Positions 1 to 64,000 of a stretch of 64,000 bases of DNA are shown piece after piece. The stretch spans positions 640,001 through 704,000 of the forward strand of contig CAVXJS010000009.1 of assembly GCA_963762145.1 (NCBI GenBank), read 5' to 3'. Origin of the DNA: an uncultured Candidatus Rokubacteria bacterium (GTDB taxonomy: Bacteria > Methylomirabilota > Methylomirabilia > Rokubacteriales > CSP1-6). A program made the translations under genes and the position numbers. Each line of letters opens with the position of its first letter. The first letter of the stretch is position 1. The notes under the pieces are model-generated. The model saw only the letters and a list, made by a program, of their open reading frames with translations. It was not told the origin of the DNA and ran no database searches.

Positions 1-93
1 TCTTCCCTTGCCTACCATCGGGTTGCCTGGCTGACGCGAGGCGAAGCGCCCCACCCCCTGGAGACAGATTTGATCCCACGTGGAGGCTCCTCT

Positions 94-276
94 ATGGCAC
101 TCAGCCCGAGAATGCTGGCCGTCATCCAGAAGATCGAAGCAGCCGACGTGGAGCATTTCGCCCGTCTCCGCAAGAGCGCGGAGCTAGACAAGCAGGCCAA
201 GGCAAAAGCGAAGACGCGAGCCGCCATCCGTTCGGCCGAGGCCCGCACGGTCGCCAAGACCCGGAAGGCGTCGTAG
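94..276 (+). CDS. small basic (Lys/Ala/Arg-rich) hypothetical protein, 60 aa
   Basis: GGAGG RBS at 82-86 before ATG 94; GC3-rich codon usage. Confidence 0.6.
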   Translation: MALSPRMLAVIQKIEAADVEHFARLRKSAELDKQAKAKAKTRAAIRSAEARTVAKTRKAS

Positions 277-369
277 GGGGGCAACCCGACCTACTGGCAC
301 GCAGCGAGGCGAGCAGGGTGCGGCCATTGTCGGACCCGACCCCTGACGGCTGACCATGGAGGAAAGCTG

Positions 370-951
370 ATGGACAAGGACATCTTCAAGGAACGCGAGC
401 GCTCGCTCGAGGAAGAGTACTTCCGCACGCACGACGCCAAGCTCATCGAGAAGCTGCGCGAGCGCGGCAAGGTCGAGGAGATCGCCGAGGCGCTGGCGGT
501 GAAGCTGCAGATTGACGACCCGGCGCTTCTGAGCCGGATCATGGCGCTCGGGGTGACCCTCGACACGGGCCCCGCCTTCTTGCTGGCGCCGCTCGTGCAG
601 GTTGCCTGGGCCGAGGGCGACGTGACCGATCGGGAGCGCGAGAAGGTCCTGCGCATCGCGACCGAACGGGGCATCGACCCGTCGTCGCCCGCCCACGCCC
701 AGCTCCAGGCGTGGCTGCGAAAGCGCCCGGCGGACGCGATCTTCGCCACGGCCGTCGAGGCCATCAAGACCGGGCTCTCCGTCCTCACGCCCGCGGAACG
801 CGCTGACCGCATCAAGCGGATCGTCGACGCCTGCCGCGAGGTGGCGTCGGCATCGGGTGGCCTCGGGCGCCTGCTCGGCCTGGGCACGGGCGTCTCGAGC
901 GAGGAGGAGTCGATCCTCGACGCCATGGCGGCCACGCTCCGAAGCCGCTGA
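370..951 (+). CDS. TerB-like domain protein with N-terminal IF1/zeta-like ATPase-inhibitor-type helix
   Basis: GGAGG RBS; N-terminal FKERERSLEEEYFR; TerB-like motif LVQVAWAEGDVTDRERE. Confidence 0.7.
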   Translation: MDKDIFKERERSLEEEYFRTHDAKLIEKLRERGKVEEIAEALAVKLQIDDPALLSRIMALGVTLDTGPAFLLAPLVQVAWAEGDVTDREREKVLRIATERGIDPSSPAHAQLQAWLRKRPADAIFATAVEAIKTGLSVLTPAERADRIKRIVDACREVASASGGLGRLLGLGTGVSSEEESILDAMAATLRSR

Positions 952-986
952 CCGCGCCCCGGTCGTCCGGGCGTGCGGGCATGGCG

Positions 987-3923
987 TTACCTCCTCGGTG
1001 CGCAGGATCGGGGACGCGGAGGCCGAGCCGTACTCTCTGCGAGTAGGTCGCGGGCGTCCCGGAGGTCGGGCATGTCGAAGCCTTCCGTGAACCACGAGAA
1101 GACCGACGAGACGATCTCGTGCGCGTGCGCCCGCCGACCGTGTGCCTGCCACAGGCGACCGAGACTCGTCGCGGCCCGGAGCTCCCACCACCGCGCCTCC
1201 TGCTGGCGGGCGATCGTGAGCGCGCGCTGAAAGCAGACCTCGGCCTCCGTCTGCCGGTCGGGCGAGCACCGGAGCAGTAGCTCCCCGCGCAACCGGTGCA
1301 GCTCGGCCTCGTACATCCGCTCGCCGTTCGTCTCGACGAGCGCGAAGGCCTCGTCCAGGATGCCGAGCCCTTCGTCGGCTCTCTCCCGGCTCCCGCAGGT
1401 GGTCGCCAGGAGGCCGAGCTGCCACGTACGCGTCAGCTTGGCCCCCATGGCGAGGAAGCCATCCAGCCCCTCGCGGATCCGGAGAATGGCCTCGTCCGGC
1501 CGCCCCTCCCGTGACTTCAGCCAGCCCTGGAGGATCGGCCCGTGGGTCAGCCAGTAGGAGAAGCCCTTCTCGGTGGCCAGCGCCATCGCCGCCTCGATCC
1601 GCTCCCGCACCGCGTCTGGTTCGCGTCGGAAGTAGTGGAAGATCGCGCACATGACCAGCGCCCTGGCCCGCGTGAGCGGGTGGGAGACGGCCTCGGAGAG
1701 GACGAGCATGTCGTCGCTCTTCCGCAGTGACTGCTCGGGGTAACCGAGCAGCAGCAGGGACCAGGCCGCGTACGACAAGCAGTTCGTGCCGGGGTCCTGC
1801 CCGTACACCAGCGCGTGCGAGCCATGCTCGCGCACGTCGTAGATGCCGATGCCCTGCGCCGCACTGTCGCGCGCCGTGGCGAGTTCGCCGAGATAGAACG
1901 AGACCATCGCTTCCGACGTGCGCGCCTCGAGCAGCAGCGCCGGGTCACCGGCGTCCCTGGCCATCCGCAGCAGCTCCGCGGTCAACTCGCGCGTCGTCGT
2001 CAGCGCGCCCTGGGTGAAGTAGAAGCGCCACAGCCCCACCAGTACCGAGAACAGCAGCGACGTTTCCCCGGCTTGCTGGCACAGCTCGCGCGCCCGACCG
2101 TAGGCGGCGACGACCTCGGGCGCGGCATAGCCCTTGGTCGCCATCAGCGTCACGCCGAGCGTGTGCTGGAGCGCGAGCTCCAGACGGACTCGCTCGAGGC
2201 CGTCGGGCAGCGAGGCGAGCTGCGCGAGTCCTTGCTCCAGGTGAGCGACGGCCTCGCGGTGCGCACCCCGTCGGAGCGCGTTTTCGCCCGCGTGGTGGTG
2301 ATACTGCGCGGCGCGCCGGGCATCGTGGCCGCGCGCGAAGTGCATGGCGAGCTCGGCGGCGCTCTCTCGCGCCCGCGGCCCCAGGCCGGTCTCCAGGCGG
2401 TCGCCGATCCGCTGGTGTATCCGGGCGCGGCGTCCCGGCGGCACGCGCTCGTAGAGCACCTGCTGGTGGAGCGCGTGCCGAAAACCGTAGCGGGTGGCCA
2501 GCGTGCCATCGGGCCACTCCACCGTGCCGCGCGGCTGCAAGAACAGGTGCTCACGGACGAGGGCGCCCCATCGCTCCTCGACGGCGTCGACGTCACGGCC
2601 GCAGGCGGCCGCGACGGTGGCCGCCGACCATTCGACGCCGGCCACGCTCGCGGCTTCGAGAAGCGCGTAGTCCTCGGGCGCGAGACGGGTGAGCTGGGTC
2701 TCGATCAGCTGGCGCAGGCTTTCCGGAACCCTCGCGGTCCACGCCTCGATTCCCTCTCCCAATCCCTCTCGCGCGATGTCGTCCGCCAGGCTGACCATGA
2801 AGAGCGGGTGGCCGTTGGTGCGCCGGTAGATGAGCGGCGCCAGCTCCCCGGGGAGGGATGTGCCGGCGAACCGTCGAGCCAGATAGAGGGCCACCGCGTC
2901 CGGCGGCAGATCGGGCAGCCCCAGGACGTGACAGCGATCGTGCTGCTGAAGCTCCTGGGTGATCGCGGGCAACGGATGCCGACGGGCGAGCGTTCCCACC
3001 GGTCGATGCGTCGCCAGCACGAGCAGGCGTGCCCGATCTCGCTGGCGCGCGACATACGCGAGCCACTCGAGGGTCGAGGCATCGCTCCAGTGGAGATCCT
3101 CCAGCACCAGGACCAGCGGCCGCTCGGCAGTCAGACGCTCCATCGCTTCCGCGAGCTCGCGCAGCATCCGCGCCCGCGTCACCCCGCTGGCCTGGCGCTG
3201 GAGCGCCTCGCGCTCGGCCTGAGGCAGCAGCGCCGGCATCTGCGCCAGCCAGCTCGGCGCGTGTTGCCGCAGCAGCGCGATCAGCCCGGCACCCTCCGGA
3301 TCGCGGCAGAGGCGCCCCAGAGCTTCCAGGAGCGGGAGGAAGGCCTCTCCCATCCCATACTGCTCGACACACTGCCCGTGGCCGATCCAGACGGCCCCGT
3401 CCCGGGCGAGGCCGTCTACAAAGGCCTCCACCACCGCCGTCTTGCCGATGCCGATCTCGCCGGCGACGAAGACCACCTGGCGCACGCCCTGCCGTGCCTC
3501 CGTCCACCACTCCTGGAGCTGAGCCAGCTCGCCTTCGCGCGCCACCACCAGGTGACGCGAGTGTCGATCTGACGCCGGAGGGGATGAGTCCGGTCCGGCG
3601 GCCGGGATCGGAGAGAGCGCGGTCACGGGCGCCACGAAGCGATAGCCGTGTCCGCGTCGGGTCTGGATGCACCACTGCCTGCGACCGGTGTCACCCACCG
3701 CCTGGCGCACCGCCTTCACCACGGCCTCGACCGCCGCATCGCTGATGAATTGCCCCGCCCACACCCGCTCGCACAGCTCCTGCTTCGACACGACGCGGTC
3801 GCGATGGGTCAAGAGGTAGTGCAGAACCTGGAACACTTTGGCGCGCAGAAGGGTGGGCCGGTCGACCCGCTGGAGCGCATAGAGGTCGGTGTCGAGCGTG
3901 CAGTCAGCGAAGACGTATCGCAT
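987..3923 (-). CDS. STAND-type regulator: winged-helix (trans_reg_C) + AAA ATPase + TPR repeats
   Basis: N-terminal IQTRRGHGYRF wHTH; Walker A GEIGIGKT; LVLEDLHWSD; TNGHPLF; C-terminal WELRAATSLGRLW; start moved to ATG 3923 after GAGGGG RBS. Confidence 0.9.
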   Translation of the reverse strand: MRYVFADCTLDTDLYALQRVDRPTLLRAKVFQVLHYLLTHRDRVVSKQELCERVWAGQFISDAAVEAVVKAVRQAVGDTGRRQWCIQTRRGHGYRFVAPVTALSPIPAAGPDSSPPASDRHSRHLVVAREGELAQLQEWWTEARQGVRQVVFVAGEIGIGKTAVVEAFVDGLARDGAVWIGHGQCVEQYGMGEAFLPLLEALGRLCRDPEGAGLIALLRQHAPSWLAQMPALLPQAEREALQRQASGVTRARMLRELAEAMERLTAERPLVLVLEDLHWSDASTLEWLAYVARQRDRARLLVLATHRPVGTLARRHPLPAITQELQQHDRCHVLGLPDLPPDAVALYLARRFAGTSLPGELAPLIYRRTNGHPLFMVSLADDIAREGLGEGIEAWTARVPESLRQLIETQLTRLAPEDYALLEAASVAGVEWSAATVAAACGRDVDAVEERWGALVREHLFLQPRGTVEWPDGTLATRYGFRHALHQQVLYERVPPGRRARIHQRIGDRLETGLGPRARESAAELAMHFARGHDARRAAQYHHHAGENALRRGAHREAVAHLEQGLAQLASLPDGLERVRLELALQHTLGVTLMATKGYAAPEVVAAYGRARELCQQAGETSLLFSVLVGLWRFYFTQGALTTTRELTAELLRMARDAGDPALLLEARTSEAMVSFYLGELATARDSAAQGIGIYDVREHGSHALVYGQDPGTNCLSYAAWSLLLLGYPEQSLRKSDDMLVLSEAVSHPLTRARALVMCAIFHYFRREPDAVRERIEAAMALATEKGFSYWLTHGPILQGWLKSREGRPDEAILRIREGLDGFLAMGAKLTRTWQLGLLATTCGSRERADEGLGILDEAFALVETNGERMYEAELHRLRGELLLRCSPDRQTEAEVCFQRALTIARQQEARWWELRAATSLGRLWQAHGRRAHAHEIVSSVFSWFTEGFDMPDLRDARDLLAESTARPPRPRSCAPRR

Positions 3924-4104
3924 GGCGCCCCCTCGCATCTTAGCGGGGACAGCCAGGGCTCCGCCAGCGGCCGTCGGAAACATATCAGCCAGATGTCAGC
4001 CTTCCGTCAGGTTGGGGGGCGGTGGCGCGCGTAGCCTCGACGGGGAGGATGCCGAAGGAGGACACGACCATGCGCACCGTCGCCTCCGCTCGAAGGCCGC
4101 TCCC

Positions 4105-4728
4105 ATGAACGACCTCGTGGAGTTGGCTGGGTACGCCGCGTCGCTGCTCGTCTTCTCCGCCTTCTACATGACGGCCATGACCCCGTTGAGGGCCATCGCG
4201 ATCGCGAGCAACGTCGCTTTCATCGCCTACGGGCTCGGGCGCGAGCTCTACCCCGTGCTGCTGCTCCACGCCGTCCTTCTGCCTCTGAACGTCGTCCGCC
4301 TGCTCCAGATGCGCGGGGTCATCGGCCGGGCGCGCGACGGGTGCGGTGGCGATGTCTCCATCGACTGGTTGATCCCGCTGACGACGCGCTACACGTTCAA
4401 GCCGGGTGACGTCCTGTTCCGGATGGGCGAGCCGGCGCGCGCGATGTTCGTGATCCTGTCGGGATCGGTTCGGGTGACCGAGATCGGGGTTCTCCTCGGG
4501 CCGGGCGCCCTCATCGGAGAGATCGGGGTGTTCGCCCCCGGGCATCGTCGCACGGGCACCGCGGTCTGCGAGACCGACGCGGAGATCGGGTCCATCAGCG
4601 ACGACCGGGTGCTCCAGCTCTATGCCAAGGACCCCACGTTCGGCCTCTACCTCATGCGGCTCGTCGTCCAGCGCATGCTGGTTGGCGAGCGCCGCCGGTC
4701 AGCGAGCGACCGCGTGAGCGAGCCGTAG
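4105..4728 (+). CDS. membrane-anchored cyclic-nucleotide-binding domain protein
   Basis: N-terminal hydrophobic helices (LRAIAIASNVAFIAYG); cNMP motifs LFRMGE, GEIGVF, RRTGTAVC. Confidence 0.85.
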   Translation: MNDLVELAGYAASLLVFSAFYMTAMTPLRAIAIASNVAFIAYGLGRELYPVLLLHAVLLPLNVVRLLQMRGVIGRARDGCGGDVSIDWLIPLTTRYTFKPGDVLFRMGEPARAMFVILSGSVRVTEIGVLLGPGALIGEIGVFAPGHRRTGTAVCETDAEIGSISDDRVLQLYAKDPTFGLYLMRLVVQRMLVGERRRSASDRVSEP

Positions 4729-4875
4729 GGCAGCGGTGAGTCCGGCCGGCGAACCTGCCCGCGATCACACCGGGCCTCTGATATCTTCGCCGAGCACGCG
4801 GATGTAGCCCGGGATACCCCAGCAACCGACGAGGAGACTCGCGTCGAGAGGAGCGGTGGAAGTGCTGAAGAAGAC

Positions 4876-4950
4876 TGGAGCCGGGGGCGGGAGTTGAACC
4901 CGCGACCTACTGATTACGAATCAGTTGCTCTGCCACTGAGCTACCCCGGC
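4876..4950 (-). tRNA. tRNA-Thr (anticodon CGT)
   Basis: Minus strand GCCGGGGTAGCTCAGTGGCAGAGCAACTGA-TTCGTAA-TCAGTAGGTCGCGGGTTCAACTCCCGCCCCCGGCTCCA; cloverleaf, T-loop GTTCAA, encoded CCA. Confidence 0.97.
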
Positions 4951-5482
4951 GTTCGTCCGTAGACTTTACCACTTCCGACGCATTCTGTCCCGACTGCCCC
5001 ACCCTGGTTCCAGCATTTGCTTCCACGCCAACCGACCGCTCGGTCTTCGCCATCTCCCCGCGGAGGTGCTCCGGGCTCATGTGCGCGTACCGCATCGTCA
5101 TCGCCAGCGAGGCATGGCCCAAGATCTTCTGCAGGGCGGGCACGGATCCACCGCGGATCATGAACCAGCTGGCGAAGTGGTGGCGGCAGTCATGGAACCG
5201 GAACGGGGCGGCCAGCCTCGCGGCCTCCACGGCGGCCTCGAAGCCAGCGCGGGTACTCCCCTCCGGCCAGAGGCGGCCCTCGCACGCGCCCGGGCGGCTG
5301 ACCAGCAGATCGTAGACGCGCTGGCGCATCGGGACCTCTCGGCGCCGGCCGGACTTCGTGATCTCGAGCCGGAGCACCCCCCGCGAGAGGTCCACCCGAT
5401 CCCAGGTCAGCCCCTCAGCCTCGCTGCGCCGCATGCCGGTCTCGAGCGCCACCGACACAAGGTCGGCTAGATGCGGTAACAC
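4907..5482 (-). pseudogene. tyrosine recombinase/integrase, C-terminal catalytic fragment
   Basis: ETGMRRSE, FHDCRHHFASW, LGHASLAMTMRYAH motifs; N-terminal half missing; ORF runs into the tRNA. Confidence 0.9.
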
Positions 5483-5633
5483 CGATGCCCTGCCGTCGGA
5501 GCCCTGGCCGCTATGTCGGCGGCCAGCAATTGCCTGCCTTGCGCCTCCTTGCGGAAGTTTCTAGGCCATCTGCCGACGCCTTCGTGAGCCGCCTCAAAAG
5601 AGCATAGGCGATGTTGCACAAGGGAGACCTGGG

Positions 5634-6315
5634 ATGAGTCGAGGGGACATTGGACTAGGTGATGAACAGCCGCTCTTCACTGTTGCCGGACGCCATCTGC
5701 GCCGAGCAGCTCAGCACGTGACGCGGAACGAGGTAGTGAACCTGCTGCCTCCGTGTCTCGAGGACACCTTCCGTCATCCGAGTACACTCTTCGAGCGCCC
5801 GCGCGCCGCTAATGTCCTCGCCGGCCAGTCGCCGCGCCGCAGTAGAGTTTACGGATGACCGGGCCTTCGACGTCCTGCTATTCGGGCTTACGCCGGCGGC
5901 GGAAGCACTCTTCCTTCCTACCCGGGCCCTCCGTCTCGCTCGTCTGCCATTTCGCGTTGGGCGCATCCCCGTCGCTGGGGAAGCCCAGCCTCTCGAAGAG
6001 AACCACCTCCAGCTCTCGGATACTAAGCCCTTCCACGTTTCGCGGAACCATTTCGCCATCGAGCGCGGGCCCGACGGCATTCAAGTACGCGACCGTGGCA
6101 GTTACGTCGGCACCATCGTGAACAGCCTAAAAGTCGGCGGTGATCGGCTCGTCGGCACCGTCCCACTTGCTGTCGGAGAGAATGAGGTCGTCGTCGGCAG
6201 CCCGAAGTCGCCCTTCCGGTTTCGCGTGGTCGTGGCGCTGCGGCGGCCCGACTCCTATCCCGATCATGAACACGATTCCGCCGCGCGCGCCACACTATGC
6301 CCCAGCCGCTTCTGA
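5634..6315 (+). pseudogene. FHA-domain protein with decayed/frameshifted N-terminal (probably cNMP-binding) region
   Basis: FHA motifs FRVGR, VSRNHF, DRGSYVGTIVN in 5812-6315; upstream frame resembles a degenerate cNMP domain tail. Confidence 0.7.
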
Positions 6316-6431
6316 TTAGCCGAACTCAGGTCGCTGAGCTGTTTTTCTCGGTAAACGCCGCCCGTGTAAATCGGCTTTCTTCCTGGCTCTAAAGAGACCC
6401 CTCGGGTGTCGCTGACAAGGGAGGACGAATC

Positions 6432-6698
6432 ATGACCGACGGAACCGGATGCAGGGCCTCACGACGAGCGGTGCTGTGGACGGGCGTGGCCGCGCTGGCG
6501 GCCACCCTCATCCCGGCGCGAGCCGGCGCGCAGCCGAAGATCGCCCCGAAGCTGGTGCAGTATCAGGAGAAGCCGAAAGGGCCGCAGGAATGCGACAACT
6601 GTCTGCACTTCGTGGCCCCGAGCAGCTGCAAGATGGTGGAGGGCAAGATCAACCCCAAGGGCTGGTGCCAGCTCTACGCTCTGAAGCCGAAGGCCTAG
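6432..6698 (+). CDS. high-potential iron-sulfur protein (HiPIP), Tat-exported
   Basis: SRRAVL twin-arginine signal; CxxC..C..GWC pattern (CDNCLHF..SCKMV..GWCQLY); GGAGG RBS. Confidence 0.9.
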   Translation: MTDGTGCRASRRAVLWTGVAALAATLIPARAGAQPKIAPKLVQYQEKPKGPQECDNCLHFVAPSSCKMVEGKINPKGWCQLYALKPKA

Positions 6699-6711
6699 AG
6701 AACGGTCGCCT

Positions 6712-7881
6712 TCACTCGCCGTACCCGACCAGCTCGACGTAGCCGCGCCCGGTGACGGCCCGGCCGGCGGCGGCGCCGTCGACGCGCACCGCGCCCTCCC
6801 AGTAGCGCGTGCCCACGATCAGCTCCTGGTCGGCCAGCCGCGGGGTGATCTCGACGTGGAGGCCCGCCCCGGGGATGACCAGGCGCCAGCGGCCCGGGTA
6901 GCGCACGCCGCTCCGCGGGCTGGTCCAGTGATCGAGCGCGTCGAGCGCGAAGTCGCCCGGAGCGAGCGGCCGCGTGGCGCCGTCGGCCGCGATGAGCGCG
7001 CCGGCGCTGTGCGCGTCGGCCGTCCCGTCGCGCCGCCTCAGGCGGTAGACCATGACCTCGCGGCCGTCGTCGAGCTGGAGCGCGACCCAGTCCCATCCGG
7101 CCAGGTCCGGGCCGAGCGCGCTGGTGCTCCACTCGCGGTCCATCCACGCCAGACCGGACACCGAGAGCGGCTCGCCCCCCGCGCGCACGGTGCCGCGGGC
7201 GCTCATCCGCGTCAGCGAGTAGTAGTAGGAGGCGTTGCCGGGCTCGGGACCCTTCCGGCTGAGGCCGCGGTCGCCCTGGAGGACCACCGGCTTGTCGCTC
7301 GCGAGGACCAGGTCGATGGCGACGTCCCCCTCGGCGGCCCGCAGCCGCATCGGCAGGCCGTCGGCGCCCTGGCCCTCCGCGGACCAGTCCTCGAGCCAGA
7401 CCCGGAAAGGGGTCGCCCGCGCCCCGGCCAGGCCGAGCGCCGCGCGCGCGAGCCGGCTCCACGCGTGGAAGCGCCGGCCGGCCGTGTCAGTGAGCGCGAA
7501 GTGCGCGAGGTACAGCTGGCGCGCCGACCATGAGGACACCCGCGAGGTGGACACCGCGGGGGGCGCCAGCGCGGTGCGGAAGAACGTGAGCTGGAATCCG
7601 AAGTGACGCCCGGTCGCGGTCTCCAGGTTCCCGGTGTAATACCACCATTCGGTGCGGAACTCGGGGTGCGGCCCGAGGTCGGCGGGGAACGAGAACGGCC
7701 GTGGCGCCGCCACGCGCGCGAACCCGGTCAGGTCGCCCGCGCCCAGCGCCGCGCTCACCGCCAGGCTCGCCTGGACGCCGCCCCGCCCCGCGCCGGCGGG
7801 CCACCGGGCGAAGGCGATCAGCGCGCCGACCAGGAGCACGCCCACCGCCAGGCCGGCCGCCGCGCGGGCGCGCCTACTCAT
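6712..7881 (-). CDS. lipocalin-like AttH/CrtC-family secreted hydrolase
   Basis: [50 protein letters not shown]. Confidence 0.9.
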
Positions 7882-10486
7882 CGCGGAGCGCGTCGGCGGG
7901 CAGCGCGCGCGCCATCCTCCACGCGGGATAGAGCCCGGCGAGCACCGCGGCCAGCACGGACAGGCCCACACCCTGCAGCAGGATCGCCGGCGACGGGTCG
8001 ATGGGCATGGTCCAGCCGAACGAGCGGCGGTTGATGACGAACACCAGGATCCCCGCCAGCATGAGGCCCCCGGGCACCGCGAGCACCCCGGCCAGCAGGC
8101 CCATCAGCCCGGTCTCGGCGGTGACGAGCCCCCACACCTGGCGCGGCGTCAGGCCGAGCGTCCGGAGCACCGCGATCTCGCGGGCGCGCTCGAGCTGCAG
8201 CGCCATCAGCGCGGCGAGCATGCCGATGAAGGCGACCGCGACGGTGAGCGTGCGCAGCACGCCGGTGATGGCGAAGGTGCGGTCGAAGATCTCGAGCGAC
8301 GCCTCGCGGAGCGCGCGGTTCGAGCGGACGACGATCTCTTGGTCGCCGGCCGCGCGCGCGCGCAGGTCCGCCATCAGCGTCACGAGATCCGCCCCGGGCA
8401 CGGCCTCGATGGCGACGCCCGAGACCTTGCGATCGTCCCAGAGCCGGTCGTAGGTCCGCCGGCTCATCACCACCACGCCGGCGCTCGAGCCGTAGTCGTA
8501 GAACACGCCGACGACCCGGAAGTCGCGGTCGCCCCGGTCGGTGCGAAGACGGACCGCGCCGCCCACGCGAGCGCCGTGACGATTGGCGTAGGGCTCGGAC
8601 ACGATCACCGCATCGTCGGCCACGACCCCGCCGGGCGGGCTCCAGATGGCCTCCGAGCTCCCTTCGCGGAAGCGCCAGCGCGGCGGCCGCGCGGGATCGA
8701 CGTCGAGCGCCACCACCTGCACCGCGCCGCGGGGCCCGGACACGAGGACGCCGCGGGACGTGCCCGCGCGCGCCACCCCGGGCGTGGCGGCGAGGCGCGC
8801 GACCAGCGCGGGCTCGAGCGCCGCGTCCGGCCGATTCCCTACCAGGCTCGGGGCCGAGACGTAAACGTCGGCGCGCAGGGTACCCTCGAGCCAGCTCACC
8901 ACCGCCTCGCGAAAGCTCGCGATCATGATCCCGACGCCGATGGCGGCCGACACCGCGATCATCAGCGCGGCGATGGCAACCGAGGTCCGGGAGAACGCGG
9001 CGACGATGCCGCGAGTGGCGAGCCGGCCGAGCGTGCCGAATGCCGCGATGGCGACGGGATGGAGCAGCCGCAGCAGCCCGAGCGCGGCGGCGGGTGCGAC
9101 GAGCGCCGAGCCGATCATCAGCACGAACAGGCCGGCGAATCCTCCCGCGATGCCACCGGGCAGGGCCAGGATCAGGGCGCCGGCCGCGAGCAATCCGAAG
9201 CCCAGCCACGTCACGCGCGGCACCAGCCGGCGCGCGCCGGTCTCGAGCGCGCCCCGGCTCATGACGACGCGAGGCGGCGCGCCGGTCGCCTCGAACGCGG
9301 GCGCCAGCGCGGCGGCGAGCGTCGCCCCCAGGCCCAGGAGCACGCCCTTGGCGAGGACGAGCGGCTCCAGCGCCACGTCGCGCACCGAGAGCACGAAGTA
9401 AAGGTCGTTGATCGTCCGGGTCACCAGCCCGAGCAGCCCGCGCGCGAGGACCCAGCCCAGCGCCAGCCCCGCCGTCGTCCCCACCACGCCGATCAGCGCG
9501 GCCTCGCTCATCACGAGCGCGAAGATCTCGGCGCGGGTCACGCCGAGGGCGCGGAGCGAGCCGATGAGGGGGCGCCGCTGGACGACCGAGAAGGTCATCG
9601 TCTGGTAGATGAGGAACATCCCCACGACCAGGGCGAGCAGCGACAGCGCGGTGAGGTTCCACTGAAACGCGCGGATCATCTGCGCCGTGGTGCCGGCCCG
9701 CGCGCCCGAGGTGACCAGCTCCGCCCCGGGCGGCAGGGCCCGCGCGATCCGCTCGAGCAGCGCCCGCCCGGCCGCGTCGTCGGGCGCGATGAGGTCGATG
9801 CGGCCGAGCCGGCCGATGGCGCCGAAGATCTCCTGCGCGCTCGAGATGTCCGTGACGAGCAAGCCGTCCAGGGCGCGGGCGCTCGCCGGGTCGCCCGGGT
9901 CGAGCACCCCCGCGACCGTCAGCTCGCGGCGGACTCCCGCCGCGCGGACCGCGAGCCGATCGCCCACCGCCAGGCCGAGCTCGCGCGCGGGGGCGCGCGA
10001 CATCAGGACCGCGCCGGGACGCGTGACGAGGGCGGCCACCGTCGACAGGCGATCGCGCGGCGGGGGCTCGCGGCGCTCGCCGGCGGCGGCGCCGGGAGCG
10101 CTCGACTCGTCCGCGCCGCCCAGGTACGGGCGGAACGGCGCCTCCGCGAAAGGATCGACGCCGAGCACGGTGAAGGTCCGCCCAGGGCGATCGGCGGCCG
10201 CGACGTCGCCGGACAGGACCGGCGCAGCGAGGCGCGCGCCCAGCTCCAGCTTCAATACCCGGTAGAAGTCGTCGGGCAGGCCGGACGGCCCGCCGAAAAT
10301 CTGGTGCGTGGCGCGACCGGTGACGGCCTCCGTCGCCAATCCGAAGGCCCGGCGCGCGCTCTCGTTGGCCAGGTCGATGGAGACCGCGACCGCCACGCCG
10401 AGGGCGATGCCGAGCACCGCGAGAACGAGCTGCCACGGATGCCGCCCGAGATGCCGGAGGGCGATCCGGGCGAGCTGTCGCCTCAC
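7874..10486 (-). CDS. FtsX-like ABC transporter permease (AttF/G type)
   Basis: Two MacB/FtsX repeats ([19 protein letters not shown]); GTG start overlaps the ATPase stop (GTGA). Confidence 0.9.
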
Positions 10487-11196
10487 CCGCCGCTCCGCGC
10501 GATGGCCCCGGGCGACGGCTGCTCGACGAGCCGGCCCCGCTGGACGGCGAAGATCCGGTCGGCCACGCCGACGACCTCCTGGCTGTGCGTCACCATGACC
10601 ACCGTCTTGCCCGACTCCCGCGCGAGGCCGTCGAGCAGCGCCAGCACCGCGGCCGCCGTCTCGGCGTCCAGCGTGCCGGTCGGCTCGTCGGCCAGGATCA
10701 GCGCCGGATCGTGGACGAGCGCCCGCGCGATGGCCACCCGCTGCTGCTCGCCGCCCGACAGGCGGTCCGGCAGGGTCGCGCCCCGACCGCCGAGGCCCAC
10801 CCGCTCGAGCAGGCCGCGCGCCCTCGCGACCCCCGCCGCGTCGGCCATCCCGTTCAGCTCGAGCGGCAGGAGCAGGTTCTCCTCGACGGTAAGCAGCGGG
10901 ATCAGGTTGAAGAACTGGAAGACGAAGCCGATGCGACGGCGCCGAAAGCGCGTGCGCGTGTCCTCGTCGAGCGCGGTGAGATCGGTGCTGTCGACCACCA
11001 CGCGGCCCGCGGTCGGGCGGTCGATGCCGGCGACCAGGTTGAGCAGCGTCGACTTGCCGGAGCCGCTCCGCCCCACCAGGACGACGATCTCCCCGCGCTC
11101 GATCGCGACCGAGACGTCGTCGAGCACGACGCGCTCGGAATCCCCTTCGCGGTAGGTCTTGCTGACGTGGAGGAGCTCGACGGCGGGCCCGGGCAT
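10483..11196 (-). CDS. ABC transporter ATP-binding protein (LolD/AttE type)
   Basis: [31 protein letters not shown]. Confidence 0.95.
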
Positions 11197-11419
11197 GCCC
11201 CGCCATTGTACAGGGCCTCAGGTGTCAGGGATCTCGCGACGCCTCCACCATGTCAAGGCGAGCGATCGACCACCGGCCGTACTGCAGCCCCATCCAGACG
11301 AGGCCACACGGCCCAGATCATCAGAACCTCGGGTCAGCGACCCCCGCGCGAAGCCACCAGCGTCACCTCAGATCCTCATCGTCGCAAGGATGGGCAGCTT
11401 CTTGTTGCGGTCCCCTAGG

Positions 11420-11445
11420 CTGCCCCACCCTGGTTCCAGCATTTG
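11420..11445. repeat. 26-bp exact copy of island-end sequence 4994-5019 (candidate integrase arm site)
   Basis: CTGCCCCACCCTGGTTCCAGCATTTG at both positions. Confidence 0.8.
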
Positions 11446-11624
11446 GACCAACTGTCACCCCCCGGAGTCTCATTGATTCGCGTCGGGTAGTTTGGCAATT
11501 GACAACTTCAGATGCCGCATGTACGACTCTCTCAACGGGTGGCCGGTCGACTCAGATGGCACTGCCCATGATCTGCAGTGGAGACGTAGAGGTAACACCG
11601 GAGTAACAAGAAGGAGTGATCACT

Positions 11625-11933
11625 ATGATCATGCGTATCACCTGGGGCAAAGTGCACGCAGGAAAATGGGATGCCTATGAGCAGACGTATCGCAACACGG
11701 TGGTGACCAAGAGCAAGAATATCCAGGGCCTTCGCAACCGCTGGCTTGCTCGGGACACCGCGGACACGGATGCGGGCTTCGCGGTCAGTTTGTGGGACAG
11801 TCTTGACGACATGCGAGCTTATGAGCAGAGCGACTTCTACCAGAAAGACATTCTCGCGCCGCTGCAGCCGTTCTTTGTCGGCGAATTCAAGACTTATCAC
11901 TGTGAGGTGCGATACGGGCAAGAGGGCAAGTAG
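11625..11933 (+). CDS. antibiotic-biosynthesis-monooxygenase (ABM, dimeric alpha-beta barrel) family protein
   Basis: AGGAG RBS; ABM-like size and pattern (AVSLWDSLDDMRAY). Confidence 0.75.
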   Translation: MIMRITWGKVHAGKWDAYEQTYRNTVVTKSKNIQGLRNRWLARDTADTDAGFAVSLWDSLDDMRAYEQSDFYQKDILAPLQPFFVGEFKTYHCEVRYGQEGK

Positions 11934-12023
11934 CCTGCTCTGACTCTCGACTCTGAACTCTGTAGCTACGTTCGGAGAGCGGGGTGATCTCCGCTCACCC
12001 ACGCTCCGCCTTCGCGCCCTTTC

Positions 12024-12165
12024 TCAAAACCCGGTGGTGAAGAACACCACCGCGCGCTCACCGATCCAATAGCCAACGAGAACGCACAAGGTGGTGTAGA
12101 CGACGGTGCCGATGGTGTCGAACGCTATGTAGCGTAAGTATGTGATGCGGCCGCATCCCGCGCAG
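12024..12165 (-). pseudogene. DedA-family fragment
   Basis: AGCGRITYLRYIAFDTIGTVVYTTLCVLVGYWIG resembles the DedA C-terminal part; no start. Confidence 0.55.
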
Positions 12166-12478
12166 GCCGAGGCAACCAGGGACCGGCACGGGGGGCCCGA
12201 ACCTCGAGCGCGTTCACGACGCGCCGGACGCCTCGCACGGTGCTCGCCACGCTCTCCGCCCGCGCCTTTTGCTCCGCCGAGACGACGTCGCCGGTCAGGT
12301 ACACCACCGACTGCCGGCTCACCACGCCCAGCCGGGTGAGGTTGGCGTCCTTCTCGGCCACGAGGCGAGCCTTCACCTCGCTCTCGATCCGAGCATCCTG
12401 CCAGGGATCCACGGTGGCGCAACCGCTGACGGCGACGACCAGACCGACGAGGACGAGCGACCAGAAGGGCCGGCCCAT
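12125..12478 (-). CDS. BON-domain lipoprotein
   Basis: Lipobox VSGC; DARIESEVKARL..VYLTGDV..VRGVRRVVNALEV. Confidence 0.85.
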   Translation of the reverse strand: MGRPFWSLVLVGLVVAVSGCATVDPWQDARIESEVKARLVAEKDANLTRLGVVSRQSVVYLTGDVVSAEQKARAESVASTVRGVRRVVNALEVRAPRAGPWLPRPARDAAASHTYAT

Positions 12479-12479
12479 C

Positions 12480-15400
12480 TCAGTTCAGCACGGGACGGCC
12501 GTCCGATCCGGTCTGGCCCAGGAGTCGACGAAGGAATCCGGGGCGGCCCGGCGGGCCCGGATCCTCCGGCTCGACCAGGTCCACCTCGATCCGGCCTTCC
12601 GCGCTTTCCGCCGGAGAAAGGGCAGCCACTTTCAGCCGCCCGCTGTCGACGCCGGCCTTCTTGATCCCTTCGCGCACCGCTTCGAGGCGCCGGGCCGCGA
12701 GGTCAGCGAGGTCCGTCTTAGATGGCCCTTTGTCCGACGTCTTCTTCTCGAGAGCCGGGCCGTCCGCCGGTGGTCGCGTCTTCTCCTCGAGTGCCGCGCG
12801 GTCCTGCGAGGACACCGCCGGCATGAGGGACAGCCGCACCACGGGCACCTGCTCGAGAAAAGCCGCCAACCTGGCCACTTGCTCCTGGGCTTCCGCCGCC
12901 AGCGTGGCCGAGCCCGGCGCGAATGGGATGGGGTCGATCTCCACCCGCTGGATCCGCGAATCCGACCCGACCTGGACGCGGCCGATCCAGCTCACCGGCG
13001 CCGTGATCGCCTTGACGGCCACGTTCCGCACCGTGCTCCAGAGAGCCTCGCTCATATCGAAGCGTGGATCGCTCAGCCGTCCCCCCACCGGCAGCGACAG
13101 CCGGATATCGCCGCGGCGATCCTTCATCAGCGCGACGATCATGCCGAGGGGCAGTCCGATGCGCGCCTGCGCCCCGTCGCCGCCGCCGGCCCGCGCCACC
13201 TCGAGCTGACTGAGCAGGATGTCCGTCTTCGCGTCGAGGACATCGCCGTCGATCCGGCAGCTCACGCTCGTGGTCAGCCGTCCCCCCCGCGCCTCCCAGG
13301 CCACCTGCTGCACGAGGTACGGATTCGTGCGCGGCACCGCGAAACCCCGGAGCTCCGCGTTCATGTCTAGACGGAGGGGGCCGCCCAGCGAGCCCACGGT
13401 GCCGCGGAGGGCGAGATCGGAGTCGGCGCCGACGCGCCCCGTCATGTCCAGGCGGGCGGGTTTGGCCCTGGGGTCCGTCGAGAGCCCGTCGATGCGCCCC
13501 GTCAGCCGCTGCGTGTCGAGCGCGATCGGCGGCGCGACGCGATGGTCGACGGTCCGGGCGCCCCCGTCCGCGACGACGAGATGGTCGACCGTGATGGGGA
13601 TGGTCGAGCCGCCGCTCGATGCCGGCAGCGGACGGATGGGCGCCGACGCGCTCGGGGTGGAGCCGCGGGGCCCGGCCCCATCCGGCGCGCGCGGAGAGAG
13701 CAGCACGCGCAGGGTCAGGGCTCCGCCCTGGTCCCGCTCGAGCAGGACCCAGGGCCGCTGCAAGGTCACGTCGCGGACGGCTACGCGCCGGGGCCAGTCG
13801 ATGTCGACCCCGGTCGCCTGTGCCCGCTCGACTCTCATTACCGTGCGCTCGCCGTCACGGACGTCGATCAACGATCCCGCAGCGCGGCCCCGTACGATGG
13901 CCCGCCCCTCCGCCACGGGCGGCAGCGCCACGGCGAGGTCGAAGTGGACGTGGCCGCGGATCCTCGCCGGCAAGGGAAGATAGGCCTGATAAGGCGCGAG
14001 ATCCGCATCGTTGCCGGTCACCCGCCCTTCGGCGGTGATCGGATCGACGCCCACCTGGCCGTCGAACTCGACCCGGCCGCCGCCCGGCGGGCGCATCCCG
14101 ACCCGGATGCCCAGGGGGCCATGGAGGGGCCAGGCCGCCCCGGTGACCTTGGCCTCAAGGCCCGCGAATTCGAGGGCGACGTCGGGCTTGACGGCGCGAT
14201 CGCGCCACACGAGGCCGCCGTCCTTCACGACGATCTCGCCGACGGCCAGCCCGAGCGGCGCCGCGGGCGCTGCGGGCGGCGCGCCCACGGCTCCGGGCGC
14301 AGCCTGACCTGGCAGGCCCGACGGCATGGCGACGCCCCCGGTGCTGTCCCGCTCGATCGTGCCCCGGGGCCCGGTGATGACGAGCTGCCGTGCGGCGAGC
14401 CTCGCTGGCCAGTCCACCTCGATCCCCTTCGCTTCCACCCGTCGGGCCCGCAGCAGCTCCCCGCGCGCATCCTTGACCCCGAGCTGATTGACCGCGATCG
14501 CGCCTTGCACATGGCTTGGCACCGTGGGAACGAGGGGCTCGTCGATCTGCAGATTGGCTTCCACGAGGCCATCGACGCGGAGGGGGCTCGGCACGAGGCT
14601 CGCCCACTTGCCGAGATCGACGCGCTCGAGCTGCAGGCGAAGCTGGCTGGCGGCGGGGGGCGGGCTCAGCTGGCCGGTGAGATTCAGCAGGCCCCCGCCC
14701 GGGACGCTGCTCCGTACGTCCACACGGCCGGGCCGGACAACCGGCCACGTGACGTCGGCGATACTGGCCCGCAGCGTTGACACCTGGAAGCGGCCGCCGC
14801 CGCGCGCGCTCGGGTCCTTGACGCTCGTCGAGCCCGCGAGCTCGAAGCGGCCGACCTGGAGCTTCTCGTCCTGGTACTGGAAATCGGCGAGCTCCACGGT
14901 GAGCTTGGGCACGAGCACGATGGGGTCGCGCTCGCCCCGCCTCACCAGCGCGACGTCCTCGAGCGCACCGGTGACGTTCGCCCGCAAGCCCGCCCGCGCG
15001 TCGAGCGCGACCTCGAGGGTCGAGCTCGCCCGTCCCCGCTCCAGGACCACTGCCGCGTCGCGCGGGAAGTAGAGGCGGGCGAGGGAGAGGTCGAGCTTCG
15101 AGGTCGTCACCGCGGCCTCGAGGTGGATCGGATAGAGCCGCACGTGCCGCATCTCGAGCAAGACCGGTGCGCCCACCGTCAGGGATCGCGCCACCGCGCG
15201 CCCATCACCGCGGCGGGTCGAGAGGTTGTGGGCGTCGATCTCGATGTTCTCCGAATACCAGGTGCGGGGCTCGGCCAGGGCACGGTCCTCGAGCGCGACG
15301 GTGCCCTTCGTGACGACGAGGCGATCCACGGTGACGTCGAACGTCCGGCCGGTCCCGCCCGCAGGCCGGATCAGATCCGAGATGTTGAAGCCCTCGGCGA

Positions 15401-15761
15401 ACCGGATGATGCGCACGGTCGAACCCTGGAGTGTCGCCTCGCGGATCCAGAGGTGCCCGCGCAAGAGGGAGAGGGGACGGATGCGGACGTCGAGGAGGTC
15501 GAAGTCGGTGAACGGGGTCTGGCCGTCCGGCTCCCGGAGGCGGAACCCGCGGACGACCAGCCGTCCGGTGAATGGGTTGAGCGCGACCGCCTCGACGCTC
15601 ACGGGACGGCCGGTCATCGCCTCGACCTGCTCGATCAAGAGGTCCCGGACCAGCGCCGGGAACGCGTGGTAGAAAGTCAAGCCAGCGGCGAGGGTCACGA
15701 TCGCGCAGGCGATGACGAGCCACCGGCCGGAGCCACGCGTTCTCACTCGCAGCCAATGCAT
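12480..15761 (-). CDS. DUF748 (AsmA-like) repeat protein with C-terminal OmpA-like region
   Basis: LNPFTGRLVVRGF, FNISDL, ALMKDRRGDIRLSLPVGGRLSDPRF, IPFAPGSATL; GGGAGGG RBS. Confidence 0.85.
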   Translation of the reverse strand: MHWLRVRTRGSGRWLVIACAIVTLAAGLTFYHAFPALVRDLLIEQVEAMTGRPVSVEAVALNPFTGRLVVRGFRLREPDGQTPFTDFDLLDVRIRPLSLLRGHLWIREATLQGSTVRIIRFAEGFNISDLIRPAGGTGRTFDVTVDRLVVTKGTVALEDRALAEPRTWYSENIEIDAHNLSTRRGDGRAVARSLTVGAPVLLEMRHVRLYPIHLEAAVTTSKLDLSLARLYFPRDAAVVLERGRASSTLEVALDARAGLRANVTGALEDVALVRRGERDPIVLVPKLTVELADFQYQDEKLQVGRFELAGSTSVKDPSARGGGRFQVSTLRASIADVTWPVVRPGRVDVRSSVPGGGLLNLTGQLSPPPAASQLRLQLERVDLGKWASLVPSPLRVDGLVEANLQIDEPLVPTVPSHVQGAIAVNQLGVKDARGELLRARRVEAKGIEVDWPARLAARQLVITGPRGTIERDSTGGVAMPSGLPGQAAPGAVGAPPAAPAAPLGLAVGEIVVKDGGLVWRDRAVKPDVALEFAGLEAKVTGAAWPLHGPLGIRVGMRPPGGGRVEFDGQVGVDPITAEGRVTGNDADLAPYQAYLPLPARIRGHVHFDLAVALPPVAEGRAIVRGRAAGSLIDVRDGERTVMRVERAQATGVDIDWPRRVAVRDVTLQRPWVLLERDQGGALTLRVLLSPRAPDGAGPRGSTPSASAPIRPLPASSGGSTIPITVDHLVVADGGARTVDHRVAPPIALDTQRLTGRIDGLSTDPRAKPARLDMTGRVGADSDLALRGTVGSLGGPLRLDMNAELRGFAVPRTNPYLVQQVAWEARGGRLTTSVSCRIDGDVLDAKTDILLSQLEVARAGGGDGAQARIGLPLGMIVALMKDRRGDIRLSLPVGGRLSDPRFDMSEALWSTVRNVAVKAITAPVSWIGRVQVGSDSRIQRVEIDPIPFAPGSATLAAEAQEQVARLAAFLEQVPVVRLSLMPAVSSQDRAALEEKTRPPADGPALEKKTSDKGPSKTDLADLAARRLEAVREGIKKAGVDSGRLKVAALSPAESAEGRIEVDLVEPEDPGPPGRPGFLRRLLGQTGSDGRPVLN

Positions 15762-16236
15762 GTGGAGTTCCCTCCCCGATGATTGGAACGCATCACTTGT
15801 GCCACAGTGTGGTCCCTGCCGAGCGGCAGCTTCGAGCGCCATTTTCGCGCCCAGTCCGTCGTCGCAGCGCAACGGAGCAGGTAACGAATTGCCGGCCGTG
15901 TGTAGAAGCTACCGGTCGTGCCCGGTGACGGGACTCGATGCGATGGTGCTGTAGGTGAACCCTTTGGTCTGGCTAGACGCCCAGGGTCGACGCCGTCGAT
16001 CAGATGCCCGATCAACGCGAGCGACGGCATCAGCGACCGATACTTTGCAAATGGCGAGGGTGGCAGGTCAAGAGCTCGTAAGAACCATGGTCGCGACTCG
16101 GTGGATGGCCAAACAACTCAACAGGAGGCGAGCTACAGCCGGTTGGGTGGAAGGGCTCTCCGCCGATTGCGAGGGGACGGCGGGTATACGACAAAACTGA
16201 CAGAACCTCGGTCGAGCGTTCGCGACCCAGACAACG

Positions 16237-16500
16237 TCAGGAACCTCGGGAAGCCTGCGGACGGACCTGGCGAGACCGGCCACCCCGGCCCGCCAGGAGC
16301 CGCGGGTTGATGCGGAACCGCACTGTGGGCCGCCCGCCCTCACGCACCCTGACCGCTTCCGGCCGCAGCCACCCGAGCTCGGCCAGGCCTTCGAAGGCGC
16401 CCTGCACAACCCGGGGCTCCGTCAGGCCCGTCCACTCGTTCCGGTACACGTCCCGGGCCGCGAAATCCTCCATCGAGATCCGGCTCTTACCGTGTCGCGG
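16237..16500 (-). pseudogene. DUF3987/YfjI-type mobile-element replication protein, C-terminal fragment
   Basis: FAARDVYRNEWTGL..LAELGWLR..GGRPTVRFRINP resembles the DUF3987 C-terminus. Confidence 0.65.
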
Positions 16501-16773
16501 CCAGAAGCTGATCGCCGCCGAGCCGGAACTCTGGGATTCAGATGGACGGAGACCCCCCTGCGGAGCGATCGTGATTGACGAAAGAGGGGGATCGGCGATG
16601 GCCTTCAAGCTTGACCGGTTGATGGGTTACTCACTACCGTGGGGCCAGGCTCAGCGGGCTCAATCCGCGAGCCCGTCGGAGCGAGTTGGTCGTTCGGGGC
16701 GCAGCGCCCCACAGCCGCAGGCGAACCGGGAAGAGGGACAGTCGGTCCTGCGCGCGGCAGGAGGGTTGCAGCG

Positions 16774-17013
16774 ATGGTCGTGAGACTCTTCGTAGGGAAT
16801 CTCTCGTTCCAAGCAACGGAGGAAGACGTGCGCGGGCTCTTCCAGCACGGCGAGCTCATCGACTACTTCACGCCCGGAGAGCTGGCCGCCCTCTACGCCG
16901 ACTGGCTCATCGTGGCGGGCGAGAAGCGGCTCATCGACTGCCGCCAGGACGGCACGATTCATCGCTACAGTGTCGAGCAAATCGTCGCGCGCGCCCACCC
17001 GCGAGATGCTTGA
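16774..17013 (+). pseudogene. chimeric remnant: RRM RNA-binding protein N-terminus fused to a methyltransferase-like C-terminus
   Basis: RLFVGNLSFQATEEDVRGLF (RNP2) then YFTPGELAALYADWLIV..QIVAR. Confidence 0.6.
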
Positions 17014-17212
17014 ATCCGGTCAGCGGGTCACAGTGGATCTCTCCGGCCTGGTGATCAAGGGCGTCTCGTTCAGCGGCAACGTGAAGAAGGCGCTGGGCAC
17101 CATCGTGCAGCAAGTCTCTCCCGAGCCGCCCGTCTATCTCGTCGAGCTCCTGTTCAGCTTCAAAGGGATCAGGCGGGTGGAGGTGCCCGAGGAGCGGATC
17201 CACCTGGCCTAG
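17006..17212 (+). CDS. small beta-rich hypothetical protein (68 aa)
   Basis: Good codon bias; overlaps the upstream stop. Confidence 0.6.
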   Translation: MLESGQRVTVDLSGLVIKGVSFSGNVKKALGTIVQQVSPEPPVYLVELLFSFKGIRRVEVPEERIHLA

Positions 17213-17781
17213 GGGTGCCCTCGACAAGGTCAGAGGCCGCCACAGTGAATCCGGTCAGCCGTCGGGGCACCCTTGTCACAAGAGGCTGTCACAAGCTAGT
17301 TCTCCGGGCCAACAAGTAAGCCGTGGCAAGTAGTTGGAACACGTAAGGCCCAGGACTATAGATCGCCGGCGGTGTACATTTCCCTCCGCAGCGCCCAACT
17401 ATACCATGTCGGACCTTCCGCGGCCGGCCGGCACCCGCTCCCGTTGCACGAGGTTACGCCCAGACGGCGATAACCCAACAGGAGCAGTCCTCCCGCTTCG
17501 ACCTCTCCGGTTTCTGTCTAACCTCGAGAAGGTTGTGACAGGGCGTCGTCACAAGCCGGTCCCCCCACTCTGGAACAGCCGGCATGACTGACACTTAGAA
17601 GAGAGGCCGAGGATTCCTTATCCTGGTGTCCTTTGGAACTCCGGGCCTGACAGTCGTGGTTCCATTTAGGTTCCAACGTAGGCCGACGGACCACACCACA
17701 GGCTGACGTGGGTCAAGGCTGTTGCGTCTGATTGCCGGGATTTACGTCGTGTTGCGTTCTGGCGGGGGCGTCTGGGGTTGC

Positions 17782-17821
17782 TTACGAATCAGTTGCTCTG
17801 CCACTGAGCTACCCCGGCGTT
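17782..17821 (-). repeat. displaced 5' half of tRNA-Thr (att site)
   Basis: Identical to 4914-4953; identity stops right after the anticodon loop TTCGTAA. Confidence 0.92.
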
Positions 17822-18034
17822 TCAGGAACTTACGAGTCGCGCCTCAGAGTCTACCATTTCATCTGCCCGACTTCTGCCCTGGCGCTCAGTCTTGGCGACC
17901 TCGGCCTTGAGGTGGCCGGGGCTCAGGTGGGCGTAGCGCTGGGTCATGATCAAGCTCGCGTGCCCCAGAATCTTCTTGAGCGCGAGGAGGGGCCCACCCT
18001 GCATCATGAACCAGGAGGCGAAGTGGTGGCACAC
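17822..18034 (-). pseudogene. second tyrosine integrase C-terminal remnant
   Basis: HHFASWFMMQGG..ILGHASLIMTQRYAHLSP; stop 3 nt before the tRNA fragment. Confidence 0.88.
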
Positions 18035-18143
18035 CGCCCTCCTCCGTCGGGTGGACTCTGAGCCCCGCAGGTGAACCCAGTTCTCCGCAGCGGCGGTGTT
18101 CCTCCAGGAAGGCGTCGAGGGCAGCGAGCAGCGCGGGCATGAC

Positions 18144-18661
18144 CTACTCGATCACCTGATCCGCCCGCTGCAGGAGCGAGTGGGAGATCGTCAGGCCGAG
18201 CGCCTTGGCGGTCTTGAGGTTGATGATCAGCTCGAACTTGGTGGGCTGCTCGATGGGCAGCTCGGCGGGCTTGGCGCCTTTCAGTATCTTGTCCACGTAG
18301 GTGGCGGCGCGCGCCTGGAGATCAGACGTGTATGCGTCATAGGCCATCAGGCCACCAGCGTCGACCACGAGCCTGTAAGGGTACATCCCCGGCATTCTGT
18401 GTTGGGCTGCGAGCTCAACCACTCGTTTGCGGTGAGCAACGAATATGCTCGCGGACGTCGTGAGGAGCGCTTCGGCGCGTTCCTTGGCTCCAGCGTCGAA
18501 CGCGGCGGGAAGATCATCTACGGTCCTGATGTCGCGAATCTGCAGCTGCATGCCCAGCGAGGGGGCCGCCTTCTTCAGTTCTTCGATCTGGGGCGGAGCA
18601 ATTCGGGTCGACGAGGTATGCGAGCACGAGCACTCGCGAGATTCGGGGCGCGGCCTCCGGC
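18144..18661 (-). pseudogene. ABC transporter substrate-binding protein (ABC_sub_bind type), 5'-truncated and frameshifted
   Basis: GGLMAY..YVDKILKGAKPAELPIEQPTKFELIINLKTAKALGLTI..RADQVIE. Confidence 0.85.
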
Positions 18662-19010
18662 ATGGCGCCCGACCGGCTCTCCGAGATCTTCGGCGAGTGG
18701 AACCAGGGCGAGCTGGGCTCGTATCTGATCGAGATCACCGCCGACATCCTCAAGCAGCGCGATCCCGCCAAGTCGACCCGCTTCCTGGTGGACATGGTGC
18801 TCGATGCCGCAGGCCAGAAGGGTACCGGCAAGTGGACGAGTGTTACGCGCTCGACCTGGGTATCCCCGCCAACGCCATCGCCGAGGCCGTGTTCGCGCGC
18901 TGTGTCTCCGCCTTGAAGGAAGAGCGGGTCGCGGCCGCCAAGAAGCTCAAGGGGCCATCGACGGCGTACCGTGGCTCGAAACCCCGACTGGTCGAGGCGG
19001 TGCGCCGCGC
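18662..19010 (+). pseudogene. gndA: internal fragment of long-form NADP 6-phosphogluconate dehydrogenase
   Basis: [34 protein letters not shown], then frameshift to [25 protein letters not shown]. Confidence 0.85.
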
Positions 19011-19015
19011 GACCC

Positions 19016-19090
19016 GCAGCAAGCGCATGTCCATGTCGGCGAAAAGCTTCTCCTGGTCCCCGGGGCGAGGGCGCCCCAGCAGGCGGCGTC
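19016..19090. repeat. ~75-bp imperfect direct repeat, second copy at 29413-29488
   Basis: GCAGCAAGCGCATGTCCATGTCGGCGAAAA..CTCCTGGTC..GGCGAGGGCG..CCAGC..CGGCGTC in both. Confidence 0.85.
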
Positions 19091-19683
19091 GATGAGCCGC
19101 TCCTTCTCGAGGAACAGCAGGTGTCGTCGACCTCGCTCAGCGTAACGTGCTCGCACTCCTTCGTCGAGGCAGCCCCGCCCCCTCGGCAAGCCGCGAGAGC
19201 CAGGGGCCTTCGGCCCCGTCCCGTCAGCCGCCAGAGCTCTTGGTCAGCATTGCGCATTCGCCCGGCGCACAGTGCGCCGTTGGCAGCTGACCTAGCCGCC
19301 CCTTGCCGTGGTGGCCCATCAGCCGTATAAGGGATATGGGTATGGTGGCGTGGTGCCGCCATAGGTTGGTTTTTCGAGTGGTCGGGCCGCCACTCGTGAG
19401 GCTGGAGACGGCTGAGCCGTCTCAACCCTTCACCGGGGCTTCACCCGGGAGCGGGGTTCCTATGGGGGAGTCGCCATGCCGGAGGCCGATCTCCTAGACC
19501 TGCCGAAGCACGCCGATTCCAAGCTCTTCCTCCATCGGCGCCCCGCTCAAGCACCCCGACACGCAGCGTGGCCACGAGCGGACGCCGATGCGGCCTACTG
19601 GGCGGCCGGCACCAGCCTCGTCCTCGTCCGCAACGCGGACATCGCGCAGCTAGGGGGCGCGACCGCGACCAGGGGAAGGCATC

Positions 19684-19749
19684 ATGGTCGCCTGGACCAT
19701 GTTGTTGATCGCCCTAGTGCTCATCGGCATTGCCAAGCTGCTGTTCTAG
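19684..19749 (+). CDS. 21-aa hydrophobic micropeptide MVAWTMLLIALVLIGIAKLLF
   Basis: Purine-rich RBS (GGGGAAGG); homologous peptide precedes the paralog at 40041-40091. Confidence 0.55.
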   Translation: MVAWTMLLIALVLIGIAKLLF

Positions 19750-19784
19750 ATCGAGGGAACCGCGCAGGATCACAGGAGGGGACC

Positions 19785-20132
19785 ATGCCAAGGATCGGGC
19801 GCTTCGTCACCGATCCCCGAGTCGGCTCATACTGCCACGTCACGCTCGACACCGGCGAGAAGATCACCGTCAATCACGACAAGGGAGGCTTCAAGGGGGG
19901 CCTCCTGACGATTGAGGTCTCGAAGTTCATGGGCTTCAGCTCTGACCGCATCTTCGCGTGCAACCTGGATAGCCCGATGGGCCAGCGTGTCCTCGCCTGG
20001 CTGACCCAGGGCGCCCAGCCCGGTACTGTCGCCGCCACGCCGCTGGGCGCCGCTGTCGAGTTCGTCAAGGATGCCGGGTCGCTCGGCGAGCTGAAGACGA
20101 GATGCGCCGCGCTGATGGCGACACGGACATGA
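19785..20132 (+). CDS. hypothetical protein (paralog of 39688-40029)
   Basis: AGGAGG RBS; aligns end to end with the second copy. Confidence 0.85.
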   Translation: MPRIGRFVTDPRVGSYCHVTLDTGEKITVNHDKGGFKGGLLTIEVSKFMGFSSDRIFACNLDSPMGQRVLAWLTQGAQPGTVAATPLGAAVEFVKDAGSLGELKTRCAALMATRT

Positions 20133-20208
20133 TCGACCATCAGACCGGATTTGTCGCCTCCACCGTGGGGGACCGGGCGCTCTTGGCCCTCGGAGCGCAC
20201 GCTGACCT

Positions 20209-20253
20209 CAGCATCAGCCGTGTTAGCATCAGCCGTGTCAGCATCAGCCGTGC
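20209..20253. repeat. 3 x 15-bp tandem repeat (AGCATCAGCCGTGTY-like)
   Basis: cagcatcagccgtgt tagcatcagccgtgt cagcatcagccgtgc. Confidence 0.85.
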
Positions 20254-20563
20254 CAACATTCAGGTCGTTACTCAGTCCTCGGTTCTCGCCGATCCTCTTC
20301 GCATGGCTGATCCCCGCCGTCGTCTCCTTGCCGGGCTGACGCGCCCGCCGAGGCGCCCGCGCCTCAGTGCGGACCGCGGCTATTCGTTTCCTCCTGCTCG
20401 CCGTAGTGCATACTCGGTCGGCAAGGACGGGGGCGAGCCGGGTCGACTTCCCGAGGGCGGACACGACGCGGCGGGCGGCCCGCGGGCGACGTGAGTGCTC
20501 CGGTAGCTGGCGCACACCGTCCGAGCTTGACCTGATCCAATCCGAGACCGTCCCATCGCAACC

Positions 20564-21916
20564 ATGCGAATACGAGCGATCGTCCTGCTGGCCTTCGCCG
20601 CGACGGTGGGTCCCACCGTCGCGCAGGAGGCGCGGCCGGTCGTCTACCGCGTCCCGATCGAGGGCATGATCGACCTGGGCCTGGCGCCCTTCGTCCAGCG
20701 GGTGCTCGACGAGGCCACCGAGCGCCGGGGCCGGCGCGGTCATCCTGGAGATCAATACCTTCGGCGGACGCGTGGACGCCGCCGTGCTGATCCGCGACGC
20801 GCTGCTGCGCACGCGGGTCCGCACCGTGGCCTTCGTGAACAAGCGCGCCATCTCGGCCGGCGCCCTGATCAGCCTGGCCGCCACGACCATCGTGATGGCG
20901 GACGGCGGCACGATCGGAGCCGCCACGCCGGTCAGATGGGCCAGCCCGGCGCGCCGGCTCAGCCCGTGGCCGAGAAGACGGTGTCCTACGTGCGCAAGGA
21001 GTTCCGCGCGACCGCCGAGAGTCGCGGGCGCCCGCCGCTGCTGGCCGAGGCCATGGTGGACGCGGACGTGGAGATCCCCGGGCGTCATCGCCAAGGGCAA
21101 GCTCCTCACGCTCACCACCGAGGAGGCGCTCAAGCACAAGCTCGCCGACTTCCGCGCCGACACCATCGAGGCCGTGCTCGAGCGGCTGGGCCTGGCCGGG
21201 GCGGAGGTCCGCCGGGCCTCGCCGACCTGGGCCGAGGACGGTCCTGCGCTTCCTGACGCATCCGGTGGTCAGCTCGCTGCTGATGACGATCGGGCGTCCT
21301 CGGGATCATCGTGGAGCTCCGGACCCCCGGCTTCGGCGTGCCGGGGGCGGTGGGCATCGGCAGCCTCGCGCTGTTCTTCTGGGGCCACTGGCTGGTGCGG
21401 CTGGTCGGCTGGGAGGAGCTGCTCCTGGTCGGCGCCGGCGTGATTCTCCTCGCCATCGAGATCTTCGTCACGCCCGGGCTTCGGGGTCACCGGGGTCCTC
21501 GGGATCGTCGCCCTCCTCGGGGGTCTGGGGCTGAGCCTCGTCGGCGCCGGGGCCACGTGGGCGGTCATCCTCAGCGCCATCGGGCGCGTCGCGGTGTCGC
21601 TGCTGCTGGCGATCGGCGGCGGCGCTGGTCCTGCTCCGCTTTCTGCCGCGCCTGCCGTTCGGGCGGCGCCTCGTCCTCGAGACCGAGCTGACCGCGCGGG
21701 CAGGGATTTGCCTCCGCGCCGGAGACGGACCGCGCGTGGCTCGGCAAGCGCGGCACGGCGGCGTCGCCGCTGCGGCCGGCCGGGATCGCCGACATCGAAG
21801 GCGAGCGGGTGGATGTGGTCTCCGACGGAGAATTCATCGATGCGGGAGACCCGATCACGGTCGTCCGGGTGGACGGCAACCGAATCGTCGTGCGGCGACT
21901 TCCAAGAAAGGACTGA
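20564..21916 (+). pseudogene. nfeD: NfeD/YqeZ membrane-bound serine protease, several frameshifts (pseudogene or assembly error)
   Basis: [50 protein letters not shown] spread across frames. Confidence 0.85.
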
Positions 21917-21919
21917 GCC

Positions 21920-22901
21920 ATGATGCGGAATCGACACTGGAGCCTTCGGAGCGGCTCGCGCTGCTCATCCTGGTCGTCGCGGTGCTGGTGATCGTCCTGT
22001 ACCTGATCCCCGTCCGGCTCTGGATCGCCGCCTTCGCCTCGGGCGCGTACGTCGGGCTGTTCACCCTGGTCGGGATGCGCCTGCGGCGCGTGCCGCCGAG
22101 CACGATCGTCACCGCCCGCATCAGCGCGGTGAAGGCGGGCCTCGACATCTCCGTCAACGACCTGGAGGCCCACTTCCTGGCCGGCGGCAACGTCGTCAAT
22201 GTCGTCAACGCGCTGATCTCGGCGGACAAGGCCAACATCGCGATGCCGTTCAAGCGGGCGGCGGCCATCGACCTGGCCGGCCGCGACGTGCTGGACGCGG
22301 TGAAGATGTCCGTGATCCCAAGGTGATCGAGACCCCGCGCATCGCCGCGGTCGCCAAGGACGGCATCCAGCTCATCGCGGTGTCGCGCGTGACCGTGCGC
22401 ACCAACATCGACCGGCTGGTGGGCGGCGCCGGCGAGGAGACCATCATCGCGCGCGTCGGCGAGGGCATGGTCAGCACCATCGGCTCGGCCACGAGCCACA
22501 AGGACGTGCTGGAGAACCCGGACCACATCTCCAAGCACGTCCTGGCCACGGGCCTGGATGCGGGAACCGCGTTCGAGATCCTGTCGATCGACATCGCGGA
22601 CGTCGACGTCGGCGAGAACATCGGCGCCAAGCTCCAGATCGACCAGGCCAACGCCGACAAGCAGATCGCCCAGGCCAAGGCCGAGGAGCGGCGGGCCATG
22701 GCCGTCGCGCTCGAGCAGGAGATGCGCGCCCGGGTGGTCGAGGCCGAGGCGGAGGTGCCGCGGGCCATGGCCGAGGCCTTCCGCCAGGGCAACCTCGGCA
22801 TCATGGACTACTACCGGATGAAGAACGTGCAGGCCGACACCACCATGCGGGAAGCGATCGCCGAGGGAGAGGCAGAGCCCCCGCCGAGCCCGAGGCGATA
22901 A
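21920..22901 (+). pseudogene. floA: flotillin-like protein FloA/YqfA, frameshifted near the start and at ~22320
   Basis: [65 protein letters not shown]. Confidence 0.9.
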
Positions 22902-22914
22902 CCCGGTCGGTGCC

Positions 22915-23334
22915 ATGCGATCGCTCCGGCTCGAGCAGATCCTCCTGCTGCTGGCATTCGTGCTGGTGCCGCTGCTCAATCTGCTCGTGGGGTGGCTCCG
23001 GCGCCGGGCGCGGGAGCAGCAACGCCCCGAGCCGGCGGAGCCCCCGAGGGCGGAGCCCGTGGCGCGCGAGGGGTGGCCATCTGCCGCGATGCCGCCCAGG
23101 GTCCGAGCGATCGCGCCCGCCCCCAATGAGGGTCCGCGCAAGGAGGCCCGTCGTGAGACGCCACCGGCGCCCCAGCCACGGCCGGGCCGTCGCCAAGCGG
23201 CACCGCTGGGCGGGCGGGCGGCGGTCAGGCGGGCGATCGTCGCCATGGTCATCCTCGGCCCCTGCCGGGGGCTGGAGGAGCCGCCGCCAAGCCGGCCCGT
23301 GGGCTCGCTTCAGCAGGGGACCCGCCGGCGCTGA
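22915..23334 (+). CDS. membrane-anchored hypothetical protein (YqfB-like position after floA)
   Basis: N-terminal TM helix; C-terminal VRRAIVAMVILGPCRGLE. Confidence 0.65.
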   Translation: MRSLRLEQILLLLAFVLVPLLNLLVGWLRRRAREQQRPEPAEPPRAEPVAREGWPSAAMPPRVRAIAPAPNEGPRKEARRETPPAPQPRPGRRQAAPLGGRAAVRRAIVAMVILGPCRGLEEPPPSRPVGSLQQGTRRR

Positions 23335-23337
23335 ACC

Positions 23338-25151
23338 GTGACGGCCGCTACCCCGGTGCGAAGACGGGACGGCTACTTTCGGATCGAGGATCACGGCCCA
23401 TCGGCGACGGCTCGACCGCTGCACTCGTCGGCCGTGACGGGACCATCACGTGGCTCTGCGTCCCGCGCTTCGACTCGCCGCCGATCTTCTGCGCGCTCCT
23501 CGATACCGCGCGCGGCGGCGCGTTCAAGGTCACCCTCGAGGGGCTCGAGGCCTCCCGGCAATTCTACGAGGGCGACTCGGGCGTCCTCGTCACCGAGCTC
23601 CGGGCGGGTCCCGCGCTCGTGCGGCTGACCGATGCCCTGACGCTCCGGTCGGGCGCCGATCTCGACGAGGACGCCCCGGCAGCGCGCGGGGAGCTCCTGC
23701 GCCTCGTCGAGGTCGTGGAGGGGCATGCTCGGCTCCGCATCGCGATCGACCCACGGGGTGGGGGCGAGGCCGAGCCGAAGAGCAAAGGCCTGCGCCTGCG
23801 CTGCCCGACCCGGCCCGACCTGGATCTGCACCTGCTCTCGACGGTCGCGCTCCGCGGTCCGCGCACGACCCTCGACCTGCGCGCCGGCGCCCGGATCAGC
23901 CTCGTGCTGCGCTGGGACGGAAGGCCGGCGCGGGAAGTGCGCGACCCGGATGCCCTCCTGCGGGCAACCGTCGACGCCTGGACCCGGTGGGCGAAGCACA
24001 TCCGATACGAGGGACCGCAGAGGGCGCTCGTCAGGCGGTCGGTCATCACCCTGAAGCTCCTCGACTACTTCGAGAACGGCGCGCTCGTGGCGGCACCCAC
24101 CTCGTCGCTACCGGAGGCCATCGGCGGCCCCCGTAACTGGGACTACCGCTTCGTCTGGGTGCGCGACGCCGCCTTCTCCGTCTACGCGTTCCACCGGATC
24201 GGGCTCGCGCGCGAGGCGCGCGGGTTCCTCGAGTGGGTCCTCGATGCCGTCGAGGAAGGTGGGCGCCCGCGGGTCCTCTATGATCTGGGCGGGCGGGTCC
24301 CGTTCCCCGAGCGCGTCGATGAAGAGCTCGAGGGCTACCGGCGGTCGGGGCCGGTGCGGTGGGGGAACGCCGCGGGCGCCCAGCGTCAGCACGACGTCTA
24401 CGGGGAGATCCTCGACTGCGCGTACCAGTGGGCCCGCCACCACGGGAGCGTCGACCCGACGCTGTGGGCCCGGCTGCGCGAGTTCGTGGACGCCGCCGGA
24501 CGAGAGTGGCGCGAGCCCGACCACGGAATCTGGGAAGTGCGGACGCCCGGGCGCCCGTTCACCTACTCCGCGGCGCTCTGTCAGGTCGCGCTCGACCGCG
24601 GCGCGCGGCTGGCCGAGCGCTACGGTCTTCCCGGCGACGTGGCGCGCTGGCGGGCCGAGGCGGAGCGAATCCGGACGGCCATCCTCGAGGAGGCGTGGGA
24701 CGCGCGCCTCAACTCCTTGACCGAGCATCTGGGCGGTGGCGGGCTCGACGCGAGCCTCCTGACCCTGCCGCTGCGCCGCGTGATCCCGGCGGATCACCCG
24801 CGCATGATCGCCACGACCGAGGCGGTCCGGCGCCGGCTCGGCGCCGGGAACGGCCTGCTCTACCGGTACCTGCCGCACGAGTCGCCCGACGGCCTGCCCG
24901 GCGACGAGGGCGCATTCGTCCTGTGCAGCTTCTGGCTCGTGGACACCCTCGCCGCGCAAGGCCGGGTCGACGAGGCGCTCGAGCTCTTCGAATCGGCCTG
25001 CGCGCGGGCCAACCCGCCAGGGCTCCTGTCCGAGCAGATCGATCCTTCGACCGGCGCCTTCCTGGGAAACTTCCCGCAGGCGTTCAGCCACGTGGGGCTG
25101 GTCTCGAGCGCGGTGAATCTGGCGGCCGCCCTCGCCGCGCGGCGGCCATGA
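23338..25151 (+). CDS. glycoside hydrolase family 15 (trehalase/glucoamylase-like), frameshift near 23400
   Basis: WLCVPRFDS, AAPTSSLPEAIGGPRNWDYRFVWVRD, QHDVYGE, GIWEVR, LGNFPQAFSH. Confidence 0.9.
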
Positions 25152-25227
25152 CCCCGCGGCGCGAGGCCCTTGACCTGCGGCAATATACTGCGGGTGTGGC
25201 CACGGGCAGGCCGGGAAGAATGCGGAC

Positions 25228-26133
25228 ATGAAGCTGGCGATGATCGGCCTCGGGCGCATGGGTGGCAGCATGACGGAGCGGCTCCTCGGCGACGGGCACG
25301 AGGTCGTGGCGTATGCGCGGGACGCTGCGGCCGTGGCGACCGTGGAGAAGCGGGGCGCGATCGGCGCGCATTCTCTGGAGGACCTCGTCCGGAAGCTCGT
25401 TCCTCCGCGCGTCATCTGGCTCATGATCCTGGTGGGCCCGCCCGTCGAGGAGACGATCACCGCGCTCCGACCTTTGCTCGCTCGAGGGGACATCGTCGTG
25501 GATGGGGGGAACTCCCGCTTCACCGACTCCGTGCGGCGCGCGGGCGAGCTTGCAGCGGGCGGGATCGGATTTCTCGACGCAGGGACCTCGGGCGGCGTCT
25601 GGGGATTGAAGGAAGGCTACTGCCTGATGATCGGCGGCGAGGCCGAGCACTTCCGGAAGGTCGAGCCGGTCTTCAGGACCCTCGCCCCCCCGGAGGCCTA
25701 CGCGCACGTAGGGCGCGCGGGGGCCGGGCACTACACGAAGATGATCCACAACGCCATCGAGTACGCGATGCTCCAGGCGTATGGCGAAGGATTCGCGATG
25801 CTCGAGGCCAGCGACTTCGATCTCGACCTGCGGCGCGTCGCGGCGCTGTGGACGCACGGCGCGGTGGTGCGGTCCTGGCTCCTCGATCTCCTGGCTCGGG
25901 CCCTGAAGGACGACCCGGAGCTTGCCGCCATCGAGGGGTACGTCGAGGATTCCGGGATGGGACGGTGGACCGTGCACGAAGCCGTCGAGATGGCGGTCCC
26001 GGTCCCGGCGCTCGCGGACACCCTCTTTGCCCGCTTCGCCTCGCGGCAGCCGGACTCGTTCTCCGCCAAGGTCATCGCCGCCCTGCGGAAGCAGTTCGGC
26101 GGCCACGCGGTGAGACCGGCGCAAGAGAAGTAG
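25228..26133 (+). CDS. gnd: short-form decarboxylating 6-phosphogluconate dehydrogenase
   Basis: IGLGRMG, DGGNS, DAGTSGGVWG, KMIHNAIEY, VEDSGMGRW, LRKQFGGH. Confidence 0.93.
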   Translation: MKLAMIGLGRMGGSMTERLLGDGHEVVAYARDAAAVATVEKRGAIGAHSLEDLVRKLVPPRVIWLMILVGPPVEETITALRPLLARGDIVVDGGNSRFTDSVRRAGELAAGGIGFLDAGTSGGVWGLKEGYCLMIGGEAEHFRKVEPVFRTLAPPEAYAHVGRAGAGHYTKMIHNAIEYAMLQAYGEGFAMLEASDFDLDLRRVAALWTHGAVVRSWLLDLLARALKDDPELAAIEGYVEDSGMGRWTVHEAVEMAVPVPALADTLFARFASRQPDSFSAKVIAALRKQFGGHAVRPAQEK

Positions 26134-26146
26134 GCCAGGGCGGCCC

Positions 26147-26368
26147 ATGCCCAGGTCGAAGATCGTGTGCACCATCGGGCCGGCGTCTCGGTCTGCGGAG
26201 ATGCTGGAGCAGCTGATCCGGGCCGGGATGGACGTCGCGCGGTTGAACTTCTCGCATGGCACCCAGGCCGAGCACCTCGAGGTCATCACGGCCGTCCGGC
26301 GCATCGCCGCCCGGCTGGCCCGGCCGGTGCCTGAGGGGAGAACATGGGGCGAGACGACCCCACTGTAG
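26147..26368 (+). pseudogene. pyk: pyruvate kinase N-terminal fragment
   Basis: KIVCTIGPAS..AGMDVARLNFSHG; truncated after ~60 aa. Confidence 0.9.
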
Positions 26369-26746
26369 CGGGCCGACCCTATGCCCCGCCGAGCCACGAC
26401 GGGCCGGCGAGCCAACATGAGCTAGAATCTTCTCCACGTCGAGGCGCGGCGGCGCGACGTAGGTCGAGGCAGCCCCGGCTGCATCCTTGAGCAACCTCGA
26501 GAGGACATTCGCTGCCACCGAGCCGCCCGCCACTTCGTCCTGGACGCCGCGCGTGCTGCCGTTTGGAGAAGGTGACGACGATGCTGATGGTGCCGCTCAT
26601 CGCCTTCCTCGCCGTGACGGCACTCGTCGAAGCGGTCACAGGGGTCTGGTAACAGCCAGCGCAGAGCGCGTTCGTCGCGCGCTCGTGGATCCGGCCGGCC
26701 CGGTCGATGACGGCGCGCGACCGCGACTAACTCGCCGTAGTGCTGG

Positions 26747-26989
26747 TCAGTCCAAGTGCTGAACTCTCCCCGTGTCATCGTTCTCTCCCCCTGGAGACAC
26801 GAAGGCCTCAGGCACTGGGTTTGCCCGGGGCCTTGTGGCCCCCTGGGCGATCACCTCCTCTCGCCCGACGCGCATGTTCCGAATGCCGCCGCATCGGATG
26901 CTGAGCCGGATCACGACCTCGGCGTCTTCACGCCGCTGAAGGAAGCCGGTAAGCCAGGTCACGAGCCACTCGACCTTCGAGGGCTTCAC
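26747..26989 (-). CDS. small hypothetical protein (phage/MGE-like)
   Basis: GTG start overlaps the upstream stop; followed by a short remnant MTRGEFSTWTDQHYGELVAVARR. Confidence 0.45.
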   Translation of the reverse strand: MKPSKVEWLVTWLTGFLQRREDAEVVIRLSIRCGGIRNMRVGREEVIAQGATRPRANPVPEAFVSPGGENDDTGRVQHLD

Positions 26990-27237
26990 TGGCCGTCTCC
27001 GAGCTTGCAGTGGGGCGCGACCTCGATCGCGCCATCGGGCGTGTAGAGGATGCCCGTGGCCTGGAAGGGCGGCCGTGCGATGAGCCCGACCGCGACGATT
27101 CGGAGGAGTCCTGACGACGGGGCAGTCCATGCGATGTGCACCTTCGTCCGAGTGACCTTCACGAGGTGGCCCTGGCGGTCCTTGCTCCCGAAGTGGTCGA
27201 AGAGACATTCGTCGCCGACCTTGAACTCTGTTGCCAT
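26986..27237 (-). CDS. small hypothetical protein (SH3-like, phage/MGE-like)
   Basis: AAGGAGG RBS; MATEFKVGDECLF. Confidence 0.6.
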   Translation of the reverse strand: MATEFKVGDECLFDHFGSKDRQGHLVKVTRTKVHIAWTAPSSGLLRIVAVGLIARPPFQATGILYTPDGAIEVAPHCKLGDGQ

Positions 27238-27481
27238 CGCCCCCTCCTTCGTTCGAATTGGGAGCCCTCGCTGCCGGTCCTGTAATTGACTGTCAACCAC
27301 ACTCATGAATGTTGCGGGGCGGTAGCGGGCACCTAGACTTCCGGCCGATGAGCCGACGGATGAATCCCGTGGAACTCCTCGACCGCGTGGATCGCCCGCG
27401 TCCGCGGGGTCGCGCCAGACACCGTGCGCGACCTTTTCCGACGGCCTGAAACGTACACGACGAGACAAGACCGAGGGTGGC

Positions 27482-29290
27482 CTAGGCCCTCCCGGTCGAC
27501 GGACGGGCACGACCTGCGGAGCCCTGCGGCGGGTAGTCCAGGGTGTCCTTGAGTGCGGTCACCGCCTCCGGAGGGAAGTCAGGCAGGTGGAGAGCGCCCT
27601 CCCGCCGCCACGCTGCCACCCGGGCCTCGGCGGCCTCGCGCTTGGCGCCATCGAGCCCTTGGTCGCGGGCGAGATAGGTGGTCTGGGACGGGAATGCGAA
27701 GCCGGTACCACTCTGCTCGACGATGTCCATGATGCGGAGGTAGATGTCTTCCCGGATCGCGAGAAACTCGTCGTAGTCCGCCGTCGACACGTACGCGAAG
27801 ATCTCCAGATCGAGCGAGTAGGCGCCGAAGTTAACGAAGCGGATGCGGGCGGGCCGGGGATCGACCCGCGGGTGGGCGTAGAGCATCCGGCGAATCTCCA
27901 GCAACACGTGGCGCAGCTGGTCGGGGGTGGTCTCGTACCGGACGCCGATCGTCGTGAGCAGCCAGATCTGGTCGCGCACCGTGAAGTTCTCGAGCTCGAG
28001 CGACGCGAAATGCCCGTTAGGGATCGAGACCACCGTCCGGTCGAGCGTCCGGATCCGGGTGGAGCGGAGGCCCACCTCCTCGACGGTGCCGACCCGCTCC
28101 CCGAAGCGGCAAAAGTCGCCGACCCGGACCGGCTGATCCAGGATCAGCGTGACGCCGCCAAAGAGGTTCTCCACCGTCTTCTGGGCGGCGAGGGCCACCG
28201 CGAGGCCGCCGATGCCGAGGCCGGCGAGGATGCCGGTCACGTTCAGCCCGATGTTCTGGAGGACCGCGAGGACCGCCAGCACGATGATCACCACCTTGGT
28301 CGCCTTGCGCCCCAGGGGGACCACCGCGATCGCGGTGGATCGGCCCGCGCTCCGCAGCCGCTCCGTTGCGAGGTCGGCGAGACGGTCGGCCACGCGTACG
28401 ACCACCCAGGCCAGGACCACGATGACGAGGGCCTTCTCCGTCTCACGGAAAAACTGGTGGGCGGAGATCGAGAGGTTGAGCAGACCGCTGCCGAGGACGA
28501 AAGCGGCGACGCTGAGCGCCAAGCGCAGCGGGCCGACCAACACGGCCAAGAGCTGCTCGCCCAGGACGGGTGCGGCCCGGCGGACGATCGGGCCGAGGAT
28601 GCGGAGCACGAAAGCGGTGCCGATCCAGCCGATCGCGGAGGCCAGCGCCACGAGCAGAAGGAGCGCGAGCCACTGCCACAGAGCAAGCTCGAGGAACCGA
28701 ATCTCGAAGAAGACCGGCGGCAGGTAGGCCGCGAGTGGTCCATAACCCAGCTCGCGGTAGAGCCGCGGGATCTGAGCCACCGTGGACGCCGCGACTTTCC
28801 ACGTCCGTCCGTCCTCGGGTCCCGGCATCCGCTGCAACAGGAGCCGGGCCGCCCCGGCCTTCGTGGGAACCGTCCCGACGAGCGCTCGGTCCGGCGGCAA
28901 GCCTTCCTGCGGACTTCCTGCCGGCTGATCGCTCAGGTCATCGAGATCGATCGGGACCGCCTGGTCGATGACGATCCGCAGCTCATGCGCGAGAGCCGGC
29001 CCCTGCTCGCCACGGTGGGCCCGCGCGATTCGGCTCAGATCGAGGTACTCCGCCGCCCGGGCGTAGTCCCGCCGACCGGTGGCCTCGAGAAAGCCGGCCA
29101 TCGTGTCGCGCGGGGTCCGCCGCTCGGGGGCCTCGGGGGACGCACTGGGCCCAGTAACCGAGGCGGCGCCTTTCTCGGGGGCACCGGACTGCGCGGCTGC
29201 GGTAGCCAGGGCGGCCGGCAGGCCGATGGCGAGAGCGGGGACGACGGCAAACATCCCGGCGAAGGAGCGGAACTTGCGCAGCGAGCCCAT
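27482..29290 (-). CDS. mscS: mechanosensitive ion channel family protein with periplasmic N-terminal domain
   Basis: AGLGIGGLAVALAAQKTVENLFGG, VRVGDFC, GTVEEVGLRSTRIRT, FAFPSQT. Confidence 0.93.
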   Translation of the reverse strand: MGSLRKFRSFAGMFAVVPALAIGLPAALATAAAQSGAPEKGAASVTGPSASPEAPERRTPRDTMAGFLEATGRRDYARAAEYLDLSRIARAHRGEQGPALAHELRIVIDQAVPIDLDDLSDQPAGSPQEGLPPDRALVGTVPTKAGAARLLLQRMPGPEDGRTWKVAASTVAQIPRLYRELGYGPLAAYLPPVFFEIRFLELALWQWLALLLLVALASAIGWIGTAFVLRILGPIVRRAAPVLGEQLLAVLVGPLRLALSVAAFVLGSGLLNLSISAHQFFRETEKALVIVVLAWVVVRVADRLADLATERLRSAGRSTAIAVVPLGRKATKVVIIVLAVLAVLQNIGLNVTGILAGLGIGGLAVALAAQKTVENLFGGVTLILDQPVRVGDFCRFGERVGTVEEVGLRSTRIRTLDRTVVSIPNGHFASLELENFTVRDQIWLLTTIGVRYETTPDQLRHVLLEIRRMLYAHPRVDPRPARIRFVNFGAYSLDLEIFAYVSTADYDEFLAIREDIYLRIMDIVEQSGTGFAFPSQTTYLARDQGLDGAKREAAEARVAAWRREGALHLPDFPPEAVTALKDTLDYPPQGSAGRARPSTGRA

Positions 29291-29481
29291 GGCGCCTCCC
29301 CTGACGTGGCTGAGCGGTTTCGGTGGCGGCGTCGGCGACCCACGGGCGACGCCGTGGTGTGGTGCCTACGCGACTCGACCCGGCTCGGACCGGTGTCCTG
29401 CCTGATCGAGCAGCAGCAAGCGCATGTCCATGTCGGCGAAAAAGCTCTCCTGGTCTCGGAGGCGAGGGCGTCCCAGCGGCC

Positions 29482-29601
29482 GGCGTCAACGTCGCCCAGC
29501 TCCTGCCCACGGTCCACGTCCTGCTCGCGCTCGCCGTCATAGCGAGCATCAGCGTGGTCGGTATCGTCCTCGTGAACACGTTGCTGGTGATTCCGGCCGC
29601 C
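29482..29601 (+). pseudogene. ZnuB/ABC-3 metal permease fragment
   Basis: GVNV..LLALAVIASISVVGIVLVNTLLVIPAA. Confidence 0.6.
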
Positions 29602-29900
29602 CCTCTTGACCTCGGGGCCCAGGACGACCTCGTTCATGTTGATGAGGTGCTGGCGCAGCCGCTCTCGAGATTTACCTTACTCCGGCCGGACTCGGCGTCC
29701 GCTCCCAGCAGGCGCACGACCTTGCAATGGCGCCGAAAGCATCTAGGAACGTCCAGAGATCAAGGAGACCATCAGATGGTTCGCACCGAGCGACCCCTGT
29801 AGATAAGCGCAACGACGGGCGAAGAACCCTCTGCCCCAGAGTAGGAAGGCAGTTGGCGGCGATTACGTCAACGTGAGTCCCGGTCGCCTCCGCTCTATTC

Positions 29901-31436
29901 CTACTTCCCTTTCAGCGTGATGTCTTCGTAGGGCGCCGAGTAGGCGTGGCCGGCGATCAGCCCGAGGCCCGATTCACGCACCCGAGGCCCGACGCCGTTA
30001 AGGAACGCAAGCTGCCAGATGGGCGCATAGATGGCCCTCTCGTGCACAAGCTGCTGGATCTTATGCAGGATGGCCTCGCGCCGCTTGTTGTCCGCCTCAG
30101 ATGCCTGCTCCCGAAAAAGACCGTCGAGATCGGGATAGCTTCCGTAGGCGTACGTGCCGCCGGCGACCACGAACGCCTCGAGGCGGCTGGCGGCGTTGCC
30201 AAAAGCCCCGCTGGCGCCCTGGATAATGTTCTTGAACCTCTTCCCAGCGTAACCCGTGAAGAATGCCGCCCGCTCGAGTGGCCGGAGCTGGACCTGGATC
30301 CCGACGGTCTGCAGGTTGTTGAGCACGGCTTCGGCAAGGTTCGAGTAGGACGCATCACAGTAGTACTCACCAGCGTCGAAGCCGTTCGGGTAGCCCGCTT
30401 CCGCCAGGAGCTTCTTGGCCCTGGCCGCGTCGAAGATGGGGGCTGGGGGCTGCCAAAAGAACTCGAAGTTGGCGGGGATCATGCTGCCGGTGAGCTGGGA
30501 AAAGCCAAGCGTCAGAGCCTGGTTGATCGTCGGGCGATCGAGGGAGAGGCTCGCGGCGAGCCGGACTCGCTGGTCGTGCCACGGTGATTTCGCATTCCAC
30601 TGGTCAGGGAAATAGAGCCAGAACGGCGCCTGGATTACCGCCGGCTTGAGCGCGAGCCCCGGCACCCTCTGGAGCTCTTCAGCGAGCTCGCCGCGCACCG
30701 AATACACGATGTCCACCTCGCCCCGCTTGAGCGCAGCCAGGCGGGTCGACTCGTCTGGAATCACCCTGAAGACCAGCCGCTTGACGCTCGGGGTCTTCCG
30801 CCAGTACTGGTCATTGGCCTCCATGACCAGCTCGACCCCGGGCGTGAACGACACGAACTTGTAGGGACCAGCGCCCACGGGCGCCTTCTTGAACCCCTCG
30901 TCACCTACCTTCTCTACGTACTTCTTGGGCACGATCCACCCTGCGCCACTTGCACCAGTGTAGAAGGTCAGGAAGTCGGGCCATGGTTGCTTGAGGCGAA
31001 ATCGCACGTGGCCCGCATCGGGCGTCTCGATGGAGGCTACGCGCTCCTTCAAGGTCTTGGAGGCGCTGCCGCGATAGCGCTCAAAGGAGAACTTCACGTC
31101 CTCGGCCGTGAGAGGCTCACCGTCATGGAACTTCACATGCTTCCGGAGGACGAACTCGTAGACCAACCCATCCTTAGATACCGACCATGATTCCGCGAGG
31201 CTCGGTGCGTTTGGCTGCCCGGGCATGGGCTTCACCAGGGCGTCATGCAGCGCGTAGTAGATCATGTAGGGGGTAATGATGCCGGACGCCTCGGCCGGGT
31301 CGAGCCACGTCGGGGCTAGGGACACGTGTACACCCCATGTCACCTGGCCTTCCGCAGCCGATCCCACGGCAGGCGACATCATCACGCTGAGGAGCAGGAC
31401 AAGGACGCTCGGGATCAACGCGAATCGGTGTCTCAT
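29901..31436 (-). CDS. ABC transporter substrate-binding protein, family 5 (peptide/nickel), orphan
   Basis: SLAESW, VKFHDG..TAEDVKFS, GAGPYKF; signal peptide. Confidence 0.92.
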   Translation of the reverse strand: MRHRFALIPSVLVLLLSVMMSPAVGSAAEGQVTWGVHVSLAPTWLDPAEASGIITPYMIYYALHDALVKPMPGQPNAPSLAESWSVSKDGLVYEFVLRKHVKFHDGEPLTAEDVKFSFERYRGSASKTLKERVASIETPDAGHVRFRLKQPWPDFLTFYTGASGAGWIVPKKYVEKVGDEGFKKAPVGAGPYKFVSFTPGVELVMEANDQYWRKTPSVKRLVFRVIPDESTRLAALKRGEVDIVYSVRGELAEELQRVPGLALKPAVIQAPFWLYFPDQWNAKSPWHDQRVRLAASLSLDRPTINQALTLGFSQLTGSMIPANFEFFWQPPAPIFDAARAKKLLAEAGYPNGFDAGEYYCDASYSNLAEAVLNNLQTVGIQVQLRPLERAAFFTGYAGKRFKNIIQGASGAFGNAASRLEAFVVAGGTYAYGSYPDLDGLFREQASEADNKRREAILHKIQQLVHERAIYAPIWQLAFLNGVGPRVRESGLGLIAGHAYSAPYEDITLKGK

Positions 31437-31555
31437 GATCACACCTCGTTGTGAGGTTGAACGTTCGTCACCCGGGTCTATCGATGCCACCCGGTCGTCG
31501 GCGAACCATGATCGATGGTCCGCCGCGTCCTGCCCTGTCCTCCGAGCGACTGGGC

Positions 31556-32350
31556 TCAACAGCCGCTAACGCGGACGGGCGAACCGTGCCGGCGGGTGTA
31601 GTCGGCATACGCACGTCGGACCATGACGTGGAAATGCGGTTCGCCGAACTCCTCCACTGCATAAATGAGACCCCGTCGCGACAGGCGATGTAGAATCGTT
31701 CTCAGCCACGCGGTCTCGACATGGCCGAGATCGCGCTTGGACACGTCGACTGCGGCCCCCGCTAGGTGAGTCGACTGCACCGCCCCATCGGCCGGGGCCG
31801 CGCTGGGATTGGTCCGCTGCAGCGCCAGCTGGGTGATTCTGGTGCGGGTCAGGCTGGTGATCCGCAGCCGGTGCGCGAACGACCGGTGAAACGCGGCCGC
31901 AAGATGCTCCACGAAGATCCGGACCCACGGTCGCGCCACCCGCAGGTGGGGCCGCACGCCAGCCACGTAGTAGGTGCGGGTCTCCGCCGGAATCGCCACC
32001 AGGAGTCCGGACGTCCGGAAGCGCGCCGTCATACGATCGCTCCTCATCCGGGAGAGGCCGTCACCCTGGGCGGCCGCGCTCTCGCGGCCAAGGCGTCCCG
32101 GCGTTGCGAAGAGCGGCTGGTGGGTCAGCTTAGGCGGGAGCACGAGGATACTTCCGACCCGCATGATCGCCTTCCGGCCCGTCCGGTTGAGTCGGAGGAG
32201 TTCCTCCACGCTCGTGCGGTAGCGAGGAGCGATGGCGGCAAGCGTCTCTCCTGGGCGGACTTGGTGACACCGGGCAGGCCCGGCTCCAGCGTTGGTTGAC
32301 CCCAGTACGCAGATCCCCAGCGACACCACGAGTACACCCCGCACGCTCAT
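31556..32350 (-). CDS. LysM + DUF5715 (peptidase M15-like) protein
   Basis: LysM HQVRPGETLAAIA; ITSLTRT, STHLAGAAVDV, PHFHVMV. Confidence 0.8.
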   Translation of the reverse strand: MSVRGVLVVSLGICVLGSTNAGAGPARCHQVRPGETLAAIAPRYRTSVEELLRLNRTGRKAIMRVGSILVLPPKLTHQPLFATPGRLGRESAAAQGDGLSRMRSDRMTARFRTSGLLVAIPAETRTYYVAGVRPHLRVARPWVRIFVEHLAAAFHRSFAHRLRITSLTRTRITQLALQRTNPSAAPADGAVQSTHLAGAAVDVSKRDLGHVETAWLRTILHRLSRRGLIYAVEEFGEPHFHVMVRRAYADYTRRHGSPVRVSGC

Positions 32351-32448
32351 CGCGCGTCGTGCTTAGACGACACAGTCTGATCTTCCACTTTGCCGGTGCA
32401 CTGGGCGCAGATTGGCGCCAAGTGCGTCACGACCGCTTTCCCCTACAG

Positions 32449-33293
32449 TCAACACTCGCTTTCCGTTTTCCATGTTCCATGGAAACTCCAGGCAAACGCG
32501 ATCTGTGCCAAGAGATCGATGGCCGCCGAGCGATCGATGACCCAGTAAGATCCCGCACTCATGCCGGTTCGCTGCCCCACGTGTACCGCATAGCCCTGCT
32601 TGCGAAGCGCCCGGTGGGCGTCCTCCTCGGCGTCGTCATCGCCGAGGTATACGACGGTCGGCTGAGCTTGCCCGTCGCACGCCGATTGTTCCAGAATCCA
32701 ACGTGCCATAAAGCTTAGCGGGCAACCCACGTCCGGAAATAGGTCTACGGCAACCTCGGACCGCCACACTCGGAACTCCGCCGCGCACGTGCGCCTCAGC
32801 TGCTCGGCCTGGGCGACGATCGCGGCCAATGGCAAAGGATCCGCTCGGCGAACATGGACCGTGACGCCCAATTCCCTGATCTCTACTTCTACATCGGAGA
32901 GCGGGGCGAAGCAGTCGGACAGCTTTTGAGCCAAGAGCGGCAGCATTTCCCTCATTCCCACAGCGACAGGATGACAAAAGGTGATTCCTGCCCCTCGAAT
33001 CTGAAGTCCCCGGCATCCGGCATAGATGACGCCCGGCACATTGAGTTGAGCTTCCAGGTCGCACGCATCATGTCCTGAGACTATGGCGACGCGGGTATGC
33101 GGCGTTGCCGCGAGCGCCACCGAAGCGCAACACGTCGATCCGGTACGCTAGAGGAGAGCGTGCTGTCATGATCCGCGAAAAGAAGCAGTCCCCCTCGTGC
33201 GCGAGCTTCTTGCACAATCCGCTGCGCCAGCCGCCTGGGGTCCGCTGGCTCCCTCACCTCATTGGCCACGTGACCACCTCCGGTCACCACCAA
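32449..33293 (-). pseudogene. otsB: trehalose-6-phosphate phosphatase-like HAD protein, frameshifted and degenerate
   Basis: LFADHDSTL (degenerate DxDGTL), VAIVSG, IYAGCRG, VYLGDDDAEED; frameshift ~33100. Confidence 0.75.
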
Positions 33294-33712
33294 CTTGCAG
33301 GACCTGGCTCTCGGCGCCCAACCGTCGGGGTCGCCTGGCTGAGCGATGCTCGCAACACCTCAAGCAATCGGGCGACCCTGAACGGCTTGTCCATGTAGCA
33401 AGTTGCACCGAGCTTCAGCGCCTCGGCTTCGACCTCCGAACCTCCGAAGGCCGTAACGAACACCACGGGCGTACTCGGGAGGCGCCGTCTGATGTACGAC
33501 AGAAGATCGAGCCCGTTCGCCCCCGCCACTTCCTTGTCCAAGACGATGGCATCAGGGGTCCAGCCCTCGAGCAACGGCACTAGCCCATCCCCCGAAGCAT
33601 GCTCGCGCACGTGGAAGCCATCGCGTCCCAAGACGTCTCGCAAGAGCGCCCGCATTTCGGCGTCATCATCCACGATCATTACGCTCGGCCGTCGACCCAC
33701 GTTCAAACCCAT
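33284..33712 (-). CDS. single-domain response regulator (receiver)
   Basis: IVDDD, VLDK, VTAFG, DKPF. Confidence 0.88.
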   Translation of the reverse strand: MGLNVGRRPSVMIVDDDAEMRALLRDVLGRDGFHVREHASGDGLVPLLEGWTPDAIVLDKEVAGANGLDLLSYIRRRLPSTPVVFVTAFGGSEVEAEALKLGATCYMDKPFRVARLLEVLRASLSQATPTVGRREPGPASWW

Positions 33713-33751
33713 AGCCTCATGGCTCGCCATTTCGTCCACCATTCACGCCCT

Positions 33752-33767
33752 TGCAACCGCTGGACCA
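33752..33767 (-). promoter_or_regulatory. sigma54 (-24/-12) promoter
   Basis: Minus strand TGGTCCAGCGGTTGCA (GG-N10-GC). Confidence 0.7.
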
Positions 33768-33848
33768 CTCGCCCCTCATTGGCGTTAGGTACCGTAGGCT
33801 AGGCACTTGCTCCGCTTTTTTCTGGCCGGGCGAGGCATCAACGACCGT

Positions 33849-33897
33849 TGCGACAAACAGGTGGGACAACTTGTCGCCTTCAGTGACAGTTTGACGG
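33849..33897. promoter_or_regulatory. putative enhancer (bEBP binding sites)
   Basis: GCGACAA..GGACAACTTGTCGC..GTGACAGTTTGACG. Confidence 0.65.
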
Positions 33898-33990
33898 GAC
33901 CTGACTCAGGCTGGCTCAGGCGATACCGACCGGCTGGGTCGGGGTCAATCTAGACTCTTCCTGATTCGGGCTAGCGCACCGACATCCCGG

Positions 33991-35319
33991 TTAGTCTTCC
34001 TTGAACCTCCGCTGGAGTGTCCGTACTGACACTCCCAGAACCTTCGCCGCGGCCACCAGGTCTCCCCGCACCTCTTCGAGTATGCGTCGTACATACTGCC
34101 CTTGAAGTTCTGCCAACGTGGGTCGAAGCGCAGGGTTGGCATGGCCCATCGTGAACTCCGTGCCGAGATCCAGCCGCGTAATTCTGGCCTCATGCGCCAG
34201 CACGACCGCTCGTTCGACTACGTTCTCAAGCTCCCTGACATTTCCCGGCCAGGTGTGACGTTCCATCCACTGTACTGCCGTATCGTCGAATCCCTCGATG
34301 TCCTTCCCGAGGCGCGCCGCAGTCTCCCGTAAGTAATGCTCGGCGACTAGCATGATGTCCTCCGGCCGCTCGCGAAGGGCTGGCAGTCGGATTGGAATCA
34401 CCGCCAGACGATAGTAGAGATCCTCGCGAAACCTGCCATCCTTGACCATGGCGGGGAGATCCTTGTTTGTGGCGGTCAGGATCCGAAGATCTAGCTGCAC
34501 CGGCACCGTCCCTCCGAGTGGACGGACAACCCGATCCTGGAGTACGCGGAGGAGCTTGGCCTGAGTGGCCAGGGGCATATCACCGACTTCATCCAGGAAC
34601 AACGTTCCCCCGCTGGCGGCGGCAAACAGGCCCTCTCGCCGGCGATCAGCTCCGGTGAACGCACCCTTCTCGTGGCCGAACAGCTCGGACTCCAGCAGAG
34701 TCTCTGGCACCGCCGCGCAATTCACCGCCACGAACGGCCCACTGCGCCGCGCGCTCGCCCAGTGTATCGCCCGAGCCACGAGCTCCTTCCCGGTTCCACT
34801 CTCTCCCAACAGCAGAATCGAGGAGTCGCTCTCGGCTACCGCACGGATCTGGCCCACGGTCTGCTGCATGATCCTCGAACGTCCCAGGATCCGGTCTAGG
34901 CCCTGGTCCCGCTCGACCACCGCGCGCAACCGTTCATTCTCCCGGCGCAGACGGTAATCGTCGAGCGCTCGCCGCACGGCCGCCGTGACTGCGGCCAGCT
35001 TGAACGGTTTCGTCAGATAGTCATGGGCGCCCTGGCGCATGGCTTCAATCGCGGTTTCCAGGGTTCCAAACGCCGTCATCAGAATGACGCGAGGAGCGGG
35101 ACGGCACCGACCGGCACGGGAAAGGACCTCGAGACCCCCGACCTCGCCCATGACGAGGTCCGTGACCACCACGTCAAACCGCTGGGATTCAAGCGCCTTC
35201 AATGCAGCCCGACCGCCGGTCGCGGTCACGACGGCTACGGCCTCGGTCTCGAGGTGGCGCGCGAGCATGGATGTCATGTCCTCATCGTCGTCGACGACAA
35301 GGACCCGGTGCACCGTCAT
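33991..35319 (-). CDS. sigma54-dependent response regulator (NtrC/AtoC/ZraR family)
   Basis: [34 protein letters not shown], Fis HTH. Confidence 0.96.
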
Positions 35320-36809
35320 GCCACAACCTCGTAAGTGGGAAGCCAGACCGTGAATGTCGTCCCGTGCCCAGGGCGGCTTTGCGCGACAATGGTCCCCTCG
35401 TGATCTCGCACGATGTCCCGGGCGATGGCGAGACCCAGTCCAGTACCCTGACCCGCTGGCTTGGTTGTATAGAACGCCTCGAAGACCTGCCCTAACGCGT
35501 CAGGTGGAATGCCCATGCCGGTGTCGGTCACCTCCACCGAAACACCGGCACGCCCATCGTTTGCGCACGGCCGAGCACTGATCCCGATTTGCCCATTGGG
35601 TGAAGTGGCCTCAACCGCGTTCATGAGGAGGTTGATGAACACCTGCTGGAGCCGAGCAGAATCGCCGGCGACGTCACTCACGTCCTCACGGATACTCGTG
35701 GTTATGGAGATCCCGCGCTTACGCGTCACGTGCTCCAGCAACAGCAGCAAACGACTCATCAGTAGCTCGATCGGCACACGTTGAATTTCCAGCTTGCCGA
35801 GTCGAACCGAATCGAGAAGTGAGCGCACAATGTTCGACACTCGGTCGATCTGGTGAATTATTCGTTCGAGATCCTGCCGCCCAGGATGCGCGGGTGGGAG
35901 CGATCGCAACACAATCTCGGCCCGACCGGAAATGATATTCAGCGGCGTGCCGACCTCGTGCGCAATGCCCGAAGCGAGTTTTCCGGCCACCGCCAGCGTC
36001 TCTGAGCGGCGCAACTGCTGCTCGAGGTCCAGTGCGTATTCGCCCTCAGCCACCACACGCTGACGTGCCTCTTCGAGCCGCTCTGTCATGCGGTTGAATG
36101 CGTCCGCCAGTTCCCCAAGCTCATCCTGCCGCTTCACCGGTAGGGGCGGTCCACGGCGGCCTTCGCCCAGGTCACGGATGGACCGGGCCAGGTCAGCCAA
36201 AGGGCGAAGAACTTGGCGCTGCAGCACCACGGCGATCAATGCGGCCAGCACGACCGTCAGTATGCCGACCCTCACCAGTACGTCGCGAACGGCTTGGCGC
36301 GCCATCGCTCTACCGTCTGGTGCGACAAAAGCAATCTCTAGAGCCGCCCAGCGAGTGCCCGAGCGACTCCGACCCACGGGTGCCAAGTATCGGACGGGTA
36401 AGATGAATACCACCCAGCTTCGACCATCACCATGGGTCTCCACCAGGCCGGGTGTGCCCGTCTCTATCGCCCGGGCAATGGCGTCCGATTGCGGAGCAAG
36501 AGTCACGGTTCGGACACTCGACGCGGCGAGGACTTGACCCTTCCTGTCGAGGAGGCGAATTCGATCGATCTCGCGTTGCCCGATGGTCAGGCTCTCAAGC
36601 AGGTCCGCAAGGTCGGTGAATTGTCGGACACGCAGGACGAGTGCGTTCTCCACGGCGATCTGTACTGTTCTTGCCATTCTCGCCGCTCGTTCTTGTTCGT
36701 CCTCAACCCGTGTGAGCACTTCCTGCTGCACTCGGACGACACTGTAAACACCGCTGACGAGCAGGAGCGGCAGCATGAGAAGCACAACCAGACGAAGTCG
36801 AAGCCCCAT
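35316..36809 (-). CDS. HAMP-domain sensor histidine kinase
   Basis: Two TM helices, DELGELADAFNRM, IAHEVGTPL, N/G boxes; start moved to MGLRLRL. Confidence 0.93.
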   Translation of the reverse strand: MGLRLRLVVLLMLPLLLVSGVYSVVRVQQEVLTRVEDEQERAARMARTVQIAVENALVLRVRQFTDLADLLESLTIGQREIDRIRLLDRKGQVLAASSVRTVTLAPQSDAIARAIETGTPGLVETHGDGRSWVVFILPVRYLAPVGRSRSGTRWAALEIAFVAPDGRAMARQAVRDVLVRVGILTVVLAALIAVVLQRQVLRPLADLARSIRDLGEGRRGPPLPVKRQDELGELADAFNRMTERLEEARQRVVAEGEYALDLEQQLRRSETLAVAGKLASGIAHEVGTPLNIISGRAEIVLRSLPPAHPGRQDLERIIHQIDRVSNIVRSLLDSVRLGKLEIQRVPIELLMSRLLLLLEHVTRKRGISITTSIREDVSDVAGDSARLQQVFINLLMNAVEATSPNGQIGISARPCANDGRAGVSVEVTDTGMGIPPDALGQVFEAFYTTKPAGQGTGLGLAIARDIVRDHEGTIVAQSRPGHGTTFTVWLPTYEVVA

Positions 36810-36963
36810 CGATTTCGCGCCAATGATAGCGCCCGCTTGCACGGCGAGCAATTGTGGGTCAAAAGAGAGCGGGACTCGCCCCATGCGTTGCCAAAGAGAA
36901 TCGTCCCAAGAGGTGGCGATCCTAGCACGACGTATCGGCCGGCCTCCAGTGCGCGCACTTACC

Positions 36964-36997
36964 GTGACAAGTTGTCGCCGCCACGACAACTTGTCCG
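36964..36997. promoter_or_regulatory. putative enhancer: tandem GACAA-N-TTGTC palindromes
   Basis: GTGACAAGTTGTCGC and ACGACAACTTGTCCG. Confidence 0.7.
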
Positions 36998-37093
36998 GAG
37001 CAGTTCCTCCGTATTTTCGGCTGACCCCTTCACATCGCCCTCCAACTTCTAAGGATCTCGGCATCTATCTCGTCAAGGGCGGTCCGGGCCACT

Positions 37094-37109
37094 TGGCTTC
37101 TGGGTTGCA
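37094..37109 (+). promoter_or_regulatory. sigma54 (-24/-12) promoter
   Basis: TGGCTTCTGGGTTGCA (GG-N10-GC), ~100 bp from the enhancer. Confidence 0.7.
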
Positions 37110-37215
37110 CCGACCACGGCGCCTTACGCTTTCGATGCCGGCACACTAGCATCCTGACGAGGAAGGATGGAGAGAAGGCTATGGCGAGGCCACCCGCCTT
37201 GCGGCAGCTGCTTCG

Positions 37216-37638
37216 ATGCATCAGCTCCTGATTTCGGTGGTGCTGGCGTTCTGTTTCTGGTTGGTTTTGGCCCCTAGACTCCTCTGGCTCGCCCTAGGAG
37301 TCCTGCCTCTCCTCACCTTGGGCGCTGCGCCCGTGTTGGCAGGAAACCTAGTTCGCGTTTCCGGGCAAACCCATAGCCTTGCACCTTCTGACGATGTCCT
37401 CGTCCTCACGGTGCTTGGGGCCAACGGGTTGGAGGAGATGGTGTCGGTCAGCGTCCGCAACGCCACGGTCGTCCGGCTCTGGCGGGATAAGGACCGCCAC
37501 TGGGAATGGCGCGAGAGGCCCACGAGTCTCTACTGGTTGCCGAGCAAGACGTTCGTGACGGTAATCGGTCGAGAGGACCCCTCGGGAACTATCCGAGCCG
37601 GCCGAATCGAAGTGCCCGACCTGGACTACTTACACTAG
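37216..37638 (+). CDS. exported hypothetical protein (beta-rich)
   Basis: Hydrophobic N-terminus; lies downstream of the sigma54 promoter; start uncertain. Confidence 0.55.
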   Translation: MHQLLISVVLAFCFWLVLAPRLLWLALGVLPLLTLGAAPVLAGNLVRVSGQTHSLAPSDDVLVLTVLGANGLEEMVSVSVRNATVVRLWRDKDRHWEWRERPTSLYWLPSKTFVTVIGREDPSGTIRAGRIEVPDLDYLH

Positions 37639-37649
37639 CGAGCAGAGCC

Positions 37650-37847
37650 ATGAGAGATACGACGACTGCACGGAATGGGTGGTTTGCTACGGGCCTCGTT
37701 CTAATTGGAATCGGAGCGGACAGACTCTTGAACGCCTATCTACTCGATCGCTGGACCAATTCGTCTATGCCACTTCTCAGTGGAGTTCTTAGCGCCGCGG
37801 TGGGAGGAGTGATCGTTGGGCTGGCTATCCATATGCGTACTCGTTAG
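37650..37847 (+). CDS. small two-TM membrane protein
   Basis: Two hydrophobic segments; starts 11 nt after the previous stop. Confidence 0.5.
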   Translation: MRDTTTARNGWFATGLVLIGIGADRLLNAYLLDRWTNSSMPLLSGVLSAAVGGVIVGLAIHMRTR

Positions 37848-38076
37848 GGGACCGATGGTCGGCCCTGAAGTACCTGTATTTCTCGACGCATACTCTGCCT
37901 CGCTCCGAACCGTTCCTCCACCCATCCGCGCGGTCGATCAGAGCGTACGGATAGAACACTCGCGTACAGCTGGGTCCCGGCGATGAGGGCTCACGCTGTT
38001 CGGACTCATCGACGAGGTGGTGGTTGCGGCCGCACGCAATGCACAGCAGATCGACACGACTTCACCACGGAGAGCC

Positions 38077-38583
38077 ATGGCTGACACTGACGATGAGGCG
38101 TCTGTTTGCCGAGTTTGTAGAGCCCTGATCAGCCTCGGTACACTCCGCTATCGAGGTCCAGGTGGAGACGTCCATGCACGATGCCATGAGGAGCGACGGC
38201 TAAGCGGCAGCGCGAGTATCCCCAAAGGACTCGTCCTCGTGCTCGACGACGACCCGCTGCTTCGCGAGCTGATCACGCGCGAGAACTACGCCATCCACAC
38301 AGCCTTGAATGGGCAAGAGGCACTTCAGCTAGTTGGCGAACACCACTACGATCTTATCCTGTGCAACGTCGATATCCTTGGCATGGACGGCGGCCGCGCC
38401 TTCTATAACGGACTACAGCATCAGCATCCGAGCGTCGTAACACGCGTCGCCTTCTTGACCGCGCATGGGCAACTCACTGAGTCCGCGGCGTTCGGTCCGC
38501 GGATCCTAAAGAAGCCGACCGATAGTCACGAGTTCCGCGCGACGTTGTCACTCATCATCGACCCCTTACGCTCGCCGAGTTAG
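38077..38583 (+). CDS. atypical receiver-domain protein with N-terminal CxxC..HxxC motif
   Basis: CRVC..HARC; VLDDD, LILCNV (phospho-Asp replaced by Asn), AFLTA, KKP. Confidence 0.65.
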   Translation: MADTDDEASVCRVCRALISLGTLRYRGPGGDVHARCHEERRLSGSASIPKGLVLVLDDDPLLRELITRENYAIHTALNGQEALQLVGEHHYDLILCNVDILGMDGGRAFYNGLQHQHPSVVTRVAFLTAHGQLTESAAFGPRILKKPTDSHEFRATLSLIIDPLRSPS

Positions 38584-38728
38584 GGCGCATCCCTGTCCAA
38601 GTCTTTCATAGGCCACAGACCATCGTCGAGGCCTCACGTAGACCGTTGGTCATCCTCATTCTTGATCGCTGCCTGGTCGCGTGTGGACGCTAGCGCAAGA
38701 GAAGTAGCCCAGAAGCAGACCGGGTCAC

Positions 38729-39669
38729 CTACGAAGAGCACGCTCCACGGCAACGGCCGTCAGCAGCATCGCGACGCCGAACTGTGCGCCCTCGGCGAAC
38801 GGGTTCAGCGCCGCGGGCCTTCATCCCGACGGTGACGAAGAACACCGGAACGAGGAGGTCGGCGATCGGCTTGATGCGCTCCTCGATGTGCGCCCGCCGC
38901 TCCGTCGTGGCGAGGACCAGCCCCGCCGCGAACCCCCCGATGATCGTCGCCAGGCCGATCAGGTCCGCGACGGCGGCCAGCGCGACCGCGAAGACCACCG
39001 AGTACACGATGAGCGTGCCCCGCGCCCGCAGCCGCCCGACCCAGCGGACCAGCGTCGGGGCCAGCCGGACTCCGACCAAGATCGCCGCGACCAGGAAGAT
39101 GACGGCCTTCGCCGCGAGCAGGCCGACCGCGCCGAGGGACACGCTCCCCGTCTGCGCGACCCCAGTCACGACCGCCAGGATGATCAGCCCGAGGATGTCA
39201 TCCACGACGGCCGCGCCGAGCACCACTTTCGCGGCGCTGTCACCGAGACGGCACAGGTCCGCGAGCACGCGCGCCGTGATGCCCACGCTGGTCGCGGTGA
39301 ACGTCGCGCCGACAAAGACAGCCAGGAGCGCGGGGTGGCCGAGTCACGACATGACACCGTAGCCGACCGCGAACGGCACCGCCACGCCGACCAGGGCGAC
39401 GAGTGTCGCCTGAGGGCCGGCCCGCAGCAGCTCGCCGAGGTCGGACTCCGAGGCCGACCTCGAACAGGAGGATCAGGACGCCGAGCTCGGCCAAGGCGTG
39501 GAGCGCCCCTGCGACTCGTGGACGAGACCCAGCACGCCGGGACCGATGAGCACCCCGCCAGCAGCTCGCCCAGGACGGCGGTCTGGCCGACCCGCTCCAT
39601 GGCCTCGCCGGCCACCTTGGCGGCAAGCCAGACCAGCACCAGGCCCAGCAGCAGGTCACGGAACTCCAC
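38729..39669 (-). pseudogene. cation:proton antiporter (CPA2), frameshifted and 3'-truncated
   Basis: GQTAVLGELLAG, AELGVLILLFEVG, ATSVGITARVL, AAVVDDILG, PVFFVTVG across frames. Confidence 0.85.
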
Positions 39670-39687
39670 TGTGGCTTCGCGCGGCGA

Positions 39688-40029
39688 TCAGCTCGACGCC
39701 AACGCCGCGCACCGCGTCTTCAGCTCGGCGAGCGTGCCGGCGTCCCTCACGAACTCGACGGCGGCGCCCAGCGGCGTCGCGGCGAGACTGCCGGGCTCGG
39801 CGCCGCGCGTCAGCCAGGCGAGCACGCGCTGGCCCTCCGGACCGTCCAGGTCGCATGCGAAGATGCGGTCGGAGCGGAAGCCCATCAGCCTTGGGGCCTC
39901 GATCGTCAGCATGCCCCCCTTGAAACCGCCCTTCTCGTGGTTAACGACGACCTTCTCGCCGCCGCCGAGGATGATCTGGCAGTACGCGCCGGCCCTGGGA
40001 TCGGTGACAAAGCGTCCAACTTTCGGCAT
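39688..40029 (-). CDS. hypothetical protein (paralog of 19785-20132)
   Basis: GGGAGG RBS; MPKVGRFVTDPRAGAYC..HEKGGFKGG..ATPLGAAVEFV. Confidence 0.85.
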   Translation of the reverse strand: MPKVGRFVTDPRAGAYCQIILGGGEKVVVNHEKGGFKGGMLTIEAPRLMGFRSDRIFACDLDGPEGQRVLAWLTRGAEPGSLAATPLGAAVEFVRDAGTLAELKTRCAALASS

Positions 40030-40040
40030 GGTCGCCTCCC

Positions 40041-40091
40041 TCAGAAGAGCCATTTGACGATGGTGATGGGCGTGAGCGCGATCACGAGCAT
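40041..40091 (-). CDS. 16-aa hydrophobic micropeptide MLVIALTPITIVKWLF (possibly decayed)
   Basis: Homologous to 19684-19749, same position relative to the paralog. Confidence 0.45.
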   Translation of the reverse strand: MLVIALTPITIVKWLF

Positions 40092-40209
40092 GGTCCACTA
40101 ACCACCATTCCCTCGTATCCCTGCTCCATTCCCTGGACCAGCCACGCCAACCCGGAGTGATGGACATGGGCAGACCCCCGCCACGGGAGCCGCCGAACAC
40201 GGAGCGGGA

Positions 40210-40530
40210 CTAGTGGGGGTCTTCGGAAGGGGGCGCGGGATCGTACTGCGCCCGATACTGCCAACTGACGACGGGCCGCGCGCGCCGCTCAGGCGAACTG
40301 ACGTGCGCCAGCCGTTTATCGCCTTCGCGCGGTGGTTGGAAGAGGAGGGGCCCTGGATCGGGCGCCAAGGCGGGCAGCCCGACGATCTCGGCCACGGCAC
40401 GAGCGCGGACCTGCGTGCTTTCGGCTGAGTCTGCGGGCTCGAACACGAAGGCTCCCGGCATCGCGGGGAGCGACAGGTCGAGCGTCACGTAGATGAGGAT
40501 CGCGAGGACGAGGGACCGCCGATGCCTCAT
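40210..40530 (-). CDS. hypothetical protein with N-terminal hydrophobic segment; likely leaderless
   Basis: TAGAAT 6 nt before ATG; Pro-rich C-terminus. Confidence 0.6.
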   Translation of the reverse strand: MRHRRSLVLAILIYVTLDLSLPAMPGAFVFEPADSAESTQVRARAVAEIVGLPALAPDPGPLLFQPPREGDKRLAHVSSPERRARPVVSWQYRAQYDPAPPSEDPH

Positions 40531-40711
40531 GCGCCTATTCTAACTCACGCGCTGCCTCTAGCGGCAAACCCGCAACCGAGGGGGCGCGTTGGGTCGCCGG
40601 ACCATCTCTAGGATCAAGCCTAACGCATCCGCTCGAGTCGACCCTCTACGGCTTCTGGTTCCATTCTGGTTCCAACGCAGAGAGACGGAGGGCGACGCAG
40701 GCTGACGCTCG

Positions 40712-41310
40712 TCATGGCTGTTGCGTCTGGGTTCCGAGGTTTAGATCGTGGTTCCAGCATTTGCTTCCACGCCGCTCGGTCTTCGCCATCTCCCCGCGGA
40801 GGTGCTCCGGGCTCATGTGCGCGTACCGCATCGTCATCGCCAGCGAAGCGTGGTCCAAGATCTTTTGCAGGGCGGGCACAGATCCACCGCGCACCATGAA
40901 CCAGCTGGCGAAGTGGTAGCGGCATGCATGGAACCGGAACGGGCCCAGGCTCGCGGCCTCCACGGCGGCCTCGAAGCCGGCGCGGGTACTCCCCTCCGGC
41001 CGGAGGCGGCCCTCGCGCGCGCCCGGGCGCCTAACCAGCACATCGTAGACGCGCTGGCGCATCGGGATCTCCCGGCGCCGGCCGCCCTTCGTGATCTCGA
41101 GCCGGAGCACACCACGCGAGAGGCCACCCGATCCCACGTCAGCCCCTCGGCCTCGCTGCGCCGCATGCCGGTCTCGAGCGCCACCGTCACGAGGTCGGCT
41201 GGGTGCGGCAATGCCGACGCTTGCACGCCGCGATCAGGCGGCGCTCCTCGTCGCCTCGAGCCACCGGAGGTGGCCCTGCGGCTCCTTCTCAAGCCGGCTT
41301 CAGGAATGCT
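40712..41310 (-). pseudogene. third tyrosine integrase remnant, closely similar to 4907-5482
   Basis: ETGMRRSE, GVLRLEITK, HFASWF, HASLAMTMRYAHMSPEHLRGEMAKTER; frameshifts. Confidence 0.9.
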
Positions 41311-41533
41311 TCGACGTCCTCAAAGTGAACCGCCCACGGAAGCTGGCCCGGCGTTCAGCGCGATCGATATGGACTGGGATGTGGACCCCGACTGGGGGGA
41401 GGGCGGGCTGTCGATCTTGGCCCTTGCCGATGCTTGCGAAAATCACCATTCCACCGGGCCGGGAGCGACCCGCAGGCTCTCTCATCAGCACGAGGCCGAG
41501 GAAACACTCACAGTGGTCAGCAAAGGGGCCAGC

Positions 41534-42481
41534 ATGAAAGCCGTTCGACTCCGTAGAGAAGGCGGCCCGGAGCAGCTTGTGTACGAGGATGCACCCGAGC
41601 CTGAGTTAAGCGCAGGAGACGCCCTCATCCGCGTTCACGCCACGGGCATTACGCCTGCCGAGTTGACCTGGGCGGACACGTACAGGAATTGCGACGGGTC
41701 TGAGCGCCTGCCCGCGATTCCGGGACACGAGGTGTCGGGCGTCGTCGAGAGCGTGGCGCACGGCGTCAGCGACGTGTCGATCGGCGAGGAGGTCTATGCG
41801 CTCACCTCTTTCTGCCGAGATGGCGCCGCCGCCGCGGAGTGTGTCGCGGTCCACGCCGCCGACCTGGCGCCGAAGCCACAGACACTTGATCATGTGCAGG
41901 CGGCCGCCGTCCCGCTCTCAGCGCTCACGGTCTGGCAGGCGTTCTTCGATCACGCGCGACTTGCGTCGGGTCAGCGTGTGTTGATCCACGGCGCCGCCGG
42001 CGGGGTCGGCAGCTTTGCGGTTCAAATCGCGCACTGGCACGGAGCTTATACGGTCGGCACCGCATCTGCGGACAACCGCGACTTCCTGCTCGGCCTTGGG
42101 GCGAGTGAGGTCATTGATTATCAGCACGTTCAATTTGAACAGGCGGTGCGTGACATCGATGTCATTCTGGACACCATCGGCGGCGACACGCGCGAACGCT
42201 CCTGGCAGGTGCTAAAGCCGGGAGGAGTACTCGTCAGCTTGCCGGAGCCAATCCCTGAGGACGAAGCGGCGGCGCACGGCAAGCGCGGCAGGCGTGGAGT
42301 GTTTTTCATCGTCAAGCCCGATCGAGAACAGCTGGGCAACATCGCGACATTGATAGATTCCGGCCCAGTCCGCCCGGTGATCGCAGAGACAATCCCGCTG
42401 GCGAACGCCCGACAGGCATTTGAACGCGGGGTGGCCGGCCATACCCGAGGAAAGTTGGTGTTGGAGGTCGAGAAGCTATGA
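41534..42481 (+). CDS. NADP-dependent oxidoreductase (MDR/quinone-reductase family)
   Basis: PGHEVSG, VLIHGAAGGVG, GHTRGKLVL. Confidence 0.9.
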   Translation: MKAVRLRREGGPEQLVYEDAPEPELSAGDALIRVHATGITPAELTWADTYRNCDGSERLPAIPGHEVSGVVESVAHGVSDVSIGEEVYALTSFCRDGAAAAECVAVHAADLAPKPQTLDHVQAAAVPLSALTVWQAFFDHARLASGQRVLIHGAAGGVGSFAVQIAHWHGAYTVGTASADNRDFLLGLGASEVIDYQHVQFEQAVRDIDVILDTIGGDTRERSWQVLKPGGVLVSLPEPIPEDEAAAHGKRGRRGVFFIVKPDREQLGNIATLIDSGPVRPVIAETIPLANARQAFERGVAGHTRGKLVLEVEKL

Positions 42482-42731
42482 GCGTGTCATTCACAAGAAG
42501 TCAACAACTCGCTGGCGGAATAGCGGTGCTGGCGGTCGGCGCACTGTTGGCCGGAGCGACGTCCGGGGGAACGCCCGTACGGCAACGGACGATGTCAAGC
42601 TGATCCGCACCGAGAAGCTCGCGAACGTGCCCGGCCAGACGTTGATGAGCTCAGTTCACTCTCAAGATCTCGGGCCGCTATTGGACATTGGTCTGATCCG
42701 AAGCGTGACTCTCGAGCGTGGACGCCGCTCG

Positions 42732-42759
42732 TTGCGTGTTGTCAGGGCGCTGCTACAAT
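42732..42759 (+). promoter_or_regulatory. sigma70-type promoter for sucAB-lpdA
   Basis: TTGCGT-16 bp-TACAAT with extended TG. Confidence 0.55.
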
Positions 42760-42778
42760 ACGAGCGAACCCGCAGGCC

Positions 42779-45569
42779 ATGGACACCTTCGACTCCATCG
42801 CGCGCGCCAATCCGGAATACGTCGAGGCGCTGTACCGCCGGTACCGGGCGGACCCGCGTTCCGTGGACGAGAGCTGGGCGCTCGTCTTCGCAGGTTACGA
42901 CTTCGCCCTCGCGGGCGGCCCCGGCGCGAGCGCGACCGGGAGGACGTCACCGCCGGTGGCCGATCTCGTCCACTCCTACCGCGAGCTGGGCCATCTGATC
43001 GCCGACGTGAATCCGCTCGATCGCTCGCCCCGCCGTCATCCGCTCCTCGAGCTCGGCGAGTTTGGCTTCGAGGAAGCGAACCTGGATCGTGTTGTCGACT
43101 GCTCACCCTTCCGAAGCCTCGGGTCGGCGCCGCTGCGCGACCTCGCGACCGCGCTCCGTGAGACCTACGGTGGGACGCTCGGCGTCGAGTACTTGATGAT
43201 CAGCGACAAGGCCCAGCGGGAGTGGCTCCAGGAGCGAATGGAGCCGGCTCGCAACCGCCCCGCGCTCGGATCGGAGGATCGGGTCGGCTTGCTCGAACGG
43301 CTCATCGCGGCGGAGACCTTCGAGCAGTTCCTCCACACGAGCTACGTGGGCCAGAAGCGCTTCTCCCTGGAAGGCGGCGAGGCGCTGATCCCGCTCCTCG
43401 ACACCATCGTCGAGGAGGCGGCGGCGCAGGCGACCGAGGAGCTCGTGATGGGCATGCCTCACCGCGGGCGGCTGAACGTCCTCGCGCACGTCCTCCGGAA
43501 GCCCTACGAGCTGATCCTAGCCGAGTTCGAGGGTAGCTTCCTGCCGTGGGAGACCCAGGGCGACGGAGACGTCAAGTACCACCTGGGCTACTCGCACGAT
43601 CACGTGAGCCGTGCCGGCCGGCCCATCCACCTCTCGATGAGCTCCAATCCGAGCCACCTCGAGGCGGTCAACGCGGTGGTGGAGGGCATCGTCCGGGCCA
43701 AGCAGAGCCATCGCGGAGCCGACCAGGCGCGTCACGTCATGCCGGTGCTAATGCACGGCGACGCCGCGTTCCTGGGGCAGGGCTCGGTCTACGAGACCCT
43801 GATGATGTCGCGCCTGCCGGGCTTCGCCACCGGCGGCACGATCCACGTCATCGTCAACAACCAGATCGGCTTCACAACGTCCCCCGAGGACTACCGGCCC
43901 ACCCGTTACCCGTCCGATCCCGCCGCCGTCGTGCAGGCTCCGGTGTTCCACGTCAATGGCGACGACCCCGAGGCGGCCGTGCAGGCGGCGCGGCTCGCGG
44001 TCGGCTTCCGCCAGACCTTCCAGACGGATGTCTTCATCGACTTCGTCTGCTACCGCCGGCACGGCCACAACGAGCTCGACGATCCGACCTTCACTCAGCC
44101 CGTGATGTATCGCGCCATCGATGGCCACCCGTCGGTGGCGAAGCTCTATCGCGAGCGGCTCACCGCGGAGGGCATCGTCGAGCCCGGGCACGCCGAGCAG
44201 GCCCGGGAGGCGGTCAAGAGCAAGCTCCAGGCGGCCCTCGCCGCGGCGCGCGAGCGCATGCCTCAGCAGAAGGTGCTCGCCTTCGGCGGCCTCTGGAAGG
44301 GACTTTCGTGGGCGGGCGAGGACTGGAGCGCGGCCACCGCGGTGCCGGCCGAGCGCCTGCGCGCGATCGCCGACGCGACCCGGCGGCTGCCGCCCGGGTT
44401 CACGCCGCACAAGCGAATCCCGGCACTCCTCGAGGCGCGCCACGCGATGGTCGAGCGGGGCGACGGCATCGACTGGGGCTGCGCTGAGGCGCTGGCCTAC
44501 GGCAGCCTCCTCCTCGAAGGCGCTCCGGTACGGCTCAGCGGGCAGGACACCATCCGCGGCACGTTCAGTCATCGCCACGCCATGCTCTTCGACGCCGAGA
44601 CCGGCGCGTCGTACGTGCCGCTCAACCATCTGGGCGGCGATCAGGCGCGGATCGAAGTCGTCAACAGCCCGCTGAGCGAGTTCGGGGTGGTCGGGTTCGA
44701 GTACGGCATGGCCAGCGCCGATCCGCGGCGGCTGGTCATCTGGGAAGCGCAGTTCGGCGACTTCTTCAACGGGGCCCAGGTGATCATCGACCAGTTCCTC
44801 GCCAGCGCCGAGTCCAAGTGGCAGCGTCAGAGCGGCCTCGTCCTGCTCCTTCCCCACGGCTACGAGGGCCAGGGACCGGAGCACTCCAGCGCGCGCCCCG
44901 AGCGGTTCCTTCAGCTCTGCGCGGAGGGCAACATGCAGGTCGTCAACTGCTCGACGCCGGCGCCAGCTCTTCCACGCGCTCCGGCGCCAGATGCACCGGC
45001 CCTTCCGTAAGCCGCTGATCGTGATGAGCCCGAAGAGCCTGCTCCGCCACCGACGGGCCGTCTCGCGCCTGGACGACTTCGCGACCGGAGCGTTCCAGCC
45101 CGTGCTGGGCGATCCGCGCCCGCAGGAGCCTGAGGCGGTCCGACGCGTGCTCCTCTGCTCCGGCAAGATCTTCTACGGCCTCGACCAGGGCCGAGAGGAG
45201 CGCGACTGGGACGGGATCGCGATCATCCGGCTCGAGCAGCTCTACCCGTTCCCGGCCGCGGAGCTCACTGAGGCGCTCCGCCACTATCCGCGCGCCACCG
45301 ACTTCGCCTGGGTGCAGGAGGAGCCGGCCAACCAGGGCGCGTGGAGCTTCGTGCGAGGGCGGATCGAGCCGCTGCTCGACGGGCGCCGACTCCGATACAT
45401 CGGCCGCGCCGAGGCCGCGAGTCCCGCTACCGGCAGCCACAAGATCCACGAGTCGGAAGAGCAGGCGCTCGTCGAGCAGGCCCTCAAGCGGCCACGGGCC
45501 GGCCGCGCGTCACGCGCCGCTGAGCCGCCGCCGGTGCCGTCCGACATGACGCGCGGATCGCGGCCATGA
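42779..45569 (+). CDS. sucA: 2-oxoglutarate dehydrogenase E1, one extra base at ~44963
   Basis: [55 protein letters not shown]; removing one C restores [12 protein letters not shown]. Confidence 0.95.
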
Positions 45570-46852
45570 CCGTCGAGGTGCGAATCCCGCAGCTCGGTGA
45601 GTCGGTGACGGAGGGCACGATCGCCCGCTGGCTCAAACAGGAAGGGGACGTGGTGAACGCCGAGGAGCCGGTGCTCGAGCTCGAGACCGACAAGGCGACG
45701 ATGGAGATCCCCGCCGGAGCCTCGGGACAGCTCTCGATCGTCGAGCCGCAGGGCGCGGTGGTACACGTGGGCACGGTGGTCGCGCGCATCACCGAAGGAA
45801 AGCCAACGGCGGCCGGCGCGGTCAGGACGGCACCTCCGACCGCCCCGGCCTCACCGAGTCGGCCGAGCACGCAGACCGCCACGAACGCGGCGGCCGACCC
45901 GGCGTTGAGCCCGGCGGTGCGCAAGCTTGTGGCCGAGCATGCCCTCGACCCGGCCCAGCTTAGCGGAAGTGGGAAGGGCGGCCGACTGACCAAGGACGAT
46001 GTGCTCCGTCATCTCGAGCAGCCGGCTCCCGCTCCGGCCGCGCCCGTCCCGCGTCCGACCGAGCCGCAGGCCGCGGACGAAGCCCGGCCGCCAATGGAAC
46101 CGCCTGCGCCGGCGCCTGCCACGCCACCCGCAGCACCGCGCCCGCCCGAGGCCGAGACGCCGGAGCGCGTGCCGATGAGCCGGCTGCGGCGGCGGATCGC
46201 CGAGCGGCTCGTGGAGGCGCAACGGACCGCGGCGATCCTCACCACGTTCAACGAGGTGGATCTGTCGGCCCTCCTGGCCGCCCGCCGGCGCCACCGCGAG
46301 GCGTTCCGCGAGCGGCATGGCGTGGATCTGGGGCTGATGTCCCTCTTCGGCCGCGCCTGCATCGGGGCGCTCCGCGACGTGCCTGTTGTCAACGCCCAGA
46401 TCGACGGGACCGACATCGTCTACCATCGCCAGGTGCATCTCGGCATCGCGGTGAGCACCGAGCGGGGGCTCGTAGTGCCGGTGATCCGGGGCGCGGACTC
46501 GCTCGGCCTGCCCGACCTGGAGCGCCGGATCGAGGAGTTGGCCCGGCGGGCCCGCGAGGGCAAGATCACGCCGGACGAGCTCTCGGGCGGCACCTTCACC
46601 ATCACCAACGGCGGTGTCTTCGGCTCGCTGCTCTCAACCCCGATCCTCAATCCGCCGCAGTCCGGGATCCTCGGGATGCACAAGATCGAGGATCGGCCGG
46701 TGGCGGTGGACGGGCAGGTCGTGATCCGCCCCATGATGTACCTCGCGCTGTCCTATGATCACCGTCTGGTGGACGGCGCCCAGGCCGTGACCTTCCTGGT
46801 CCGGGTCAAGGAACGCCTCGAGGACCCGGTGCGCATGCTCCTCGAGGTATGA
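45566..46852 (+). CDS. sucB: dihydrolipoamide succinyltransferase E2
   Basis: Lipoyl [32 protein letters not shown]. Confidence 0.95.
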
Positions 46853-48258
46853 GCGCGGTGGCCGAGGCGGAGCGCTACGACCTCGCGGTCATCGGGGCGG
46901 GCCCGGGCGGCTACGTGGCCGCCATCCGGGCGGCCCAGCTCGGCATGCGCGTGGTCTGCGTGGACCGCGAGGCGGCGCTCGGCGGCACCTGCCTGCGCAT
47001 CGGCTGCATCCCGTCCAAGGCCCTGCTCGACTCCAGCGAGCTCCTCTGGCAGGCGCGCACCCGTCTGGCCACCCACGGTGTCTCTGTGGGTGAGGTCTCG
47101 CTCGATCTCCCCACGATGATGCGCCGAAAAGAGCAGGTGGTGCAGGGGCTCACCACCGGGGTCGCCGGCCTCTTCAAGAAGAACCGGATCACGCGGCGTC
47201 ACGGCAGCGCGCGGATCGCCACGCCGGACCGCGTCGCGATCGAGGGCCCGGATGCGGGCACCGTGCTCGCCGCGCGCATCCTCATCGCCACCGGCTCGGG
47301 TCCGGCCACGCTGCCCGGCTTCGAGCCCGACGGGACCCGGATCGTCAGCTCCGAGGAGGCCCTGTCGTTCGACGCGGTGCCCGCACGCCTCCTGGTGATC
47401 GGCGCCGGGGCGGTCGGACTCGAGCTGGGCTCGGTCTGGGCGCGCCTGGGCTCCGAGGTCCGGGTCGTCGAGATCGCCGACCGCATCGTCCCGGGCATGG
47501 ACGGCGAGCTGACGCGCGCGCTGCAGCGCGCGCTCGAGAGACAGGGGCTCTCGTTCCGGCTCTCGACGGCGGCCCGCAAGGCGGTGGTCAAGGAGACCGC
47601 GGTGGACGTGACGATCGAGACGGACGGAACCGCGGTCACCGAAACCTTCGATCGCGTGCTCGTGGCGGTCGGCCGGCGCCCCGTCACGGCCGGCCTGGGG
47701 CTAGACAAGCTCGGCGTGGCGCTCGACCCGAAGGGCCACATCCGGGTCGACGAGCGCTTCGAGACCTCCGTCCCGGGCATCCACGCCATCGGTGACGTGA
47801 TCGGCGGGCCCATGCTGGCGCACAAAGCCGAAGAAGAAGGGATCGCCTGCGTGGAGCGCATCGCCGGCCAGGCCGGTCACGTGAACTACGAGGCGATCCC
47901 CAACGTGGTCTACACGTGGCCGGAGCTGGCCAGCGTGGGGAAGACCGAGCAGGAGTGCCGGGCGCAGGGCCTCGAGATCACGACTGGCACTTCCCTCTTC
48001 GCGGCCAACGGCCGGGCTCGCGCAATGGGCGAGCGGGACGGCCTCGTCAAGATAGTCGCCGACGGCCGGAGCGACCGGATCCTCGGGCTCCACATCCTGG
48101 GGCCCCACGCCTCCGAGCTGATCGCGGAGGCCGTCCTCGCGATCGAGTTCGGCGCCAGCGCCGAGGACATCGCCCGCACCTCCCACGCTCACCCGACGCT
48201 GGCCGAGGCGGTCCGCGAAGCCGCGCTCGCGGTGGCGAAGCGGAGCATCCATTCCTAG
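46849..48258 (+). CDS. lpdA: dihydrolipoyl dehydrogenase E3
   Basis: [28 protein letters not shown]. Confidence 0.96.
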
Positions 48259-48268
48259 CGGCCATCCG

Positions 48269-48874
48269 CTCCTGCTGACCCTCGATCTCGTCGGGACCTT
48301 CGTGTTCGCGCTCAGCGGCGGCGCGGCGGCGGTCAAGGGCCGGCTCGATCTGTTCGGCGTGCTCGTCCTGTCCTTCGCCGCCGCCAACGCGGGTGGTCTC
48401 ACCCGCGACCTGCTGATCGGCGCCGTCCCGCCGGCCGCGATCAGCGACTGGCGCTATCTCGGAGTCTCCCTCCTCGCCGGCCTGGTGACCTTCTTCTGGT
48501 ATCCCCTGCTCGACCGCCTGCGCAACCCCGTGCTGGTGTTCGACGGCGCGGGTCTGGCGCTCTTCGCCGTCTCCGGCACGCAGAAGGCGCTCGCCTATGG
48601 GCTCGAGCCAGTCATGGCGGCGCTGCTCGGCATGCTCACCGGGATCGGCGGCGGGATGGTGCGCGACCTGCTCGTCACCCAGATCCCCACCGTCTTGCAC
48701 GCCGAGCTGTACGCGGTGGCCGCGCTCGCCGGCGCGGCCGTGGTGGTGGCCGGCCACGTGCTACACCTGCCGCCGACCGCAGTGACCATCGCGGGCGCGT
48801 TGCTCTGCTTCGGGCTCCGCCTCCTCGCCATATCGCGCGGCTGGCGCCTGCCGATCGCTCGGCTGCCGCAATGA
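48269..48874 (+). CDS. trimeric intracellular cation channel (TRIC/UPF0126) family protein; native start codon apparently lost
   Basis: LDLVGTFVFALSG, GGLTRDLLIG, GGGMVRDLL, ELYA. Confidence 0.85.
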   Translation, partial: LLLTLDLVGTFVFALSGGAAAVKGRLDLFGVLVLSFAAANAGGLTRDLLIGAVPPAAISDWRYLGVSLLAGLVTFFWYPLLDRLRNPVLVFDGAGLALFAVSGTQKALAYGLEPVMAALLGMLTGIGGGMVRDLLVTQIPTVLHAELYAVAALAGAAVVVAGHVLHLPPTAVTIAGALLCFGLRLLAISRGWRLPIARLPQ

Positions 48875-49132
48875 CTCGATGCCGGCCGACCCGCGTTCCG
48901 GACGGCGCCGGGATGCGGGGCCTCGGTACCCGACCGTGAACCGGCGTCGGCTGTGGGTCGGGCACTCCAGCTTGTCGACCCTCGCGATGGCGAAGTCCTG
49001 AGGCGCGGGCGCGACGCTCGCCCGGAGGCGCGAGGGGTGGAGTAGAGTGTGGGCCATGAAAAGGGCGCCGGATCGTCTTCGCGCGATGAAACGCTCGGAC
49101 GTTGCTCGACCAGTCGTGACCAGGAGACAATC

Positions 49133-51202
49133 GTGAGCCCGACGGGACAGCAGACAGGACCCAAGAGCAATCCCGTGCCCCCCCCCACCCGGCCTGGAGC
49201 CACGAAGGGCCCCCCGCCCGCAAAGATGCCGCCGCGCAAGATGTGGCTGTGGTTCCTGCTGGTCCTGGTTGCGAACTTCTTGCTGGTGAGGCTGATGGCA
49301 CCCGGCGCGGAAGCACCGGTCACCGTGCCCTATACCTTGTTCAAGGAGGAGGTCAGGAAGGGCAACGTCCAGTCGATCTACAGCCGGAGCGACACCATCA
49401 CGGGCCGGTTCAAGGCGCCCGTCACCTACCCGCCGGCGGGCGACAAGAGTGCGGCACCGAAGGCCGAGCCCCAGTCGACGGCCGACCGCGCAGCGGCGCC
49501 CGCCAGCCCGCCCAAACCGGCGAGCTCCTTCGCGACCACGCTGCCCTCCTTCGTGGACCCCGGTCTGGAAGCCTTCCTGATCGATCACGGGGTCGAGATC
49601 AGCGCCAAGCCAATCGAGGAAGGCGGCAGCTCCTGGTCGACGCTCCTGTTCGGATTCGGTCCGGCCCTGCTCTTCATCGGCTTCTACTTCTGGATGTTCC
49701 GGCGGGCCCAGCAGGGCGGCGGCATGGGCGGCGGGCTCATGGGTATCGGCAAGAGCAAGGCGCGTCGCTACGACCAGGAGCAGGACACGAAGGTCACCTT
49801 CGACGACGTCGCCGGCATCGACGAGGCCGAGAACGAGCTGATCGAGATCGTGGACTTCCTCAAGGACCCTCCGAAGTACACCCGCCTGGGCGGGACCGCT
49901 CCGAAAGGCGTGCTGCTGGTCGGCGCGCCCGGAACCGGGAAGACCTTGCTGGCGAAGGCGGTCGCGGGCGAGGCGGGAGTGCCGTTCTTCTCGATGAGCG
50001 GCTCGGAGTTCGTGGAGATGATCGTGGGAGTGGGAGCCGCCCGGGTCCGCGATCTCTTCAAGCAGGCGCGCGAGCACGCGCCGGCGATCATCTTCATCGA
50101 CGAGCTCGATGCCATCGGGCGCGCGCGCGGCCAGGTCGTGATCGGCGGCTCGAGCGAGCAGGAGCAGACGCTCAACCAGATCCTCACCGAGATGGACGGC
50201 TTCTCCAGCCGCGAGGGTATCATCGTGCTGGCCGCGACCAATCAGCCCGACGTGCTCGACAAGGCGCTCCTGCGGCCCGGACGCTTCGACCGACGCGTGG
50301 TGGTGAACCTGCCGGACAAGACCGGGCGCGAGGCGATCCTCAAGGTTCATACGCGCCAGGTACCCCTCGCGAGCGACGTGAGCCTGGGAGACCTCGCCGC
50401 CACGACGCCGGGATTCTCGGGGGCCGACCTGCGGAACCTCGTCAACGAGGCGGCGCTGCTGGCGGCGCGGCGCGGGCAGAACGAGGTCCATCACAAGGAC
50501 TTCCTGGACTCGCTGGAGAAGATCGTGCTCGGGCCGGAGCGGCCGCTCCTGCTGAGCCGCGCCGACAAGGAGCGCATCGCCTACCACGAGGGCGGACACA
50601 CCATCCTGGGCCTGGTGGTGCCGGGCGCGGATCCGGTGAACCGGGTGACGATCGTGCCGCGCGGGCAGGCCCTCGGGGTGACGTATCAGCGCCCCGACAG
50701 CGACCGCTACAACTATCCGGAGGCCTACCTGCGGGGGCGGATCGTCGGAGCACTGGGCGGCCGGGCGGCCGAGGAGATCGTCTACGGTACCAAGACGACC
50801 GGGGCCGAGAGCGACATCGAGCAGGCCACCTCCCTGGCCCGGCGGATGGTCACGCGCTGGGGCATGAGCGAGCGAGTCGGGCTGGTGCAGCTCGCGCCGC
50901 GGGAGAATCCCTATCTGGGTGGCTCGGGGGGGTACACCGGCGAGAAGCCGTTCAGCGAGGCGACGGCCGAGGCCATCGATGCCGAGGTGCTCAAGATAAT
51001 CAACGAGAGCCACGAGGAGGCCAGGCGCCTCCTGACCGCGCACCGCAAGCAGCTCGACGCGCTCGCGGAAGCCCTGGTGGCGCGGGAGACCCTCAACGAG
51101 CAGGAGATACTCGAGGTCACGGGGCTTCCGCCTGCCCCGCCGCTGGACACCGCGATGCGGCCCGTCGCCGGCGGCGGAAGTCACAACTCGGGGGGCGCGT
51201 GA
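49133..51202 (+). CDS. ftsH: ATP-dependent zinc metalloprotease FtsH
   Basis: Two TM helices, [29 protein letters not shown]; AGGAG RBS before GTG. Confidence 0.96.
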
Positions 51203-51341
51203 AGGGGCGCTGAACGGGACGTCGTGAGCCCCCTGCCGCTAGTCCCTGGTCCTCCGCTAGTTCGGCTGCTCGCGTCCGAAGGCTGCGCTAGCTCGGCGGC
51301 AGGGTGCTGGGCGCTCGGCCTTACCACGGTTCGGTGAATTG

Positions 51342-51593
51342 TCACTGAGTCCTCGCTTTCTGATACCGCTGTGCGTACTCAGCGCGCCGGGCGGCCTCTT
51401 GCAATTCCTGGTATGCGCGGCTTTCGGCTCTCTCCCGCTCTTTCTTGTAGGACTTATGGTCCGCGCCCAGTGAGGTGTGGACGGGCGTGGGCCTCGCGAC
51501 CACGAGGATGACTGCAACCACCACCACTACCCCGAGGCCCATCATCAGTGAGCGAATCTCTCCCGGATTAGGAATTTTCAACTGGAGGATCAT
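51342..51593 (-). CDS. small single-TM hypothetical protein
   Basis: TM segment followed by a charged helix. Confidence 0.5.
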   Translation of the reverse strand: MILQLKIPNPGEIRSLMMGLGVVVVVAVILVVARPTPVHTSLGADHKSYKKERERAESRAYQELQEAARRAEYAQRYQKARTQ

Positions 51594-51707
51594 GCGGAGA
51601 CCTTCACGATCGATCGTCGTCGTCCATGTCTTCGACGAATGAGAACGTTACGCTGAAGAGGTCAATCGACGGTCCGCGTTGGGACTGTTGCTCCGGCGTG
51701 AGTATCT

Positions 51708-52031
51708 TCACGCCGTCTTCCGGCGAGCAAGAGATTCCTCCCGCCAGGGCTTGTAACACGTCTCGTGCGCGTGAAAGAACACCCCGGCGCCTTCCACTTC
51801 GCGCTCGACGTCGGCCGGCTCGATCGGGCTCCGGCAGACGACGCACGGTCGGCCCGTCCCCCGATGGGACTTGGAGATCCCCTGAACGGGAGGTAACCGG
51901 CCGTCCGACAACTGGGCCTCTATGCGCTGCCTCAACGCATCGTCGGAAACGCAGGCCGCTCGCCACTGAGCGGCCGCCAGGTTTTGCTCGCGGACAATGT
52001 ATCCGTCAAGCATCCGGGCTTGGCCGCTCAT
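51708..52031 (-). CDS. small CxxC..HxxC putative zinc-finger protein (copy 1)
   Basis: LSDGRLP..CVVC..HETCYKPWREES; ATGA overlap with copy 2. Confidence 0.65.
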   Translation of the reverse strand: MSGQARMLDGYIVREQNLAAAQWRAACVSDDALRQRIEAQLSDGRLPPVQGISKSHRGTGRPCVVCRSPIEPADVEREVEGAGVFFHAHETCYKPWREESLARRKTA

Positions 52032-52276
52032 GTTCGCCCCGGGGCGCAGCGCTCCTCGTCCCATAGGTGGAAGCACGCCACGTGAAACTGAATCCCTTTG
52101 CCACCCGTCGTGCTGACCCCTTCCATGACAAACTGCGCCTTGCTGATGAGGTCCTCACAGGCGTCACACGTTTCACCGGCACCAGCACCGCCCCAAACGC
52201 GGGGGATACTGTTTTGCGGCAGGCGACCGTCGGCGAGCTTGCTTTGGATCAGGAGACGAAGGGCGGTCTGCTCCAT
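52028..52276 (-). CDS. small CxxC..HxxC putative zinc-finger protein (copy 2)
   Basis: AAGGAG RBS; LADGRLP..CDAC..FHVACFHLWDEER. Confidence 0.75.
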   Translation of the reverse strand: MEQTALRLLIQSKLADGRLPQNSIPRVWGGAGAGETCDACEDLISKAQFVMEGVSTTGGKGIQFHVACFHLWDEERCAPGRT

Positions 52277-52410
52277 GAAGGACTCCTTGGGTGCGGCTCC
52301 GGCGCCGGACTAGGCGAGCCAGATTCACCAGGGTCTTGGCGCAACCGCCGCCAACCCAAGAAGGCCGAGGTGCAGGCCTATTGATTCTGTCGCGTTCGGC
52401 CCGCAGCCGC

Positions 52411-52432
52411 CTATTGGACGTTGGTCCAATGG
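52411..52432. promoter_or_regulatory. palindromic operator (TGGACCWWGGTCCA family)
   Basis: CTATTGGACGTTGGTCCAATGG; -10-like CAGAAT at 52384-52389 (-). Confidence 0.75.
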
Positions 52433-52510
52433 CCGCTTCGCGACAGGTTGGCCACCGCTTAGGGCAAAGCTACTAACTCGCCCCCCAGAACGTGCCCCCG
52501 CTGGCTCGCA

Positions 52511-52747
52511 TCATGACTCCTGCGCTTGAAGTCTTGCGGCGTCCTCTCGCCAGAGAGTGAAGCACGCCTGATGGAAGACCCCGCGCCGGGACTCGACCTC
52601 CACCTCGACCTCGGTGTCCGGGGGGCGGATGACCACGTGGCATACAGCACAATGTCCGCCTCGTCCCCGCCCGACCCGGCCTCCCGTAATGGACTTCGGC
52701 GACGCGCTTTGAATCCTTGCCGTAACGGATTGATCGAGAGTGCTCAT
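52511..52747 (-). CDS. small CxxC..HxxC putative zinc-finger protein (copy 3)
   Basis: GGGAGG RBS; CAVC..FHQACFTLWRED. Confidence 0.7.
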   Translation of the reverse strand: MSTLDQSVTARIQSASPKSITGGRVGRGRGGHCAVCHVVIRPPDTEVEVEVESRRGVFHQACFTLWREDAARLQAQES

Positions 52748-52796
52748 CGGCTCCCTCCCACTGGCGTGATGGCCGGCGCCCGAAACCCGCTTCGGG

Positions 52797-53087
52797 TCAT
52801 GCTTCTCTGGGGACTGCCGCCGGGCGAATCGCTTCCTCTCCAGCCTGGAGAGCCTCGGTGACATGCTGCTTCGTGTCCTGCAAGAAATCGTCGGCCCGAC
52901 GCAGGGCATCCCCGCTGCGGTCCAGCACTCTTGCCGCTGTCTCCTCGACCGCCCGGACGCTTTCCGCGGCCTTCGTGCGCACCCCTCGCGTCCTCTCCTG
53001 CACGTACTCCTCCAGCTCCTGCCCCCACAGCCAGACGACGGCCGCCCCCATGATCGCTCCCAGAACAAAGACCTCACTGCTTCGCAT
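52797..53087 (-). CDS. YtxH-like membrane-anchored helical stress protein
   Basis: GAGGAGG RBS; FVLGAIMGAAVVWLW followed by amphipathic helices. Confidence 0.7.
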   Translation of the reverse strand: MRSSEVFVLGAIMGAAVVWLWGQELEEYVQERTRGVRTKAAESVRAVEETAARVLDRSGDALRRADDFLQDTKQHVTEALQAGEEAIRPAAVPREA

Positions 53088-53164
53088 CGTGGTCCTCCTC
53101 GTTTGCGAATAACAATCCCGTGACGGACTTCATGCTCGACGCCCCGGCTGCAACTTTGGGGCCG

Positions 53165-53314
53165 TCAGATGGATCGGCGGCCCGCAATGAACTGGAACAC
53201 GACGACAATGACAGCGATCACCAACAGGAGATGAACCATCCCGCCGCCCGTGTAGGAGCTGCCCATGCCGAGCGCCCACAGTACTAACAGAATCACTGCA
53301 ACCGTCCACAGCAT
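53165..53314 (-). CDS. lmo0937/DUF5670 family small membrane protein
   Basis: AAGGAGG RBS; MLWTVAVILLVLWALG..GGMVHLLLVIAVIVV..GRR. Confidence 0.85.
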   Translation of the reverse strand: MLWTVAVILLVLWALGMGSSYTGGGMVHLLLVIAVIVVVFQFIAGRRSI

Positions 53315-53402
53315 GATCCCCTCCTTACTGCGTCCCTGACACCGGCCCCCTCGCCCGAAGCGATTCGAGGGGCCGGTCAGGAAGCCGAAACCGCGCGAGC
53401 CG

Positions 53403-53489
53403 TTAACGGCGCCAGCGAGAGTATCCCCACCCCCCACCACCGAGGAGGAACAACACGACGAGAACGATCAGTATCGTCTCCGTGGACAT
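53403..53489 (-). CDS. 28-aa membrane peptide MSTETILIVLVVLFLLGGGGWGYSRWRR (DUF3309-like)
   Basis: GGAGG RBS; below the ORF-track cutoff; translated by hand. Confidence 0.75.
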   Translation of the reverse strand: MSTETILIVLVVLFLLGGGGWGYSRWRR

Positions 53490-53572
53490 GATTCATCACC
53501 TCCCACTACTGCGTTGCGACTGCTACGACGGGCGTCATCGCCCATTAGTCTAGTCGCGACCATTTGCGGCGC

Positions 53573-53593
53573 CTATTGGACCTAGGTCCACTA
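53573..53593. promoter_or_regulatory. palindromic operator
   Basis: CTATTGGACCTAGGTCCACTA; TAGACT -10 at 53547-53552 (-). Confidence 0.8.
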
Positions 53594-53660
53594 CGGAATC
53601 GAGATGCAGCCCACTAGAGTACAAGCAACCAGTGATCGGCTCGGATGAGGGGTGTCCATT

Positions 53661-54362
53661 TCATGACGGGCCTCCCTGGCGTTCGTGCACCGCTCGCTCC
53701 ACATCCTCGCGGACGAGCAGACCGATCAGCTCGCCCGCCGAGGTCGTCACGAGAACGTTCGGGAGATCGCGCGTGGCCATGACCTTCGCCAACTCCTCGA
53801 TGGCCACGTGCGGCCGGTAGGTGCTCGGTCCGGGGCGCATGGCGGAACCGGCAGTAACCTCTCCGTCCCTGCCGAGTTGGTCGGCGCGGAGGAGTCCCAT
53901 GACGATTCGCTTCTCATTGACCACGACGCAGGCGTCCCATCCAGCGGCGCGAACGCGTGCCCGAACATCCCGGAGGGGTTCCTCGAGAAGGCAGGTCGGT
54001 ACCTCCCGGCGCGCGACCATCGCGGCAGTCGGTCGGCCGGCAGCCGCGCCTTCGGTCGGGAGCCCGGCCGCCATCCAGTCTGACTTGCCCGCCGCGTAGT
54101 CGTACACCTGGCCGAACCCGAGGCTTTCGAGCCGCCACGCGGCTCGTGCACTCAGGTCTCAGGCAGAGTCCCAGCAGTAGACGACTACGGGTCGCTCGGG
54201 AGCCAAGCTCGCCCGGACCTCGGAATCGATCTTCCGAAGTGGGATGTGCATCGCGCCCGGCAGATGCTGCTCGTCGAACTCCTCTTTGGGCAGTACCTCG
54301 ACGAGCTGCGCACCCTGTGCTACCAGTTGCTGTGCGGCCTCGCGTCCGATTTCAGTCGGCAT
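53661..54362 (-). CDS. rhodanese-CBS fusion protein, putative selenoprotein (in-frame UGA = Sec68), 233 aa
   Basis: HLPGAMHIP..VVVYCWDSA-TGA-DLSARAAWRLESLGFGQVYDYAAGKSDW continues in frame into a CBS pair; hairpin after the UGA. Confidence 0.85.
54118..54158 (-). other. putative bacterial SECIS element
   Basis: CGAGCCGC-GUG-GCGGCUCG hairpin starting 13 nt after the UGA; lower stem CUGAG/CUCGG. Confidence 0.75.
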
Positions 54363-54545
54363 CTTCCTTCTTCCTTTCGGATCTGGGATTGGAGCGAGGG
54401 CACCACGTGGCCACGCGCGGTGGATTGAGGGGCAGGAATCGCGCTCCTCGTCCCGGCGCGACGGGTCCCCCACGTGCGAACGCCCGGAGCGAGGCTGGGG
54501 ACGACCGTCATCTGATAGCGATGCTAACCGCCTCCAGAGGAGCTG

Positions 54546-54569
54546 CCTAGTGGACCAAGGTCCACTAGG
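54546..54569. promoter_or_regulatory. palindromic operator, perfect 11-bp arms
   Basis: CCTAGTGGACC-AA-GGTCCACTAGG; TAGCAT -10 at 54521-54526 (-). Confidence 0.85.
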
Positions 54570-54615
54570 TGAACCTGAGCGCGGCGACTAAGGACGAGGA
54601 GCGGCGTGGCTGCCG

Positions 54616-56415
54616 TCAACGCGCTCTCTCCAGGGCCACCGGCAAGGTGAAACGGAAGCTCGCCCCTCCCTGCGGATTGTTCTCGGCTTCCACCGCGCCG
54701 CCGTGCGCGTTGACGATGGTTCGCACGATGGCCAGCCCCATCCCCAGCCCCGCGCTCTTGGTCGTGTAGAGCGGCTCGAAGATGTGGTCGAGATCCTTCA
54801 GGGCGATGCCTGGCCCTGAGTCCTGAACCGTGACGTGGAGCTCGCCGGCGCCGTCTCGGGCCGTCCGGATGACGAGAGTGCGCGCCCCCGTGTGGGGTTC
54901 GCGCATCGCTTCGAGCCCGTTGAGCACCAGGTTGAGCACCACCTGCTGGAGCTGGACCCTGTCGCCGCGGGCGTTCGGAATGTCCGAGGAGAGCTCGAGG
55001 CTCATCGACACCTTGCGCATGATCGTATCGCTTCTCATGAGCCACGCGACCTCGGTGACGATCTCGTTGAGGTCGAGCGGCACGAACTCCGGCTCACCCT
55101 TCTTGAGGAGGGCGCGCAGTCCGCTGATCACGGCGGTGGCTCGTTCGTCGTCCGCCACGATGTCGCTCAGGATCACACGAATCTCGCGCACCTTCTCGAG
55201 ATCCACCACGTCGCCCTCGACAAGGAGTTGGGCCGCGTGCGCGTTGTTGAGGATCGCGGTCAGCGGCTGGCTCAGCTCGTGGGCCAGCGACGCGGTCAGC
55301 TCGCCCAAGGCGGAGACCCGGCCGATGTGAGCCAGGTCCTGCCGGAGCCGCACCGCCTCGAGCTCCCCCTGCTTGCGTGACAACGCATTGGCGAAGACCT
55401 CGCCGAGGAGGTGAAGCTGCTGGATCAGCTCGTCCGACTTCGCGCGCTCGGCCCCGACCGTGCTGAATATCAGCCCTCCCACCACGATTCCACTCACCAG
55501 GAGAGGCACCGCGACTTGGGGCTTGACCCGGTGCACGAGATAGCTCTGCCGATCCACCGCCGCCTCGTCCGGCAGCTCCTCGAGGTGCGATACGTTGATG
55601 ACCTCACCCCGCTGCAGCCGTGCCGTCATCCACGGAAACTCACCCATCTCCACCCATTCCTCGACCGCCCAGGAACGGGTGGCCGTGCCGTCCCGGGTGA
55701 ACTCGATGAGGCTGCCGCGATCGACCCCCAGGAAATCGACAACCTGGCGAAGCCCTCGCTGGACCGCTTGGTCGAAATCGGCAGCTGACAGATGGCTGAA
55801 TGCGGTCGCCAGGGAGGACAGGAGCTTCTCGAAGCGCAGCCGCTCGGCGAGCGATAGCTCCATCCGCCGGCGATCCAGGATCCCGGCGAAGGCCTCGCTG
55901 AGGAGGCGGAGCCGCCCCACCAGGTCGTCCGGCCAAGCGTGGCCGTCACGAACGGAGGCGAAGGAGAGCACCCCGAGGATGGGTCCCCCGGTGCGCAGGG
56001 GGATCAACACTTGCGAGCGCGTGCCCACGCGCTCCCAACTGGCCCGATCGATCGCGGCCGCCTTTGGCAGCTCGGCGAGTCGAGAGAATCGGACAACCTC
56101 CCCTTCCCGTAGTCTCCCCGATACCCAGGGGAACAGGTCGGCGGCCGTGACCTGCTCCTCGAGGCCCGGCCGTGCCCACGAGAGGCGGAGCCTCGGCCTG
56201 CCTTCGGCGTGCTCGTCGAGCCCGCCTCGATCCACGCCCAGGAACGTGACCACCTGCTGTAGTGCGCGCTCGATCGCCACGCCAGTGTCGGGCGCGCTCA
56301 CGTGAATCAACCCGGCGGACAGCTCCGAGAGGAGCGTCTCGAAGCGCAGGCGGTTCGCCAGCAGGAGCTTCGTCGACCGGCCCGTCCGCCGGCGAGCCAA
56401 ATCGCGGCGTTTCAC
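54616..56415 (-). CDS. GAF-GAF sensor histidine kinase (FixL/NodV-like HisKA), no adjacent response regulator
   Basis: Two ERLRFE-type GAF repeats; GELTASLAHELSQPLTAI; DRVQLQQV; GLGMGLAI. Confidence 0.9.
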   Translation of the reverse strand: MKRRDLARRRTGRSTKLLLANRLRFETLLSELSAGLIHVSAPDTGVAIERALQQVVTFLGVDRGGLDEHAEGRPRLRLSWARPGLEEQVTAADLFPWVSGRLREGEVVRFSRLAELPKAAAIDRASWERVGTRSQVLIPLRTGGPILGVLSFASVRDGHAWPDDLVGRLRLLSEAFAGILDRRRMELSLAERLRFEKLLSSLATAFSHLSAADFDQAVQRGLRQVVDFLGVDRGSLIEFTRDGTATRSWAVEEWVEMGEFPWMTARLQRGEVINVSHLEELPDEAAVDRQSYLVHRVKPQVAVPLLVSGIVVGGLIFSTVGAERAKSDELIQQLHLLGEVFANALSRKQGELEAVRLRQDLAHIGRVSALGELTASLAHELSQPLTAILNNAHAAQLLVEGDVVDLEKVREIRVILSDIVADDERATAVISGLRALLKKGEPEFVPLDLNEIVTEVAWLMRSDTIMRKVSMSLELSSDIPNARGDRVQLQQVVLNLVLNGLEAMREPHTGARTLVIRTARDGAGELHVTVQDSGPGIALKDLDHIFEPLYTTKSAGLGMGLAIVRTIVNAHGGAVEAENNPQGGASFRFTLPVALERAR

Positions 56416-56796
56416 CTCAGCTATCTCTCGGCGCGCAAGCGCCAGGCTTCGGATTCTGGCGCCACACGAGATAACACGTCAGGTGGGCCACTGCCGCCCC
56501 TTGCGCTCCTTCGATGCAGTCGCGCTGCCAGTTCGGGATCAACCCCTGGCTGGCCGGTCAGGCCTCGTGACGTTCTTCGACGTCCGCCCCGCCAGGCCTT
56601 CAGCCACCGAATTCCAGCAACCGGGCCACGGCACACTAGGCCGATTATACCCCTCACCCATGATTTACGAGAGGTTGCACGCGATAGACAGTCGCACAAT
56701 GGCGTCAGGATCGACGGTCGCGGCCGGGGATGCTGGGTGATGCTGCAGTGAACTCGAAAGCAGGTCAGTCCACCAAACCGGGGGCAACTCTAGAGT

Positions 56797-56979
56797 TCAC
56801 GGCCTGGTCGGGCTTGCCGCGCGGGAGCGCGGGGCTCCTGGCTTCGCCGAGACGTGAACGGTGTACCCTTTGAACCGGATGGGCGCGCTGATCTTCCTTC
56901 GGATGATCCCGCTCACACGCCCTGCCCCGGGGGTTCAGCTCACATGGTCACCGATCTTGAACGCGCCCGGCCTGGCCAT
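56797..56979 (-). pseudogene. DUF2945 (Tudor-like) protein with a premature stop
   Basis: FKIGDHVS*..AGRVSGII..FKGYTVH; TGA at 56935-56937 falls where the family has Trp; C-terminus degraded. Confidence 0.7.
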
Positions 56980-56991
56980 CTCTTCCCTGTC

Positions 56992-57369
56992 CTAGGAGGC
57001 ACCGCCAAGGGTGAGCAGACAGGCGCTCTCATCGAGGGCCTCCACCTCATGCGCGACGGCTGCCTCCAGCACGACGAGCTCGCCGGATCCAAGCCGCTCC
57101 GCGCGGCCGCCAGCCCGAAAGGTCACGGAGCCGCTCAGGACATGGAAGGTCAGCGGCCCGGCGGTCTGATGCTCGGAGAGCGTGGTCCCCTTGCCGAGCA
57201 GCATCAGCACCACGCGAAGTGCGGGCTCCTTGACCAAGGTGATCGCGTTGCGTCCACTCGTACGCCATGTGGTCTCTTGCCTGAGCCGCTCCAGCTGCTC
57301 GCCGAGCCGCAGGCACTGGAGGGGAACCTCGACGGGGCGGGCCGGTCTCGCCTTCCACTCGTCCACCAT
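56992..57369 (-). CDS. cupin domain protein
   Basis: GRNAITLVK..LRVVL..HQTAGPLTFHVLSG..AHEVEA. Confidence 0.85.
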   Translation of the reverse strand: MVDEWKARPARPVEVPLQCLRLGEQLERLRQETTWRTSGRNAITLVKEPALRVVLMLLGKGTTLSEHQTAGPLTFHVLSGSVTFRAGGRAERLGSGELVVLEAAVAHEVEALDESACLLTLGGAS

Positions 57370-57439
57370 GACTGTCTCCAATCTGCCGTTCTGTGAGAGT
57401 GCGAAGACACGCTGATAGCCCAAGTGTCGGCATCGCGTA

Positions 57440-58231
57440 CTACTTCTGCTGCCCGCGCGCCGATGTTGTTGCGCCGAGAAGAAGTCCCTCGAAACGCCGA
57501 GGAGCCTCAGGCTCGTTGGCCCTGACACTCCCGCCCCCGGCACGGGCCGACTGCCTCAGCCGTTCCGTCCGCATCCGTTCCATGAGCTGGGGGAACGAGG
57601 ACGTCCGCATGCTCGACGCGAACTGGCTCCGATATGTGGACACGAGACTCGTACCGTCCAACACGATGTCGTAGACAGCCCACCGCGAGCCGCGTTCGAG
57701 CAACTGATACTCGATCGAGATCCCGGAACCGGTGGCTGGGGTGACGAGGGAACGCACTCGAGCAAGAGATCCGGTGACCTCCTCGCTCAGGAATGCCACG
57801 CGCTCACCGGAGTACCGTTCCACGGCCGTCGCGTAAGCCTGGGTGAAGACGTCGGCGAACAGCCGAACGAACTCGTCCTGCTCCTGCGGCAGACAGTCTT
57901 TCGAATGCTGCCCCATTACCCGGCGGGCCATTTCGTTGAAGGCGAAGAGGTCGAGAGCGACGCGGCGGATCTGTGTGCGGCGGTCCTCGCTGCCGGCCAT
58001 ACTTACCGTCGGCGACTGGGTAATCGCGAGCACGCGCGAGACCGAGGACTTCACGAGGTCGAGGGGCCTGAGTGAGCCAGCGGCCGCTCCCGTGTCGTCC
58101 CCCGGCTGGGCGCCACCTACGATGCCCGCACTGCCGAGGTTGAGAGCAAGCACGAGAACCACGAGCGCGGACAGGCAACGCCCAGTGAGTCGCCAGCTTG
58201 CCAAGGGCGCTCGCGCCGGGAGAGGCCTCAT
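57440..58231 (-). CDS. mlaC: MlaC/Ttg2D phospholipid-binding protein (paralog 1)
   Basis: FAFNEMARRVMG, WAVYDIVLDGTSLVSTYRSQF. Confidence 0.8.
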   Translation of the reverse strand: MRPLPARAPLASWRLTGRCLSALVVLVLALNLGSAGIVGGAQPGDDTGAAAGSLRPLDLVKSSVSRVLAITQSPTVSMAGSEDRRTQIRRVALDLFAFNEMARRVMGQHSKDCLPQEQDEFVRLFADVFTQAYATAVERYSGERVAFLSEEVTGSLARVRSLVTPATGSGISIEYQLLERGSRWAVYDIVLDGTSLVSTYRSQFASSMRTSSFPQLMERMRTERLRQSARAGGGSVRANEPEAPRRFEGLLLGATTSARGQQK

Positions 58232-58265
58232 CGCAGTATGACTCTAGCGTTCGTCAGCCGGCCCG

Positions 58266-58295
58266 GCCTATTGGACCTTGGCCTATTGGACCTTG
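58266..58295. promoter_or_regulatory. operator half-site as a 15-bp tandem duplication, inside the mlaC intergenic gap
   Basis: GCCTATTGGACCTTG x2; TAGAGT -10 at 58241-58246 (-). Confidence 0.7.
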
Positions 58296-58337
58296 GGGCA
58301 CCCCCCTGCTCGTCGAGGCGCGCTCCAGCGCTTCGGC

Positions 58338-58919
58338 TCAGGAGGTGCCAGGGCCCTTGAGTCGTCGAACCAGCTCCCCGTACGAGGTCGTCCGGATGAC
58401 TCGGTCGAACTGAGACCGATAGCTCGCGATGAGGCTGACGTTCTCGACCAGAACGTCGTAGATAAGCCAACGATCCGCCTTCCGTAGCAGGCGCGACTCG
58501 ACTGGTATCTGCGTCCCCTTCTTGGTCACGATCACCGCCCGCACGATCGCATAGTCACCGTCGATCTTCTCACTCACATACTTGATCTGCTCGCCACCGT
58601 ACTCGCCGATCCGGGACAGGTACCCGCGCTCGAGAAGATCCTGGAACAACTGCACAAACTCCCCCTGCTCCGCCGCGGTGCGTTGCTGCCAGTGGAGCCC
58701 GAGGGCGCGCTTGGCGGCTTCTGTCACGTCGAACGCTTCGCCGGCGACCGTCCGCACCGCTTCCAGACGAGCCGAGGCCGTCAGCGTCGGGTTCTCCAAG
58801 GCCTTCATCACTTGATCGGTGTACGCGCGTAGCTGCTCGGTCGGCGAACTCGCCCATGCGTACCCCTCGAGACTCAGCGTGATGACCACCGTCAGCGCCA
58901 ACTGCCGCATGATTTTCAT
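58338..58919 (-). CDS. mlaC: MlaC/Ttg2D phospholipid-binding protein (paralog 2)
   Basis: AGGAGG RBS; FDVTEAAKRALG, WLIYDVLVENVSLIASYRSQF. Confidence 0.88.
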   Translation of the reverse strand: MKIMRQLALTVVITLSLEGYAWASSPTEQLRAYTDQVMKALENPTLTASARLEAVRTVAGEAFDVTEAAKRALGLHWQQRTAAEQGEFVQLFQDLLERGYLSRIGEYGGEQIKYVSEKIDGDYAIVRAVIVTKKGTQIPVESRLLRKADRWLIYDVLVENVSLIASYRSQFDRVIRTTSYGELVRRLKGPGTS

Positions 58920-59003
58920 GGTCCCTCCTGTTCGATCAGCTCGGTCTACTCTGGCGCAAACCTCTGCGCCTGATCGCGACTCTAGCCGACGTGATCCCGC
59001 GCG

Positions 59004-59072
59004 CCTATTGGACCTTGGTCGCTGGTGACTCTCCACACTGGCGTGGCAGGTCGTTGGACCAAGGTCCGATAG
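59004..59072. promoter_or_regulatory. two palindromic operators serving divergent promoters
   Basis: CCTATTGGACCTTGGTCGC with TAGAGT at 58979-58984 (-); GTTGGACCAAGGTCCGATAG with TAGACT at 59093-59098 (+). Confidence 0.8.
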
Positions 59073-59154
59073 CCTGGCCCTCGGCCGTCACCTAGACTCG
59101 GAGTACGTGAACCATGAACAACAGAGGTGCACTGCCACCGAACGGGAGAGACTT

Positions 59155-59388
59155 ATGGCAACCAAGGTGAGAGTCAACCTAGCCAACGAGCAAGAATTGC
59201 TGGAGCTTCCAGGCGTCGGCCCTGCGGAAGCGGCCGCGATCGTCAGGTTCCGCTCGGCACACGGTCCCGTCAAGGACGCTGACCAGCTTGCCACAATCTT
59301 GATCGGGTTCCCGCTTGACGAAACGCTCCGAGAGCGTGCCGACTTCGCTCCCTCCGACAGCACAGCGCCCGAGGCACCAGGAGCCTAG
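59155..59388 (+). CDS. helix-hairpin-helix (ComEA-like) DNA-binding protein
   Basis: VNLANEQELLELPGVGPAEAAAIVRFR..GP. Confidence 0.85.
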   Translation: MATKVRVNLANEQELLELPGVGPAEAAAIVRFRSAHGPVKDADQLATILIGFPLDETLRERADFAPSDSTAPEAPGA

Positions 59389-59539
59389 CCCCCGAGTTTC
59401 CTCGCCGGTCGGCGCCACACCGGCGACACACCAGCTCACGCCGCTTCCCCTCTAACAGGAGCTCACAGATGGATGCGATTCAATCACCCGCGACACGGCT
59501 CGGCGCCTCTCCTCGCGCGCCCTCGGCGGGGGAACGGAC

Positions 59540-61375
59540 GTGAACAAGGGATGGGGGATCGTCGCGCTCGTCATCGTGGGCTTGTACTGGCTGCAGGCCG
59601 TGTTGATTCCGCTGGCGCTGGCCGTCCTGCTCACGTTTCTCTTGAGTCCCGTGGTGGGCACCCTCCAACGGCGAGGCCTGGGCCGGGTACCGTCGGTCCT
59701 CGTGACGGTCCTCCTCGCCCTCTCCATCCTGGGCGGGATTGGCTGGACGCTCACTCGCCAGATGGTGACGCTCGCCGACGAGCTGCCGCGGTACAGCCTG
59801 AACATCCACCAGAGAATCGCGGACCTTCGCGGGGCGAGCCAGGGTGGCTCCATGGAGAAGGTTCAGCAAGCGGTGGAGGACGTCGTCGGCGAGCTTCAGA
59901 AGACGGGCAAGGGGGGTGGGCCGGGTCCAAAGCCCCTCGCCGTGGTCCTGGAGCCCCCGTCCATCCTTTCCCACCTGCCAACCCTTCTCCAAGCGTTGGC
60001 AAGCGCGGGGGTCGTGACCGTGCTCATGATCTTCATGCTGCTCGAGCGCCGGGAGCTCCGGGATCGGGTCATCTTGCTGGTCGGGTATCGACGGATGACG
60101 GCGACGACGAGAGCGCTAGACGAAGCCGGGACGCGCATCAGCCGGTACCTGCTCATGCAATCCCTCATCAACGGCGGCTTCGGCGTGGCCGTGGGGATCG
60201 GCCTGTTCCTGATCGGGGTTCCCTACGCCGTCATCTGGGGGTGCCTGGCGGCCGCCCTCCGGTTCATCCCGTACTTGGGGGCATTCGTCGCGCTGCTCCT
60301 GCCCCTGGTCCTCAGCCTGGCAGTGTTCCCGGGGTGGCTCCAGCCGGCGCTGGTCGTCAGTCTGTTCCTCGTGCTGGAGCTGATCACCGGCTGGGTGATG
60401 GAGCCGTGGTTGTACGGTCAAAGTGCCGGGGTCTCGCCGGTTGCGCTCCTGATCGCGTTGACCTTCTGGACCTGGCTGTGGGGACCGGTGGGACTACTGA
60501 TCGCGACGCCCCTGACGGTCTGTCTCATCGTGCTCGGCAAGCATCTGCCCGCGCTGAGGGGCATCGTCGTACTCATGAGTGACCGCCCGGTCATCGAGGC
60601 CAAGGCGCGCTACTACCAGCGACTGCTCGCACGAGACCAGGACGAGGCGATCGACATCGTCGAGACCTCCGTGAACGCAGATGGACGGGAGTCGGTCTAT
60701 GATGCGGTGCTCCTCCCCGCGCTCTACTACGCCAAGCAGGACCGTGATCGCGGGCTGTTGAGCGAGGATGACGCTCAGTTCGTGGGACAGGCGACCCGAG
60801 AGATCCTCGACGTTCTCGCCCACGACCCGCCGGCGCCCTCCGAGAGGTACGGTGGGGACCTCTCGGTCAGCGATCCCGGCGTTACGCCGGTCCGGATCCT
60901 CGGGTGTCCCGCTCGAGACGAGACGGATGCCGTGGGGCTCGAGATGGTGCGACACCTGCTCGACCCGGCGCGGTACCAGATCGAGATCAGCGGAGCCGGG
61001 ATGCTCACCGCCGAAGTTGTCGCTCAGGTCGGCGCGGACCGCCCCACTCTCGTTTGCATCGGGGCGGTGGCCCCAGGAGGCTTGAGCCAGGCGCGGCATC
61101 TCTGCAAGCGCCTGCGTTCGCAGCATCCGGAGCTCAAGATCGTGGTCGGTCGCTGGGGCCTCCACGACGAGAAGGATACCGATCGCGAGCACCTGCTCGC
61201 GGCCGGGGCCGACTACGTCGAGACGACGGTGCTCGATACGCAACGAGCACTCGCGCAGGTGGGGCTCACGCTCGGGCGGCCCGCTCCGGAATCGCCACCC
61301 GCGCCGGTGCCCGAGATCGTGCCCTGGACTGCCCCGACGACGGTCACGGCGCTCGGGCGTGCCCAAGGCGCGTGA
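59540..61375 (+). CDS. AI-2E family transporter with C-terminal B12-binding-like domain
   Basis: PLALAVLLTFLLSP, ISRYL, RFIPYLG, EPWLYG, WGPVGLLIATPLT, YYQRLLA. Confidence 0.9.
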   Translation: MNKGWGIVALVIVGLYWLQAVLIPLALAVLLTFLLSPVVGTLQRRGLGRVPSVLVTVLLALSILGGIGWTLTRQMVTLADELPRYSLNIHQRIADLRGASQGGSMEKVQQAVEDVVGELQKTGKGGGPGPKPLAVVLEPPSILSHLPTLLQALASAGVVTVLMIFMLLERRELRDRVILLVGYRRMTATTRALDEAGTRISRYLLMQSLINGGFGVAVGIGLFLIGVPYAVIWGCLAAALRFIPYLGAFVALLLPLVLSLAVFPGWLQPALVVSLFLVLELITGWVMEPWLYGQSAGVSPVALLIALTFWTWLWGPVGLLIATPLTVCLIVLGKHLPALRGIVVLMSDRPVIEAKARYYQRLLARDQDEAIDIVETSVNADGRESVYDAVLLPALYYAKQDRDRGLLSEDDAQFVGQATREILDVLAHDPPAPSERYGGDLSVSDPGVTPVRILGCPARDETDAVGLEMVRHLLDPARYQIEISGAGMLTAEVVAQVGADRPTLVCIGAVAPGGLSQARHLCKRLRSQHPELKIVVGRWGLHDEKDTDREHLLAAGADYVETTVLDTQRALAQVGLTLGRPAPESPPAPVPEIVPWTAPTTVTALGRAQGA

Positions 61376-61587
61376 AGGCCTCGAAAGGCGTGGAAGCCGC
61401 GGTGCGACTGAGCTATGCTCCGCCCACCACGATATTCATTCCTGACGACGTTGATTTGACGCGCTGAAGACTGCCTCCACCAAGGGAAGCTGCGGCAGCT
61501 CTGGTTGATCAGCCTTTCATACGGCTGCGCTCTGCAGGTTCTGATGAGCGCAACACGACCGACGATATCAGGGAAAGGGAGCCGGCA

Positions 61588-63996
61588 ATGAGAAAGGCGT
61601 TATCGGACAAGGAACTGAAATTGATCCATGCCTACTGGAGGGCGGCGAACTATCTCTCGGTGGGGCAGATCTATCTCTACGATAACCCGCTTCTGAAAAA
61701 GCCACTGACCAAGGAACATGTGAAGCCGAGGCTGCTGGGTCACTGGGGCACCACCCCGGGCCTGAATTTCATCTATGCCCATATGAATCGCGCGATCAAG
61801 GCACGGGACCTCAGCCTGATCTACATCATCGGCCCGGGTCACGGCGGTCCCGGCATCGTCGCCAATGCCTACATGGAAGGCACCTACTCGGAGGTGTATC
61901 CGAACATTGCACAGGACGAAGAGGGAATGAACCGGCTGTTCAAGCAGTTCTCCTTCCCTGGAGGCATTCCCAGTCACGTGGCACCCGAGACCCCCGGCTC
62001 GATCCACGAAGGCGGCGAACTGGGGTATGCGCTCTCTCACGCGTACGGGGCTGCGTATGACAATCCCGACCTGATCGTTGCCTGCGTCGTCGGCGACGGC
62101 GAAGCCGAGACCGGGCCCCTGGCAACCTCCTGGCATTCCAACAAGTTCCTCAACCCGGCGACCGACGGAGCAGTGCTGCCGATCCTCCACCTGAACGGGT
62201 ACAAGATCGCCAATCCTTGCGTGCTGGCTCGTATCAGCCACGAAGAACTGGATCAGCTCTTTCGCGGTTATGGTTACACACCCCATTTTGTCGAGGGCAG
62301 CGATCCGGCCAAGATGCACCAGCTCATGGCCGGCGCGGTGGACACCTGCATGGAGGACATCCGCCGCATCCAGACCCAGGCGCGGACGCGGGGTGTGAAG
62401 GCGCGGCCGCGCTGGCCGATGATCATCCTCCGTTCGCCGAAGGGGTGGACCTGCCCGAAGGAGATCGACGGTAAACGGACCGAGGACTACTGGCGCAGCC
62501 ACCAGGTCCCAATGGGTGAAATGCACGACAAGCCCGGGCACGTGAAGCTCCTCGAGAAATGGATGAAGAGCTACAAGCCGGAGGAGCTGTTCGACAAGAC
62601 TGGTCGGCTGAAGCCCGAGCTCGCTGATCTGCCGCCGAAGGGCAAGCGCCGCATGAGCGACAATCCGCACGCCAACGGCGGCCTTCTGCTCAAGGACCTG
62701 CTTCTACCGGACTTCCGCGACTATGCCGTCGAGGTCACGACACCGGGCGCCATCTCGATCGAGTCCACCCGCCTCATGGGGAAGTTCCTGCGCGACACGA
62801 TGAAGCTGAACATGGAGAGCCGGAATTTCCGTCTGTTCAGTCCGGACGAGAACAATTCAAACCGCTGGCAAGATGTGCTGGAGGTCACGAACCGCACGTG
62901 GATGGCGGATCGCTATCCATACGATGATCATCTGGCTCCGGACGGCCGCGTGATGGAGATGCTCAGTGAGCACCAATGCCAGGGGTGGCTGGAAGGGTAT
63001 CTCTTGACCGGGCGGCACGGATTCTTTTCCTGCTACGAGGCCTTCATTCATATCATCGACTCGATGTTCAACCAGCACGCCAAGTGGCTGAAGGTGTGCC
63101 ACGACATTCCTTGGCGTCGACCGATTGCCTCGCTCAACTATCTCTTGTCTTCCCACGTCTGGCGGCAGGATCACAACGGGTTCAGTCACCAAGACCCCGG
63201 ATTCATCGATCACGTGGTGAACAAAAAATCGGAGATCGTGCGTGTCTATCTGCCGCCGGATGCGAACACTCTGCTGTCGGTCACCGATCACTGTCTGCGG
63301 AGCCGTAACTATGTGAACGTCGTCGTAGCGGGCAAGCAGCCTGCTCCGCAATGGTTGACGATGGACCAGGCGATCAAGCACTGCACGGCGGGCATCGGAA
63401 TCTGGGAATGGGCCAGCAACGACAAGGGAGGAGATCCAGATGTCGTTCTGGCCTGTTGCGGGGACGTGCCTACGCTGGAGACTCTGGCCGCGGTGGATCT
63501 GTTTCGTCAGCATCTCCCGGCGCTGAAGATCCGCGTCATCAACGTCGTCAACTTGATGACCCTGCAACCGCAGAAGGAGCACCCGCATGGCCTGTCCGAC
63601 CAGGACTTCGATGCACTGTTCACCAAGGACAAGCCGATCGTGTTTGCCTTCCACGGCTACCCGTGGTTGATCCATCGGCTCACGTACCGGCGGACCAACC
63701 ACGGAAACTTGCACGTGCGCGGCTACAAGGAGGAAGGCACAACGAGCACGCCGTTCGACATGGTGGTGATGAACGATCTCGACCGGTTTCACCTCTTCGG
63801 CGACGTGATCGATCGACTCCCGGAGCTCGGGTCCCGCGCCGCCTATGCCAAGCAAGCGGTCCGCGACAAGCTCCTCGAGCACAAGGAGTACATCGCCAAG
63901 CACGGTGAGGACATGCCCGAGATCACCGACTGGCAGTGGGGTCGGGTCAAGGCGCAAACGAGGCGGAGAACCACGACGGAGGGAGACAACGTCTAG
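61588..63996 (+). CDS. xfp: xylulose-5-P/fructose-6-P phosphoketolase
   Basis: [44 protein letters not shown]. Confidence 0.97.
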
Positions 63997-64000
63997 GCTG

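Follow-up and report, generated by a model that had tools for sequence, protein, structure and literature searches.

Does an in-frame TGA in the active-site loop of a rhodanese mark a broken gene, or is it read as selenocysteine (Sec)? The question is raised by a locus in the 64,000-nucleotide stretch of an uncultured Candidatus Rokubacteria contig that we analysed (the window), in which the ORF listing gives two minus-strand frames, 54159..54473 (104 aa) and 53661..54107 (148 aa). A first reading made from the letters of the DNA (the sequence-only reading) had taken the two pieces for a single frame broken by TGA alone. Translation with TGA as U agreed: it joins both pieces into one frame, …VVVYCWDSA-U-DLSARAAWRL…, whose only internal TGA is at 54161-54159. 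Numbered from the ATG at 54362, the product has 233 residues with Cys63 and Sec68, and both the frame and the loop, YC63WDSA-U68-DLS, bear out the proposal of a protein of that length with a C-x4-U rhodanese loop. ATG-started products of 215-250 aa in the same register were recovered at 66 of the 79 related loci with a located Sec site, nearly all of them with MP… as the N-terminus; the ATG at 54362 is the conserved start. The features of the locus are collected in Table 1.

Table 1. Coordinates of the features of the rhodanese-CBS locus, numbered along the window.
Feature	Coordinates	Strand	Details
Rhodanese-CBS selenoprotein CDS	53661..54362	-	233 codons and terminal TGA (53663-53661); ATG at 54362-54360
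Rhodanese domain, residues 10-98	54069..54335	-	PF00581, 53.4 bits against a cut-off of 22.2, E 3.9e-14
Cys63 codon, canonical catalytic-Cys position of the rhodanese fold	54174..54176	-	Alignment, HMMER, model
UGA read as selenocysteine (residue 68)	54159..54161	-	Column conserved as TGA; Sec machinery present
SECIS-type hairpin, 8-bp stem, GUG loop (54136-54138)	54128..54146	-	Fold, bSECIS criteria, conservation
CBS pair (Bateman module), about residues 113-229	53676..54026	-	Pfam CBS, model and Foldseek
Perfect 20-bp palindrome TAGTGGACCAAGGTCCACTA, candidate operator	54548..54567	.	0 mismatches; 186 nt upstream of the ATG
Second palindrome copy	53574..53593	.	1 mismatch; downstream of the gene, 134 nt upstream of a DUF5670 gene (minus strand, start 53440)

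We compared the Sec68 column across related DNA. It is TGA in 14/14 site-covering matches, drawn from 12 of 61 related genomes, and in 80/80 related loci of species-representative genomes, made up of Actinomycetota (53), Dormiibacterota (12), Rokubacteria/Methylomirabilota (10), Chloroflexota (3) and two bins, one labelled as Bacillota and one as an archaeon. A further 80 loci from metagenomes gave TGA in 78 and TGC (Cys) in two (L119 and L120); TGA-bearing loci reach down to 46% identity. In a sample of the phylum of this genome, the gene is present in 14 of 201 genomes, with TGA in 15/15 site-covering matches. The Actinomycetota sample has the gene in 36 of 301 genomes, a carrier tally that takes in nine unpublished genomes, and an in-frame TGA in 40 of 44 site-covering matches (none in the other 4), counted anywhere in the match with its position there uninspected. 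Whether homologues carry Cys or TGA at this column, and whether the TGA is peculiar to this assembly, were questions that the sequence-only reading had set for checking: every DNA locus examined has TGA or Cys, none has Trp, Arg or Gln, and the TGA recurs throughout both sets of 80 loci but for the two TGC cases. Logan contigs from three other runs also span the site, and none of the 40 listed differences (of 81) falls at 54159-54161. A search of 20 genomes of the same genus (completeness 63-100%) did not find the gene, and one relative copy, L036, is apparently frameshifted. In one metatranscriptome library, the gene of a relative that is ∼95% identical is spanned by a contig of 784 nt (X15); because such libraries can contain DNA, we do not claim it as transcription.

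Just 3' of the UGA lies a 19-nt hairpin, CGAGCCGC-GUG-GCGGCUCG, with a perfect 8-bp stem. Its first base is the 13th nucleotide past the UGA (a spacer of 12 nt, with 20 nt from the UGA to the loop), it folds alone at -15.1 kcal/mol, and it sits within the codons of R73-A-A-W-R-L-E79. The bSECIS consensus of Zhang & Gladyshev (2005), taken as summarised in section 5 of PMC13188914, describes a loop of 3-9 nt with G in its first two positions, a stem of 4-16 bp, 16-37 nt from UGA to loop and an MFE of ≤ -7.5 kcal/mol. In the form given in that summary, all four published criteria describe the present element (GUG loop, 8 bp, 20 nt, -15.1 kcal/mol), and its position, fold and these criteria agree with the SECIS hairpin that had been proposed here from the sequence. 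Across 113 sequences, 97.6% of the stem is paired; one pair alternates between G·U (59 sequences) and A-U (54), and no compensatory double change was found among them. The codons of the stem are frozen synonymously (GCC in 157/158, GCG in 158/158, CGG in 157/158 and CTC in 156/158): the entropy of these four is 0-0.10 bits, against 0.63-2.31 bits in the remaining 65 columns, out of 69 that are conserved and degenerate. The peptide encoded over the hairpin, RAAWRLE, is itself conserved, so that part of the conservation of the hairpin is at the protein level. The two TGC loci, L119 and L120, retain the same hairpin sequence; its conservation is therefore not strictly bound to UGA in every lineage; a recent change from Sec to Cys would account for this as well. 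A possible lower stem, also part of the initial proposal, forms here but is only 70.5% paired in the 113 relatives, with covariation no higher than in shuffles, and we dropped it as part of the SECIS.

The genome has the machinery to decode such a codon, another point that the sequence-only reading had asked to see checked: the set is complete, with tRNA-Sec (69.3 bits, anticodon TCA), selA (577 bits), selB (363 bits) and two copies of selD, one with its own in-frame TGA, all above curated cut-offs. selA and selB adjoin the tRNA-Sec on the same contig as the window, ∼48-53 kb past its end. Both selA and tRNA-Sec were above cut-off in 5/5 other carriers tested, and in the Actinomycetota sample selA is present in 34/36 carriers versus 172/265 non-carriers, a tally that likewise takes in unpublished genomes.

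These data can be set against other accounts of the TGA. A nonsense mutation or an assembly error, leaving a pseudogene, would fit the lone in-frame stop, the MAG-type assembly (88% completeness, 5.4% contamination), the failure to find the gene in same-genus genomes and the look of L036. We give this account virtually no credence: it is effectively refuted by the conservation of TGA at the same column of independent loci, and it also has against it the amino-acid conservation on both halves of the protein and the Logan contigs from other runs. A different possibility is that the locus makes two products, a 67-residue peptide ending at the UGA and a separate CBS protein started at the internal GTG (54107) or nearby. 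The ORF 53661-54107 does start with GTG. Among the best 120 database protein hits, which show Cys in 39, W in 11, R in one and S in one at the Sec68 column, the loop is absent from the other 68, truncated calls of mostly 145-165 aa that confirm the suspicion that pipelines split this gene. Bacterial Sec decoding, moreover, always competes with termination, so some 67-residue product is likely. As the account of the gene, however, two products are very improbable: the truncated calls begin variously (LSARAAW…, MSARAAW…, MYDYAAGK…), the internal start would lie inside the rhodanese fold (strand 86-89 of the model), the Pfam rhodanese match at residues 10-98 is continuous across the UGA, and the synonymous freezing places an RNA element exactly where a SECIS is expected. 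Decoding of the UGA as one of the standard amino acids (Trp, Gly or Cys), by a changed code or by near-cognate suppression, is extremely improbable. The W, R and S residues in the database hits speak for it, but no TGG occurs at the column in 160 DNA loci, which makes it probable that the W forms are TGA read under another code by the gene caller; in addition, TGA terminates 6 of the 8 neighbouring genes and the rhodanese-CBS gene itself, and the locus has a consensus SECIS in a genome with the full Sec machinery. Given the conservation of the column, the SECIS hairpin, the frozen stem codons and the Sec machinery, we read the TGA as a Sec codon and not as a lesion. Far from being broken, the gene almost certainly is intact and encodes one Sec-containing protein of 233 residues.

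The read-through product is predicted to fold as one protein (AlphaFold2 model, pLDDT 93.7, pTM 0.83). As the sequence-only reading had it, a rhodanese fold and a CBS pair follow one another without other lesions, on which Pfam, the model and the single frame agree. The rhodanese half matches 3nhv, 3tp9 and 3ilm in Foldseek. In the other half, Pfam CBS (PF00571) finds one repeat above cut-off, at residues 173-226 (33.9 bits against 24), and the second comes from the model, which has two beta-alpha-beta-beta-alpha units; Foldseek matches this half to the CBS pairs of MgtE, AcuB and CBSX1/2 (TM on target 0.76-0.85 to 2ef7, 2p9m and 6uof). Resemblance of fold to ligand-bound CBS pairs is what suggests that the CBS domains, as first proposed, might sense adenylates. 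For P0003, a natural Cys homologue, the ESM Atlas gave only 'CBS/Rhodanese-like' and truncated 'CBS' clusters. A 44-sequence alignment (A2) showed amino-acid conservation on both halves of the protein and an invariant Cys63, which comes right after strand 59-62 in the model and which HMMER aligns to the active-site Cys in two solved rhodanese domains, 3tp9 and 1yt8. The loop C63-W-D-S-A-U68-D exceeds those of the two domains by two residues (a HMMER gap of 2), and the stretch C-W-D-S-A-U-D-L-S is acidic and without Arg, its D65 and D69 being invariant in the same alignment. Catalytically active rhodaneses of the sulfurtransferase type have a six-residue cationic loop, C-R-x-G-x-[RT]; this pattern was not found in the loop of the rhodanese-CBS protein.

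The gene lies between two copies of a palindrome, TAGTGGACCAAGGTCCACTA with no mismatch and a copy with one, which make 2 matches in the window against 0.01 expected; the core TGGACCNNGGTCCA has 9 matches there against 4.0 expected, the palindrome at 54548-54567 among them. The palindrome had been read as the operator of a candidate regulon. It is real, but the motif was not found up- or downstream of the gene in relatives, where 16/152 loci have weak matches with ≤3 mismatches, and the genome itself, at ≤2 mismatches, holds 9 sites against 11 for a reversed-pattern control, hence no excess. The palindrome is thus left as a candidate operator, its place in a regulon unproven. A conserved neighbourhood was not found either: 275 neighbouring ORFs fell into 232 clusters, the largest of which occurs at 6/79 loci. 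The few neighbours that recur encode a USP-ABC1 kinase, an adenylate cyclase, AhpC, OsmC, a disulfide oxidoreductase or an MFS transporter, at too few loci to base a function on.

Taken as a whole, the reading of the locus as an intact gene for a 233-residue selenoprotein, with the decoding, architecture, chemistry and family spread proposed here, is very likely correct. On the model of established bacterial Sec biology, the UGA at 54161-54159 would be decoded as Sec during translation, with the 19-nt hairpin, 12 nt past that codon, as the element that recruits SelB·GTP·Sec-tRNA(Sec). Cys63 would hold the canonical catalytic position and Sec68, five residues on, would stand just ahead of the N-terminus of the next helix. 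We infer a redox or sulfur-transfer couple of Cys63 and Sec68, in an enlarged acidic rhodanese loop coupled to a CBS pair: the two residues could be joined reversibly as a selenenylsulfide, or serve as carriers of sulfane sulfur or selenium. The protein would be a thiol/selenol oxidoreductase or a sulfur(selenium)transferase, and its CBS pair may be a regulatory module that binds a ligand or dimerises.

With Sec decoded in the same way, the same gene might instead encode a redox or persulfide sensor or regulator, in which a Cys63-Sec68 bond alters a CBS-partner interaction. The CBS-pair-only proteins matched by fold include the regulators CBSX1/2 and AcuB, the gene is usually monocistronic and its contexts are varied; here it is flanked by palindromes and has a GAF-GAF histidine kinase gene and small genes of stress type as neighbours, and the recurrent neighbours are of a stress or redox kind (the USP-ABC1 kinase at 6/79 loci; AhpC, OsmC and the disulfide reductase at 3/79 each). 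Such a sensor has no conserved partner nearby, however, and the protein is without a DNA-binding or output domain; we regard this role as possible but doubtful, on evidence that at present does not separate sensor from enzyme. The substrate of the loop might also be an oxyanion or metalloid (arsenate, selenite, tellurite or chromate), or the protein might pass selenium to SelD. Rhodanese folds of the Cdc25/Acr2 type do act on oxyanions or metalloids, the loop is longer than that of the aligned sulfurtransferase domains, and the NCBIfam model of ChrE, a rhodanese of chromate resistance, matches weakly, at 29.4 bits where the cut-off is 120. Both roles nevertheless seem improbable: a loop with invariant D65 and D69 and no Arg is a poor fit to anion binding, and selD lies within the flanks of only 1/160 related loci.

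Sec forms dominate the family to which the gene belongs, and it is widespread among Actinomycetota, Dormiibacterota, Methylomirabilota/Rokubacteria and Chloroflexota of soil. A FastTree of 205 Sec and Cys rows has at least 10 switches between the two, and midpoint rooting gives a Cys root; its Cys rows come from a protein database able to hold full-length Cys forms only, and this bias leads us to draw no conclusion on Sec or Cys ancestry. 'CBS' occurs 0 times in the 2026 catalogue PMC13188914, among whose five forms of rhodanese selenoprotein the family is not recognisable; 'rhodanese' is absent from the available part of the BSepDB supplement Table S1, and no NCBIfam model scores the family above cut-off. 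Literature searches on rhodanese selenoproteins and on the selenoproteins of Methylomirabilota, judged in part by title and abstract, returned no description of a rhodanese-CBS selenoprotein. We lean, on balance, towards a selenoprotein family missing from published catalogues, a rhodanese with a CBS pair and Cys-x4-Sec that is Sec-dominant (about 9 of 10 sampled copies) and common in aerobic lineages of soil that are regarded as selenoprotein-poor. If so, it may be among the most widespread selenoproteins of soil bacteria other than formate dehydrogenase, and would place selenenylsulfide or sulfane-sulfur chemistry in the rhodanese cradle, without a characterised precedent. In NCBI, JGI and ENA records the gene stands as a truncated 'CBS domain-containing protein', its N-terminal piece discarded; as a result, hundreds of species would be mis-annotated and the selenoproteomes of soil under-counted. 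The family could serve as a marker of selenium dependence in Actinomycetota, Dormiibacterota, Chloroflexota and Rokubacteria, and with Sec beside, not at, the catalytic Cys of a rhodanese, it offers a tractable case for the role of selenium in persulfide and disulfide chemistry. It merits one consolidated description and a profile model.

Several known systems resemble parts of this gene. As a coding-region hairpin just 3' of the UGA, whose 8-bp upper stem carries a small apical loop starting with G-U at a distance of 20 nt from the UGA, the RNA element is like the SECIS of the E. coli fdhF type and the bSECIS; its loop is only 3 nt, unlike the fdhF type, and the bulged U, a detail of the E. 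coli fdhF SECIS, is not visible. As far as its catalogue entry describes it, TsoB ('rhodanese form 5'; PMC13188914, NCBIfam NF045694) is a rhodanese/DsbD fusion-like selenoprotein with the motif UxxxxU. It shares with the present protein a rhodanese selenoprotein in which two chalcogen residues stand at x4 spacing, as in the C-x4-U here, but has two Sec and a DsbD-like membrane fusion, in contrast to one Sec, 233 aa and a CBS pair; the NF045694 model gives a weak match over residues 20-114, at 29.1 bits against a cut-off of 805, which places the protein outside it. The rhodanese-related (seleno)protein of LYCAU type (NF041203, 'form 3', motif CxU; PMC13188914) likewise keeps the catalytic Cys and has Sec downstream in the loop, but at +2 versus +5 here, and no CBS pair is named for it; its model scores 26 bits against a cut-off of 115, on a protein whose motif is C-x4-U. 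Forms 1, 2 and 4 of the rhodanese-like proteins, with the motifs UxxS, UxxG and UxxG and a form 1 representative from Geobacter sulfurreducens (PMC13188914), also combine a Pfam rhodanese domain with one Sec. In the UxxG forms, the catalytic position of a canonical C-R-x-G loop is taken by U, where the present family has its invariant Cys; U68-D-L-S71 literally matches 'UxxS', and form 1 is only tentatively set apart from the rhodanese-CBS family, by a catalogue description that names no CBS domain. Among solved structures, the rhodanese half is best matched by BH2092 of Bacillus halodurans (PDB 3nhv and 3o3w), a structural-genomics target with a single rhodanese domain and no function named in its PDB titles (Foldseek: 28% identity over 109 columns at an rmsd of 1.6 Å; phmmer E 1.4e-10). 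It has Cys for Sec, no CBS pair, G-P in place of D-S and N at the position of D69, but its loop, YCWGPAC, sets a Cys-x4-Cys in register with Cys63-x4-Sec68 (YCW-x-x-A-C).

The minus-strand ORF listing holds the rhodanese-CBS gene as two pieces, which the sequence-only reading had taken for one frame broken only by a TGA in the rhodanese active-site loop, with no other lesion in either domain. Translation of 54473-53661 with TGA read as U bears this out: the frame is single, and its only internal TGA is the Sec68 codon, the other TGA being terminal. Following the purine-rich AAAGGAAGAAGGAAG, the ATG at 54362 begins a product of 233 residues, with Pfam matches to Rhodanese (residues 10-98; 53.4 bits, cut-off 22.2) and CBS (residues 173-226; 33.9 bits, cut-off 24); its active-site loop reads V-V-V-Y-C63-W-D-S-A-U68-D-L-S. 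The start register is shared by relatives: among the 79 related loci whose Sec site was located by regular expression, 66 yield a product of 215-250 aa that starts at an ATG, with MP as the first residues in nearly all 66.

Features of the rhodanese-CBS locus, its Sec machinery and its predicted fold (G000, the genome under study; C9, the contig of the window; positions without a contig are those of the window)
Feature	Position	Strand	Remark
Rhodanese-CBS gene	53661-54362	minus	233 codons
ORF pieces	54159-54473; 53661-54107	minus	one frame
Sec68 codon	54161-54159	minus	TGA
Cys63 codon	54174-54176	minus
SECIS-type hairpin	54146-54128	minus	CGAGCCGC-GUG-GCGGCUCG
GAF-GAF-HisKA-HATPase kinase	54616-56415		upstream of the gene
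DUF5670 gene, small unassigned ORFs, FtsH			downstream of the gene
Perfect palindrome	54548-54567
Palindrome copy	53574-53593		one mismatch
Cluster of TGGACCNNGGTCCA matches	52415-59068		followed by a small Cys-rich ORF, DUF5670, the selenoprotein and two MlaC genes, minus strand
Cys-rich ORFs	51708-52076; 52028-52276	minus	122 aa; 82 aa
selB, selA, tRNA-Sec	G000:C9:751777-756726	minus	one cluster, ~48-53 kb beyond the window's end
selD, two copies	G000:C11:419505-420437; G000:C14:136744-137655
Strand; active-site loop; helix	residues 59-62; 63-69; 70-80		AlphaFold2 model
CBS pair	residues ~113-229		AlphaFold2 model

We then weighed whether this TGA is a lesion or a codon. The position is covered by Logan contigs from three more runs, each of a different study (X2, which shares its study with the possible source of this DNA, X5 and X6), and by a metatranscriptome-library contig (X15; 784 nt, 40 differences, spanning 53654-54418). 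None of the differences listed (40 of 81) falls within 54159-54161, the nearest being at 54155 and 54165, and the loose ends of X2 and X5 at 54161 look, on the coding strand, like a relative of lower G+C content that also arrives at this TGA. A contig of run X2 (depth 4.6 of 33.6) has a single-base deletion at 54165, 4 nt upstream of the TGA, which we regard as a minor variant, a relative or an error.

The TGA also recurs in all four samples of DNA. Among 61 genomes (our own and 60 relatives; E <= 1e-20), 12 have a match; each of the 14 matches across the site has a single TGA, with U at the same motif column (YCWDSAU, YCYDYYU or YCHD[TAV]QU) at identities down to 46%, while a 15th spans residues 113-230 only. 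A pattern scan of species-representative genomes gave at least 540 relatives, and the best 80 all carry TGA at the Sec column, the alignment position of residue 68 (79 by regular expression, plus locus L118); they are labelled Actinomycetota (53), Dormiibacterota (12), Rokubacteria/Methylomirabilota (10), Chloroflexota (3), a Bacillota bin (1) and a Nitrososphaerota bin (1). A metagenome scan deliberately seeded with a Cys-form protein (P0014) returned 80 loci, of which 78 have TGA and two (L119, L120) TGC. Finally, even samples yielded the gene in 14 of 201 genomes of its own phylum, with TGA in 15/15 site-covering matches, and in 36 of 301 Actinomycetota genomes, with an in-frame TGA in 40 of 44 such matches and none in four (presence of TGA was counted, not its column); leaving out nine unpublished genomes of the 301, the figures are 27/292 genomes and 29/33 matches. 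With all four samples in agreement, the comparison of sequences indicates that the TGA is a codon rather than a lesion. TGA serves as an ordinary stop as well, ending six of eight neighbouring genes and the rhodanese-CBS gene itself.

Genuine Cys forms exist, with Cys at the Sec column in 39 of the best 120 database proteins and TGC in the DNA of L119 and L120, and thus the column bears the classical Sec/Cys signature; in the DNA loci examined it holds no Trp, Arg or Gln, the residues that would have spoken against selenocysteine. Eleven full-length database proteins have W there (P0016, P0039, P0040, P0043, P0044, P0054, P0058, P0067, P0071, P0074 and P0103). Since TGG occurs at the Sec column in none of 160 DNA loci, these W forms are probably TGA translated by a gene caller under a TGA=Trp code. 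Two further proteins have R (P0023) and S (P0048). One relative holds a second gene copy (L036, G060:C82:596-1285) that keeps the TGA; its residues ~95-125 are out of register and then return, by a double frameshift or an assembly error. Locus L117, labelled Candidatus Nitrosopolaris sp. (an ammonia-oxidising archaeon bin), is a bacterial-type copy with TGA; contamination during binning is its most likely origin. Searches of 20 genomes of the same genus (63-100% complete) did not find the gene; in another genus, of a different family in the same order, 10 of 15 genomes carry it, with identities reaching 79%. This patchy distribution suggests loss or transfer.

The 8-bp stem with a GUG loop that had been noticed from the 13th nucleotide after the UGA lies where described, behind a 12-nt spacer. 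By the bSECIS consensus as given in section 5 of PMC13188914, the apical loop has 3-9 nt and the stem 4-16 bp, one of the loop's first two positions is G, usually with G or U after it, the UGA-to-loop distance is 16-37 nt and the MFE is <= -7.5 kcal/mol; on all four counts the hairpin agrees (loop GUG, stem 8 bp, 20 nt, -15.1 kcal/mol for the hairpin alone), and its 81-nt context folds at -39.9 kcal/mol (z = -2.5). The peptide that it encodes, R-A-A-W-R-L-E, is itself conserved, so codon usage is needed to separate constraint on the RNA from constraint on the protein. We therefore compared 158 distinct coding segments over 69 columns, each a four- or six-fold degenerate residue conserved in >= 90%. 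Codon entropy is 0.63-2.31 bits in 65 of these columns and 0-0.10 bits in the four stem codons, which are frozen: A74 GCC (157/158), A75 GCG (158/158), R77 CGG (157/158) and L78 CTC (156/158). The third base of R73 is A or G, either of which pairs with the U across the stem (of 113 sequences, 54 have A-U and 59 have G·U). In these 113 sequences the upper stem is 97.6% paired and shows no compensatory double change, because it hardly varies. The possible lower stem, 70.5% paired and no better than shuffles, was rejected as part of the SECIS. In both TGC loci the hairpin sequence is retained; a recent Sec-to-Cys replacement fits this, but the tie between hairpin and UGA is then not strict.

The genome encodes all the Sec machinery whose presence was to be checked: a tRNA-Sec (69.3 bits; ARAGORN anticodon TCA) adjoined by selB (363 bits) and selA (577 bits), and two copies of selD. 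The better-scoring copy (341 bits) is probably a selenoprotein itself, because it has one in-frame TGA; the second (280 bits) is free of such codons. selA and tRNA-Sec also score above their cut-offs in each of five further carriers, which span four labelled phyla, and in the Actinomycetota sample selA is found in 34/36 carriers vs 172/265 non-carriers, a count rather than a test, as related genomes are not independent.

The gene had also been placed under the most perfect operator of a candidate regulon. The palindrome is indeed perfect, and its core TGGACCNNGGTCCA (up to 2 mismatches) occurs nine times in the window vs 4.0 expected, seven of them clustered within ~7 kb, where most lie 40-190 nt upstream of a minus-strand gene. 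The regulon fared less well: genome-wide, sites with up to 2 mismatches number 9 vs 11 for a reversed control, and the motif was not found beside the gene in relatives. The half-site layout, xGGAC-N4-GTCCx, is reminiscent of DosR/NarL-type boxes; the scan of neighbouring genes turned up no response regulator. The palindrome is plausible as a lineage-specific candidate operator. The two Cys-rich ORFs, neither with a match in Pfam, have the look of paralogues and end in a similar pattern, …C-x-x-C…FH-x-x-C-[FY]-x-x-W.

The data establish that the locus is a single gene, that its UGA is conserved and its SECIS-type hairpin constrained at the level of RNA, that the Sec machinery is present and that the product has a two-domain fold. 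From what is established on selenocysteine insertion in bacteria, SelB would bind the hairpin and bring Sec-tRNA(Sec) to the UGA. The AlphaFold2 model from the 44-row family alignment has pLDDT 93.7 and pTM 0.83. To judge from this anatomy, Cys63 would occupy the catalytic position and Sec68 would sit just ahead of the N-terminus of the following helix, the two forming a redox or sulfur/selenium-carrying couple, and the CBS pair may serve ligand binding or dimerisation. Invariant residues of the alignment include Y62, C63, D65, U/C68, D69, S71, R73, A74, R77 and L78; W64 and C124 come close to invariance; C145 shows no conservation. The composition of the loop, acidic and lacking arginine, speaks against an anion site of the classical thiosulfate or phosphate type. 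Gene context is a weak guide to function: the neighbourhood is not conserved across related loci (275 neighbour ORFs fall into 232 clusters), and its few recurrent members are stress and redox genes. A role as a sensor would be a less likely alternative, and one in handling metalloids or selenium less likely again.

Structure sequence and fold searches found no solved structure spanning both domains. The CBS half resembles the CBS pairs of MgtE, AcuB and CBSX1/2. Closest to the rhodanese half is BH2092 (3nhv; rmsd 1.6 Å over 109 columns, 28% identity), whose loop YCWGPAC has a Cys-x4-Cys in the same register as Cys63-x4-Sec68. HMMER aligns the loop Cys of the 3tp9 and 1yt8 rhodanese domains with C63 and opens a two-residue gap in both, so the rhodanese-CBS loop is two residues longer. 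No NCBIfam model exceeds its cut-off for the protein, the best selenoprotein models being TsoB (29.1 vs 805) and rhodanese_LYCAU (26 vs 115). The available part of the 2026 catalogue (PMC13188914) gives five rhodanese-like selenoprotein forms (UxxS, UxxG, CxU, UxxG and UxxxxU), with 0 occurrences each of "CBS" and "CxxxxU"; that of a 2022 review lists the same older forms, and the accessible portions of the Sargasso, Olavius and 2006 papers speak only of a "rhodanese-related sulfurtransferase", with no CBS domain. Literature searches, some candidate lists and supplements lying outside their reach, found no description of a rhodanese-CBS selenoprotein. U-D-L-S literally fits the UxxS of form 1, as the catalogue describes that form; identity of the two is unlikely. 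NCBI-sourced database records (e.g. P0073, P0077, P0088 and P0099) are shortened proteins, which shows that NCBI's present annotation does not treat the gene as coding for a selenoprotein, as expected if standard pipelines split it. The rhodanese-CBS gene is a genuine selenocysteine gene, and its family is widespread, Sec-dominant and split by annotation; with a function that is predicted, it is a new form within the known class of rhodanese-like selenoproteins.
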